Positions 1 through 64,000 of a stretch of DNA of 64,000 nt are shown one piece after another. The translations under genes and the position numbers were made by a program. The notes beneath the pieces were generated by a model. That model searched no databases. It was not told the DNA's origin and saw nothing but the letters and a program-made list of their open reading frames with translations. Location: the NCBI GenBank assembly GCA_002862085.1, contig PKCK01000075.1, forward strand, positions 1,533 to 65,532, written 5' to 3'. The stretch's first letter is position 1. Every line of letters begins with the position of its first letter. Origin of the DNA: Planctomycetota bacterium. Its GTDB lineage: Bacteria; Planctomycetota; UBA1135; GCA-002686595.

Positions 1-999
1 GTCGAGATGGTCTGGATGAGGTCGCCGGCCGGCCACCACCTCGACGCTCAGCCGGTCAGCCTCCATCACTTCCTCCACCGTCCCGAGCACGCCGACGTCG
101 CGGAGCTGGCGGGGAGGCTGCGCCGTCCGACCCACGAGGCGTTCCTGCGCCACTCGCGCGAGGTGGTGGAGACGGCGGGGCTCGATCGTTCGGTCGTGCG
201 TGGACGGGTGAGCTCCATCCAGCGCCGGAACGGCGAGTCGATCGTCCGCGGGGACGGCCTCGAGCTCCGCGGTCGGCGGGTCCTCATCGCGACGGGCTCG
301 AACACCCCGCGCATCCCCGCGTGGGCGAAGCGCATGCGGGACGAGGGAGCCCCGATCCGGCACGTCTTCGAGGGAGACGCGCCCCTCGATCTCGACCTCG
401 TCGGCGGCGGGATCTCGTCGGTCCAGCGAGCGCTCATGGTCCACCGCGCCACGCGCCGCACGGTGCGCGTCTGGATGCGGCATCCGCTGCGCGAGGCCGA
501 GTTCGACTTCGACCGCGACTGGACGAAGCACCGCTTCGCGGCGGAGTGGAACGCGCTCGACGAGTCGGCGCGCATCGACTTCCTCGCGAGGCACGGCGGC
601 CGGGGGAGCGTCCCGGGTGGACTCGCCAGGCGCGTGGAGCGCGCGGTGAGGAACGGCTCGCTCCGGGTCGCGCACGAGCTCCCCGCCTTCGAGTGGGACG
701 CCGCGACGCAGGAGCTTCGCCTGCGCGGGTCCGAGGGGGCGGTCCGCTCGAGCGGCGTCACGCTCCTGACCGGGCTCGAGCCCGAGGCCGTCTCCGGCTG
801 GCTGCGCTCGACCGCCGAGGACCTCGGCCTTCCGGTCGTCCACGGCATGCCGCGCCTCCGCGCCGACATGGAGTGGGGGGAGGGGATCCACGTCACCGGA
901 TCCCTGGCGCGCCTGCGCCTCGGGCCCATGGCCCCGAACATCGTCGGCGCGCGCTGGGCGACGTCGCTCCTGCCGGGCGTCCGGATGCAGCCGGTCTAG
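1..999 (+). CDS. FAD/NAD(P)-binding oxidoreductase (lysine N6-hydroxylase-like flavoprotein), 5'-truncated by the window edge
   Basis: Frame is open from base 1. Motifs MRSP..HHLD, VLIATG, LVGGGISS and IHVTGSLARLRLGPMAPNIVGAR are colinear with the paralog at 1353-2558. The first GxGxxG motif is missing, so the start lies upstream. Confidence 0.75.
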   Translation, partial: VEMVWMRSPAGHHLDAQPVSLHHFLHRPEHADVAELAGRLRRPTHEAFLRHSREVVETAGLDRSVVRGRVSSIQRRNGESIVRGDGLELRGRRVLIATGSNTPRIPAWAKRMRDEGAPIRHVFEGDAPLDLDLVGGGISSVQRALMVHRATRRTVRVWMRHPLREAEFDFDRDWTKHRFAAEWNALDESARIDFLARHGGRGSVPGGLARRVERAVRNGSLRVAHELPAFEWDAATQELRLRGSEGAVRSSGVTLLTGLEPEAVSGWLRSTAEDLGLPVVHGMPRLRADMEWGEGIHVTGSLARLRLGPMAPNIVGARWATSLLPGVRMQPV

Positions 1000-1077
1000 G
1001 CGGGCGCCGGGGCCCGGGAGCACCGATTTCTGGAGTTTGCGCTCAGGCGGCCTCGGGGCGGATCCGAGACCTCACCC

Positions 1078-1311
1078 ATGGGACAGCGCCTCATCCAGAT
1101 CCTCTTCGCCGAACTCCTCGCCTTCGGGAGCTTCGTGCTCGGCGGCATCGCGCTCCTCGGCGCGCTCGCCACGGCGGCAGGCGACTCCCAGCACTCCGTG
1201 CTGCTGTCCTGGGGTCTCGTGATCCTCTTCGCGATCCCGGCGGTCGTCCTCGGCCGGGCCGCCGCCCTGCGACTCAAGGTCGCGTTCCGTCGCGAGCCGG
1301 CCTGCTCCTGA
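1078..1311 (+). CDS. small hypothetical membrane protein (about 2 TM helices)
   Basis: 77-aa ORF with two long hydrophobic stretches; fills the gap between two convergent genes. Confidence 0.55.
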   Translation: MGQRLIQILFAELLAFGSFVLGGIALLGALATAAGDSQHSVLLSWGLVILFAIPAVVLGRAAALRLKVAFRREPACS

Positions 1312-1352
1312 GTCCGGCCGGGAGCCGCAGCCCTCGCATCGAGGGGATGGGC

Positions 1353-2558
1353 TCACCGACACGCGGCGACGATGCGGTCCCCCGCGCGCCGCGCGCCGGC
1401 GATGTTGCGGGCGATGGGCCCGATCTCGAGCTCGGCGAGGGCGCCCGAGACGTGGATCCGCGGATGCCAGCGGAGCTCGCTGTCGACCAGCGGGAAGCCG
1501 CAGGGCGCGACCGGCAGCGCGGAGCGCTCCACGAGGCGATCCACGAGCTCGCCGCCCGGCCGCGTCCCCGAGAAACCCGTGGCGAGGAGGACGCGGTCCG
1601 CGTCGACCCTCTGTCCTCCTGCCAGCGTCAGCGCGGTCCCGTCCGCGCGGCTCTCGAGGGACTGGACCTCCTCGATCCGGAGTCGAACGCTGCCGTCGGC
1701 GACCGCGGCGCGCAGCGCCGCCTCCACGTCCGCCGGTAGAGAGCCTCGGTTGCGCGCTGTGGAGATCAGCTCCCGTCGCGTCGCGGCGGATCGCACCCGC
1801 TCGAAACCTCGCATGTACTTCGGCCCGAACCATCCGGGGTCGCTGTCGTACTGGTGGCTGCGGATCGCGTGCCGGCAGATCAGCTCGACCTCGTGCCCGC
1901 GCCCCGCGGCGTCGAGCGCGACCTGGGCAGCCGAGATCCCGCCGCCGACGATGGCGACCCTGGGAGTGGACGCCTCGAGGGGACGGAGGGCCGGATCGAA
2001 GATGTGCGCCACGCGCGGATCGTTCCGCGGTGCCCAGTCCGGCCAGTCCAGGTTCTCGCCCAATCCGAGAGCGAGGACGACCCGGCTGGCGCGGAGCGAG
2101 CCCGTTCGTGCGAGTTCCACGAGGACGCCGTCCTCGCCGGGGTTCACCTGGACCGCGCTGTCCCGAACGTGGGTGCCCTCCAGCCCGTGGGCCTCGATCA
2201 GCGCGTCGCAGTGGGCGTCGAAGAGCTCCGTCGAGGGGCGGTTGTTCGGCCGCGTGAACGAGTCCTCGCCGGACGACGGCCAGACTCGCGCGAACCGCTC
2301 GAGCGAATAGGAGTCCTCGTCGAGGTGATGCATCGACGGGGACCTGAGGAAGGACATCCCCGTGACCGCCACGCGCGCGCGCCAGCGGAGCAGCAGCTGC
2401 GGTCCGGGATCCACGATGCGCAGGCGGTCGGCGGTGGTGTGGCGTCCGCCGAGGAGCCGGATGGCGATGTGCACGCCGTGCACGCCGCCTCCGATGATGA
2501 TCCAGTCCAGCTGCGACGGAGGGTGGGCTCCGTCCGGGGTCTCCTGCAGTCGCTCCAC
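1353..2558 (-). CDS. FAD/NAD(P)-binding oxidoreductase (lysine N6-hydroxylase-like flavoprotein)
   Basis: Motifs WIIIGGGVHG, FLRSPSMHHLD, VAIVGGGISAAQ, VLLATGF and IHVSGALAELEIGPIARNIAGARRA. Start is uncertain: GTG 2558 is preferred (GGGAGG upstream), though the ORF is open to 2636. Confidence 0.8.
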   Translation of the reverse strand: MERLQETPDGAHPPSQLDWIIIGGGVHGVHIAIRLLGGRHTTADRLRIVDPGPQLLLRWRARVAVTGMSFLRSPSMHHLDEDSYSLERFARVWPSSGEDSFTRPNNRPSTELFDAHCDALIEAHGLEGTHVRDSAVQVNPGEDGVLVELARTGSLRASRVVLALGLGENLDWPDWAPRNDPRVAHIFDPALRPLEASTPRVAIVGGGISAAQVALDAAGRGHEVELICRHAIRSHQYDSDPGWFGPKYMRGFERVRSAATRRELISTARNRGSLPADVEAALRAAVADGSVRLRIEEVQSLESRADGTALTLAGGQRVDADRVLLATGFSGTRPGGELVDRLVERSALPVAPCGFPLVDSELRWHPRIHVSGALAELEIGPIARNIAGARRAGDRIVAACR

Positions 2559-2710
2559 GCGGGACGGATCCTCCCGAGCCAGCGACCCACCGCTTGCAGG
2601 GTTGCTCAAGCGACCAACCCGGCCGCCGGGTGGCACACGTGTCGCTTCGCGGGGGCGGGGCGACCTGGCGGTTCAGCTCGATCGACCGATCGAGCTCAGC
2701 AGCTGCTGCA

Positions 2711-3175
2711 TCAGCCGCCCTCCGGCTCGGCGCTCTCGGCCGAGGCCTCCTGGACGTCGATCACACGGACCTCGAAGTCGAGGGCCTTGCCGGCGAGGGG
2801 GTGGTTCCGCGTGATGACGACCTCGTCGCCCTCCACCGCCTTCACCCAGATCTGCACGCTGGCGTCGCCGGCCTCCGTGCGAAAGGTCATCCCGGGGTGC
2901 AGGTCCACCTCCGCGGGCAACTGTGACCTCTCCACGGTGAGGTCGCCGTCGGGATCGAGTTCGCCGTAGGCCTCCGCCGCGGAGAGGGTGAACGAGTGCT
3001 CGTCCCCGGGGGCGAGGCCAGCGAGCGCGCGCTCGAAGCCGCCGACGATGTCGCTGGCGCCCTGGATGAACACGAAGGGCTCCTCGAGGAACGTGTCGTC
3101 GAGGACCTCACCGCCTTGCAGGCTCATCCGGTAGTGGAGCGTGACCTGGAGCCCATCAGCGATCGCGAGCGTCAT
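2711..3175 (-). CDS. slyD: FKBP-type peptidyl-prolyl cis-trans isomerase (SlyD/SlpA family)
   Basis: VTLHY...GFERAL.G...EAYG...NHPLAGKALDFEVRVIDV. ATG 3175 is preceded by TACCAT 6 nt upstream. Confidence 0.9.
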   Translation of the reverse strand: MTLAIADGLQVTLHYRMSLQGGEVLDDTFLEEPFVFIQGASDIVGGFERALAGLAPGDEHSFTLSAAEAYGELDPDGDLTVERSQLPAEVDLHPGMTFRTEAGDASVQIWVKAVEGDEVVITRNHPLAGKALDFEVRVIDVQEASAESAEPEGG

Positions 3176-3343
3176 GGGGAGATGGTACGGGGGGGGAGCC
3201 CGGGACGTTCGCGAGACCAGGAGAAGGTGGGGTGCCGTGGCTCGTTTCCGCGACGACGACGTGCCTCGTGGTGGGGTCGATGTCGCGGGCGCTGACGGCC
3301 GGTCGTGGCGCGGTGGCGCGCCCGGGCGGTACGGTGGCGCACG

Positions 3344-4669
3344 GTGCAGGACCCGACCGAGGAAACGCAGCGTGAGCCGGGATCGCTCTCGCAGCTCGTG
3401 ACGCCCGCGCTCGCGGGAAGCCTGCCGCTCGCGCTGGCGTTCCTGCTGGGAGCGGACGCGCCGGAGGCGCTCGGCGGCGCTTCGTTCCCCGCGGCCGCGC
3501 GGACGGCTGCCGCAGTCGCGGCGGTCTGCGCCTTCGCGGCCGAGGTCAGGACGCGACGGGATCGGCGGCGCCTCCGGTGGTTCGTCGCGCTGGCGTCGGC
3601 GATGTTCGCCATCGGCGTCGGCCTGCTCACGACGCGCAGCCTCACGGGGGAGGGGCAGGACGATGTCGCTCGGCGGCTCGCTCCCGCGGAGCTCGTGAGG
3701 GCACCGGACATCTTGCTCGTGTTCGCCGAGGGAGCCTGGCTCGACGACCTCCGCGACGAGCCCTGGGAGGTCGGCTACTTCGCGTCCTCTCGACGGCGGA
3801 GCACCGACCTCGCCACTCTTCTCACGGGCGTGGACGTGTTCACCCATGGGGTCGTCGAGGACCGTGACGAGCCCCGCGTGCCCACGGTGCTCGAACGGCT
3901 CGCAGGCTACGGCTACGAGGTGGCGGCGTTCCTCGCCGAGGACGAGCAGAGCTGGGTCGGCCGCGGAGGCCTCGCGCTCGATGGGGGGCTCGCTGGCGCG
4001 CGCACGTGGGTCGACGGCGGAGGCGAGCCGCCCCGCCTCGCGGTCGTCACCGGCGCTCCTCCCGACGAAGCACGGGACCTTCTCGACGCGACGATGCGAA
4101 GGCCAGGTCGAGGGGGGAGGCGACTCGCGTGCACCGTCGTCGGCATGGACAGGGACGGATGGCACTCCGCCGAGACCAGGGGGCTCGTCGATCGGCGACC
4201 CTCCGGGCTGCCCGCGGTGCCGGGGTCTTCGGACGGCATGAACGACTGGCTCTCTTCATGGGGCCTTCCGATCCCTCGCCAGATCGAAGCCGAGCGATCC
4301 AGGCGGGAGCAGCTCCGCAGCGGAACCGAGCAGGGTGGAGCGGTTCGGTTCACCTCCGGCGCGGCGAACGAGCTTCACCTGCTCGAGGTCGCGACCACGG
4401 TGGGAACGCTGCGCGTCGAGCTGACCCGGCTCGGGGAGGATCCGTTCATGGACTGGGAGTGGGGCGGACGGCTCGAGGAGCACTTCGTCTACCGGAACGG
4501 ATCGACGTGGCTGCCCATCCCCCGGGCGCTCGGTGAGACCGACGAGCAGGTCGCCGCGAGGGAGGCTGCGGGGCGAGACGCTGCCGAGGCGCTGCTGGAC
4601 CGCTGGTACGAGGCCGTCGTGCTTCCTGCGCGGGCTCGACGCTCGGAGACGAGCGGCCGTGGCCTATGA
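3344..4669 (+). CDS. membrane protein with degenerate sulfatase/alkaline-phosphatase-like domain
   Basis: About 3 N-terminal hydrophobic segments, then PDILLVF...LATLLTGVDVFTHGV...PTVLERLAGYGYEVAAF, which resembles a sulfatase N-terminus. GTG start is inferred. Confidence 0.55.
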   Translation: MQDPTEETQREPGSLSQLVTPALAGSLPLALAFLLGADAPEALGGASFPAAARTAAAVAAVCAFAAEVRTRRDRRRLRWFVALASAMFAIGVGLLTTRSLTGEGQDDVARRLAPAELVRAPDILLVFAEGAWLDDLRDEPWEVGYFASSRRRSTDLATLLTGVDVFTHGVVEDRDEPRVPTVLERLAGYGYEVAAFLAEDEQSWVGRGGLALDGGLAGARTWVDGGGEPPRLAVVTGAPPDEARDLLDATMRRPGRGGRRLACTVVGMDRDGWHSAETRGLVDRRPSGLPAVPGSSDGMNDWLSSWGLPIPRQIEAERSRREQLRSGTEQGGAVRFTSGAANELHLLEVATTVGTLRVELTRLGEDPFMDWEWGGRLEEHFVYRNGSTWLPIPRALGETDEQVAAREAAGRDAAEALLDRWYEAVVLPARARRSETSGRGL

Positions 4670-4676
4670 TCGGGCC

Positions 4677-5207
4677 ATGGCGCGCCTCCTCCTCCTCGAC
4701 AACGACGAGCGGATCATCGAGCTGCTCTCCTGGTTCCTCCGCGATCGGGGGTTCGAGGTGGACGTCGCGGTGAATTTCTCCGCGGCTCGCGAGCGGATCG
4801 CGGCGGCGCGGCCCGACCTCCTCGTGAGTGACGTCGACCTCGGCACGGAGACGGCGATGGAGGAGCTGCCGCGCCTCTCGGCCGAGGGGGGGCTCCCGCC
4901 GACGCTCGTGGTCTCCGGGTTCCTCGACGAAGCGGTCGAGGGGCGGCTCCGGGCCGTGCCCGAGGTGCTGGACACGCTGCCGAAGCCCTTCGAGTTCTCC
5001 GATCTCGAGGACCGGATCCGTCGCTGTCTGGAGGATGCCGCGGGGATCGTGGGAGCCGCCGAGACGAGCGGAGACGCCGTCGCTCCGGAGCCGGCAGAGG
5101 TCCCGGCGCGGGCCGTCGACGGGGCGTCCAGCTCCGCCGCGCCCCCGTCCACGGTCGAGCCGGAGCCCGAGGACGACGACGGCTGGGTGGAGATCGGGCC
5201 CCGCTGA
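4677..5207 (+). CDS. single-domain response regulator (receiver) with acidic disordered tail
   Basis: LLLLDND, phospho-acceptor DLLVSD, VVSG and KPF motifs are all present; there is no output domain. Confidence 0.88.
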   Translation: MARLLLLDNDERIIELLSWFLRDRGFEVDVAVNFSAARERIAAARPDLLVSDVDLGTETAMEELPRLSAEGGLPPTLVVSGFLDEAVEGRLRAVPEVLDTLPKPFEFSDLEDRIRRCLEDAAGIVGAAETSGDAVAPEPAEVPARAVDGASSSAAPPSTVEPEPEDDDGWVEIGPR

Positions 5208-5299
5208 GTGGGCTCGTCCCCGGCCGCGCGGGGCGGTCCTCGTGAACCCGCCCGGGGACCCCGCTCCCCGGAGCCCCTCCAGCCGCGTAAGCTCCGGAC

Positions 5300-6472
5300 G
5301 TGACACGTTTCCAATGGCGCACCGCCGGTGAGTCCCACGGACCCACCTTGATCGGGATCCTCGAGGGGGTCCCCGCCGGCCTGTCCCTCGACGTCGAGCG
5401 GGTCAACAGGGACCTCGCCCGGCGCCAGATGGGCTATGGCCGCGGCGGGCGGATGCGGATCGAGACCGACCAGGTGGAGATCCTCTCCGGATGGAAAGGG
5501 GGGCTCACCATCGGTGCGCCCATCGCCTACTCCGTGAAGAACAAGGACTCGGTCATCGAGCGCTTGCCCACGCCGAACAATCCGCGGCCCGGGCACGCGG
5601 ACCTCGCCGGGTGCCAGAAGTGGGGTCATCGGGACCCCAGGGCGGTCCTCGAGCGCGCCAGCGCGCGGGAGACCGCCGCGCGAGTGGCTGCCGGCGGGAT
5701 CGCGCGGCAGGTCCTCGAGGCCTTCGGGATCGAGGTCTTCGGCTACCTCACCTCCCTCGGCGGGGTTCACTGCGCCCCGGATGCCTGGGAGCGGGCCGGC
5801 GAGCGGCGTGACGAGGTGAGGGGGAGCTCGGACTTCCTCAGCCTCGATCCGGCGGCGGACGAGCGCATGCGGGCCGCCGTGGACGAGGCCAAGGCCGCCA
5901 AGGACAGCCTGGGGGGGACGTTCGAGGTCCGGGCCCTGGGGCTGCCCCCCGGGCTGGGGAGCTGCGCCAGCGGGCCGGAGCGCCTGACGGCCCGGATCGG
6001 AGGGGGGCTCTTCTCCATCCCCGCCATCAAGGCGGTCGAGTTCGGGATCGGCTTCGAAGTGGCCGAGCGCCGCGGGAGCGGGGTCCACGACGGGATCGTG
6101 CCCTCGGGGGACGGGGACAACGCCTTCGCCAGGGAGTCGAACCGCGCCGGGGGCCTCGAGGGGGGGATGAGCACGGGGGAGCCGCTGGTCGTGAAAGCGG
6201 CCATGAAGCCCATCCCCTCGATCCGGCTCGGGCTGCCCTCCGTGGACCTGCACACCGGCGAAGCCACCCAGGCGACCTACCAGCGCTCCGACGTGACGTC
6301 CGTGCCTGCCTGCAGCGTGGTGGGGGAGGCGATGGTGGCCCTCGAGCTGGTGGACGCCTTCCTCGAGAAGTACGGGGGCGACTCCATGGGGCAGGTGGAG
6401 GCCGCTCTCGCGCACCATCGGGCCGAGGTGGCGGCCCTGGGGCGATCAGCGAATTCCGAGAGCCAGCCTTGA
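5300..6472 (+). CDS. aroC: chorismate synthase
   Basis: TAGESHG, PRPGHAD, LERASARETAARVA, SNRAGGLEGGMSTG and KPIPS signatures. Confidence 0.97.
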   Translation: MTRFQWRTAGESHGPTLIGILEGVPAGLSLDVERVNRDLARRQMGYGRGGRMRIETDQVEILSGWKGGLTIGAPIAYSVKNKDSVIERLPTPNNPRPGHADLAGCQKWGHRDPRAVLERASARETAARVAAGGIARQVLEAFGIEVFGYLTSLGGVHCAPDAWERAGERRDEVRGSSDFLSLDPAADERMRAAVDEAKAAKDSLGGTFEVRALGLPPGLGSCASGPERLTARIGGGLFSIPAIKAVEFGIGFEVAERRGSGVHDGIVPSGDGDNAFARESNRAGGLEGGMSTGEPLVVKAAMKPIPSIRLGLPSVDLHTGEATQATYQRSDVTSVPACSVVGEAMVALELVDAFLEKYGGDSMGQVEAALAHHRAEVAALGRSANSESQP

Positions 6473-6496
6473 CGCGCGGGGGCCGGTCCCTATCCT
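6469..6496 (+). promoter_or_regulatory. putative sigma70 promoter for the tRNA-tuf cluster
   Basis: TTGACG (6469-6474), 16-nt spacer, TATCCT (6491-6496); the -35 element overlaps the aroC stop codon. Confidence 0.55.
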
Positions 6497-6569
6497 CTCG
6501 CGCTCCACTCGCCGGTCCGGTTCTCCGCTCGCGGGGGTCCGGCCCCGTCGACGGCCGCCCGGTGCACTC

Positions 6570-6645
6570 GCCAGTGTGGCTCAATTGGTAGAGCAGCTGA
6601 TTTGTAATCAGCAGGTTGCGGGTTCGAGTCCCGCCGCTGGCTCCA
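6570..6645 (+). tRNA. tRNA-Thr(UGU)
   Basis: Acceptor stem GCCAGTG/CGCTGGC, anticodon stem GCTGA/TCAGC with loop TTTGTAA, GTTCGAG T-loop, encoded CCA. Confidence 0.97.
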
Positions 6646-6878
6646 CCGAGGTCGATGGCCGCGGCCCCCACGGGTCCGGGTGCGACTGCTCACTCAAAAC
6701 GCAATCCGATTCGAGGATGACTCGGGAGCGCGATGCCCTTCGCGCGCGCCGACCTTCCCCGGGCCCCGGCCCAGGGAGGCGACGGCGGCGCCGGCAGGGA
6801 ACGCGCGACTGGACCGGTCGTCTCGTCGGTGGTCCACGTGCTTCGAGCGCCGCTCACGCGGCCGAGAGGCGCGTCCAA

Positions 6879-6963
<85 letters not shown>

Positions 6964-7182
6964 TCTCCCCCGCGACGCTTCTCCGCGAACAGGCGGAGCA
7001 ACAAGGCCGGGATGGCCCGTGGACCACTGGCGTGGGACTGCGTCATGCGGTGGATCCGCCCTCCTGGAGGAGGGCAGCGCTGCGGCCCTCGCCGCGCGTT
7101 CGAACCCCGACCGCTCATCGCCCCTGGCGACGCCTGCCGCGACCGGCCGTGCGTGCTCCTGGGCGAGGGGAGGTCCCCATTG

Positions 7183-7256
7183 GCGGGTATAGTTCAATGG
7201 TAGAACGGCAGCCTTCCAAGCTGCACACGGGGGTTCGATTCCCCCTACCCGCTCCA
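7183..7256 (+). tRNA. tRNA-Gly(UCC)
   Basis: Acceptor stem GCGGGTA/TACCCGC, anticodon stem GCAGC/GCTGC with loop CTTCCAA, CCA. Confidence 0.97.
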
Positions 7257-7388
7257 CCTCCGCCCGGCCGCGCTCGCGGCCCCGTCCTGCCGAATCGGAC
7301 GAAGCTCCACCTCCGCGTGGTCGCTGCCCCCTGAGGGCGCGCCCCGCCGAGAGTCCCGGGCCACTCGGAGGGCCCGTGGATGGATCCC

Positions 7389-7465
<77 letters not shown>

Positions 7466-7769
7466 TCCTCTTCCGCTCCAGCGAGGGACGGGCCACTCCG
7501 GCGCGACGGCGCGGAGCTTCGACGCACACGACCAGCGGCATCGTCCCCACCTCGGGGACGGCGTCGTTCCCCTTCGGACCGCACCTTGCGCCTGGAGGGC
7601 TCTCTTTTCCCTTTCTTGCTGACGCCCGGTTCGCGCCGGAACTCAGCGCTCAGCCAGGCGCAGTCATCTCGGGCTGCGCCGACGCGACCACGGCCCGCGA
7701 GGGTCGACCACCACCTGTGGGTGGGCCCGAGGGCCCCGAAGCAGGAATTCCCACCGACGAGATCCAGAA

Positions 7770-8975
<1,206 letters not shown>

Positions 8976-9133
8976 CCCGCTCCGTCAGCGACAGCTGACG
9001 GGAGAGCGACAACCACGAGCGATCGCCGGGCTCCACCTCCCGGAGCCCGGCGACCGCGACCCGCCCTCCAGCATCCCGCCAGGGCACCCCGGCGAGCAGA
9101 GTTCGCCCCCCTCCGCGATAGCGAGCGCCCAAC

Positions 9134-9292
9134 GTGAAGACCAAAGAACGCTACGTGTTCCTCGAGTGCACCGAGTGCAAGGAGCGGAACTACACGACGC
9201 ACAAGCGTCTCAAGGCCGCTTACAAGCTCGAGAAGAAGAAGTACTGCCGACGTTGCCGCGCGCACACGTCGCACAAGGAGAAGAAGCTCTGA
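9134..9292 (+). CDS. rpmG: 50S ribosomal protein L33 (Zn-binding CxxC...CxxC form)
   Basis: Manual translation (absent from the ORF track): [55 protein letters not shown] start. Confidence 0.95.
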
Positions 9293-9374
9293 CGAGCTGA
9301 CGCTCCGCGTCACCGTCGACTCCTCCCGTTCCCACCGCCCGACACCGCCCCCCGCACCACGCGCAACCGACCAG

Positions 9375-9809
9375 ATGGCCTACCGCAAGGATCAAGGACG
9401 CATGGCACGCATGGCGACCTACTGGTCGCTGGCGATCCTGCTGGCGTACGGCTGCGTGCAGATGCGGGCGGAGCTCACGAGCTGGATGCCCGACAGCGTC
9501 GGCGCCGGCATCAACGGGATGACGGTCCCGGTGGTCGGGCTCCCGCTCAGCCCTGCGCTGATCATCGCCGCGGCGGCCTTCGGCCTCGGTCTGCTCTTCC
9601 TGAGCAGGACGCTGGAGAAGCCGAAGAACGCCGACCTGCTCATCGAGACCGAGTCCGAGCTGCGCAAGGTGACCTGGCCGACGCTCGACGAGACCATCGA
9701 CGGATCGATCGTCGTGATGGTCGTCGTGATCTTCCTCATGGGTTTCATGGCCGGCGCTGATTACGTGCTCGGCGAGGTCTTCGGCCGGATCATCACGGGG
9801 CGCGCCTGA
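9375..9809 (+). CDS. secE: preprotein translocase subunit SecE (long, multi-TM form)
   Basis: LIETESELRKVTWP motif followed by a TM helix; located directly before nusG. Confidence 0.93.
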   Translation: MAYRKDQGRMARMATYWSLAILLAYGCVQMRAELTSWMPDSVGAGINGMTVPVVGLPLSPALIIAAAAFGLGLLFLSRTLEKPKNADLLIETESELRKVTWPTLDETIDGSIVVMVVVIFLMGFMAGADYVLGEVFGRIITGRA

Positions 9810-9832
9810 GCGCCAGACGGAGAGCGAAGACG

Positions 9833-10384
9833 ATGGCATTCAAGTGGTACTTCATCCGCTGTCAGTCGGGCCGTGAGAAGCGGATCCGCGACAACGCGCT
9901 CCACCGGCTCAAGGTGGCGGGCGTCGAAGACGTCATCCCCCAGGTCGTCATGCCGTTCAAGATCGTGACGGACATGAAGCGGGGCAAGAAGCGCACCGTG
10001 GAGGAGAAGCTCTACCCCGGGTACCTCATGGTCCAGGCGGACCTCGAGAACCCGGAGGACGCGCAGGTCATCAAGGCCCGGACGATCCTCCGCGGCATCG
10101 ACGGCCTGCGTGACTTCCTGGGCGCGCCCGGCGAGCCCACCTCGATCCCCGAGGCGGAGGTCACCGACATCCTCTCGATGATGACCGACTCGGAGTCCCG
10201 CCCGCAGGTGACCATCGGTCTCTCGAAGGGCGAGCAGGTCAAGATCAACACCGGCCCGTTCGACGGCTTCGACGGGACGGTGGACGAGGTCAATCCGGAG
10301 AAGGGGACGGTCCGCGTGGTCGTCACGATCTTCGGCCGACCGACCCCCGTCGACCTCAAGTACTGGGAGGTGGACAGCGTCTGA
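9833..10384 (+). CDS. nusG: transcription termination/antitermination factor NusG
   Basis: KWY...KLYPGY NGN domain; KOW motif VKINTGPFDGFDGTV; IFGRPTPVDL. Confidence 0.97.
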   Translation: MAFKWYFIRCQSGREKRIRDNALHRLKVAGVEDVIPQVVMPFKIVTDMKRGKKRTVEEKLYPGYLMVQADLENPEDAQVIKARTILRGIDGLRDFLGAPGEPTSIPEAEVTDILSMMTDSESRPQVTIGLSKGEQVKINTGPFDGFDGTVDEVNPEKGTVRVVVTIFGRPTPVDLKYWEVDSV

Positions 10385-10530
10385 CGGCTCTGCCGCCTCA
10401 GGGGCCTCGCGTCCCTCGCTGACCGCTCCAACGTTCAAACAAACAGACCGCTGTCCCGGCCCCCGGGGCGGCACCCCATCGAGCGCGCTGTTCGCAGCGA
10501 GCTCAGGCTCCAGGATTCTCCCGGACCACC

Positions 10531-10956
10531 ATGGCCAAGGAACTCACAGGCAAGATCAAACTGCAGTGCCCCGCCGGGCAGGCGACCCCCGCGCCGCCCG
10601 TCGGACCGGCGCTCGGCGCACACGGCGTGAACATCGCCGAGTTCGTCAAGCAGTTCAACGATCGGACGCGCGACCAGATGGGGATGATCATCCCCGTCGA
10701 GATCAGCGTCTACAAGGACCGCTCGTTCGACTTCATCCTCAAGTCGCCGCCCGCGGCCGTGCTCCTCAAGAAGGCGGCCGGCGTCGAGAAGGGCGCCGGC
10801 GAGGTCGGGAGCGAGATCGTCGGCAAGGTCACCCGTGAGCAGGTCGAGGAGATCGCCAAGCTCAAGATGGCCGACCTCAACGCCCGCGACCTCGATCAGG
10901 CCTGCCGCATCATCGAGGGCACCGCCCGCTCCTCCGGCATCCAGGTGGAGGGCTGA
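10531..10956 (+). CDS. rplK: 50S ribosomal protein L11
   Basis: [15 protein letters not shown]; [11 protein letters not shown]. Confidence 0.98.
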
Positions 10957-10960
10957 TCCC

Positions 10961-11647
10961 ATGGCCAAGCAGAGCAAGCGCTACCGCGAAGCCGCGGCGC
11001 GAATCGACCGCAACACCAACTACGACGCCAGCGAGGCCTTCGAACTCCTGAAGAGCCTCCCCGCGCCGAAGTTCGACGAGACCGTGGAGGTCGCGATCCG
11101 GCTGGGCATCGACCCGCGCAAGACGGATCAGCTGGTCCGCGGCGCGGTCTCCCTCCCGAAGGGCCTCGGCAAGACCGTCAAGGTCGTCGTGTTCGCCGAG
11201 GGTGACAAGGCCGAGGCCGCCAAGGCCGCCGGCGCCGACGAGGTCGGGTCCGACGAACTCGCCGCGAAGATCCAGGGCGGCTGGATGGACTTCGACATCG
11301 TCATCGCGAGCCCCGACATGATGAAGCACGTCGGCAAGCTCGGTAAGGTCCTCGGCCCCCAGGGCAAGATGCCCTCGCCGAAGTCCGGCACCGTGACGCC
11401 GAACGTCGCGCAGGCCGTCGAGGAGTTCAAGGCGGGCAAGGTCGAGTTCCGCACCGACGCGGGCGGCAACGTGCACGCTCCCCTCGGCAAGCGCAGCTTC
11501 CCGACGGAGGACCTCGTCGCCAACTTCCAGGCGTTCCTCGGGCACCTGTCCGGAATGCGTCCCTCCGCCGTCAAGGGCACCTTCGTCCGGCGCGTCAGCG
11601 TCTCGACGACCATGGGTCCCGGCGCCTTCATCGAGTACGGAGGCTGA
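10961..11647 (+). CDS. rplA: 50S ribosomal protein L1
   Basis: KFDETVEVAIRLGIDPRK; LGPQGKMPSPKSGTV; STTMGPG. The real ATG is at 10961. Confidence 0.98.
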   Translation: MAKQSKRYREAAARIDRNTNYDASEAFELLKSLPAPKFDETVEVAIRLGIDPRKTDQLVRGAVSLPKGLGKTVKVVVFAEGDKAEAAKAAGADEVGSDELAAKIQGGWMDFDIVIASPDMMKHVGKLGKVLGPQGKMPSPKSGTVTPNVAQAVEEFKAGKVEFRTDAGGNVHAPLGKRSFPTEDLVANFQAFLGHLSGMRPSAVKGTFVRRVSVSTTMGPGAFIEYGG

Positions 11648-11651
11648 TCCG

Positions 11652-12188
11652 ATGCCGAACATCGTCAATCGCATGGTCACGGCCGAGCTCGAGCACGAGT
11701 TCGCCGACGCCGAGGGCATGGTCCTCGTCTCCTACTCCGGTCTGGAGACCGAGGAGAACGAGGCGCTTCGCGGCAAGCTCGCCGAGAAGAACGTGCGCTT
11801 CCGCATGGTCCGGAACTCGCTCGCCAAGCGGGTCCTCGCGGCCAAGGGCTACGAGTTCCCCGAGGCCGACGCGCTCAAGGGCAACACCGGGATCGCCTAC
11901 GGCGACACCGAGGCGGCCATCGACGCGGCCAAGATCTTCACCGACAAGGAGGTGAAGAAGGGCGGCAAGGTCGCGCTCAAGGGCGCCGTCCTCGACGGTG
12001 AGGCCCTCGACGCGAGCGGCGCGAAGGCGCTGGCCGACCTGCCCGATCGCGACACCCTCCACGCCCAGCTCCTCGGCGTGATCGCCGGCCCGGCGCGCAG
12101 TCTGGCCACGGTCATCAACGCCGTCCCGAGCGGCGTCGCCCGGGTCATCCAGGCCCACGTCGACGAGGAGGGCGGCGGCGAGGGCTGA
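11652..12188 (+). CDS. rplJ: 50S ribosomal protein L10
   Basis: LRGKL...VRNSLAKR...LADLPDRDTLHAQLLG; position between rplA and rplL. Confidence 0.96.
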   Translation: MPNIVNRMVTAELEHEFADAEGMVLVSYSGLETEENEALRGKLAEKNVRFRMVRNSLAKRVLAAKGYEFPEADALKGNTGIAYGDTEAAIDAAKIFTDKEVKKGGKVALKGAVLDGEALDASGAKALADLPDRDTLHAQLLGVIAGPARSLATVINAVPSGVARVIQAHVDEEGGGEG

Positions 12189-12293
12189 GCCCGGACCGCG
12201 TCCCCACACCATCCATTCAGTCGCGGAGGCCCATCGGGCCCCGCGTCACCCCCGAGAGACCACCAACAACTTCCTCCCCAGGAACCCAATCCG

Positions 12294-12704
12294 ATGTCCG
12301 AAGAAACCACGACCGTCGAGCTCGAGCCCGAGCTTCAGACCATCGCTGATCAACTGGACGGCCTGACCCTTCTTCAGGCTTCCAAGCTCGTCAAGGCCCT
12401 CGAGGACAAGTGGGGCGTCAGCGCCGCTGCTCCCGCGGGTGGCGTCATGATGGCCGCCCCCGGCGCCGGTGGCGGCGAAGATGCCGAGGAGAAGACCTCC
12501 TTCAACGTGATCCTCGAGGCCGCCGGCGGCCAGAAGATCCAGGTCATCAAGGAGGTCCGCGCGATCACCGGTCTCGGCCTCAAGGAGGCCAAGGAGATCG
12601 TCGACGGCGCTCCCAAGGCCGTGAAGGAAGGCGTCTCCAAGGAAGAGGCCGAGGAGATGCAGAAGGCGCTCGAGGGCGCCGGCGCGACGGTCAAGCTGGA
12701 CTGA
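12294..12704 (+). CDS. rplL: 50S ribosomal protein L7/L12
   Basis: [11 protein letters not shown]; [24 protein letters not shown]. Confidence 0.98.
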
Positions 12705-13086
12705 TCGGGCGGGCGCCTGGAGGCACGCGCGGCGCGGCGATCTCGGTCGCCGCTCCGCTCGACCGCGGCCGCGGTCGGCGCGTGGCGACAGGTGCTCCCA
12801 TGCCGATCCGGGCGTATCGCCCGGGCGGCTGCCCGTCCTGGCGTCCTGTGCGCCGGGTCGTCCACCGGCCTCGCGGGCCGTGGATCCCGGTGGGGCGTCT
12901 CCGGGTGGGGGGTCTTCCTCCCGCCGGGTCCGGTGCGGGCTCGTGCCCCGGCATCGCGTCCCCCCTCCGCGGATCCGGCGCCGTCCGTCGGAGCCGGCTC
13001 GGTCGTCGCCCCTCGAGGGTTCCCCCCGATGGGATCCGGAGAGGGCCCTGGCACCCGCCGGTGTGCAAATCAAGTGTCGGGCCCCT

Positions 13087-13114
13087 TTCGCAGGGGCCTG
13101 AGGCTGCCTATTCT
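13087..13114 (+). promoter_or_regulatory. possible sigma70 promoter upstream of rpoB
   Basis: TTCGCA (13087-13092), 16-nt spacer, TATTCT (13109-13114) in a locally less GC-rich patch. The -35 element overlaps a GGCCCCT-TTCGC-AGGGGCC hairpin. Confidence 0.35.
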
Positions 13115-13598
13115 CTTCGGGTCGTCTGGACTGCCTCCAATCGACCATCGGGCCTCTCTGCCCGTGGAATGACCGTCTCGGCTCCTCCTCCGCCTCCGTA
13201 TTCCCGCCGTTTCCGCGCCTCCGTCGAGGGGGGCGCGGTTGTCTTCGTTTCCACCTCGCGCGCAGCTCCGCGGTCCCTCCGCGGAGGCGGTTCGAGACCC
13301 TTCGCCTCCACCACGGCCTGAGCATGCCCGTCACGCGTCGCGTCCCGATCCCGGGGCCGGCGAGTCCGAGCCGCCGCGGCCAGCCCACCGATCCGGCGTC
13401 CCCCCAGCCGGCTCCCCGACGAGTGAGTCGCCGCGACCCCCAGGGTCCGTGACGCCTCCGAGAAGGACCCGCCAACGGTCCAGCGACAGCACCTCCAAGG
13501 TCCGCTCTCCGCGGGCCACCCCTCGGTCCCGGAGTGGCCGACGTCTGAGCCCGTGATCGCGGTCGGCGTCCCGCTCCACCGAACCCCACCCTCCCTCC

Positions 13599-16500
13599 AT
13601 GATCGTTGAACGCACCGGCCGCATGGTCGAGCAGTCGTCCGAGGTTCGTCACTTCGGCCGAGTCTCCGAGATCGTTCCGCTCCCCAATTTGGTGGAGATC
13701 CAGACGCGGGCTTTCGAGGCCTTCCTCGCGCCGGACATCGCGTCGGGGGCCCGTGAGGACCAGGGGCTCGAGGCCCTGCTCCGCGAGATCTTCCCGATCT
13801 ACTCGTACGACAAGACGATGTGCCTCGAGTACGTCGGCTACGAGCTCGGGCGTCCGCGCTACGACATCGACGAGTGCCGCAAGCTCCGCATGAGCTACGG
13901 CTACCCCTTCAAGGTGCGCCTCCGCCTGGTGAAGCCGGAGCCCATCGAGGAGGAGGTCTACCTCGGCGAGATCCCGATCATGCTCGGCGGCGGCGAATTC
14001 GTGATCAACGGCTCCGAGCGCGTGATCGTGAGCCAGCTCCACCGCTCCCCCGGCGTCGACTTCCTGATCGACGCCGCGGCCACGGATCGCACCCTGCACT
14101 CGTGCTGGATCATCCCGGAGCGCGGCTCCTGGGTCGAGCTCAACGTCACCAAGAAGGAGGCGCTCAGCGTCCGGATCGACCAGAGCGGCAAGTTCAGCGC
14201 GGTCACCTTCCTGCGGGCCCTCGACGAGACCCTCGGCACCGACCAGGCGCTGCTGCGGCAGTTCTACCCGACGAAGGTCGTCAAGAAGACCAAGTCGCAG
14301 ACCGCCAACGCCTTCGCGAAGAAGATCACCGACCGCATCGCGGTGGGGGACATCGTCGTCCTGAAGACCGGCGAGGTGCTCGTGCCCTCGGGCATGCCGA
14401 TCCCCGAGACCGCCGCCCTCGAGATCGCCGGCGGCGAGCTCGCCGAGGTGGAGATCGTCGACGCCGATCCCCAGGACCTCGACATGCTCATCATCAACTC
14501 GCTCCACGAGGAGCCGGGTGTGAAGAGCCACGAGGACGCGCTGATCAAGATCTACGGCCGCCTGCGCCCGGGCAACCCGCCGCAGATCGAGAAGGCCCGT
14601 GAGCTCTTCCACGAGAAGTTCTTCGACGTCCAGCGCTACCGCCTGGGCCGCGTCGGCCGCTTCCGCCTGAACCGCAAGTTCGACCAGACCATCGGTGAGG
14701 ACGTCCAGGTCCTCGAGCCCGAGGACATCGTCAACTCGGTCAAGTACATCCTCGAGCTCCGCGCGGGGACCGGCGAGATCGACGACATCGACAACCTGGG
14801 CAACCGCCGCGTGCGCACCATCGCCGAGCTGGCGGGCGAGGAGTTCCGCAAGGGCCTCCTCAAGCTCCGCCGCACGGCCCAGGAGCGCATGAACCTGGAG
14901 AACCCGGAGACGGTGTCCCCGCGGACGCTGATCAACTCCAAGACCTTCTCGAGCGCGGTCGACTACTTCTTCGGCCGCTCCGAGCTGAGCCAGGTCGTGG
15001 ACCAGGCGAACCCCCTCAGCCAGCTGACCCACGAGCGTCGCCTCTCGGCCCTCGGCCCGGGCGGCCTCAACCGCAAGCGCGCGGGCTTCGACGTCCGCGA
15101 CGTGCACCTGTCCCACTACGGCCGCCTCTGCCCGATCGAGACGCCGGAGGGCGCGAACATCGGGCTGATCTCGTCGCTCGCGCTCTACGCGACCCTCGAC
15201 GAGTACGGCTTCCTCACCACGCCCTACCGCAAGGTCGAGAAGGGGGTCATGACCGACAAGGTCGACTTCCTGCGGGCGGACGAGGAGTCCGGCAAGGTCA
15301 TGGCACCGATCGACGTCGAGGTCGACGCGAAGGGCAAGATCCTCTCGAAGCGCGTCCTGGCCCGTAAGGACGGGGACAACGTCGAGGTGCCGCCGAACCA
15401 GGTGGACTACGTGGACGTCTCGCCGAAGCAGATCATCGGCGTGTCCGCGGCGCTCATCCCGTTCCTCGAGCACGACGACGCGAACCGCGCGCTGATGGGC
15501 TCGAACATGCAGCGCCAGGCGGTGCCGCTCCTGATCCCCGAGGTGCCGATCGTCGGCACCGGCATGGAGAAGGCCGTGGCCCAGAACTCGAACATGCCGA
15601 TCTTCGCCAAGCGCGCCGGCACTGTCGAGTACGTGGACAGCCGGGTGATCATCGTCGGCGACGACGAGTACCACCAGCAGAAGTTCCGCGGCATGAACGA
15701 GCGCACGACCCAGAACCACCGCCCGGTGGTCGAGGTCGGTGACGAGGTCGTGGCCGGCCAGCTCCTCGCGGACGGCGCCTCCACCGAGGGCGGCGAGCTC
15801 GCGCTCGGCAAGAACCTCCTCGTGGCGTTCATGACCTGGGACGGCTTCAACTACGAGGACGCGATCCTCGTCTCGGAGCGCCTGGTGAAGGACGACGTCT
15901 TCACCTCGATCCACATCGAGGAGTACGAGGTCGAGATCCGCGAGACCAAGCTCGGCAAGGAGGAGTTCACCCGCGACATCCCCAACGTGGGGGAGAAGGC
16001 GCTGGCGAACCTCGACGAGGGCGGCATCGTGCGGATCGGCACCTTCGTCGAGGCGGGCGACGTGCTCGTCGGCAAGGTCGCGCCGAAGTCGAAGAGCGAG
16101 CTGACCCCGGAGGAGAAGCTGCTGCACGCGATCTTCGGCAAGGCCGGTGTCGACGTGAAGAACGCCTCGCTCACCATGCCCCCGGGGACCCGTGGCGTCG
16201 TCATCGACGCGCACAAGTTCTCGCGCCGCGTGAACCTGACCGACGCCGAGCGGACGAAGGCGCTCGGAGTCATCCGCGACGCGGAGAAGGAGTTCCTCCG
16301 CGCGCTGCGGACCTTCACCCGCACGCTCCTGGACGACGTCCAGACCACCCTCGACGTGGTGATCGACGACGACCTCACGGGCAAGCCCTTCGAGCTGGAC
16401 GACACGTCCACGTACGACGAGCTCAAGCGCGTGAAGATCCTCTGCCTGGCAGCCGCCGAGGAGTGCGAGACCAAGTCGAAGCGCGACAAGGCCCTCCAGC

Positions 16501-17336
16501 AGATCCACGAGTTCCAGAGCAAGATCGACAACAAGGAGGCGGAGAAGAACAAGATCGTCAACCGCCTCAGCCGCGGGGACGAGCTGCCCACGGGCGTGCT
16601 CGAGATGGTCAAGGTCTACGTCGCCACCAAGCGGAACCTCTCCGTCGGCGACAAGATGGCGGGCCGCCACGGCAACAAGGGTGTGATCAGCAAGATCTGC
16701 CCCCAGGAGGACATGCCGTACCTCGAGGACGGCACGCCGGTCGACATCGTCCTGAACCCGCTCGGCGTTCCGTCCCGCATGAACGTGGGCCAGATCCTCG
16801 AGACGCACCTGGGCATGGCCGCGGCCAAGCTCGACGTGCGCTGCGCTTGCCCGGCCTTCGACGGCGCCCCCGAGAAGGAGATCGAGGGTCTGCTCACCGA
16901 GGCCGAGATGCCGACCTCCGGCAAGTTCAAGCTCCACGACGGCCGCACCGGTGAGCCGTTCGAGCAGGACGTCACCGTGGGGGTCATGTACATGCTGAAG
17001 CTGCACCACCTCGTCGACGAGAAGGTGCACGCGCGGGCCACCGGCCCCTACAGCCTCATCACCCAGCAGCCCCTCGGCGGCAAGGCGCGCTTCGGCGGCC
17101 AGCGCTTCGGGGAGATGGAGGTGTGGGCCCTCGAGGCTTACGGCGCCGCGGCGATCCTGCAGGAGCAGCTCACCGTGAAGTCGGACGACGTCGACGGCCG
17201 CACCAAGATCTACGAGTCCATGGTCAAGGGTCTGAACATCCTCGAGCCCGGCACGCCGGTCTCCTTCGAGGTGCTCACCAACGAGATCCGCGGGCTCGGC
17301 CTCAACATGGAGCTCCACAAGAAAGCCGTCCTCTGA
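13599..17336 (+). CDS. rpoB: RNA polymerase beta subunit
   Basis: [37 protein letters not shown] and [17 protein letters not shown]. An alternative ATG lies at 13623. Confidence 0.99.
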
Positions 17337-17506
17337 CGGGCGATCTTCCACCGAGGGACATGTCCCGCGCTCATCGGGCGTGAGCGCGGGGACGTCCTCC
17401 TCCCAGCATCTCCAACGCACACCGGGGTCGCCCGTCCAGCGATCCCACCTCTCCGCCGGCAGGTCGCCGGCACCCGCGGCTCGCCGCGAACCAGGAGTCA
17501 GAACAG

Positions 17507-21850
<4,344 letters not shown>

Positions 21851-21875
21851 CACCCCCGGACCCGCCCCGGGGCCT

Positions 21876-21916
21876 GGCCAGCCTCTCCCTCCGCCTCGAG
21901 GAGGGCGAGGCTGGCC
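21876..21916 (+). terminator. GC-rich hairpin after rpoC (probable terminator, no U-tract)
   Basis: GGCCAGCCT...AGGCTGGCC arms enclosing an inner CCCTCC/GGAGGG pairing. Confidence 0.5.
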
Positions 21917-21933
21917 TTCGGACCCGTCCAGGG

Positions 21934-21961
21934 TTGACCCCAGGACCCCCCTCCGTACACT
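21934..21961 (+). promoter_or_regulatory. sigma70 promoter of rpsL-rpsG
   Basis: TTGACC (21934-21939), 16-nt spacer, TACACT (21956-21961). Confidence 0.7.
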
Positions 21962-22028
21962 TTTTCGCCGCTTCCCAGCCGGGCCCTCCGAACGGCCCGG
22001 GTGGGGGAGCGACCTCGAACAGAACGCG

Positions 22029-22403
22029 ATGCCGACCATCAACCAGCTCATTCGCAAGGGCCGCAAGACGCCGCTCAAGCGATCAAAGTCCCCCGTCCTG
22101 GACTCCTGCCCGCAGAAGCGCGGCGTGTGCCTCCAGGTGAAGACGCAGACCCCGAAGAAGCCGAACTCGGCGCTCCGGAAGATCGCGCGTGTTCGCCTGT
22201 CGAACGGCAAGGAGATCACCGCCTACATCCCCGGCGAGGGTCACAACCTCCAGGAACACTCCGTCGTGCTCGTTCGCGGCGGCCGCGTCCGTGACCTCCC
22301 CGGTGTGCGCTACCACATCCTCCGCGGCACCCTCGACACCTCCGGTGTCGACGGCCGCTCCCAGAGCCGCTCCAAGTACGGCTCGAAGCGCCCCAAGAAG
22401 TGA
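22029..22403 (+). CDS. rpsL: 30S ribosomal protein S12
   Basis: MPTINQL; [11 protein letters not shown]; [12 protein letters not shown]. Confidence 0.99.
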
Positions 22404-22579
22404 TTCGCCCCTCCTGATCCAGCCACACCCCCAGCCGGCTCGAGGCACCCGCGCTCCGCGCGTGCTCATCGCGTCACGCAGCCCGGAGCCCCAAGCGTCC
22501 GCAGTTCGGAACCTCCGCCACGCAGCGCCTCGCCGGCAACCCACTCGGCCCCAAGCGGCCGCCGCCAGAGAGCACCAAG

Positions 22580-23074
<495 letters not shown>

Positions 23075-23103
23075 TCGCCAGGGCGATCGCCCCGACCACC
23101 CTG

Positions 23104-23140
23104 GAGGGCTGGAACCCGCGCGCGGGTTGCAGCCCTCTTC
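23104..23140 (+). terminator. hairpin after rpsG (probable terminator)
   Basis: GAGGGCTG/CAGCCCTC arms enclosing AACCCGC/GCGGGTT, followed by TTC. Confidence 0.55.
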
Positions 23141-23306
23141 GCGTTCCACGCCGCCGCCGATGGAGCGCCCGACGCGCGCCTCGCGGTCCGGCGCGCGAGG
23201 GGGCAGGGCTGCTCGAGGGGGCTCGATCCCCGTCTCGGCGCTCCGCGGAGGCTTGTCCCGGACGTCGTTCGAATACGCTCGGGCGCACCGCGAACAGGCT
23301 CCCGTC

Positions 23307-23870
23307 ATGAATCCCGTCTTCGAACTCGATCGCTACACCATCCGCCGCAAGCTCCTGAAGGTCTTCGGGGCGAGCTTCCAGGTCTTCGACCCCGAGGGCC
23401 GCCAGGTGGCCTCCTGCGCGCAGAAGGCCTTCAAGCTGAAGGAGGACATCCGCGTCTTCGAGGACGAGGAGCGAACCAGACCGCTCCTCACCATCCAGGC
23501 GCGCCAGGTCATCGACTTCCACGCCTCCTACGACATCGTCGACGCGGTCGAGGGGGTCAAGGTCGGCGCGGCTCAGCGGGCGGGCGTGAAGTCCATCTTC
23601 CGGGATCACTGGCACGTGCTCGACGCGAACGATCAGCCCATCGCGGAGGTCGAAGAGGACAGCATGGGCATGGCCCTCGTCCGCCGCGTCCTGTTGAACC
23701 TGATCCCGCAGACCTTCCACCTCGACGGCGGCGCCACGTTCAAGCAGCGCTTCAACCCGGTGATCTACAAGCTCGACGTCAGCGTCGATCGCGACGCGAC
23801 CGTGGACCGACGGCTCCTGTTCGGCGTGGCCGTCCTGCTCGCGGCGATCGAGGGGCGTCAGGACAGCTGA
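23307..23870 (+). CDS. LURP-one/tubby C-terminal/scramblase-like protein
   Basis: YTIRRKLLKVFGASFQVFD...KAFKLKEDIRVF...GAAQRAGVKSIFRDHWHVLD; repeated beta-rich units typical of the family. ATG 23307. Confidence 0.65.
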   Translation: MNPVFELDRYTIRRKLLKVFGASFQVFDPEGRQVASCAQKAFKLKEDIRVFEDEERTRPLLTIQARQVIDFHASYDIVDAVEGVKVGAAQRAGVKSIFRDHWHVLDANDQPIAEVEEDSMGMALVRRVLLNLIPQTFHLDGGATFKQRFNPVIYKLDVSVDRDATVDRRLLFGVAVLLAAIEGRQDS

Positions 23871-23878
23871 GCCCGGGC

Positions 23879-24151
23879 GTGCACGACATCCTCACGAGCT
23901 GCGAGCACTGCGCGCACCGCTTCGAGGTCCCCAGGGCCGCGGCGGGGAGCCTGCAGAACTGCCCCTCGTGCGGGAAGGCCACGCGCGTCCCCGGCGAGTC
24001 CGATCCCGCCTGGGTCCCGTTCCAGCTCATCGTCGCGGCGCTCTGCGTCGCGGCGGGGGTCGTCGCGTCGCTCGGTTCCGGACCGGTGGCGGGCTTCGCG
24101 GTGGGGGGCGGTCTGCTGGCCGCTGCCCTCCTGCTGCGGGCGGCGCTCTGA
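23879..24151 (+). CDS. Zn-ribbon (CxxC...CxxC) small membrane protein
   Basis: CEHC and CPSC motifs followed by two hydrophobic helices; GTG start. Confidence 0.65.
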   Translation: MHDILTSCEHCAHRFEVPRAAAGSLQNCPSCGKATRVPGESDPAWVPFQLIVAALCVAAGVVASLGSGPVAGFAVGGGLLAAALLLRAAL

Positions 24152-24268
24152 TCCCGCTCGCCTGCCTGGAGTCGGACCCCCGCCGCCTCCGGCCCGCGAC
24201 GGCGGCGGGGGACCACGGACCGCGGAGGGCGCCTGCGGGTCGGCTCCGCGCTGTGGTCCAATGGTCCC

Positions 24269-24754
24269 ATGGAGCGCGCCAGCACGCCCCTCGACGTCCT
24301 CATCCTCCGCGACCCCAAGGAGTCGCCGCGGAAGTGCTCGCTCGTTCCGCTGCGCGGGACGCCGGGGATCGAGTTCGTGGCCTACGACCGCGAGCGGACC
24401 CTCGACGGGGCCGGACGCGTCCTGCTCGACCCGGCTGGAGATCCGATCACGGCTGCCGACGTGGGCAAGCCGCTCCTGGTCCTCGACTCCAGCTGGCGCC
24501 GGCTGCCGAAGCTGCGCGACGCCGTCATGGGGGATCCCGTGTCCAGGCGGCTTCCGCCGCTGCGCACCGCCTACCCCCGCAAGAGCCGCGACTTCGAGGA
24601 CCCGGCCGAAGGGCTCGCGTCCGTGGAGGCGCTCTACGCCGCCCTGCGATTGCTCGGCCACGACGGCATCGACCACCTGCTCGCGGACTACCGCTGGGCG
24701 GACGAGTTCCTCGAGATGAACGCCGAGGCGCTCGCGTCGCCGCCGGGCGCCTGA
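24269..24754 (+). CDS. Tsr3/DUF367-like aminocarboxypropyltransferase homolog
   Basis: ESPRKCSL, LDSSW, RRLPPLRTAYP, LASVEALYAAL and YRWADEFLEMN occur in the same order as the Tsr3 motifs (DPKxCS, D/ECSW, RxLPxLxAANP, LxxxEAxAAxL, FxWGxxFLxxN). Confidence 0.7.
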   Translation: MERASTPLDVLILRDPKESPRKCSLVPLRGTPGIEFVAYDRERTLDGAGRVLLDPAGDPITAADVGKPLLVLDSSWRRLPKLRDAVMGDPVSRRLPPLRTAYPRKSRDFEDPAEGLASVEALYAALRLLGHDGIDHLLADYRWADEFLEMNAEALASPPGA

Positions 24755-24877
24755 GCGTCGCGCGGACGCGCCGCGCCCGCGGCCCCGCTCGCCTTCAGGG
24801 CTCGCGAAGCGCCTCCGCCTCGCGCGGAGAGCGCACATCGGGGCACGGCCAGGGAGCTCCCGGCTAACCTGCTCTCC

Positions 24878-27286
24878 GTGATCGCCCCGCTCCTGCTCAC
24901 GTCGGCCGCCCTGCTCCAGGGGCCGCCCTTCGACCCGCCGGCCATCGTGCCGCCGGCCCTCTCCGTCCAGCCGCGCTTCGCTCCCTTCGTGGTGCCCGGG
25001 GCGCTGCGAGTCGTCGCCACCGAGGAGGGACTCGAGGGCGCGGCGGCGGTCCTCGCGGACCACCTCGCGCGGCTCATCGGCTCCGAGGTCACGGTGGCAG
25101 CTCCGCCCTCACGATCCGGCGACGTGCTCCTCACCACGGGGTACCTCGTCGACGCGGTCGCGGGCGACCCCGAGGGCTTCTCCATCGAGGTCTTCGGCGA
25201 CCACGTCGCGCTCTCCGGAGCGACCGGGGCCGGCGTGCATCGCGCGGCTTCGCGGCTGCTCCAGCTGCTCGAGCAGGATCCCGAGACCGGGGTGTGGATG
25301 GTGCCCGCGGTCCGGATCGACGACGCGCCGGCTCTCCCGTGGCGCGGGCTGATGCTCGACCTCGCGCGCTTCCCCCATCCGGTCGAGTCGGTGGAGGAGG
25401 CGATCGAGCTCGCTTACCTGTTCTCGCTCAACACGGTGCAGCTGCACCTCTCCGACGACCAGGCCTTCACCTTCCCGGCGTCCTGCCTGCCTCCGCGAAC
25501 GGGGCCGCTCGCCGGCGACGCGGATCGCGGCTACACGCGCGAGGACATCGCGCGCCTCGTGCGCTTCGCGGACGCGCGCGGGGTCGTCCTGGTGCCGGAG
25601 ATCGACATGCCGGCCCACGCGAGCTCGCTCGTGCGCGCGCGGCCCGACCTCTTCGGGTCCTTCGACGAGGAGAAGGACGCGTGGGTCTCGACCGGTGTCA
25701 TCAACATGGCCTCGCCAGGAGCGCTCGAGGCCCTCGACCAGCTCCTCGCCGAGGTCGCCGCCGCCTTCCCGTCCAGCCCCTGGATCCACCTCGGCGGTGA
25801 CGAGGTCCGGGCTCCGGGACTCGTGGACACGCCGGAGTTCGCGCCCTACGCGGCCGCGCACTCGATCCCGACCACCGTGCAGGAGGGAGCGATCGGCGAG
25901 CTCCTCGGTCACTTCCTCGGTCGGATGGCCCGGCGCGTCACCGACCTCGGTCGCACCCCGGTCCTCTGGGAGGGTTTCCGCGCGGCGAAGGTCGAGGCGA
26001 ACCGCGTGCCCTCCGACGTGGTCGTCATGAGCTGGAGCCAGAGCTCCACCTCGCCGGAGGAGCTCCTCGAGCGCGGCCACGGCGTGATCAACTGCAACTG
26101 GGAGCCGCTCTACGTCGTGCCGGCCCAGGGGTGGGCGAGCCAGCCGCGCCACGCCTGGGACTGGCAGCCGCGCCTGCTGCGCCAGCGCCACGGAGGGAAG
26201 GAGACGCGCCTCGCCGCGGACGCGGACCTGCGCGGCGCGCAGGTCTGCGTGTGGGAGCAGCGGCCGGACGCCATCGTCCCGTCCCTGGTGCCGCTGCTGC
26301 CCGAGCTCGCCACGCGCATGTGGGGGACCGGAGGCGACGCGGAGTTCGGCGCCTTCGACGCCCGTTCGAAGCGCGCGCGCGCGCGCGCGATGAGGCTCCT
26401 CCGCCCCGTTGAAGTCGAGGCCGAAGGACTCGTCGCGAGGACGGGCATCCTCTTCGAGGAGACGCTGTCGGTGCGCCTCACCGCGCCCGCCGGACTCGAG
26501 GTGCGCTACCGCGTGGGAGAGGCCGGTGAGGTCCGGAGTCCGCTGGGAAGTGACGCCGCGGTCTGGGACGGGGAGCCGATCTCCATCGAGGAGAGCGCGC
26601 TCGTCACCGCGCGGGCGTTCGCCGGGGATCGGCCCGTGGGTTTCGCGACCGAGGTGCGCTTCCAGCGGGGCACGCCGGTGCTTCGCCACTTCGCCCACGA
26701 GCTGCCGCAGGGTGGCGTGATCACCCCCGCGATCCTCGACGAGACCTGGGCGGACGGCGGGAGCCAGATCGGCGCCGGCGTCCTCGCAGCCCCGGACGCC
26801 GATCGCATGACCGCGATCAACCGTGAGCTGTTCGCGAAGGTGCGCGACCGGCTCCCCCTGCGCAGCCACGTGGACCTTCGGCCCCTCGCCTGGGAGGTGG
26901 TGGGGCCCTGGCGGAGGGTCGATCCGCTCCGGCCTCGCATCTGGGGGCGGCACGCGGTCTTCGCCGAGGGGCAGCTGCGGATCCCGGAGCCGGGTCGCTG
27001 GACGCTCTCGGGGACGGCGAGGAGCGGCCTGGCGCGCGTCCACGTCGGAGGGCAGCTCGCCTTGCTCGTCGAGGGGATGGAGGAAGCACGGGCCGGGGCG
27101 GAGCTGGCTGCCGGCATCTACGCGGTGACCATCGAGCTCTCCGTGCCCTTCGTGCACGAGGATCTCCAGCTGCTCTTCCAGCGCGAGGGCGAGGACGATC
27201 CGCTGGCGCTCTACGACCTGCTCCTCGATCTCGACGAGAACGTGCCCGCGGTCGAGCTCTCCTCGGTCTCCGGTCCGTTCCGCTGA
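24878..27286 (+). CDS. glycoside hydrolase family 20 (beta-N-acetylhexosaminidase) with C-terminal Fn3/chitobiase-like and PA14-like domains
   Basis: Signal-like N-terminus, IDDAPALPWRGLMLDLAR, QLHLSDDQ, PEIDMPAH, catalytic HLGGDE, GAQVCVWE. Confidence 0.9.
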   Translation: MIAPLLLTSAALLQGPPFDPPAIVPPALSVQPRFAPFVVPGALRVVATEEGLEGAAAVLADHLARLIGSEVTVAAPPSRSGDVLLTTGYLVDAVAGDPEGFSIEVFGDHVALSGATGAGVHRAASRLLQLLEQDPETGVWMVPAVRIDDAPALPWRGLMLDLARFPHPVESVEEAIELAYLFSLNTVQLHLSDDQAFTFPASCLPPRTGPLAGDADRGYTREDIARLVRFADARGVVLVPEIDMPAHASSLVRARPDLFGSFDEEKDAWVSTGVINMASPGALEALDQLLAEVAAAFPSSPWIHLGGDEVRAPGLVDTPEFAPYAAAHSIPTTVQEGAIGELLGHFLGRMARRVTDLGRTPVLWEGFRAAKVEANRVPSDVVVMSWSQSSTSPEELLERGHGVINCNWEPLYVVPAQGWASQPRHAWDWQPRLLRQRHGGKETRLAADADLRGAQVCVWEQRPDAIVPSLVPLLPELATRMWGTGGDAEFGAFDARSKRARARAMRLLRPVEVEAEGLVARTGILFEETLSVRLTAPAGLEVRYRVGEAGEVRSPLGSDAAVWDGEPISIEESALVTARAFAGDRPVGFATEVRFQRGTPVLRHFAHELPQGGVITPAILDETWADGGSQIGAGVLAAPDADRMTAINRELFAKVRDRLPLRSHVDLRPLAWEVVGPWRRVDPLRPRIWGRHAVFAEGQLRIPEPGRWTLSGTARSGLARVHVGGQLALLVEGMEEARAGAELAAGIYAVTIELSVPFVHEDLQLLFQREGEDDPLALYDLLLDLDENVPAVELSSVSGPFR

Positions 27287-27413
27287 GCCGCGGGCGGCCT
27301 GGCCGCTCGAATCGTGCGGGGCTGGCTTGGGGTGACGGGCGCGGGCGGCCATCCGTGCAGCCCCGGGGCGAAATCGCCTCGGACCGGAGTGTCCGCTCCG
27401 TATCGTGGCCCAC

Positions 27414-29510
27414 ATGTCCGTGCCCGAGGAAGCGCCCGGAGCCGGTCGCTCGATCCGCAACGTCGGAATCTGCGCCCACATCGACGCGGGGAAGACGACC
27501 CTCACGGAGCGGATCCTCCACGTCACGGGCCGCGAGCGCTACGTGGGCCGCGTGGACGAGGGCACCTCGGTCATGGACTGGATGGCCGAGGAGCGGGAGC
27601 GCGGGATCACCATCGCCGCCGCCGCCACGCGCGTGAGCTGGGGCGACGCCGAGATCAACCTCGTGGACACGCCGGGTCACGTGGACTTCACCGTCGAGGT
27701 CGAACGCTGCATGCGGGTCCTCGACGGCGCGGTGCTCGTGCTGGACGCGACCCATGGGGTCGAGCCGCAGACCGAAACGGTGTGGCGACAGGTGGCGGCG
27801 CGCGGCCTCCCCGCCATCGCGTTCGCGAACAAGTGCGAGCGACCCGGCGCCGACGTCCTCGGATGCGCGCGCTCGATCTCCGTGCGCCTCGGGGCGCGCG
27901 CGGTCAACGTGGCGTATCCGGTGGGTGGGGGGGACACCGACGAGGCGCTCAGCGCGATCATCGACCTCGTGCACATGCGAGCATGGCGGCTGGACCGCGC
28001 GGGCCAGCGACGGTCCGTCGAGGTGCGGCCCGAGTCGATGGAGGAGGCGGCGGTGCTGCGCGCCGAGCTCGTGGACGTCCTCGCCGATCGCGACGAGGTC
28101 TTGTTCGAGGCGATCTGCGACGGCCGTGACCCGAGCGGTGAGGAGGTCATGCGGTCGCTGCGGACCCTGACCCTCGCGAAGGAGGTCGTGCCGCTGTTCT
28201 GCGGGGCGGCGCTGCCCGGTCACGGGGTGCCGCTGCTGCTGGACGGCGTGGCCTCCTTGCTGCCAGCGCCCCACGAGGCCGCGCCGCCGGAGGTCTTCGA
28301 CGCGTCGAGCGGAGCGCCTCAGCCGGGTGTGCCCCTGCCCGAGCCCCTGGCGCTCTGCTTCAAGGTTCACTCGAAGGTCCGGCGCGGCGTGCGCAGCGAC
28401 CTCACCTTCGTTCGCGTTCACCGCGGAGAGATCGTGCCCGGGACGAGGCTCTGGAACGGCCGATCCGGCGTCACGGAGGAGGTGGACACGGTCCTGCGGA
28501 TCCACGCGAGCGAGGTCGAGCACGTCGACGGCGCGGCGGCCGGCGACATCGTCGCCCTCGGCGGGCTGCGGGCGACCGGGACGGGGGACACGCTCATCGC
28601 GGAGGGGAGCGAGCTGCGCCTCGAGCCGCCCCGCGTCCCCACGCCGGTCCTGGGGGTCCTCGTCGAGCCGCGCCGTGACGAGGAGCGTATTCCTCTCCGG
28701 GACGCCCTCGAGCAGCTCGCCCGGGAAGACCCCTCTTTGAAGGTGTCCGAGGACCGGGCGAGCGGGCAGTGGCTCCTGGAGGGAATGGGCGAGCTGCACA
28801 TCGACATCGCCGTGGCGCGCCTCGACGCGGAGTTCGGGGTCGAGCCGCGGGTCGGCCCGCCTCGTGTGGCGTTCCGGGAGGCCGTGCGGCTGGAGGCGTC
28901 GGGCGCGGGCACGGTCGAGCGGACGCTCGAGGGTGCCAGGGTCCACGCGGAGGTCGAGCTGCGCCTCGAACCCCTCCCGGAGGCGTCCTCGATCCTCGAC
29001 GTGGAAGGGCTCGGTCGCACCGCTTCCGGGGAGGACCTCGTCCTGAGCGGCCGGGCATGGCGTGGCATCCGGGCGGCCCTGCGGGCGGAGGCTGGCTCGG
29101 GCCCCCTCGTCGGTCATCCCCTCTGCGGGACCCGGATCCGCCTGACCGCAGCCCGCTCCCTCAGCGGCGGCGCGCCGGAGGCCGTCTGGGAACAGGCCGC
29201 GGTGGCCGGGCTGCGTGAGGCCCTCAAATCGGCGGTCACTGCGGGAGGCGTCGAGCTCCTCGAGCCCTGGATGGCCTTCACCGTCGACACCCCCGACGAC
29301 GTCTCCAGCGGCGTGATCGGCGATCTGAACGCGCGGCGCGCCAGCATGGAGGAGATCGTCTCGACCGGGACCGAGTCCCGACGAGTCTCGGGGACGGCGC
29401 CCCTCAGGGAGCTCATCGGGTACTCCACCGAGCTCCGTAGCCTCTCGAAGGGGCGGGCCACCTTCAATCTCGCCCCGGCTGGCCTCGCTCCATCGCCCGG
29501 CGCTGGCTGA
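27414..29510 (+). CDS. fusA: divergent elongation factor G (EF-G2-like)
   Basis: AHIDAGKTT, RERGITI and DTPGHVDF motifs; EF-G domains III (EDPS, GMGELH) and V (ELLEPWM, YSTELRSLSKGRA) present; domain IV divergent. ATG 27414 is preceded by TATCGT. Confidence 0.88.
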   Translation: MSVPEEAPGAGRSIRNVGICAHIDAGKTTLTERILHVTGRERYVGRVDEGTSVMDWMAEERERGITIAAAATRVSWGDAEINLVDTPGHVDFTVEVERCMRVLDGAVLVLDATHGVEPQTETVWRQVAARGLPAIAFANKCERPGADVLGCARSISVRLGARAVNVAYPVGGGDTDEALSAIIDLVHMRAWRLDRAGQRRSVEVRPESMEEAAVLRAELVDVLADRDEVLFEAICDGRDPSGEEVMRSLRTLTLAKEVVPLFCGAALPGHGVPLLLDGVASLLPAPHEAAPPEVFDASSGAPQPGVPLPEPLALCFKVHSKVRRGVRSDLTFVRVHRGEIVPGTRLWNGRSGVTEEVDTVLRIHASEVEHVDGAAAGDIVALGGLRATGTGDTLIAEGSELRLEPPRVPTPVLGVLVEPRRDEERIPLRDALEQLAREDPSLKVSEDRASGQWLLEGMGELHIDIAVARLDAEFGVEPRVGPPRVAFREAVRLEASGAGTVERTLEGARVHAEVELRLEPLPEASSILDVEGLGRTASGEDLVLSGRAWRGIRAALRAEAGSGPLVGHPLCGTRIRLTAARSLSGGAPEAVWEQAAVAGLREALKSAVTAGGVELLEPWMAFTVDTPDDVSSGVIGDLNARRASMEEIVSTGTESRRVSGTAPLRELIGYSTELRSLSKGRATFNLAPAGLAPSPGAG

Positions 29511-29594
29511 GCGGCCTCGCTGGGGGAGTCAGCAGCCGACGTGCGGGGCGGAGCGGATTGCAAAACAAAGTTGGCCGGAATCCTCTCCCCGTGA

Positions 29595-29623
29595 TTGACC
29601 CCCCCGGGGGGGGCTCGTACCTT
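29595..29623 (+). promoter_or_regulatory. sigma70 promoter of the S10 operon
   Basis: TTGACC (29595-29600), 17-nt spacer, TACCTT (29618-29623). Confidence 0.7.
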
Positions 29624-29978
29624 CTTCGCCCCTTGCCCGAACGGCAGGAGTCCCGAATCAGCCCGGAGCGACCATCCGACGCTGACCGGGGATCTCCTCC
29701 GGCCGGGTCGGAGACCTATGTGAGCCGCCGCCGCGCGCGCCCACCTCATCCGGCCCTCACCCGAGCGAGGACGCCCCGGCAGCGCCCCCCAGCGCCCTCT
29801 GCCGGTGCACGAATCCCCCCGAACACCCGCCTCACGGCCCCGGCCCCTCCGCCGCGCCGTCGGCGGAGCCCGCGCCGGGCCCCTTCCGGCGCGACCATCA
29901 CCACCGGACCCCAACGCCCCCCTGGCCCGACGCCGGGGCCGCCCCTGCCGGCGGCCTCACAGGGTCGAGCCCACTCAC

Positions 29979-30284
<306 letters not shown>

Positions 30285-30487
30285 TCCTCCAGCGCGTCCC
30301 GCGTCCGCTTCTCGGCGACCGCGGGGCGCTGCTTTTCCCTCAACTCGAACCCACCGCGTGGCCAGGCGTCGCCGGCGCGTGTTCCCGTCCCCGCCAAGGG
30401 GGAGGGCGCACTGCCCGGCCCGGGTCGAACCGGTGATCCCCAACACTCGGGGCGCGGCCTTCTCGGTCCGCCCTCGCTCACGAAGTT

Positions 30488-31123
30488 ATGACGCTACTTC
30501 TTGGACGTAAGAGAGGCATGACGCAGCTCTTCGCCGACGACGGCACGGTCACCCCGGTGACCGTCGTCGAGGCGGGGCCCTGCACCGTCATGCAGCTGCG
30601 GACCCAGGAGACGGACGGCTACGACGCCGTCCAGCTCGGCTACGAGGACGTCCGCGACAAGGTCTCCAACAAGCCCCAGGTGGAGCAGGCCAAGAAGGTC
30701 GGCACCGCCCCGAAGCGCTTCCTCCGCGAGGAGCGCCTCGCCGCGCCCGCCGAGGTCGAGGTCGGCGCCCAGGTGACCGTCGAGGCCTTCGAGGCCGGTC
30801 ACCTGGTCGACGTCATCGGCACCACCAAGGGCCGCGGCTTCGCCGGCACGATCAAGCGCCACGGGTTCGCCCGAGGCCCCAAGACCCACGGCTCGATGAA
30901 CTATCGCCGTCCGGGTTCGATCGGCTGCTCGGCCTACCCGGGCCGCGTCTTCAAGGGCAAGCGCATGTCCGGCCACTACGGCGCCAAGCGCAAGACCGTG
31001 AAGAACCTCGAGATCATGCGCGTCGACGCCGAGCGGAACCTGCTCCTCATCAAGGGCTCGATCCCCGGCCACAACGGCGCCTTCGTCCAGGTCCAGACCG
31101 CGCGCACGGGCGTGCAGAAGTAG
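30488..31123 (+). CDS. rplC: 50S ribosomal protein L3
   Basis: GRKRGMTQ; KGRGFAGTIKRHGF; VFKGKRMSGHYG. Confidence 0.98.
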   Translation: MTLLLGRKRGMTQLFADDGTVTPVTVVEAGPCTVMQLRTQETDGYDAVQLGYEDVRDKVSNKPQVEQAKKVGTAPKRFLREERLAAPAEVEVGAQVTVEAFEAGHLVDVIGTTKGRGFAGTIKRHGFARGPKTHGSMNYRRPGSIGCSAYPGRVFKGKRMSGHYGAKRKTVKNLEIMRVDAERNLLLIKGSIPGHNGAFVQVQTARTGVQK

Positions 31124-31152
31124 GGCTCAGCCCTCCGAAGCAGAGAGATCCG

Positions 31153-31794
31153 ATGAAGGTCAAGAGCTACAAGGCGGGCAGCGTGGGCGAGGTCGAACTC
31201 GACGTCGCTCCCTTCGGCGAGAAGGTCCTGTACCGCACGCTGAAGGACGCGGTGGTCATGCACATGGCCAACCAGCGCCAGGGCACGGTGAACACCCGCG
31301 GCCGCAGCGAGGTCAAGGGCACGAACAAGAAGCCCTACAAGCAGAAGCACACCGGTCGCGCCCGCGCCGGCGACGTCAAGTCGCCCATCTGGCGCGGCGG
31401 CGGCACCGTCTTCGGGCCCAAGCCCCGGGACTACAGCTACCACATGCCGACGAAGGCGCGCCGGGTCGCCCTGCGCACCGCCATCGCCGGCAAGGTCGCC
31501 GACGGCGAGCTCGTCGTGGCGGACCTCGGTGAGTGGGGCGAGCCCTCGGCCCGCTCCGCCCGGAAGGTCCTCTCCGACCTCGGGTCCCCGCGGCGCGCCT
31601 GCGTCGTGATCTCCGAGCGCAACGAGAACCTCTACAAGTCCTTCCGCAACTTCCCGCGCGTCCACGTCCGCACCGCCGCCGAGCTGTGCGCCTACGACGT
31701 GGTGAACGGCGGGACGATCATCGCCGAGCAGGGCGCGCTGGATCAGCTCGCCTCCCGCGTCGGCAAGGCCTCGGGTGAAGGAGGTGCGTCGTGA
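31153..31794 (+). CDS. rplD: 50S ribosomal protein L4
   Basis: [13 protein letters not shown]; [11 protein letters not shown]; [13 protein letters not shown]. Confidence 0.98.
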
Positions 31795-32084
31795 GCCAGG
31801 CCACCGACCGTCAGTACCACATCATCAAGCGTCCGCACGTCACCGAGAAGGCGACGACGGACTCCCTGAACCGTAACGCGTACCACTTCCGCGTCCCCAC
31901 CGACGCGAACAAGGTCGAGATCCGCCAAGCGATCGAGCGCCTGTTCGAGGTCAAGGTGGTGTCCGTGAACACCCTCCGCGTCGGTGGCAAGGCCCGCCGC
32001 CGTGGCTGGGTCCGCGGCAACAAGCCGGACTGGAAGAAGGCCATGGTCACCCTCGCCGAGGGCGACACGATCGACGTCCTCTGA
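31791..32084 (+). CDS. rplW: 50S ribosomal protein L23
   Basis: [10 protein letters not shown]; [18 protein letters not shown]; WKKAMVTL. Confidence 0.97.
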
Positions 32085-32118
32085 GGCGCCGGAGCAGACC
32101 AGCCGAGAGCACAGAACG

Positions 32119-32952
32119 ATGCCGATTCGCAAGTACAAGCCGACATCCCCGGGCCGCCGTCACGGCAGCGTCCTGACCTACGAAGAGGTCACGACGTCGA
32201 AGCCCGAGAAGTCGCTCCTTCGCCCGCTGAAGAAGACGGGCGGCCGGAACAACTACGGCCGCATCACCGCCCGCTTCCGTGGGGGCGGCCACAAGCGCAA
32301 GTACCGGGTCATCGACTTCAAGCGCGACAAGGACGGGATCCCCGCCAAGGTCGCGACGGTCGAGTACGACCCCAACCGCACCTGCTTCATCGCCCTGCTG
32401 CACTACGCGGACGGCGAGAAGCGCTACATCCTCGCGCCGATCGGCCTCGAGGTCGGGCAGACGATCCTGTCGGGCCCCGACGCCGAGCCGAACCCCGGCA
32501 ACGCGAAGATGCTCCGCGACATCCCGATCGGTGTCCAGGTGCACAACGTCGAGCTCCAGCCCGGCCGCGGCGGCCAGATGGTCCGCTCCGCCGGCGCCTC
32601 GGCGCAGCTGACCGCCCGCGAGGGCAAGTACGCGGTCCTGACCCTGCCCTCGGGCGAACTCCGCCGCGTCCACGTGACCTGCCGCGCCACCATCGGGCGC
32701 GTCGGGAACACGGATCACCAGAACGTCAAGCTCGGCAAGGCCGGGCGCCGGCGCCATCTGGGCCGCCGTCCGCACGTCCGCGGTACGGCCATGAACCCGG
32801 TCGACCACCCCATGGGTGGTGGTGAAGGCCGGACCGCGGGGGGTCGTCACCCCTGCTCGCCGACCGCTGTCCTCGCGAAGGGCGGCCGCACCCGGCGCCG
32901 CAATCACCCGACCGACGTCTTCATCATCCGCCGCCGTCGCAAGCGCAAGTGA
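32119..32952 (+). CDS. rplB: 50S ribosomal protein L2
   Basis: [13 protein letters not shown]; EYDPNR; [20 protein letters not shown] 32119. Confidence 0.99.
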
Positions 32953-33001
32953 TGCCTGAGCGGGGGAGCCGTGCTCCCCTGCGCTGCAAGAACAGAACGA
33001 C

Positions 33002-33286
33002 ATGTCGAGAAGCATCAAGAAGGGCCCCTACATCGACGCCAAGCTCGAGAAGAAGGTGCTCGCGCAGAACGAGGCCGGGACGAAGAACCCGATCACGACC
33101 TGGGCTCGTGCCTGCACGATCTCCCCGGACTTCATCGGGCACACGTTCATGGTCCACGACGGCCAGAAGCACGTGAAGGTCTACGTGAACGAGGACATGG
33201 TCGGGCACAAGCTCGGCGAGTTCGCGATCTCCCGGATCTTCCGTGGCCACACGAACAAGAAGGAAGGCCAGAAGGGCGGCCGCTGA
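33002..33286 (+). CDS. rpsS: 30S ribosomal protein S19
   Basis: [10 protein letters not shown]; MVGHKLGEF. Confidence 0.98.
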
Positions 33287-33294
33287 TCCGAGCC

Positions 33295-33708
33295 ATGAAG
33301 AACGAAATCATCCGTGAGCTCGGCGGCTTCGTGGCGCGCCACCGCTACGCGCGCATCTCGTCGCGCAAGGCGCGCCTGATCGCCGACATGATCCGCGGGC
33401 GCAACGTCAACGACGCCCTGGACCTGCTCAAGCTCCAGCCGCAGCGGGGCGCCGCCTTCTTCGAGAAGGTGCTGCTCTCGGCCATCGCGAACGCGGCCCA
33501 GGACGAGGAGGTCGACACGAACTCCCTCTTCGTCGCCGACGCACGCGCCGACGACGGCCCCATGCTCAACAACCGTCTTCGCTACCGCCCCGGCCCCCAG
33601 GGCCGCGCCATGCCGTACGCGAAGAAGACCTCTCACCTGACCGTGATCGTGGCCAGCGCCGCGACCGTCGCCGCCTCCGACGAAGCCGAGGAGGGCGCGA
33701 ACGCCTGA
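33295..33708 (+). CDS. rplV: 50S ribosomal protein L22
   Basis: ARISSRKARLIADMIRG; SAIANA; KKTSHLTVIV. ATG 33295. Confidence 0.96.
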   Translation: MKNEIIRELGGFVARHRYARISSRKARLIADMIRGRNVNDALDLLKLQPQRGAAFFEKVLLSAIANAAQDEEVDTNSLFVADARADDGPMLNNRLRYRPGPQGRAMPYAKKTSHLTVIVASAATVAASDEAEEGANA

Positions 33709-33725
33709 GGGCGTACATCGAATCG

Positions 33726-34547
33726 ATGGGACAGAAGATCCACCCCACCGGCTATCGCGTCGGGATCATCGAGCCCTGGGCCTCGCGTTGGCACGGGAGC
33801 AAGCACGACTTCGCCCGTCTTCTCCGTCAGGACAAGACGATCCGCGATCACATCGAGAAGGAGTACGGCTCCGCCGGCATCCCGCGCATCGAGATCGAGC
33901 GCACCAGTGATGCCGTCAACGTGATCATCTACACCGCGCGCCCCGGCGTGCTCGTCGGCCGCAAGGGCGTCCGGATCGATCAGCTGAAGGGCGACCTGCA
34001 GAAGATCGCGGAGACCACGGTCCACCTGACGATCCACGAGATCAAGCGTCCGGAGCTGTCCGCCGGCCTCGTCGCCGAGGTCATCGCCGAGCAGCTGAAG
34101 CGCCGGATGGCCTTCCGCCGTGCGGTGAAGAAGGCGGTGCAGACCACGATGCAGGCCGGCGCCCTCGGCGTGAAGGTCATGATCAACGGTCGCCTCGGGG
34201 GTGCTGAGATGGCGCGTCAGCTGCAGGAGCGTGAGGGCCGTGTGCCGCTCTCGACCCTTCAGTCGAACGTCGAGTACGGCACCGCTCTCGCCCGCACCAC
34301 CTACGGCGTCATCGGCGTCAAGGTCTGGATCTACAAGGGCGACATCGAGCGCGGTGAGAAGATCAACTACCGCGTGACGTCGGCGGCCGGCGGTCGCTAC
34401 GACCGCGGCGGTCCTGGCGGTCCGCGCCGTGGCGGCGCTCGTCGCCGTGGCGGCCGTGGCCGGGGTGGCCCCGGTGGGGGACCCGGTGGCGGCGGTGGCG
34501 CCGCTCCGTCGCAGCCCCAGGGCTCCGTGACCCAAGGAGGTGCGTGA
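33726..34547 (+). CDS. rpsC: 30S ribosomal protein S3 with Gly/Arg-rich tail
   Basis: MGQKIHPTGYR; GRLGGAEMAR; TTYGVIGVKVWI. Confidence 0.98.
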   Translation: MGQKIHPTGYRVGIIEPWASRWHGSKHDFARLLRQDKTIRDHIEKEYGSAGIPRIEIERTSDAVNVIIYTARPGVLVGRKGVRIDQLKGDLQKIAETTVHLTIHEIKRPELSAGLVAEVIAEQLKRRMAFRRAVKKAVQTTMQAGALGVKVMINGRLGGAEMARQLQEREGRVPLSTLQSNVEYGTALARTTYGVIGVKVWIYKGDIERGEKINYRVTSAAGGRYDRGGPGGPRRGGARRRGGRGRGGPGGGPGGGGGAAPSQPQGSVTQGGA

Positions 34548-34966
34548 TGGCTTACATGCCCAAGCGCATCAAGCGCCGCCGCGTCTTCCGCGGGAAGATC
34601 AAAGGCCTCGCGACCCGCGGTAACCGGGTGAGCTTCGGAGAATTCGGCCTCCAGTCCCTGGACGCCGGGTGGATCACCGGGCGCCAGCTCGAGGCCAGCC
34701 GTATCGCCGCGAACCGCGCGACTCAGGGCGCCGCGAAGATCTGGATCCGCGTCTTCCCCGACAAGCCGATCTCCTCCAAGCCCGCCGAGACCCGGATGGG
34801 TAAGGGCAAGGGTGACATCGACTTCTGGGCCGCCGAGGTCAAGCCCGGCACCATCCTCTTCGAGCTCGGCAACGTCACCGAGGACAAGGCCAAGCTCGCC
34901 TTCAAGCGCATTGCTCACAAGATGCCCGTGAAGGTGCGGATGGTGAAGCGCGTGCCGACGACCTGA
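34547..34966 (+). CDS. rplP: 50S ribosomal protein L16
   Basis: [11 protein letters not shown]; RMGKGKG. AAGGAGG SD upstream; start overlaps the rpsC stop. Confidence 0.98.
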
Positions 34967-34984
34967 TCGCCGGAGAACCTTGCC

Positions 34985-35197
34985 ATGAAGATCGAAGACA
35001 TCCGCGCCAAGACCGACGCCGAGCTCGAGTTCGACCTGAACGGTCTGAAGAAGGACCTGTTCGACGCCCGCTTCCGCGCCGGCACCGGGACCGACGGCAA
35101 CACCTCGCGCATCCGCGAGATGAAGCGAAACATCGCCCGGATCAACACCATCCTCCACGAGCGCGCCCTGGGCGTGCGGGACGCGGCCTCCAAGTGA
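34985..35197 (+). CDS. rpmC: 50S ribosomal protein L29
   Basis: IREMKRNIARINTIL; operon position. Confidence 0.95.
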   Translation: MKIEDIRAKTDAELEFDLNGLKKDLFDARFRAGTGTDGNTSRIREMKRNIARINTILHERALGVRDAASK

Positions 35198-35277
35198 GCG
35201 CCTGAGGCCTCCCAGACGGACACCTATTTCGCGAGCCCGAAACCAGCAGAGCCTGTGAACCAGGGCTCCCCCCAGCG

Positions 35278-35670
35278 ATGACCGAGACCGCCAACAACAC
35301 CGCCTCCGCCGCCGCGCGCAACAGCCGCAGCGTCGTGCAGGGCATCGTCTCGAGCGCCGGGATGGACAAGACCATCTCCGTGCGCGTCGAGCGGATGTTC
35401 AAGCATCCGAAGTACAAGAAGTACATCCGCCGCCACTCCAAGGTGCACGCCCACGACGAGACCAACGAGTGCATGGTCGGCGACGTGGTGGAGCTCATGG
35501 AGTGCCGCCCGATGTCGAAGTCGAAGCGCTATCGCCTCGTCCGCATCGTCGAGCGTCCCTCGCTGCCGGCCGGCGCCGTGAAGCCGACCGAGGTGCAGGC
35601 CGCCGCCACCGCCGACGCGATGGGGGCCGAGGACGACGCCGCTGATTCCGGTCAGGAGGTGGAGTCGTGA
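35278..35670 (+). CDS. rpsQ: 30S ribosomal protein S17 with acidic C-terminal extension
   Basis: MDKTISV; HPKYKKYI; HAHDE; RPMSKSKR. Confidence 0.97.
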
Positions 35671-36035
35671 TCCAGATGCAGACCTATCTGGACGTCGCCG
35701 ACAACACCGGCGCCAAGCAGGTCCAGTGCATCAAGGTGCTCGGTGGCACCCACCGCCGCTACGCCGGTCTCGGCGACATCGTGGTGGCCTCCGTCAAGAA
35801 GGCCATCCCCGGCTCCGAGGTCAAGCCCGGCACCATCGTCAAGGGCGTCATCGTCCGCGTGAAGAAGAACACCCGTCGCCCCGACGGCTCCTACGTTCGC
35901 TTCGATCGCAACGCGCTCGTCATCGTCGACGGCGAGGGCAACCCGAAGGGCACCCGTATCTTCGGCGCCGTCGCCCGCGAGCTGCGCGATCGCAGCTTCA
36001 TGAAGATCGTCTCCCTCGCTCAGGAGGTCATCTGA
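35667..36035 (+). CDS. rplN: 50S ribosomal protein L14
   Basis: VADNTGAK; RFDRNA; [12 protein letters not shown]. Confidence 0.99.
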
Positions 36036-36292
36036 TGCACGTCAAGCGCGGAGACCAGGTGATCGTGATCGCCGGCAACGACAAGGGCTCGACCGGTGAG
36101 GTCATCCAGGTCATGCGGTCCGAGAACCGCGTGCTGGTGCAGGGCGTGAACGTCCGCGTCAAGCACGAGAAGCCCACCCAGCAGAGTCCCCAGGGAGAGC
36201 GCGTCGAGCGCGAGTTCCCGATCCACGCGAGCAACGTCCAGCTCATCGATCCCGCGACCGGCAAGGGCACGCGCAAGCGCCCGCAGGCCTGA
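36035..36292 (+). CDS. rplX: 50S ribosomal protein L24 (short, 85 aa)
   Basis: [16 protein letters not shown]; PIHASNV; TGATG overlap with the rplN stop. Confidence 0.96.
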
Positions 36293-36354
36293 TCGCTCCC
36301 CAGCACATCCCACCCAGACAGCTCAACGGGCCGACAACGACCGGCCCTGAAACC

Positions 36355-36909
36355 ATGGCTGCCCGACTCCAAGAAAAGTACGACAGCGAGGTCCGCGGAA
36401 AGCTCTCCGAGGCCTTCGACATCAAGAACGCCCACGCCGTCCCCCGCCTCGAGAAGATCGTGGTGAACATGGGGGTGAAGGGCGCGGTCGAGTCCAAGTC
36501 GAAGGTCGAGACCGCCGCCCGTGACCTGGGCACGATCACCGGCCAGAAGGCGACCATCCGCAACGCGAAGAAGTCCATCGCGGGCTTCAAGCTGCGCGAG
36601 GGGATGCCGATCGGCTGCGCGGTGACCCTGCGTCGCGACCGCATGTGGGAGTTCGCCGACCGCCTCATCTCGGTCGTCCTCCCTCGTATCCGCGACTTCC
36701 GCGGCGTGAAGGACAAGCTGGACGGCCGGGGCAACTACACCCTGGGCCTCTCCGAGCAGTCCATCTTCCCCGAGATCCCGTTCGACCGGATCGAGTTCCA
36801 GCAGGGCATGGACATCACGTTCGTGACCAGCGCCGGCACCGACGAGCAGGGCTACATGCTGCTCAAGGAACTCGGCATGCCCTTCGTCGACCGCAGCAAG
36901 AAGGACTGA
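36355..36909 (+). CDS. rplE: 50S ribosomal protein L5
   Basis: [12 protein letters not shown]; FKLREG; DGRGNYTLG. Confidence 0.99.
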
Positions 36910-36949
36910 GCGCGCCAGCTCGCAGCTCACTTCGAAGAGGACAACAGCC

Positions 36950-37345
36950 ATGATGACCGACCCCATCGCCGACATGCTCACCCGCATTCGGAACGCGAAT
37001 TCGATCGGCCGCAAGCGCGTCGACATGCCGGCCTCGCGCATCCGCGTGGGCATCGCCAACGTGCTCAAGGACGAGGGATTCGTCGCGGACTACCGCGTCG
37101 AGGAGGGCCAGCCCTCCAGCACGCTCCACCTGACCCTTCGCTACGGCGTGGACGGTGAGAAGGTGATCCGCTCGATCCGCCGCGTCAGCAAGCCCGGCCG
37201 CCGCGCCTACGCCGGCCTCAAGGAGCTCAAGCCCGTCCTGCGCGGGCAGGGTATCCACGTCCTGTCGACGCCGAAGGGCGTCCTCTCCGACCGCAAGGCC
37301 CGCGAGCTGGGCGTCGGCGGCGAGCTTCTCGCCGAGGTCTTCTGA
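36950..37345 (+). CDS. rpsH: 30S ribosomal protein S8
   Basis: MTDPIADMLTRIRNA; VSKPGRR; STPKG; GGELL. Confidence 0.99.
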   Translation: MMTDPIADMLTRIRNANSIGRKRVDMPASRIRVGIANVLKDEGFVADYRVEEGQPSSTLHLTLRYGVDGEKVIRSIRRVSKPGRRAYAGLKELKPVLRGQGIHVLSTPKGVLSDRKARELGVGGELLAEVF

Positions 37346-37358
37346 TCCAGAACCCGCC

Positions 37359-37904
37359 ATGTCCCGTATCGGCAAAGCACCCGTCACTCTCCCCGGAGGC
37401 GTCACCGTCGACGTCAAGGGCCGGGACGTGACCGTGAAGGGCCCCAAGGGCTCCCTCTGCATGTCGCTCCGCCCCGAGGTGGAGCTGGCCGTCGAGGGCT
37501 CCGAGGCCACCGTCACCCTCAACGGCTCCGGCGCTCCGCGCCAGGCCCGTGCCTTCCACGGCATGACCCGCGCGCTCGTGAACAACATGGTTCACGGCGT
37601 GACCAAGGGCTACGAGAAGAAGCTCGAGATCGTCGGGGTCGGCTGGAACGCCAAGGCCCAGGGCGACAAGGTCGTGCTCAACATCGGCTTCTGCCACGAC
37701 GTCCCGGTCAAGATGCCGGACGGCGTGAAGGTCGAGACCCCCAACCCCACGTCGATCGTCATCACCGGCATCGACAAGCAGGCGGTCGGCCAGATCGCCG
37801 CCGAGATCCGCGCCGTGCGGCCGCCGGAGCCCTACAAGGGCAAGGGCATCCGTTACGAGGGCGAGTACGTGCGCCGCAAGGCGGGCAAGTCCTTCGGCTC
37901 CTGA
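37359..37904 (+). CDS. rplF: 50S ribosomal protein L6
   Basis: MSRIGKAP; RPPEPYKGKGIRY. Confidence 0.99.
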   Translation: MSRIGKAPVTLPGGVTVDVKGRDVTVKGPKGSLCMSLRPEVELAVEGSEATVTLNGSGAPRQARAFHGMTRALVNNMVHGVTKGYEKKLEIVGVGWNAKAQGDKVVLNIGFCHDVPVKMPDGVKVETPNPTSIVITGIDKQAVGQIAAEIRAVRPPEPYKGKGIRYEGEYVRRKAGKSFGS

Positions 37905-37918
37905 TCCACCTCGCTGCG

Positions 37919-38290
37919 ATGAAGTCCACCACGCTGCTCAAGAACAAGCGCCGCGATCGCCGCGCGAAGAGCGTCCGCCGCCGGATCTCCAAGTTCTCCG
38001 GTCGTCCCCGCCTGTCCGTGCACCGCACGACCAAGCACATCTCCGCCCAGGTCATCGACGACGTGGAGGGCAAGACCCTCTGCGCCGTGTCGACGACCTC
38101 GAAGAAGCTCGCCGATCAACTCAGCGGCAAGACCAAGTCCGAGAAGGCCGCCGTCATCGGCGCCGAGATCGCTCGTCTGGCCAAGGAGAAGAACGTCTCC
38201 GACGTGGTCCTGGACCGTGGCTACGCCCGGTACCACGGCCGCGTCAAGGCCCTCGCCGACGCCGCCCGCGAGGGCGGCCTCAGCTTCTGA
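37919..38290 (+). CDS. rplR: 50S ribosomal protein L18
   Basis: PRLSVHRTTKHISAQVIDD; YHGRVKALADAAREGGL. Confidence 0.98.
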   Translation: MKSTTLLKNKRRDRRAKSVRRRISKFSGRPRLSVHRTTKHISAQVIDDVEGKTLCAVSTTSKKLADQLSGKTKSEKAAVIGAEIARLAKEKNVSDVVLDRGYARYHGRVKALADAAREGGLSF

Positions 38291-38310
38291 CCGCTGGCCC
38301 ACCTGATTCC

Positions 38311-38823
38311 ATGAAGACTCACGTCGAATATCTGGACCACGCCGAGATCGAAGAGGCCGGCGAACTCAGCGAGCAGCTGCTCAAGGTCAATCGCTGCGCC
38401 GCCGTCGTGAAGGGCGGCCGCCGCTTCTCCTTCTCCGGCCTCACCGTCGTGGGGAACCGCGCCGGCGTCGTCGGCTACGGCTTCGGCAAGGCGCGCGGCG
38501 TCCCCGCCGCCATCGAGAAGGCCAACAAGGACGGCCGCAAGCACCTCCAGCGCGTGCCTCTCACCAAGGAAGGCACGATCCCGCACGAGGTCATCGGCGA
38601 GTTCTGCTCCGCGCGGGTCAAGCTGATCCCCGCCTCCGAGGGTACGGGCATCATCGCCGGCACCTCGGTGCGCGCCGTGGCCGAGATGGCGGGCATCAAG
38701 AACCTGCTGTCGAAGTCGATGGGCTCGACCAATCCGATCAATCTCGTCAAGGCCGCCCTCGACGCGCTCGCCCAGCTCCGGACCCCGGAAGAGGTCGAGG
38801 AGCTGCGCGGCACGAAGCTCTGA
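38311..38823 (+). CDS. rpsE: 30S ribosomal protein S5
   Basis: VVKGGRRFSF; GYGFGKA; GTGIIAG. Confidence 0.98.
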   Translation: MKTHVEYLDHAEIEEAGELSEQLLKVNRCAAVVKGGRRFSFSGLTVVGNRAGVVGYGFGKARGVPAAIEKANKDGRKHLQRVPLTKEGTIPHEVIGEFCSARVKLIPASEGTGIIAGTSVRAVAEMAGIKNLLSKSMGSTNPINLVKAALDALAQLRTPEEVEELRGTKL

Positions 38824-38854
38824 GCCCGAAGGCTCCACGCCAAGGAACATCACC

Positions 38855-39331
38855 ATGGACCTCTCCTCCGTCTGCGCCAAGGGCACCAAGTACGCGTCTC
38901 GCGTGCGCGTGGGCCGTGGCACCGGCTCCGGCAAGGGCAAGACCTCGGGTCGCGGCCACAAGGGTCGCGGTCAGCGCTCAGGCGCGAGCCGTCGCGCCGG
39001 CTACGAGGGCGGGCAGATGCCGATCTACCGCCAGGTGCCCAAGCGTGGCTTCACCAACGCCCGCTTCCGCACCGACTACACGATCATCAACGTGGGGGAC
39101 CTGTCCGCCTTCGAGGGCGGCGCCACGGTCGACCTCGAGGCGATCCTCTCGAAGGGCCTCGCCTCGAAGAACACCGACCTCCTCAAGATCCTCGGCAACG
39201 GCGAGCTGAGCGCGGGCATCACCGTCCGCGCGCAGAAGTTCTCGAAGAGCGCCCGCGCAAAGATCGAAGCCGCTGGCGGCACCGCCATCGAACTCGATGC
39301 CCGCGGTCGCGAGGCTTCGGCCGAGTCCTGA
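38855..39331 (+). CDS. rplO: 50S ribosomal protein L15
   Basis: GRGTGSGKGKTSGRGHKG; EGGQMP; KRGF. Confidence 0.98.
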   Translation: MDLSSVCAKGTKYASRVRVGRGTGSGKGKTSGRGHKGRGQRSGASRRAGYEGGQMPIYRQVPKRGFTNARFRTDYTIINVGDLSAFEGGATVDLEAILSKGLASKNTDLLKILGNGELSAGITVRAQKFSKSARAKIEAAGGTAIELDARGREASAES

Positions 39332-39385
39332 TCGCGTCCTCCGACCGAGCCCTTCCCCAACCGCGCCCCTGACCCCTCACCGCTC

Positions 39386-40774
39386 GTGGATAACAACTTC
39401 CTCAAGCTGTTCAAGATTCCGGAGACCCGGCAGCGCATCCTGCGCACGCTGGGCCTCCTGATCGCGTACAGGGTCGGGTTCCAGATCCCGATCCCGGGGA
39501 TGAACCCTCAGTACCTGCAGGAGTCGGCGCAGGGCCTCTTCGGCCTGATCTCGGCCCTGTCCGGTGGTGCGCTGGGTCAGACGACGATCTTCGCCCTCGG
39601 GATCATGCCGTACATCTCGGCGTCGATCATCTTCTCGATGCTGACGAAGGTCTCGCCCCAGCTCGAGGCCGTGTCGAAGGAGGGGGCCGCGGGTCAGAAG
39701 AAGATCAACCAATGGACCCGTCTCACCACGGTGCCCATCGCGCTGGTCCAGGCGATCTTCATCTACACCGGCGTCTTCCTGCAGGATCCCAAGAAGATCG
39801 ATCCCGGGATGGCGGGCCACCCGCTGGTCCTCGGCCTCATCGTGGTGGGGGCCCTCGTCACGGGGGCGCTGCTCGTCATGTGGATCGGTGAGCTGATCAC
39901 CGAGTACGGCGTGGGCAACGGCGCCTCGCTGATCATCATGGCCGGCATCATCGCGGGCCTGCCGAGCAGCATCGCCAGCCTCAAGACCAGCAACGCGGAC
40001 GAGTTCTGGAACATCATGGTGTTCCTGGCGCTGGTCTGGGCCGTGACGATCTTCGTCGTCGTCTTCATGCACAAGGGCGCGCGCCGGATCCCGATCCAGT
40101 ACGCGCGCCTGCAGCGCGGCCGCCGCGTCTACGGCGGGCAACGTCACTTCCTGCCGCTCAAGGTGAACATGGCCGGCGTCATGCCGATCATCTTCGCCTC
40201 GGTGCTGTTCGTGATCCCGGGCATCCTGTTCCAGTGGCTCGGTTGGAGCTACGGCGCCCAGATGTTCGGGGACCCGACGGGGTTCACCTACACGACGCTG
40301 TACCTGCTCCTGATCTTCTCCTTCTGCTTCTTCTGGAACCGTCTGATGTTCCAGCCGGAGGACATCGCGAACAACCTGCGCGAGCACGGGTCCTTCATCC
40401 CGGGGATCCGCCCGGGTGCGAAGACCGCGGAGTACCTGTCGAGCGTTCTCACCAGGATCACACTGGCTGGCGCCGCGTTCCTCGCGATCGTCGCGGTCGT
40501 GCCGAACTTCATCACGGCGGACACCAGCCTGACGCTGGAGATGCGCTACTTCCTCGGCGGGACGAGCGTGCTGATCGTGGTGGGGGTGGCGCTCGAGCTC
40601 GTCGACAAGCTCCAGGCCCAGCTCGTGATGAAGGCCTACGACGGGGGTGGCGGAGAAGGGACGCCCGCCGCGCCGGCCGCTGGCGGCAAGGCCAAGAAGA
40701 AGAAGGGTGGCTCCGGTCAGACCGGCGCATCCTGGACCAAGCGTGATGGAGGAGCGCAGCCCGGCAAGAGCTGA
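39386..40774 (+). CDS. secY: preprotein translocase subunit SecY
   Basis: [15 protein letters not shown]; GVGNGASL; FIPGIRPG; [13 protein letters not shown]. Confidence 0.99.
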
Positions 40775-40785
40775 GGCGGCCGTCC

Positions 40786-41046
40786 ATGGCGAAGGAAGAA
40801 CCGATCACCGTCGAGGCCATCGTGACCGAGGCCCTCCCGAACGCCCGTTTCAGGGCGAAGCTGGAGTCGGGCCACGAGATCCTCGCGCACGTCTCCGGCA
40901 AGATGCGGATGCACTACATCCGGATCCTCCCGGGGGACAAGATCACAGTCGAGATGTCACCGTACGACCTCACCAAGGGTCGGATCACCTGCCGAGGCGA
41001 GCGTCGTAGACGCGGCGGCCGCGGCCGTAGGAGAAGAAGAAGATGA
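40786..41046 (+). CDS. infA: translation initiation factor IF-1 with Arg-rich C-terminal tail
   Basis: EALPNARFR; [15 protein letters not shown]; [10 protein letters not shown]. Confidence 0.97.
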
Positions 41047-41162
41047 AAGTTCGCAGCAGCGTCCGGCGCATGTGCGCCTCCTGCAAGATCGTCAAGCGTC
41101 GTGGGGTCCTTCGGGTCATCTGCGACGCCGACCCCCGTCACAAGCAGCGCCAGGGCAAGTGA
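41043..41162 (+). CDS. rpmJ: 50S ribosomal protein L36 (Zn-binding form)
   Basis: Manual translation (absent from the ORF track): [39 protein letters not shown]. Confidence 0.96.
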
Positions 41163-41246
41163 TCGCTTCGGCGACCCCAGCCCTCACCCCCGACCACACC
41201 CCGGGCCCGGCACTCCGCCGCGCCTCCCTTCAGAGCAGAGCATTTC

Positions 41247-41624
41247 ATGGCACGTGTCATCGGCGTCGACATCCCGAACGACAAGCGTTTGGAGATCAGC
41301 CTGACCTACATCTTCGGCGTGGGCCGCAAGACGGCCCTCGACGTGTGCCGCGACCTCAACCTCGACCCGGGGATGAAGGCGCGGGACCTGACCGAGGAGC
41401 AGCTGACCAACCTCGCGAACCATCTCCAGAAGGAGTACCAGGTCGAGGGTGAGCTCCGACGCTCCCTCGCCCAGGCCATCGGGCGCCTGCGTGATATCGG
41501 CTGCTACCGCGGCCTCCGCCACCGCCGCCAGCTCCCCGTTCGCGGTCAGCGCACACGAACCAACGCCCGCTCCCGCAAGGGTCCCAAGAAGACCGTCGCC
41601 GGCAAGAAGTCCATCAAGAAGTGA
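41247..41624 (+). CDS. rpsM: 30S ribosomal protein S13
   Basis: [10 protein letters not shown]; [23 protein letters not shown]. Confidence 0.99.
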
Positions 41625-41702
41625 TCGCCGCGACGGCCGGCGAAGCGCTCGCGCCCGAGCGCTCGCGCCCCGCCACCGCCCGACCGAGACCAGAAGCAAA
41701 TC

Positions 41703-42083
41703 ATGGCCAAGAGCACCAAGCGCAAGGCGAAGAAGAACATCGTCAAGGGGATCGTCCACGTGAAGTCGACGTTCAACAACACCCACGTGACGATCACCGA
41801 TCCCGCCGGCAACACCATCTCCTGGGGTACTGCCGGCAGCCAGGGATTCAAGGGCACTCGTAAGAGCACCCCCTTCGCGGCACAGCGCGCCGCGGACAAC
41901 GCCGCCCAAGCAGCGATGCGGCACGGTCTCAAGGAGGTCGAGGTGCGCGTCAAGGGCGCCGGCTCCGGCCGCGAGTCCGCCGTCCGCGCCCTGGCCAACG
42001 CCGGGCTTCGCGTCATCTCCATCGAGGACGTGACCCCGCTTCCCCACAACGGCTGCCGCGCGAAGAAGCGCCGCCGCGTCTGA
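41703..42083 (+). CDS. rpsK: 30S ribosomal protein S11
   Basis: STFNNT; RKSTPFAAQ; [11 protein letters not shown]. Confidence 0.99.
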
Positions 42084-42139
42084 TCCCCTTCACCAGCAGC
42101 AGCCCACGCAGCCAGCCCGAACACTAGAGGCAGCGAACC

Positions 42140-42769
42140 ATGGCTCGTTACACCGGACCCAAGATCAAGCAGTGCCGACGGGAGGGGATGAACCTCTTCT
42201 TCCTCGGACAGAACACCTCCAGCGGCAAGGTCGCAGTGCTCCAACGCCGTGACTACCCGCCGGGCGTGCACGCGCAGAGCCGCCGCAAGGTGACCGAGTA
42301 CGGCGTCCGCCTGCGCGAGAAGCAGAAGCTCAAGCGCGTCTTCGGCGTCCTCGAGCGTCAGTTCAAGCGCTACTTCACCGAGGCCGAGCGCATGAAGGGC
42401 AACACGGGTGAGAACCTGCTGTCGCTCCTCAGCCGCCGTATGGACAACGTCGTGCTCGCCGGTGGCTTCGCCACCACGCTGGCGCAGGCGCGCCAGATGG
42501 TGAACCACGGCCATTTTCGCGTGAACGGCAAGCGCGTGACCATCCCGTCCTACCGCGTCCGCGTCGGTGACGTCATCACCCCGCGCGACAAGGAGAACAC
42601 CAAGAAGATCGTCTCCGGGTTCATCGACGTGAACAAAGGTGGCTTCCAGCCCGACTGGCTGGGCATCGATGGCGACGCCATGGCGATCACCGTCAACAGC
42701 CTGCCCCGCCGCGAAGACTTCCAGTTCCCGATCCAGGAGCAGCTCATCGTCGAGCTCTGCTCGAAGTGA
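42140..42769 (+). CDS. rpsD: 30S ribosomal protein S4
   Basis: MARYTGP; LREKQK; RRMDNVV; ARQMVNHGH; IVELCSK. Confidence 0.98.
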   Translation: MARYTGPKIKQCRREGMNLFFLGQNTSSGKVAVLQRRDYPPGVHAQSRRKVTEYGVRLREKQKLKRVFGVLERQFKRYFTEAERMKGNTGENLLSLLSRRMDNVVLAGGFATTLAQARQMVNHGHFRVNGKRVTIPSYRVRVGDVITPRDKENTKKIVSGFIDVNKGGFQPDWLGIDGDAMAITVNSLPRREDFQFPIQEQLIVELCSK

Positions 42770-42985
42770 TCCGGCCCCTGGCGCGGCGCGCGACCTCGTC
42801 GCCGCTCGCCGGGACCTCTCCCCCCCCTCTCACACCTCCTCTCCCCGCCCGACGCACGCAGCGAACCCGCTCCGGCACAGAGTCAGCCGCTCCGAGAGAC
42901 GCGACCGACCTGCCGGCCCACGGCTCGCCCCGCCTGCAAACGGGCAACAACCCACCCCGACCCGTCCCGAGGACGGGTCCGACCC

Positions 42986-43981
42986 ATGAGGATTCGCTGG
43001 CGTAACTTCGAGCTCCCTTCGCGCGTCGAGGCCGACGGGGGCACGCTCACCGACCGCTACGGCCGGTTCCTGATCGACCCCTTCGAGCGCGGCTTCGGGC
43101 AGACCATCGGCAACGGGCTCCGCCGCGTGCTGCTCTCGTCCATCGAGGGCTGCGCGGTCACCTCCGTCCGCATCGACGGAGCCAGCCATGAGTTCGACAG
43201 CCTCGAGGGCGTCTACGAGGACGTCGCGGCCATCATCCTGAACCTCAAGCGCCTGCGCATCGACTACGACGGCGACGATCCCATCGTCTGCCGCGTCCAG
43301 AAGTCGAGCGAGGGTGCGGTGACGGGTGCGGACGTCCACTGCGAGGGCACCGCCAAGGTGGTCAACGAGGACCTGCACATCTGCACCCTCACGATGGACC
43401 GCGAGCTCGACATCGAGCTCAACGTGGCTCGCGGCCGCGGCTACGTCCCCGCCGAGGAGAACAATCGCGACGATCAGGAGCTCGGCACCATCCCCGTCGC
43501 CTCCAGCTACTCGCCCGTCGAGCGCGTCCGCTACGGCATCGAGGCCACTCGCGTCGGTAAGTTCACGAACTACGACCGCCTGATCCTCGAGGTCTGGACC
43601 GACGGCACGGTCACTCCGGAGCTGGCGCTGACCGAGGCCGCGAAGATCTACCGCAAGCACCTGAACCCCTTCGTCCTCCAGGGCGAGACCCGGGACAGCA
43701 GCCCGCTCATCGAGGCTCCGACCTCGAGCGAGTTCAACCCGCAGGCGCAGGAGAACTCCGAGCTCTCCCGTCTGCTCGACTCGCCGATCGCCGACCTCGA
43801 GCTCTCCGTCCGGGCGCGCAACTGCCTCGACGGCGCGAACCTCCAGAGCCTGCGCGACCTCGTGACGATGTCGGAGAACGACGTCATCAACCTCAAGAAC
43901 CTCGGCAAGACCTCGCTCACCGAGATCAAGTCCAAGCTCGCGGAGCGCGGCCTGTCCCTGGGCATGCGCGTCACCGACTGA
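42986..43981 (+). CDS. rpoA: RNA polymerase alpha subunit
   Basis: [22 protein letters not shown]; [12 protein letters not shown]; [11 protein letters not shown]; [10 protein letters not shown]. Confidence 0.99.
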
Positions 43982-44073
43982 ACACGACCCGCGCTGCTCC
44001 AGCGCAACCGACCCCAGATTCGAAAGGGGCGTCCCCCTGGCCAGCCGGTCACGGACGCGACACCAAGACTCCC

Positions 44074-44463
44074 ATGCGCCACCGCGTTGCAGGCTACAAG
44101 CTCGGCCGGACGACCAGCCACCGGATCGCCATGACCCGGAACATGGCGGCGTCGCTGATCGAGCACGAGCGGATCATCACGACCGTGCAGAAGGCGAAGG
44201 CCGTCAAGCCTTTCGTCGAGAAGCTCGTGACCCTCGCCAAGGACCCGAGCCAGCACAACCGCCGCCGCGCGTTCTCGAAGCTCCGCAGCAAGGAGGGCAC
44301 CCAGAAGCTCTTCGAAGTGCTCGGTCCCCGCTTCCTCGAGCGCCCCGGCGGCTACTGCCGGATCATCAAGCTGGCCAAGCGTCGCCTCGGCGACAACGGC
44401 GAGCGCGCGATCATCGAGTTCGTGGAGCGCACGCCCCGCGAAGAGGCCGTCGAGGTCGAGTGA
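44074..44463 (+). CDS. rplQ: 50S ribosomal protein L17
   Basis: MRHR...KLGRTTSHR; [10 protein letters not shown]; RRLGD. Confidence 0.98.
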
Positions 44464-44476
44464 TCTCGATCCGAGC

Positions 44477-45055
44477 GTGACGCGCCACTTCCTCATCTTC
44501 GGCCCGCCCGCCGCGGGCAAGGGCACCCAGGCGGGTGCTCTGAAGGATCACCTGGGGGTGCCCCACGTGTCCACCGGCGACATGTTCCGCGCGCATCTCT
44601 CGGGTGACACGGAGCTGGGGAAGGTGGTGAAGGACATCCTCGCCTCGGGCCAGCTCGTCCCGGACACCATCACCAACCAGATGGTCGCGGAGAGGCTCGC
44701 CGAAGCCGATACCGCGGAAGGCGCCCTCCTCGACGGCTTCCCCCGGAACGTGATCCAGGCGGCATGGCTCGACGGATACCTCGCCGGGCACAGGACGAAG
44801 CTGTCCGGTGTGGTCGTGCTCCGCGTTCCGGACGAGGAGCTGAGGAGCCGCCTCGTGGGGCGCGCCGAGAAGGAGAACCGATCCGACGACGCGGATCCCG
44901 CCGTCGTCCAGCGCCGCATCGACACCTACAAGGAGCAGTCCGAGCCCTGCATCGCCTACTACAAGGCGCAGGGGATGGTCGACGTGCACGAGGTGGACGG
45001 CGTCGGCTCGATCGAGGAGGTCGAAGCGCGCATCCGCGCGTCCGTGGGCGGCTGA
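44477..45055 (+). CDS. adk: adenylate kinase (short LID)
   Basis: P-loop GPPAAGKGTQA; STGDMFR; LDGFPRN; RSDD. GTG start. Confidence 0.96.
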   Translation: MTRHFLIFGPPAAGKGTQAGALKDHLGVPHVSTGDMFRAHLSGDTELGKVVKDILASGQLVPDTITNQMVAERLAEADTAEGALLDGFPRNVIQAAWLDGYLAGHRTKLSGVVVLRVPDEELRSRLVGRAEKENRSDDADPAVVQRRIDTYKEQSEPCIAYYKAQGMVDVHEVDGVGSIEEVEARIRASVGG

Positions 45056-45079
45056 CCTCCACGCCATCGTCGTCGCCCA

Positions 45080-45115
45080 GAGGCGCGGTCGCTCCGGACG
45101 GAGCGCCCGCGCCTC
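45080..45115 (+). terminator. GC-rich hairpin after adk (probable end of the r-protein operon)
   Basis: GAGGCGCGG/CCGCGCCTC arms enclosing CGCTCC-GGAC-GGAGCG; no U-tract. Confidence 0.5.
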
Positions 45116-45220
45116 CTGCGTACCGGGCCACTCCGCTCGACGCCTCCCGCGCCAGCGAGGAGGCGGGCGCGGCCCCCCGGGTGGGGGGGCGCGCCCGCTG
45201 CGCGAATCGCTCTCCGGACC

Positions 45221-46090
45221 TCAGCGCTCGACGCGGCGCACCGGGATCTGCACCTCGGAGAACTGTCGGCGACGCGGCACGCTCGGGCCGTTGTAACCCA
45301 TGAGCCGCGGGTTCCCGGCGGCCTCCCAGCCGGGCCGCGCGGCGAGCCACGCCTCGAGTTCGGCGAGAGCCTCGACCGTGGCCGCGCCCTCGACGCGCCC
45401 GCGGACGCCGATGGTCACGACGGTCATCGGCTGGATGTCCTCGACCATGACGCGCCCGGCCTCGCCCGCGGCGCCCATGTCGGGCGTGCGGTACATGAAG
45501 CCCATGTCGACCGCGCGCCCCCGATCCTTGTCCATGGTCATCTCGACGGGCGCCGTCATGGCGATGTCGCGGTCGGAGATATGGCGGAAGAGCGTGAAGA
45601 AAGCGCCGTTCGAGCGGCCCATCCCCATGTCAGCCCGGGCCATGCGGTACCGCGGGTACTCGACCACGCGGATCTCGCCGGCGGGCGCGGGGTAGGGGAA
45701 GCCGACGGGGAGGGGGGCTTCCATGATCGGCTCGAAGGCGAGGTCGAGGGCCGCGCTCCGGGTGACCATCTCCATGAGCAGCGCCGCAGCGCGCGGCTGG
45801 GCAGCCGCGGTCCGCAGCGCCTCTCGGCCGGCCTCCCGCAGCTCGTCGGCGATGGTCGAGCCCTTGGGGAGCGCGACGGCGGCCGCTGCTGCGCGCCGCA
45901 CCATCGCGCGGACCCGATCCGAGTCCGAGAGTTCGGAGGGCAGCTCCGTACGGAGCGCTTCGAGGGCGAGGACGCGTCGGCGAGTCTCCTCGAGGGCCGC
46001 CGCGGACTTCTCGGGGAGCTCGCCGTCGCCGACAGCGGGGACAGGCGCGGGCGCGTGGAGCGGAAGGAGCGCGAGGAGTGTGGTCAGCAT
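45221..46090 (-). CDS. secreted SOUL heme-binding family protein
   Basis: Signal-like N-terminus; GAFFTLFRHI, IAMTAPV and GYNGP...EVQIPV motifs typical of SOUL/HBP. Confidence 0.8.
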   Translation of the reverse strand: MLTTLLALLPLHAPAPVPAVGDGELPEKSAAALEETRRRVLALEALRTELPSELSDSDRVRAMVRRAAAAAVALPKGSTIADELREAGREALRTAAAQPRAAALLMEMVTRSAALDLAFEPIMEAPLPVGFPYPAPAGEIRVVEYPRYRMARADMGMGRSNGAFFTLFRHISDRDIAMTAPVEMTMDKDRGRAVDMGFMYRTPDMGAAGEAGRVMVEDIQPMTVVTIGVRGRVEGAATVEALAELEAWLAARPGWEAAGNPRLMGYNGPSVPRRRQFSEVQIPVRRVER

Positions 46091-46342
46091 GGCGGGGCGA
46101 TCGGGGCCTTGGGAGCGGGTGGCGAAATGCCGCCCTCGGCCGGGATTCGCTCCCGTCTCGCCGACGGTTGCGCGTGCAGGCGTCGCCGACCGCCGGCCTC
46201 TCGTCCCTGGACGCAGCCACGGACAGCCGGGTGCGGCAGATCAGCGCGGCTCCTTGAGCGCTCGGGACCAGGTGGGGGTCCGCTGCGGCACGACGGGCGC
46301 TAACCTCGCCCGCCGGCGCCCGGAAGAGGACGCCTCGATTCC

Positions 46343-46753
46343 ATGGAGACACGAACAGGTGACCTCGGCCCCCTCCGCCCGCATCTGCACGAGGGCGCCT
46401 ACGCCTTCGCGCGGCGCGCCCATGGTCCAGGGCTGGACGGGCTCGCGGAGCTCGGCGTCGTGGCCACGATGTGGGAGGAGGAGGGCCTGACGCTCGTCCT
46501 GCCTCTCCAGCGAGCGCAGTCCGCCGGACTCGAGGTCCTCTTCGAGGCCGCCTGGATCACCCTGCAGGCCACCACGGCCCTCGACGCCGTCGGACTCACG
46601 GCGGCCTTCGCCACCGCGCTCGCAGAGCAGGGGATCTCATGCAACGTCATCGCCGGCGCGAGCCACGACCACGTCTTCGTGGACGAGGCCCGCGGTGAGG
46701 AGGCGCGGCAGATCCTCGCGGCCATCGAGTGGGGCGCGGCGGACGGGGCCTGA
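46343..46753 (+). CDS. ACT-domain protein (DUF2241/ACT_3-ACT_7 type)
   Basis: LRPHL..G.YAF; EEEGLTLV; WITL; LDAVGLTAAFATALAEQGISCNVIAGASHDHVFV. Confidence 0.85.
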   Translation: METRTGDLGPLRPHLHEGAYAFARRAHGPGLDGLAELGVVATMWEEEGLTLVLPLQRAQSAGLEVLFEAAWITLQATTALDAVGLTAAFATALAEQGISCNVIAGASHDHVFVDEARGEEARQILAAIEWGAADGA

Positions 46754-46774
46754 GAGCCGCGGCCGGTCAGCCCC

Positions 46775-49700
46775 TCAGATCCGGACGATCCCCACGCGGT
46801 CGTGGCCGAGGAGCTCACAGAGCTCGGTCGCGAACTCCTCGCTGATGGCGACGCCCTGCCCGCGGTTGGCCTTCACGCGGCGCGTCATGCCGTCGTCGCC
46901 CATGGTCTGGATGTAGAGCGGGCTCTCTCCGCGGTTGCGGTCGCAGGCTTCCTTGAGGGCTTCGAGCTTGACCCTGTCCCTCGGCTCGACGCGGAGCTCC
47001 AGTCCGCCGCGGAAGCGCGACAGCGCGTCGGACAGGGAGAACACATCGTCGAGCAGGATCGCGGGCTCGTCGCTGCCCTCCTCCAGCTTGCCCTTCACGA
47101 GCAGGACCGCGCCGTCCTCGATGATGTCGCGCGCGTCCGCGTAGGTCCGCGGGAAACAGGTGACGCTCACCGAACCCGAGAGGTCCTCGAGGCGGAAGCG
47201 GCACATCTTCGCGCCCGCCATCTTCCCGGACTTCACCACCAGCTCGGCCTTCTGGAGGACGAGGCCCGCGATCCGTACCTGACCGCCCCCGCTCTGGGAG
47301 AGCTCGTCGAGGTTCCGGATGGGGCAGGAACTCAGGAGCGACACGAGGCCCGCGCGTTCCTCGAGGGGATGCCCGGAGAGGTAGAAGCCGAGGACCTCGT
47401 GCTCGAGAGCGAGCACCTCGGCCTTGGGTAGATCGTGCCGCCGGTCGATGCCGTCGTTCTTGGGCGCGTCCGGCACCTCCTCCTCCGCGCCGCCGAAGGC
47501 GTCGAACATGGAGGACTGTCCGGAGCGGCGATCCTTGGCGAGCTGGCTCGCATCGCTCATCGCCGATTCGAGGGCGGCGAGCAGCGCGCCGCGGTTGTGA
47601 CCGAGTTCGTCGAATGCTCCCGCCTTGATGACGGCCTCCCACGCGATCCGGCCCATGTCGTGCGGGTCGACCGCCGTGATCATCTCGTGGAAGCCGAGCT
47701 CCTTGCCGTCCTCGAGCATCTTCTCCCGGGATCGGCACATGGCTTCGATGGCCGCACGCCCGGTCCCCTTCACCGCGCCGAAGCCGAAGCGGATCGCTTC
47801 GCCGCCGTCTGCGACGGGCTCGGGGACGAACTCCCACTCGGATGCGGTGGCGCTCGGCAGCAGGGTGCGGATGCCGGCCTTCTTCGCGTCGTCGATGAAG
47901 TCCTTGATCTTGTCCGAGTCGCTCATCTCGCACGAGAAGTTCGCGGCGAGGAAGTCCGTGCGGTGGTGGGCCTTGAGGTAGGCGGTCTGGTACGTGATCA
48001 GCGCGTAGGCCGCGGAGTGGGACTTGTTGAAGCCGTACCCGCCGAACTTGATGATGTTGTCCCAGGTCGTGCGCGCGGTCTCCTCGTCGCAGCCGTTGGC
48101 GACGGCGCCCTCGATGAATTGCGCCGAGAACTTCTGCATGATCTCGGGCTTCTTCTTGCCCATCGCCTTGCGCAGGTTGTCGGCGTCGTTGAGGGAGAAG
48201 CCGGACAGGTCCACGGACGCGAGCATGACCTGCTCCTGATAGACGAGGCAGCCGTAGGTGCTCTCGAGGATCGGAACCAGACTCTCGTGGGGGTAGGCGA
48301 TCTCCTCGCGGCCGTGCTTGCGATCGACGAACATGTCGACCATTCCCGATTCGAGCGGGCCTGGCCGGTAGAGCGCGAGCACGGCGATCACGTCGTCGAA
48401 GCAGTCGGGCTTCAGCCGCGCGAGCAGCTTGCGCATGCCCTCGGATTCGAGCTGGAACACGCCGAGCGTATCGCCCGCCATGAGGAGCTCGAAGACCTCC
48501 GGGTCGTCCAGCGGAAGGTCGTCCATCACCGGCGGCTCCAGGCCGCGGCGCCGGATGTTCTCCAGGCACTTGTCGATGATCGTGAGCGTCCGCAGCCCCA
48601 GATAGTCCATCTTGAGGAGGCCGAGCTCCTCGAGCTGTGGGGCGGGGAACTGGGTCGTGATGTCGTCTCCGTTCCGGCCGAGGGGCACGAAGTCCACGGT
48701 GGGTCCCGGCGTGATCACGACGCCTGCCGCGTGGGTGGACACGTGGCGCGCGATGCCTTCGAGGGGGATGGAGTACTGGAAGAGCTCCTTCCACTCGGGG
48801 CCCAGGTCCTTGTACGCCTGAAGATCCGGGTCCTCGTCGATCGCCTTCGCGAGGGGCGGCGCGCCCGGGCCCGCGGGGATCTTCTTGGAGATCTTGTTGA
48901 TCTCCGAGAGCGGCAGATCGAGTGCCCGGCCCACGTCGCGCACCACGGTTCGCGACGCCATGGTCCCGAAGGTCACGATCTGGGTGACGCAGTCGCGCCC
49001 GTACCTCTGACGCGTGTACTCGATGACCCGCTCGCGGCCGTCCTTGCAGAAGTCGATGTCGATGTCCGGCATCGACACGCGGCTGGAGTTCAGGAATCGC
49101 TCGAAGAGCAGGTCGTACTTCAGGGGGCACAGCCGCGTGATGTCGAGCAGGTACGCGACGATCGAGCCGGCCGCGGATCCCCGGCCCGGCCCCACGGAGA
49201 TCCCGTTGTCGCGTGACCACTTGATGAGGTCCCAGACGATCAGGAAGTACGACACGAAGCCGAGGTCGCGGATGACCTTCTTCTCGTGCTCGAGGCGCTC
49301 GCGTGCCGCCGAGTTCTCCGCCCCGTAGAGCGCGTGGAGACGCTCGTCGAGGAGACGGTCGAAGAGCGCGTCCGGCGACTCACCGGTGTCCGGGACGAAC
49401 TCAGGCACGTGGTACTTGCCGAAGGTCAGTTCGACGTTGATCTGCTCCGCGACGTCCATGGTCGCGGTGATCGACTTCGGCAGGTCCCGGAACATGTGCC
49501 CCATCTCCGCGCGTGACGTGAAGAAGAGGCTGTCGGTCTCGAACTTGAAGCGGTTCTGATCCGCCTTCTTCGCGCCGGTGTTGATGCACAGCAGCACGTC
49601 CTGGGCGTGGCAGTCCTCCGCGCGCAGGTAGTGGATGTCGTTGGTCGCGACCAGCGGGATACCCGTGCGCTCGTGCATACGCACGAGGTTCTCGTTGGCG

Positions 49701-50263
49701 TCGGCCTGGATCGTGAGGCCGTTGCGCTGGAGCTCGAGCCAGAAGTGATCCTTGCCGAAGAGATCGCGCAGGTCGGTGGCCCAGTCCTCGGCCTCGGAGA
49801 CCTTGCCCGCGCGCGTGAGCTGGTTGATCTCGCCGGCCAGGCACCCGGAGAGGCACGAGATGCCTGCCGAGTGCTGACGCAGCAGATCCATGTCGATCCG
49901 CGGCTTGAAGTGGTACCCGTCGACGTATCCCGCGCTCGTGAGCTTGACGAGGTTCTTGTAGCCCTCGTTCGTGCGCGCAAGCAGCGTGAGGTGGCTGTAC
50001 CCGTTGCCGTTCTTCTTCGAGTGCTTCTCGTGCATCGACCGCTTGGCGATGTACACCTCGCAGCCGAGCAGCGGCTTGATCCCGCCCTTCGTGGCCTTCT
50101 GGTACAGCTCGATGGCGCCGTACATGTTCCCGTGGTCCGTGAGGGCCAGGGCGTTCTGACCGTCCTGCTGGCAGGCCTTCACGAGGTCGCTGATCCGATT
50201 CGCGCCGTCGAGCAGGCTGTACTCGCTGTGGACGTGGAGGTGGCAGAAGTCGGGTGCAGCCAT
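46775..50263 (-). CDS. dnaE: DNA polymerase III alpha subunit
   Basis: PHP motifs HLHVHSEYSLLDG, TDHGN and TNDIHY; GPGRGSAAGS; SMPDIDIDF; YGFNKSHS; OB fold. Confidence 0.98.
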   Translation of the reverse strand: MAAPDFCHLHVHSEYSLLDGANRISDLVKACQQDGQNALALTDHGNMYGAIELYQKATKGGIKPLLGCEVYIAKRSMHEKHSKKNGNGYSHLTLLARTNEGYKNLVKLTSAGYVDGYHFKPRIDMDLLRQHSAGISCLSGCLAGEINQLTRAGKVSEAEDWATDLRDLFGKDHFWLELQRNGLTIQADANENLVRMHERTGIPLVATNDIHYLRAEDCHAQDVLLCINTGAKKADQNRFKFETDSLFFTSRAEMGHMFRDLPKSITATMDVAEQINVELTFGKYHVPEFVPDTGESPDALFDRLLDERLHALYGAENSAARERLEHEKKVIRDLGFVSYFLIVWDLIKWSRDNGISVGPGRGSAAGSIVAYLLDITRLCPLKYDLLFERFLNSSRVSMPDIDIDFCKDGRERVIEYTRQRYGRDCVTQIVTFGTMASRTVVRDVGRALDLPLSEINKISKKIPAGPGAPPLAKAIDEDPDLQAYKDLGPEWKELFQYSIPLEGIARHVSTHAAGVVITPGPTVDFVPLGRNGDDITTQFPAPQLEELGLLKMDYLGLRTLTIIDKCLENIRRRGLEPPVMDDLPLDDPEVFELLMAGDTLGVFQLESEGMRKLLARLKPDCFDDVIAVLALYRPGPLESGMVDMFVDRKHGREEIAYPHESLVPILESTYGCLVYQEQVMLASVDLSGFSLNDADNLRKAMGKKKPEIMQKFSAQFIEGAVANGCDEETARTTWDNIIKFGGYGFNKSHSAAYALITYQTAYLKAHHRTDFLAANFSCEMSDSDKIKDFIDDAKKAGIRTLLPSATASEWEFVPEPVADGGEAIRFGFGAVKGTGRAAIEAMCRSREKMLEDGKELGFHEMITAVDPHDMGRIAWEAVIKAGAFDELGHNRGALLAALESAMSDASQLAKDRRSGQSSMFDAFGGAEEEVPDAPKNDGIDRRHDLPKAEVLALEHEVLGFYLSGHPLEERAGLVSLLSSCPIRNLDELSQSGGGQVRIAGLVLQKAELVVKSGKMAGAKMCRFRLEDLSGSVSVTCFPRTYADARDIIEDGAVLLVKGKLEEGSDEPAILLDDVFSLSDALSRFRGGLELRVEPRDRVKLEALKEACDRNRGESPLYIQTMGDDGMTRRVKANRGQGVAISEEFATELCELLGHDRVGIVRI

Positions 50264-50458
50264 GGTGATGGGTCCTCGGCGGAGCGCGCGACGTCTCCAG
50301 GGGGGGGACGCGGCGAACGAGTGCGGTGGAGGGGCCGAGCCGGGTTCCGGGCGTACGTGTGCAGGAGCCGCGAAGCGTCTCCTTCGAGAGGGAGCGCCCC
50401 CGGGGGGGGCAACTCGGTGGAAGCGATGGACGGTGCGCCGCGGGGAGCGGCGGCACCG

Positions 50459-51496
50459 TCAGGTGCGCATCAGGAGCGACAGGAGCCCCTTCTGGGTGGG
50501 GAGCCGGTTCGCCGCCTGGGCGAGCACCAGACTACGTGGTCCGTCGAGAACCGAGTCGGTGACCTCGAGGTTCCTGCGGATCGGCATGGCGTGCATGAAG
50601 TGCGCGTCTTCGCCGCGCTTCATGACCGACTCGTCCACGAGCCACTCGCGCGTGCTGGCTGCTCTGTGCGCGGAGAGGGTCTTGTTGCCGTAGTTCTCGA
50701 GGGACGACCAGGAGCGCGCGTAGACGACGTGAGCGCCGGTCGCGGCCTCCGCGGTGCTCGGCGCCTCCGTGAGGCTGCCCGACCCCTCGGACACCAGGCC
50801 GCGCGCTTCGCTCATGACGCCGCCATCGAGCTCGTGACCGCGCGGGTGCGCGAGCCGGACGTCCATCCCGGCGCGCAGGCTCGCGAGGAGCAGCGAGTGG
50901 ACGATCGCGGGGCTCGACGGCGTGGGGGAGGGCGTCCAGCAGATCGCCAGCCTCTTGCCGCGCAGGTCCTGGCCGAAGGTCTCGCGGAGGGTGAGCAGGT
51001 CCGCGAGCGTCTGGAGCGGATGCCACAGCGTGCTCTCCATGTTGATGACCGGCACGGTCGCGTGCGTCGCCCAAGAGCGGATGCTCTCGTCGCGCCGATC
51101 GACCTCCCAGGCACGACCCCCGGGCCGGGGCCGGATCGCGATGGCGTCGCAGTAGTTCGAGAGCACCGCGGCCGCGTCGCGGACGTGCTCCGCGGCGTTG
51201 CCGTCCATCACCACGCCGTCGCGAGCCTCGAGGTCCCAGAAATCGGAGTCGGCGTTCAGGTGGACGCCGTGTCCGCCGAGCTGCTGGACCGCGACCTCGA
51301 AGGAGGTGCGCGTCCGGAGCGAGCCGCGGAAGAAGAGGAAGCCGACCGATCGGCCCTCGAGCTCGCGGCGAGATGCTCCGGCCTTGAAACGCTCGGCCAG
51401 GTCGAGGACGTCCCCGACGCGGCTTCCGCTGAGGTCGGAGAGGCGGATCAGGCTCTGGCCGTTGGCCGAGGAATCGTGGGCGCGGGAACCGTTCAC
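50459..51496 (-). CDS. argF: N-acyl-ornithine carbamoyltransferase (ArgF', AOTCase/SOTCase family)
   Basis: SLRTRTSFE, W.LE...GVVMDG..EH, VPVINME...HPLQ, VVYARSW and PIRRNLEVTDSVLD are colinear with Xanthomonas/Bacteroides ArgF'. GTG 51496 is preceded by TACGAT. Confidence 0.85.
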   Translation of the reverse strand: MNGSRAHDSSANGQSLIRLSDLSGSRVGDVLDLAERFKAGASRRELEGRSVGFLFFRGSLRTRTSFEVAVQQLGGHGVHLNADSDFWDLEARDGVVMDGNAAEHVRDAAAVLSNYCDAIAIRPRPGGRAWEVDRRDESIRSWATHATVPVINMESTLWHPLQTLADLLTLRETFGQDLRGKRLAICWTPSPTPSSPAIVHSLLLASLRAGMDVRLAHPRGHELDGGVMSEARGLVSEGSGSLTEAPSTAEAATGAHVVYARSWSSLENYGNKTLSAHRAASTREWLVDESVMKRGEDAHFMHAMPIRRNLEVTDSVLDGPRSLVLAQAANRLPTQKGLLSLLMRT

Positions 51497-51607
51497 GGAG
51501 GTGATCGTAGCGGTTCGAGGGGGGGGGCCGGAACCGCCGGGAGGGCTCCATCTGGAAGGAGCCCATGGGGGGGCGGAACGGGGGCTGAAGGAAGCCCCAT
51601 CGTCCGC

Positions 51608-51636
51608 TTGACCTCCCCCTTGCCCGCCGCTACAAC
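51608..51636 (+). promoter_or_regulatory. sigma70 promoter of the tRNA-Arg-tadA cluster
   Basis: TTGACC (51608-51613), 17-nt spacer, TACAAC (51631-51636), ending 13 nt before the tRNA. Confidence 0.7.
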
Positions 51637-51649
51637 GTCGCGCCCAATC

Positions 51650-51726
51650 GCACCCGTAGCTCAACTGGATAGAGCACCTGACTACGGATCAGGAGGTTAG
51701 AGGTTCGAATCCTCTCGGGTGTACCA
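51650..51726 (+). tRNA. tRNA-Arg(ACG)
   Basis: Acceptor stem GCACCCG/CGGGTGT, anticodon stem CCTGA/TCAGG with loop CTACGGA, GTTCGAATC, CCA. Confidence 0.97.
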
Positions 51727-51890
51727 CCCCCTGTTCCCGGGGCCTGCTCGGGCGCCGTGGGGGCGGCTCGGTTTCCCCCGCGATCTTCGCGGGCCGACCC
51801 AGGCCGGGGCTGGCCCGGCATCCGCCGGACCCGAACGCTCTCGGCGGGCTCGAACAGGCGAATCCTCTCGAACTCCGTCGCTGACAACCC

Positions 51891-52442
51891 GTGATGGACG
51901 ACGCGAAACGCGACGAATCGAGAATCGAGCTCGCCGCTCTGCGGCAGGAACTCGAAGACCGCGCGGGGATGGCTCTCGCCCTGGCGCTGGCCGAGGAGGC
52001 CGAGCGGGCGGACGAGGTGCCGATCGGTGCGGTGGTGGTGCGCGACGGGGTCCTGCTGGGCGCTGCTCGCAACGAGTGCCGCGGCCGCCGCGAGGGCACA
52101 GCGCACGCGGAGCTGATCGCCCTCGGCGAGGCCTTCCGGCGGACCGGCGACATGCGCCTCCCCGGCGCCACCGTGTACACGACGGTGGAGCCCTGCTTCA
52201 TGTGCGCTGGCGCCCTGAGCCACGCCCGGGTCAGCCGGGTGGTCTGGGCCGTGCGCGATCCGAAGTTCGGGGGCTGCGCCTCTCTCGGCGAGGTGCTCAC
52301 CGATCCCCGGCTCAATCACCGGGCCGAGATCGCGGAGGGCGTTCACTCGGAGGAGGCGAGCGACAGGCTCAAGGCCTTCTTCCGCGCGAAGCGGAGTCCA
52401 TCAAGACGAACGAACACAGGGCCGGACGGCGCGCCCGGGTGA
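51891..52442 (+). CDS. tadA: tRNA adenosine(34) deaminase
   Basis: EVPIGAVVV; AHAE; TVEPCFMCAGAL; DPKFG. Confidence 0.94.
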   Translation: MMDDAKRDESRIELAALRQELEDRAGMALALALAEEAERADEVPIGAVVVRDGVLLGAARNECRGRREGTAHAELIALGEAFRRTGDMRLPGATVYTTVEPCFMCAGALSHARVSRVVWAVRDPKFGGCASLGEVLTDPRLNHRAEIAEGVHSEEASDRLKAFFRAKRSPSRRTNTGPDGAPG

Positions 52443-52489
52443 GCTCGATGGGGCTCACGCGAGCCACCGGACCTGTCGAGCGATCGAGC

Positions 52490-52580
<91 letters not shown>

Positions 52581-52706
52581 TTGCTCGCGCGCGCGGCCCT
52601 CACGGCTGGCGGCCCTGCGAGGCGGCTCCATCCGCGCCCGGAGCACGTGCTCCGCGTTCGTTCGTCCACAGAATCAACCGGGCGCCAGCATGGTGTCCCG
52701 GTGGGT

Positions 52707-52794
<88 letters not shown>

Positions 52795-52860
52795 CTCCTT
52801 CATCTCCTGCGGGGGCGAGCGGCGGCGGCTCGCGCGCCTTCGCTCCGAGCGCGCGACGAT

Positions 52861-52957
52861 GGGTCCGGTCCCACGCGATGGTGCGGTTCCGAACCGGGTC
52901 AGGCCGGGAACGGAGCAGCCCTAAGGTCCTCGTACCAGGCGCGAGGTGCCCGGGCCC
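52861..52957 (+). ncRNA. ffs: signal recognition particle RNA (4.5S)
   Basis: Helix-8 signature GGTCAGG-CCG-GGAA-CGG-AGCAGCC; closing stem GGGTCCGG/CCGGGCCC; canonical position before dnaX. Confidence 0.9.
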
Positions 52958-53070
52958 TTCGGCGCGCGCTCGGTCCTTCCCGGGGCCGCCGACGCCTCAG
53001 CGACATCCGCAGTGCGTTGATGCCCTGCGCGTCGCGCGATCCCCCGGGTTGGGCGCTATCCTGGGGCCGC

Positions 53071-54819
53071 ATGTCGTACCTCGTTCTCGCGCGGAAGTAC
53101 CGGCCCAAGACCTTCTCGGAGGTCGCTGGCCAGGACGTGGTGACGCGGACCCTGCGCGGAGCCATCGCCGAGGGGCGCGTCGGGCACGCCTACATGTTCT
53201 TCGGCCCACGCGGCACCGGTAAGACGACCTCGGCGCGCCTGTTCGCGAAGGCGCTGAACTGCGAGAACGGGCCTGCTGCGGAGCCCTGCGGCGTCTGCGA
53301 GCGCTGCCTCAGCCATGACGCTGGCACGGAACCGGACCTGATCGAGATCGACGCGGCCTCCAACACCGGCGTCGAGCACGTCCGGTCCCTCCGGGACCAG
53401 GCGGGCTACGTGCCCCTGAAGGCGCGCTTCAAGATCTTCCTCGTGGACGAGGTCCACATGCTCTCCAAGCCGGCGTTCAACGCGCTGTTGAAGACGCTCG
53501 AGGAGCCGCCGCCCCACGTGAAGTTCCTCTTCGCGACGACGGAGCTGCACAAGGTCCCCGACACCGTCGCGTCGCGCTGTCAGGTCCTGCGCCTCTCACC
53601 GCTCACGGAGGAGCAGATCCGATCGCGCCTCGACGAGGTGTTCGAGCTGGAGGGGATCGAGGCCGAGCACGGGGTCACCGCCGAGATCGCACGGCGCGCA
53701 CGCGGCGGGATGCGTGATGCCCTGTCCCTCGCGGATCAGCTCCTGGCGCTCGTCGGCCGCGCGCCGAGGGTCGCCGACACCGCGCGCCTCGCCGGAGAGG
53801 GTTCCGCCGACGCGATCGAGGCGATGCTCGACGCGATCCTCGCCAGCGACAGGCCGCGCCTGCTCGCGGCGCTCCCCGGCCGCCAAGGCGACGAGGCGGC
53901 CTTCCTCGACGCGACCCTCGACTACCTGCGCGGAGCGATGCTCCTGCGCCTCGTCGGTGAGGACGCGCCGATGCTCGCCGAGCAGGCGAGCCCCGAGGTC
54001 AAGGCCCGCATGATCGAGCGCGCCTCGGCGTTCGGCGCAGAGCGGCTCGAACTCGTCCTGCAGGAGCTGCTCCACGCGCGCGAGCGCATGGGGCCGATCC
54101 ACATGCGGGCGCACGCCCGGCTGATCCTCGAGACGACGCTGCTCGACCTGTGCGCGCCCGAGGCGACCATGCCGCTTCCCGAACTGATCAAGCGCCTGGA
54201 GGCGCTCGAGCAGCGGGCCGGCGGGGCGCCCCAGGTCCAGTCCGGCTCCCGGCCCCGCGAGCGCCGGCCCGAGCCGCGCCCCGCGGCGCCCGACCCTGCG
54301 CCAGCGTCCGCGCCGGCGGCGTCGCCGAAGCCGCAGGCGGAGCGCCCCAGGACAGAGGCCCCCACCCCGGAACCAGAGCGCTCGATCACACCGCCGGCGC
54401 CTCCTGCCAGTGGCGCAGCGCGCAAGGCGCCGCGGTCCACCCCGGACGGGGGCCCGGGCGCGGTCGGGGGGGCTCCGGAGGCCCAGCCGGTCCATACGAA
54501 CAGCACGCAAGACCTCTGGAACGCGTTCCTGGACGAGCTGGCGCGGCGCTCGGCGCCCCTGGCGCAGATCACCGCGAAGCGCGCGCGGCTGGTCCGCGGC
54601 GCGGCCGGCGTGGTGCCCCTCGGGTACCGCGGACTGACGGAGCGCGAGCAGGGCCTCCTGGAGAGTCCCGACGGTCACCGCGCGCTGACCGAGGCGTTCG
54701 CGGCCGTTCACGCCGGCGGGCTTCGCCTGAAGGTGGAGATCCACGGAGCCGGACGGGGCGCGGGTGACGCGTTCACCGAGGAGGTCCGCGCCCTCTTCGA
54801 CGGGAAGATCGAGGGCTGA
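53071..54819 (+). CDS. dnaX: DNA polymerase III subunit gamma/tau
   Basis: MSYLVLARKYRP; GPRGTGKTT; Zn module PCGVCERC; DEVHMLS; SRC; GGMRDALS. ATG 53071. Confidence 0.97.
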   Translation: MSYLVLARKYRPKTFSEVAGQDVVTRTLRGAIAEGRVGHAYMFFGPRGTGKTTSARLFAKALNCENGPAAEPCGVCERCLSHDAGTEPDLIEIDAASNTGVEHVRSLRDQAGYVPLKARFKIFLVDEVHMLSKPAFNALLKTLEEPPPHVKFLFATTELHKVPDTVASRCQVLRLSPLTEEQIRSRLDEVFELEGIEAEHGVTAEIARRARGGMRDALSLADQLLALVGRAPRVADTARLAGEGSADAIEAMLDAILASDRPRLLAALPGRQGDEAAFLDATLDYLRGAMLLRLVGEDAPMLAEQASPEVKARMIERASAFGAERLELVLQELLHARERMGPIHMRAHARLILETTLLDLCAPEATMPLPELIKRLEALEQRAGGAPQVQSGSRPRERRPEPRPAAPDPAPASAPAASPKPQAERPRTEAPTPEPERSITPPAPPASGAARKAPRSTPDGGPGAVGGAPEAQPVHTNSTQDLWNAFLDELARRSAPLAQITAKRARLVRGAAGVVPLGYRGLTEREQGLLESPDGHRALTEAFAAVHAGGLRLKVEIHGAGRGAGDAFTEEVRALFDGKIEG

Positions 54820-54895
54820 ACGAACAGCCCCGACGATCGGTTAGGGTCGCACGGGGCCGGTCCACGAACCCAGGACGAAGCGGCCAGGACGAAAC

Positions 54896-55219
54896 ATGAG
54901 CGGAAGCAGCGGAGACCTCGGCAACATCCTCGCCCAGGCGCAAAAGATGCAGAAGGCCCTCGAGGAGGCCCGCGCGGAGCTGCGCGACGCGCGCATCGAC
55001 GGCACGGCCGGAGGCGGCGTCGTCAGCGCCACCGTCGACGGGATGGGGGACGTGGTGGGCATGCGTTTCGCGGAAGAGGCCGCGAAGGGCGGGGACGCCG
55101 GCATGCTCGAGGACCTCGCCGTGGCGGCCCTCAAGGACGCTCAGGCGCGGGCCAAGCGAAGCCACGACCAGCGAATGGCCAAGGTGACCGGCGGGATGAA
55201 CCTGCCGGGCCTTTTCTGA
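54896..55219 (+). CDS. ybaB: YbaB/EbfC nucleoid-associated protein
   Basis: AQKMQ; GTAGGGVV; MLEDL..AALKDA; GGMNLPGLF; located between dnaX and recR. Confidence 0.93.
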   Translation: MSGSSGDLGNILAQAQKMQKALEEARAELRDARIDGTAGGGVVSATVDGMGDVVGMRFAEEAAKGGDAGMLEDLAVAALKDAQARAKRSHDQRMAKVTGGMNLPGLF

Positions 55220-55232
55220 GGCGCCGCAGGCC

Positions 55233-55844
55233 GTGTCCTACCCGCCGCCCGTCGAGGAGCTGGTCGAGGCCTTCGAGGCCCTTCCCGGCATCGGTCGCGT
55301 CAGCGCCGAGCGCCTCACCTTCCACGTCCTGCGGGACGCCCGTTCCGGAGGCTCGCTGCGCGACGCCCTCGCCCGCTGCCTCGCCGAGGCGCGGCGCTGC
55401 GTCGAGTGCGGCAACGTGAGCGAGGGTGATCTCTGCCCCGTCTGCAGTGACGACGAGCGCGACGCGACGACGATCGCGGTGGTCGAGGAGCCGCGGCACG
55501 TCGAGTCCCTCGAGCGCGCGGGCGTCTTCAGTGGCCGCTACCACGTCCTCATGGGGGCGCTGAATCCGGCCGACGGGACCGAGGAGCGGCACCTGTCGAT
55601 CGGCGCCCTCGTCGAGCGCGTCCGGAAGGGCGGCGTGACGGAGGTCATCCTCGCCACCGATCCCGACAAGGAGGGTGAGGCGACCGCGCTCCTCGTCCTG
55701 GAGGCGCTCGAGTCCGCGGGACTCCCCGACCTGCGCGTCACCCGCCTCGCCCGGGGGCTCCCGGCAGGCAGCGCGATCGAGTACCTGCACAAGGGCGTGC
55801 TGGAGGACGCGCTCGAGGATCGCCGGCAGGTCCGGCGGCGCTGA
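55233..55844 (+). CDS. recR: recombination protein RecR
   Basis: LPGIGRVSAERL; C4 Zn finger; TOPRIM ILATDPDKEGEATA; LARGLPAG. Confidence 0.97.
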   Translation: MSYPPPVEELVEAFEALPGIGRVSAERLTFHVLRDARSGGSLRDALARCLAEARRCVECGNVSEGDLCPVCSDDERDATTIAVVEEPRHVESLERAGVFSGRYHVLMGALNPADGTEERHLSIGALVERVRKGGVTEVILATDPDKEGEATALLVLEALESAGLPDLRVTRLARGLPAGSAIEYLHKGVLEDALEDRRQVRRR

Positions 55845-55850
55845 GCCGGG

Positions 55851-56735
55851 TCAGAGGGAGCGCGGCCGCCGGCGGCGCCCGGGCCCGCGGCGTTCGAGGT
55901 CCGCGAGGACCTCGTCGATCGTGTTCACCAGGTCCTGCTTGTCCTTCGGGAGAGTCCCGGCGAGTGCCAGCTGGTTCGACACGTGGTTCGAGCGGAAGAC
56001 GCTCCCCTCGAGCTCGAGCCCGGCGACGAACTCGCGCTGCTCGCGGGTCAGCTCGACCACGCTCGGCTCGTCGACCTCGCCGCGCTCGGCCTGGTCCCAG
56101 AGCGGCGTGCCCTCGACCGGGGTCATGACGAGGGTGCTGACGAAGCGCGGCTGGATGCGATTGATGATCGCTGCGCTCGCGCGCGCGTGCTCGACGGAGC
56201 GCTCCCGGCCTGCGGCGCCCAGGAGGATCATGCACGAGAGCTTCATGCGCGCCGCGCTGGCCTTCGCGGCGACGCGGACCATCTCCTCCGCGTCGACGCC
56301 CTTGTCGAGGCGCTCGAGGGTGGCGTCGTCCCCCGACTCGACGCCGAGGTAGAGCTGCGTGAGACCCGCGGCGCGCAGCCTGTCGAGCTCCTCGGGCGTG
56401 CGCACCTGGAGGGACTGGGGGGAGGCGTAGCAGGAGACCCGGCGCAGCCGGGGGAACGCCGCGCGCAGCTCCACGAGGACGTCCTCCAGGAAGCGGGCCT
56501 TCGCCACGAGGGCGTCACCGTCCGCGAGGAAGACCTTGTCCACCGCGGCGCCCAGCTCCGCGGCCGCCCACGCGATCTCCTTCCTCAGCTCGTCCAGCGG
56601 CCGGACGCGAAAACGCTTGTCCCTGTACATCCCGCAGAAGGTGCAGCGGTTGTACGAGCAGCCGATCGTCGCCTGCAGGATCAGGCTGTTCGCCTCGGAG
56701 GGGGGGCGATAGAGCTGGCCTTCGTAGGTGATCAC
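55851..56735 (-). CDS. uncharacterised radical SAM protein
   Basis: YRPPSEANSLILQATIGCSYNRCTFC (CxxxCxxC); VFLADGD; LYLGVESG. Confidence 0.92.
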   Translation of the reverse strand: MITYEGQLYRPPSEANSLILQATIGCSYNRCTFCGMYRDKRFRVRPLDELRKEIAWAAAELGAAVDKVFLADGDALVAKARFLEDVLVELRAAFPRLRRVSCYASPQSLQVRTPEELDRLRAAGLTQLYLGVESGDDATLERLDKGVDAEEMVRVAAKASAARMKLSCMILLGAAGRERSVEHARASAAIINRIQPRFVSTLVMTPVEGTPLWDQAERGEVDEPSVVELTREQREFVAGLELEGSVFRSNHVSNQLALAGTLPKDKQDLVNTIDEVLADLERRGPGRRRRPRSL

Positions 56736-56843
56736 GGCGAGCAGGATAGCCGCGCACGGGCCGGCTCATCATCGAGGCGGCCCGCCTCGCCTTCGCGAGA
56801 AGGCGCGGCGGGCCGCTGCGACCGAGGTCCCCCCCGGGCTGGT

Positions 56844-58256
<1,413 letters not shown>

Positions 58257-58275
58257 GAGTCGTTCTCCTTCGGAC

Positions 58276-61122
<2,847 letters not shown>

Positions 61123-61554
61123 CGGGGTTCTGCTGCGGGGCATGGGAGGAGATGAGTTCGAGCGGCTGATACGAGCACCATCGGCCGGAGACCGGACCAC
61201 CTTCCATTGGAACCCGCGGCAGTGGAGCGGGTTCCGCCCGATTCACGCTTCCGGGCGGCCCACCGAGGGCGTCCGGGTCCCGCTCTGGGGCGCGCGCCAC
61301 CGCTCCTGCTCCTGGCCGCCCGGGGAGCAGCGGGACGGGCCGTGGTGCGGTCCGGCGACGCGTTACAGGGTGCCGCGGTGGCACCGGGGTGGGGTCAGCC
61401 GATATCGTGCTCCGCCCAAATCGCCGCGGCCGGGGACGCACCCCGCTCCGCAGCGACCCGTTCCGGCGGCCCGCGCGGCCGTCCAGAGCGCGAGGCGCGC
61501 GCTCTCGCTGCGCCCGCGCACCACCCAGCGGACCCACCGGGTTCGCTCGATCCG

Positions 61555-62619
61555 ATGAGCACGAAGAAGAAGATCGCGGTCCTCCCCGGGGACGGCATTG
61601 GAGTCGAGGTGACCGCGAGCGCGGCCCGGGTCCTCACGGCCGCCTGCGATGCGGCCGGCATCGAGCTCCAGCTCGACGAGTACTCCTTCGGCACCGACTG
61701 CTACCACGCGAACGGGACGGCTTTCCCCGACGTGACCCGGGAAGGGTGCCTGGCCGCCGACGCGGTGCTCCTCGGCGCCGTCGGCTCCGCCAACCCGGTG
61801 AACCACGACGAGCTCGGCCTGCTCGACCTGCGCAAGGCCCTCGGCCTCTACGCGAACATCCGTCCGATCACGCCCTTCGCGGAGCTCTCCGGCGCGACCC
61901 CGTTCCGCCCCGAGATCCTCGACGGCGTCGACTTCGTCATCGTCCGCGAGCTCGCCGAGGGGCTCTACTTCGGCGACCACGCGGGCGACGACGAGCGCGC
62001 CACGGACGAGTGCTTCTACACCCGCGGTGCCATCGAGCGCATCGCGCGCGCCGCGGGGGCGATGGCGCGCGAGCGGGGCGTGAAGGTCACCTCGGTGGAC
62101 AAGGTCAACGTCCTCTCCACGTCCAAGCTCTGGCGCGCGACCTTCACGGACGTCTTCGCATCCGAGTTCCCCGACGTCGAGCTCGAGCACATGCTCGTGG
62201 ACGCCATGGCGATGATCTCGATCCAGCGGCCGGCGAGCCTCGGGGTCGTCGCGACCTCGAACATGTTCGGCGACATCCTCTCCGACGAGTGCTCGGTGCT
62301 CGCCGGCGGCCTCGGGATGCTCCCCTCGGGCTCCTTCGGCGCGCCCGGCCCGTCCTTCTACGAGCCGGTCCACGGTTCCGCCCCCGACATCGCCGGGCAG
62401 GGCGTCGCGAACCCGATCGGCGCGATCCTCTCGGCCGCGATGCTCGCCGAGCACTCCCTGGGCTCGATCGAGGTCGCCCAGGCCATCGTCAAGGGCGTGC
62501 GCGGCGCTCTGGCGTCCGGCCTGCGCACGCGCGACATCGCCGGCGGGGGGGGACACGTCGTCGGGACCGAGGCCTTCACCCAGGCCGTGATCGAGCAGCT
62601 CTCCGCAGCGCGCGCCTGA
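61555..62619 (+). CDS. leuB: 3-isopropylmalate dehydrogenase
   Basis: LPGDGIG; ELGLLDLRKALGLYANIRP; VRE..EGLYFG; NMFGDILSDE; HGSAPDIAG. ATG 61555. Confidence 0.92.
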   Translation: MSTKKKIAVLPGDGIGVEVTASAARVLTAACDAAGIELQLDEYSFGTDCYHANGTAFPDVTREGCLAADAVLLGAVGSANPVNHDELGLLDLRKALGLYANIRPITPFAELSGATPFRPEILDGVDFVIVRELAEGLYFGDHAGDDERATDECFYTRGAIERIARAAGAMARERGVKVTSVDKVNVLSTSKLWRATFTDVFASEFPDVELEHMLVDAMAMISIQRPASLGVVATSNMFGDILSDECSVLAGGLGMLPSGSFGAPGPSFYEPVHGSAPDIAGQGVANPIGAILSAAMLAEHSLGSIEVAQAIVKGVRGALASGLRTRDIAGGGGHVVGTEAFTQAVIEQLSAARA

Positions 62620-62761
62620 GCGCCTCGCCGCCCGCCCGCCCCCTCCCGCGTCCGCGACGGGGGACGGACGGCGACCGCTCCAGCCCGTGGACGACGCCGC
62701 GGCCGCGATTTCGGCCCGTGGGGGCTCCGGGAAGTCCATCTTCCTGCCGATAGCCCCGGGG

Positions 62762-64000
62762 ATGGCCAAGCTCGGTCTGAACACCCGCCTGAACCAGGGC
62801 ATGCGGCAGAGCCAGGAGATGATCCTGGCGCCGCGGATGCTTCAGTCCATCGAGGTGCTGGCGCTCCCGCTCCAGGATCTCGAGGGGTGGCTCGGCGTCC
62901 AGGCGGAGACCAACGAGGCTCTCCTGGTGGAGCCGCCCGAGCCCACCGGCGCCACCGAGGCCCAGGTCCACGCGGTCGAGACCCTCGGACCGGCTCGCTC
63001 GCGCGCCGCCCTCGCGAAGGCCTCGGACGATCACCATGCCCTCCTCCAGGCGCAGCCCGATCCCGGCGAGTCGCTGACCGACTCGCTGCTGCGCCAGCTG
63101 GACGCCCGCGCCGTGACCGGGGACCTCGGCGCGTGGGCTCGCTTCCTCGTGGGATGCCTCACCGACGGGGGCTTGCTCGAGACGCTCGACGAGGAGCTGC
63201 GTGAGCTCGCCATCTCCGCCGACCTGCCCTTCGCCGGGGTCCTGCGCGGCGACGCTCTGCTGGGCGAGGCGATCGGCGAGCTGCAGCAACTCGAACCCGC
63301 TGGCGTCGGCGCTCGCAGCGCTGTGGAGGCGCTGCTCCTCCAGCTCGATCCGGAGGACAGGGACTACGCGCTGCTCTGCCGGCTCCTCGAGGACTTCCTC
63401 GTGGAGCTCAGCCGGAACCAGCGGCCCTCGGTCGCGTCGAAGCTCGGCCTGGAGCTCGCAGAGCTCGACCGGCTCCTCGGCGTGCTCGAGCGCCTCGACA
63501 TGCGTCCCGCGGCTGGCCACGGCTCCGCCGACGCCCCGACCATCGTCCCGGACGTGCTCGCCCTCCCCGTGGAAGGCGGCGCCTGGACCGTGGAGCTCAC
63601 CCGTGGCGCACTGCCAAGGGTCTCCATCGACCCCATCGCCCAGGAGCTGCTCGAATCCCTGGAGCGCGGCGACGAGGCGCGTCCGTACCTCGCGGCGAAG
63701 GTCGAGAAGGCCCGCTGGGTCAGCGAGGCCGTCGAGATGCGTGGCGCCACGCTCCTGCGGGTCGCGAGCGAGGTGCTTCAGCGTCAGCGCGCCTTCCTCG
63801 ACGAGGGTCCCAAGGCTCTGGAGGCGCTCTCCATGGGAGAGGTCGCCGGCGCCCTCGAGCTCGCGACGAGCACCGTCAGCCGTGCCGTCGCTGGCAAGCA
63901 CGTGCAGACGCCCTACGGGATCGTTCCGCTCCGCAGCTTCTTCCAATCCTCCGTCGGAGGCGCGGACGGAGCCTCCGCCATCGACGCAGTGCGCGAGAAG
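62762..64000 (+). CDS. rpoN: RNA polymerase sigma-54 factor, 3'-truncated by the window edge
   Basis: Manual translation (absent from the ORF track): MAKLGLNTRLNQGMRQSQEMILAPRMLQSIEVLALPLQDL (region I); QLEPAGVGARS; HTH LELATSTVSRAVAGKHVQTPYGIVPLRSFF. Confidence 0.93.
   Translation, partial: MAKLGLNTRLNQGMRQSQEMILAPRMLQSIEVLALPLQDLEGWLGVQAETNEALLVEPPEPTGATEAQVHAVETLGPARSRAALAKASDDHHALLQAQPDPGESLTDSLLRQLDARAVTGDLGAWARFLVGCLTDGGLLETLDEELRELAISADLPFAGVLRGDALLGEAIGELQQLEPAGVGARSAVEALLLQLDPEDRDYALLCRLLEDFLVELSRNQRPSVASKLGLELAELDRLLGVLERLDMRPAAGHGSADAPTIVPDVLALPVEGGAWTVELTRGALPRVSIDPIAQELLESLERGDEARPYLAAKVEKARWVSEAVEMRGATLLRVASEVLQRQRAFLDEGPKALEALSMGEVAGALELATSTVSRAVAGKHVQTPYGIVPLRSFFQSSVGGADGASAIDAVREK

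Follow-up and report, generated by a model that had tools for sequence, protein, structure and literature searches.

The EF-G encoded at the str position of a planctomycete genome is very probably a specialised, non-translocating paralog of the spdEFG2 type

Planctomycetes, spirochaetes and mitochondria are already known to split elongation factor G (EF-G) function between paralogs. The spdEFG2 subfamily, to which Borrelia burgdorferi EF-G2 belongs, was described by Margus et al., 2011 (PMC3150367) and Atkinson, 2015 (PMC4342817). B. burgdorferi EF-G2 and human EF-G2mt act in recycling only and have an altered loop I, and EF-G2mt can coexist with RRF thanks to its short C-terminal helix (PMC8203779); the helix of EF-G1mt, which is longer and carries a C-terminal extension, clashes with RRF. 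In E. coli EF-G, deletion of loop I of domain IV abolishes translocation and leaves recycling in place, while deletion of loop II abolishes recycling too, and most single substitutions are harmless (PMC4666400). The planctomycete Planctopirus limnophila has an EF-G gene within a block of ribosomal genes, and this block has been reported to be essential (PMC10632474).

Here we describe an EF-G gene in a 64,000-nucleotide stretch of marine planctomycete DNA, hereafter the window (contig PKCK01000075.1, positions 1,533 to 65,532). The reading frame is free of internal stops (Table 1), and an alternative GTG start lies three codons upstream, at 27405. A preliminary description had placed the gene in the str position. 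It does occupy the slot between rpsG and rpsJ, the location given for canonical EF-G by Margus et al. (2011), but it is adjacent to neither gene: four unrelated genes (LOR-like, Zn-ribbon membrane protein, Tsr3-like and GH20 hexosaminidase) intervene after rpsG, and 468 nt separate it from rpsJ. The order of the inserted genes recurs on a contig of a relative (L079). Scanning both strands of 27000-30100 for promoters and terminators found none, a result that is uninformative either way at about 70% G+C. Near-identical pieces covering 27872-28481 and 29085-29358 occur in metatranscriptome assemblies from three studies; as assembled contigs they indicate presence in RNA libraries only, support no inference on level, strand or transcript ends, and attach no meaning to the uncovered parts. 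In source records, automatic annotation labels genes in the fusA slot ‘elongation factor G’ or ‘GTP-binding protein’, and a protein atlas look-up of this paralog returned generic ‘EF-G family’ clusters only.

Table 1. Features of the str-position EF-G gene and its surroundings, in window coordinates.
Feature	Position	Strand	Description	Basis
rpsL and rpsG	22029..23074	+	Upstream str-operon genes (rpsL 22029-22403, rpsG 22580-23074)	
4.3-kb insert	23075..27413	+	From rpsG to the EF-G gene; context only, not part of the factor	
EF-G paralog	27414..29510	+	Tip-less, planctomycete spdEFG2 type, 698 aa	Translation, NCBIfam/Pfam matches, AF2 model, Foldseek
G1/P-loop	27474..27500	+	AHIDAGKTT, intact	Motif read, alignment
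G2	27600..27614	+	RGITI, intact; preceding switch I reads VDEG (canonical VHDG)	Motif read, alignment
G3/switch II	27666..27689	+	DTPGHVDF, intact, catalytic His present	Motif read, alignment
G4	27828..27839	+	NKCE, not NKxD	Motif read, alignment
G5 region	28203..28214	+	GAAL (canonical GSAL/F), followed by PGH where canonical EF-G has KNK	
Domain IV	28860..29249	+	Fold predicted to be retained, tip not conserved; dN/dS 0.21	
Tip loop I position	28914..28955	+	Canonical length, QSGGxGQ(Y/F) motif absent	Alignment
Tip loop II position	29154..29189	+	xHxVDSS motif absent, including the conserved His	Alignment
Domain IV helix alpha-2	29190..29234	+	QAAxxALRxAL; strongest conservation within domain IV across 132 tip-less homologs	
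C-terminal end	29451..29507	+	Stop after the last domain V beta-strand, short Pro/Gly tail	
rpsJ and rplC	29979..31123	+	Start of the S10 operon, downstream (rpsJ 29979-30284, rplC about 30488-31123)	

The protein has the architecture of the EF-G/EF2 family (GTP_EFTU with G', domain 2, EFG_III, EFG_IV and EFG_C). The Pfam models GTP_EFTU, D2, EFG_III and EFG_C all match above threshold, and EFG_IV falls just under its gathering score (22.5 bits against 24). An AF2 model (pLDDT 89.6) shows the five-domain EF-G fold, and its top Foldseek matches are EF-G and mtEFG2. The score on the EF-G equivalog model TIGR00484, 543.3 bits, lies below the cut-off of 659.4. Intact G1 to G3 motifs and the NKCE reading of G4 had been noted earlier, and the translation matches them exactly.

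What sets the protein apart is the tip of domain IV. The segment VERTLEGARVHAEV aligns to the QSGGRGQYGH loop of T. thermophilus and E. coli EF-G, and RSLSGGAPEAVW aligns to their SYHDVDSSE loop; neither loop differs in length from those two proteins. Both conserved motifs, whose degeneracy the preliminary description had pointed out, are absent at exactly the aligned positions. At the tip positions, conservation reaches 80-99% among 37 canonical planctomycete EF-Gs and 20-50% among 132 tip-less homologs, whereas conservation of the G domain is equal in the two groups (0.82 vs 0.81). Because the tip differs in this way while the G domain is conserved alike, the degeneracy goes beyond chance. 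The site of loop II is variable, with insertions of 9-23 aa in some clade members. While the tip positions vary freely in the tip-less homologs, helix alpha-2 and the GPxxGxP segment remain 80-99% conserved there. By an inferred mapping, alpha-2 would be equivalent to a helix of human EF-G2mt that contacts domain II of RRF (PMC8203779). The window protein lacks the C-terminal helix that canonical EF-G and the wider tip-less clade possess.

A second EF-G gene, whose existence elsewhere in the genome had been predicted, is found on contig C87 (11343-12500), where the contig end interrupts it; the window copy is thus not the only EF-G. The C87 protein has NKMD at G4 and no switch-I insertion, and over 412 aa it shares 98.8% identity with the full-length copy of a relative (G016), in which both tip loops are intact (QSGGSGQY and SHDVDSS). 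The C-terminal half of the C87 gene, sought by tblastn and phmmer, is absent from the assembly, and we treat the missing 3' half as an assembly gap and not as truncation of the gene. The pairing is conserved. In all 17 genomes of the same genus, a tip-less copy scoring 527-570 bits stands beside a canonical one (seen as partial matches only in the fragmentary assemblies G001 and G003), and the remainder of the order carries both copies as well. The whole canonical copies of relatives, which lie outside the str locus, score 900-997 bits on TIGR00484 and so exceed the equivalog cut-off. Across the order and the phylum, the copy flanked by rpsL-rpsG and rpsJ-rplC is the tip-less one. The genome has one frr (RRF) gene.

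The two genes also differ in codon usage. The window gene has a CAI of 0.56 (Nc 34.7, 63rd percentile of long ORFs), compared with 0.80 for tuf, 0.81 for rpoB, 0.78 for rpoC and 0.84 for the C87 EF-G gene (Nc 27-29, at least the 99th percentile); no gene measured in the genome is more strongly biased than the last. The lower bias relative to the tuf and rpo neighbours, suspected earlier, is therefore real. Measured against close relatives, dN/dS is 0.095-0.138 for the whole gene; among the six regions scored it is lowest in domain III (0.035), second highest in domain IV and highest in the G' subdomain (0.22). Both dN and dS are 3-4 times those of the canonical copy in the same genome pair. 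More than 130 genomes and contigs hold full-length, intact tip-less homologs with invariant GTPase residues. With a dN/dS of about 0.1-0.14, purifying selection acts on the gene, which thus is not a pseudogene. Matches to the str copies of two genomes of the same order (G040 and G037) each contain one in-frame stop, a hint that the tip-less copy can be dispensable.

A quick tree groups the window EF-G with planctomycete tip-less EF-Gs in a clade of 20 (SH-aLRT 93). Named Planctomycetaceae and Isosphaeraceae copies belong to this clade, as do the str copies from G075 and G094. The other EF-G of these two genomes carries a three-residue switch-I insertion and AHIDSGKTT, diagnostic of spdEFG1. 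Since the clade holds str copies with such a partner, we assign the window EF-G to the published spdEFG2 type. That the planctomycete tip-less copies together form an exclusive monophyletic group has only moderate support (64/83 in a careful tree, 93 in the quick tree). The tip-less EF-Gs of Bdellovibrionota and Desulfosarcina form a separate clade within an unresolved polytomy of the quick tree, which included no spirochaete or mitochondrial sequences. In the trees, it is the copy at the ancestral locus that lost its tip, and a duplicate retained it.

Membership in spdEFG2 comes with one departure. The window EF-G groups with the second, non-spdEFG1 EF-G of planctomycetes, but the co-occurrence with spdEFG1 in a genome without EFG I that marks the subfamily is not what we find, as the C87 partner and its orthologs lack the insertion; among the genomes compared, this insertion was seen in family f13 only. 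For canonical EF-G (EFG I), both the TIGR00484 score and the tip-loop motifs disagree. EFG II proteins, such as T. thermophilus EF-G-2, have GHxxxGKT at G1, a relaxed RGITI and a retained conserved basic loop I; the window protein has AHIDAGKTT, RGITI and no loop I motif and was rejected as a member, and EFG II proper, as carried by related genomes, groups in a clade of its own (100% support). A tetracycline ribosomal protection protein was likewise rejected, with 315 bits on tet_protect, mainly from the G domain, against a cut-off of 775.

In G4, the D-to-E change is genuine, and it is both fixed in and specific to the genus-level clade. Glutamate is present in 31/31 members of this clade, whose long branch (0.42-0.56) bears 36 clade-fixed substitutions, the G4 change among them. 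Aspartate occupies the position in 101/101 other tip-less, 37/37 canonical planctomycete and, among the matches listed, 77/77 named diverse EF-Gs, so that glutamate appears in none of the 215 others sampled. The diverse set, which served as named outgroups in the tree and for the G4 count, came from a contig scan with universal G1 and G3 peptides and is a near-random set at 35-40% identity, not one of close relatives. The NKCE motif might weaken or alter nucleotide binding. A literature search pairing NKxD with NKxE found no paper. In the YchF/OLA1 family of P-loop NTPases, G4 reads NxxE, and glutamate in place of aspartate is associated with a preference for ATP over GTP. That family is thus a natural case of the same replacement, but it is an unrelated, Obg-like family with a different pocket context, and we take it as a lead for the NKCE question and not as evidence.

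Like spdEFG2 proteins such as Borrelia EF-G2, the window protein always occurs beside another EF-G, has a diverged tip and an intact GTPase, and has recycling as its proposed role; it clusters with tip-less str copies from Planctomycetaceae-type genomes in which the partner is spdEFG1-like. However, its own partner resembles EFG I, its tip is far more degenerate than that of Borrelia EF-G2, which has one Gly substitution, it has NKCE and no C-terminal helix, and the delta-proteobacterial-type tip-less EF-Gs stand apart from it in the tree. Human EF-G2mt, or ribosome-releasing factor 2 (PDB 7L20, 7NSH; PMC8203779), resembles the window protein in its five-domain fold (Foldseek E about 1e-57 to 1e-64), its altered loop I, its switch I of the VD(D/E)G type and its shortened C-terminus, and the window protein scores 391 bits against it and 334 against EF-G1mt. 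In sequence the window protein nevertheless lies nearer to EF-G of bacteria (478 bits against T. thermophilus), and EF-G2mt keeps NKxD and most loops. With canonical EF-G (FusA; T. thermophilus 1DAR/4V90 and E. coli) it shares architecture, G1 to G3, the rpsG-rpsJ slot and 35-39% identity, but it differs in its TIGR00484 score, tip loops, C-terminus, G4 and average codon bias. Pseudomonas aeruginosa also has two EF-Gs, EF-G1A in the str operon and EF-G1B elsewhere, and there too the str copy is not necessarily the main translocase; both are EFG I members (PMC3832671), whereas the str copy described here has lost its tip.

On these observations, the window protein is very probably an EF-G of the spdEFG2 type that is specialised and does not translocate. 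For the fuller reading, that it is a maintained paralog of the spdEFG2/EF-G2mt type that does not translocate and serves RRF-dependent recycling, we consider the balance of evidence favorable. The GTPase centre (P-loop, switch I Thr and catalytic His) looks functional, and the protein appears to keep domains II, III and V along with the domain IV body. The two tip loops, which would enter the decoding centre, are lost, and this makes tRNA-mRNA translocation by the protein very unlikely. Translocation would instead be carried out by the canonical-looking, highly codon-optimised C87 EF-G, encoded outside the ribosomal operons. The job of the str-position copy is most likely to split post-termination ribosomes together with RRF. 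Bound at the GTPase centre, it would use domains III-V to force RRF domain II against bridge B2a, and its tip region would serve as no more than a steric wedge. In the genus-level clade the factor has drifted further, from NKxD to NKCE and with the C-terminal helix gone. On the opposing side, Atkinson and Baldauf reportedly found in 2011 that recycling-related sites are little conserved in spd/mtEFG2.

The loop II data call for caution here. As E. coli needs loop II for recycling, recycling in the E. coli manner should not be assumed for a protein without the loop II motif; since single substitutions are mostly harmless and loop length is kept in the window protein, this tempers the recycling reading but does not refute it. 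In addition, the partner EF-G, which lacks the spdEFG1 insertion and, in the genus, a C-terminal extension, may do both jobs, and this would leave the role of the tip-less copy open. The preliminary description had proposed a recycling-type or otherwise repurposed GTPase with the true translocase elsewhere; the specialised tip-less type, the canonical second EF-G and the conserved pairing largely bear it out, with the recycling role and any altered nucleotide specificity being the parts that we infer.

Other readings fit the data less well. One alternative is a repurposed ribosome-binding GTPase whose task lies outside RRF-dependent recycling, for example in regulation or in rescuing or splitting ribosomes that have stalled or are hibernating. 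Canonical EF-G would then translocate as well as recycle, and the new role would show in NKCE and the missing C-terminal helix. The fully canonical-looking partner, which exceeds 900 bits in relatives, the long branch with its fixed substitutions and unmatched G4 residue, and the loss of a loop II motif important for E. coli recycling (PMC4666400) all speak for it. We nonetheless hold it to be unlikely, as the protein nests in a clade whose characterised analogues are recycling factors, the gene is kept throughout the genus in a ribosomal gene context, and no new domain or conserved new tip motif hints at a ligand, the tip being the least conserved part. A bolder form applies to the clade around Saltatorellus ferox Poly30, in which the guanine-reading Asp of G4 has given way to Glu for good, the C-terminal helix is lost and the accompanying paralog looks fully dual-function. 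There the str EF-G may have gone beyond a recycling-only EF-G2, with nucleotide use or sensing altered (in affinity, exchange or specificity, as in YchF-type NxxE ATPases) and perhaps a splitting or rescue role distinct from RRF recycling; we regard this as a rather long shot.

That the protein is still a translocase, either an alternative one or a slow, condition-specific one like the second EF-Gs of Pseudomonas or Bacteroides, is very unlikely. Its five-domain architecture, catalytic GTPase residues and position in the normal place of fusA would agree with such a role, but both tip loops needed for translocation are missing and unconstrained, the TIGR00484 score is under the cut-off, and codon bias is average, in contrast to the tuf-like optimisation of the other copy. 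It is scarcely credible that the gene is decaying and has stayed open by chance or through its operon position alone. Its faster evolution relative to the paralog, the degenerate tip, the altered G4 Asp, otherwise a defining residue, and the in-frame stops in two other genomes might suggest so; the selection data, down to the low ratio in domain III, contradict it, and the intact homologs with invariant GTPase residues, the fixed rather than variable NKCE and the confident AF2 model also speak against it.

Taken together, the recycling-type reading extends to this lineage a division of labour known for spd bacteria and mitochondria and introduces no new principle. What is new is the state of the genus-level clade, in which NKCE is fixed, the C-terminal helix is lost and the partner lacks the spdEFG1 insertion. 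Throughout this planctomycete order, the gene in the fusA slot would not be the translocase, and a canonical translocase-type EF-G is encoded, unlinked, elsewhere. This bears on annotation, on the use of fusA as a marker gene and on how EF-G evolution is read. The NKCE clade, which has a cultured member in Poly30, offers a natural experiment on the G4 aspartate of a translational GTPase.

Pfam recognizes all five EF-G domains in the product of the EF-G homolog, with EFG_IV reaching only 22.5 bits, and the protein scores 543 bits against the TIGR00484 EF-G equivalog model, whose cut-off is 659. As the preliminary description had read them, G1-G3 are intact (AHIDAGKTT, RGITI and DTPGHVDF), G4, normally NKxD, is NKCE (27828-27839), and both domain IV tip loops are degenerate: unrelated residues replace the QSGGRGQYGH and SYHDVDSS of T. 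thermophilus and E. coli EF-G at unchanged length. In an AlphaFold model of this tip-less copy (pLDDT 89.6, pTM 0.84), the domain IV fold is preserved and the chain stops past the last strand of domain V; Foldseek searches with the model returned EF-G and mitochondrial mtEFG2 structures. The weaker codon bias suspected earlier is also borne out, as the gene has a CAI of 0.56 and an Nc of 34.7 and is average among long ORFs (63rd percentile), compared to CAI values of 0.78-0.84 for tuf, rpoB, rpoC and a second EF-G, all at or above the 99th percentile.

The source MAG is a marine planctomycete of 4.39 Mb in 132 contigs, about 90% complete, in which the window is contig C11. Gene order, including the 4.3-kb block upstream of the EF-G homolog, is identical on a 201-kb contig of a near relative (L079); the spacing between rpsG and EF-G is only ~600 nt in other genus members (L040, L041, L054). 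Metatranscriptome contigs from three different marine studies match the gene at 27872-28481 and 29085-29358 with 0-1 differences, which speaks to presence in RNA libraries only.

Features surrounding the EF-G homolog in the window
Feature	Position	Remark
tuf	7770-8975	followed by rpoB and rpoC in gene order
rpsL	22029-22403	
rpsG	22580-23074	
4.3-kb block	23075-27413	four unrelated genes between rpsG and the EF-G homolog
LOR/LURP-one-like gene	about 23300-23870	in 4.3-kb block
Zn-ribbon membrane protein gene	23879-24151	in 4.3-kb block
Tsr3-like Ribo_biogen_C gene	24269-24754	in 4.3-kb block
GH20 hexosaminidase gene	24878-27286	in 4.3-kb block
EF-G homolog	27414-29510	698 aa
rpsJ	29979-30284	after a 468-nt gap; rplC and the remaining S10 operon follow

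A further fusA paralog had been predicted elsewhere in the genome, and a whole-genome family search found one, at the end of contig C87. This copy is cut by the contig end at residue 426, and its C-terminal half was not found anywhere else in the assembly. At G4 it reads NKMD, and its switch I is canonical (VHDGAATMD) and free of insertions. Over 412 residues it shares 98.8% identity with the closest relative's full-length copy (G016), whose tip loops are both intact (QSGGSGQY and SHDVDSS). No ribosomal protein gene lies within 1.4 kb upstream, and the contig stops inside the EF-G gene. A long plus-strand ORF precedes it (L001:1-1017).

The same pairing recurs in all 17 same-genus genomes, each with a 527-570-bit copy and a canonical copy, the latter above 900 bits where whole and represented only by partial matches in two fragmentary assemblies. 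At every locus with fetched flanks, it is the tip-less copy that sits between rpsL-rpsG and rpsJ-rplC (at a few loci rpsL-rpsG lies beyond the fetched flank), and no ribosomal protein genes were seen near the canonical copy within the fetched flanks. More distant planctomycete genomes have the same arrangement, and the slot between rpsG and rpsJ is likewise taken by named tip-less EF-Gs in two MAGs, one of Isosphaeraceae and one of Pseudobdellovibrionaceae. In two genomes of family f13, the non-str copy carries AHIDSGKTT and the three-residue switch-I insertion that is diagnostic of spdEFG1 (Margus et al. 2011, PMC3150367), so their str copy, which is tip-less with switch I VD(D/E)G, corresponds to the published spdEFG2. 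A third paralog, of EFG II type, occurs in other genera of the family and in further families of the order (L043, L045, L047, L049, L051, L056; G020-G040). Its G1 reads GHxxSGKT, its RGITI is relaxed and its basic tip loops are intact; at the search thresholds applied, neither the window's genome nor its genus yielded one. Basic C-terminal extensions resembling the CTE of EF-G1mt terminate two other proteins, the spdEFG1-type copy of G075 and G028's non-str canonical copy (L059, L012); the canonical copy of the window's own genus has no such extension. In two other families, the str tip-less matches contain one in-frame stop each, TGA or TAA (G040:C10:1695284-1697248, L050; G037:C67:30867-32903), which could reflect local paralog decay or assembly errors. 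The G040 str copy is very divergent (AHINAGKTT, RGISI, end branch 1.48).

A careful maximum-likelihood tree (46 rows, LG+C20) recovers a planctomycete group with strong support (100/99). It has two branches: a clade of tip-bearing copies from outside the str position (100/99), and a str lineage (85/79) containing all tip-less copies plus single-copy str EF-Gs that bear tips. Support is good for the window's lineage as far out as genomes from other families (100/96), and exclusive monophyly of all tip-less copies reaches only 64/83. Once named sequences are included, the 20 tip-less copies from planctomycetes group in a single clade (SH-aLRT 93), and those from Bdellovibrionota and Desulfosarcina make up a clade of their own within a polytomy. 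Judged by its placement among the planctomycete tip-less copies, the window protein is a member of the planctomycete spdEFG2-type clade.

Within that clade, glutamate at G4 marks a genus-level group (31/31 members, 60-94% identical to the window protein). Aspartate occupies this position in 101/101 other tip-less copies, 37/37 canonical planctomycete copies and, among the matches listed, 77/77 named EF-Gs from many phyla. The sister sequence, from G020, still has NKCD, so the D-to-E change arose once, on the long branch leading to the NKCE clade (length 0.42-0.56), alongside 35 other fixed substitutions. The C-terminal helix is absent in this clade but kept in the wider tip-less clade. In one NKCE sub-branch (L038, L055, P0018-P0020, P0027), an acidic stretch of 9-23 residues is inserted precisely where loop II lies; the L038 protein (G012) is identical to P0022 of Saltatorellus ferox Poly30.

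The tip-less gene is under purifying constraint of uneven strength, with dN/dS of 0.095 against G016 and 0.138 against a contig at 92% amino-acid identity. Regional values in the latter comparison are 0.035 for domain III, 0.08 for domain V, 0.09 for the G core (residues 1-160), 0.21 for domain IV and 0.22 for G'. For the N-terminal region in the window genome and G016, dN and dS are 0.009 and 0.066 in the canonical copy and 0.030 and 0.277 in the tip-less copy, which therefore evolves 3-4 times faster at a similar ratio, with weak codon selection. These selection and rate data rule out a pseudogene. Across 132 tip-less homologs, G domain conservation equals that in canonical EF-Gs; only the tip of domain IV is free to vary, and its helix alpha-2 (QAAxxALRxAL) and GPxxGxP segment are nearly invariant.

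In E. coli, translocation requires both tip loops (PMC4666400), so their loss argues against the tip-less copy being a translocase. Loop I also sets EF-G2mt and Borrelia EF-G2, which act only in recycling, apart from their translocase partners (PMC8203779). We hypothesize that the tip-less factor would act with RRF, once for each protein made. The retained GTPase, domain III and upper domain IV fit this role, as do the moderate codon bias, the single frr gene in the genome and the shortened C-terminus; a short C-terminal helix lets EF-G2mt bind alongside RRF (PMC8203779). Because deletion of loop II in E. coli abolishes recycling and most point mutants are normal (PMC4666400), this model must assume that the loop II region would act sterically rather than through its specific sequence. 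Since the partner EF-G looks dual-function, the tip-less copy may instead have a role different from RRF-dependent recycling.

A functional split of EF-G in planctomycetes was already described in 2011 (PMC3150367). To this, our analysis makes modest additions: the partner EF-G in this order is of the canonical type rather than the insertion-bearing spdEFG1, and a genus-level clade has fixed NKCE and lost the C-terminal helix.
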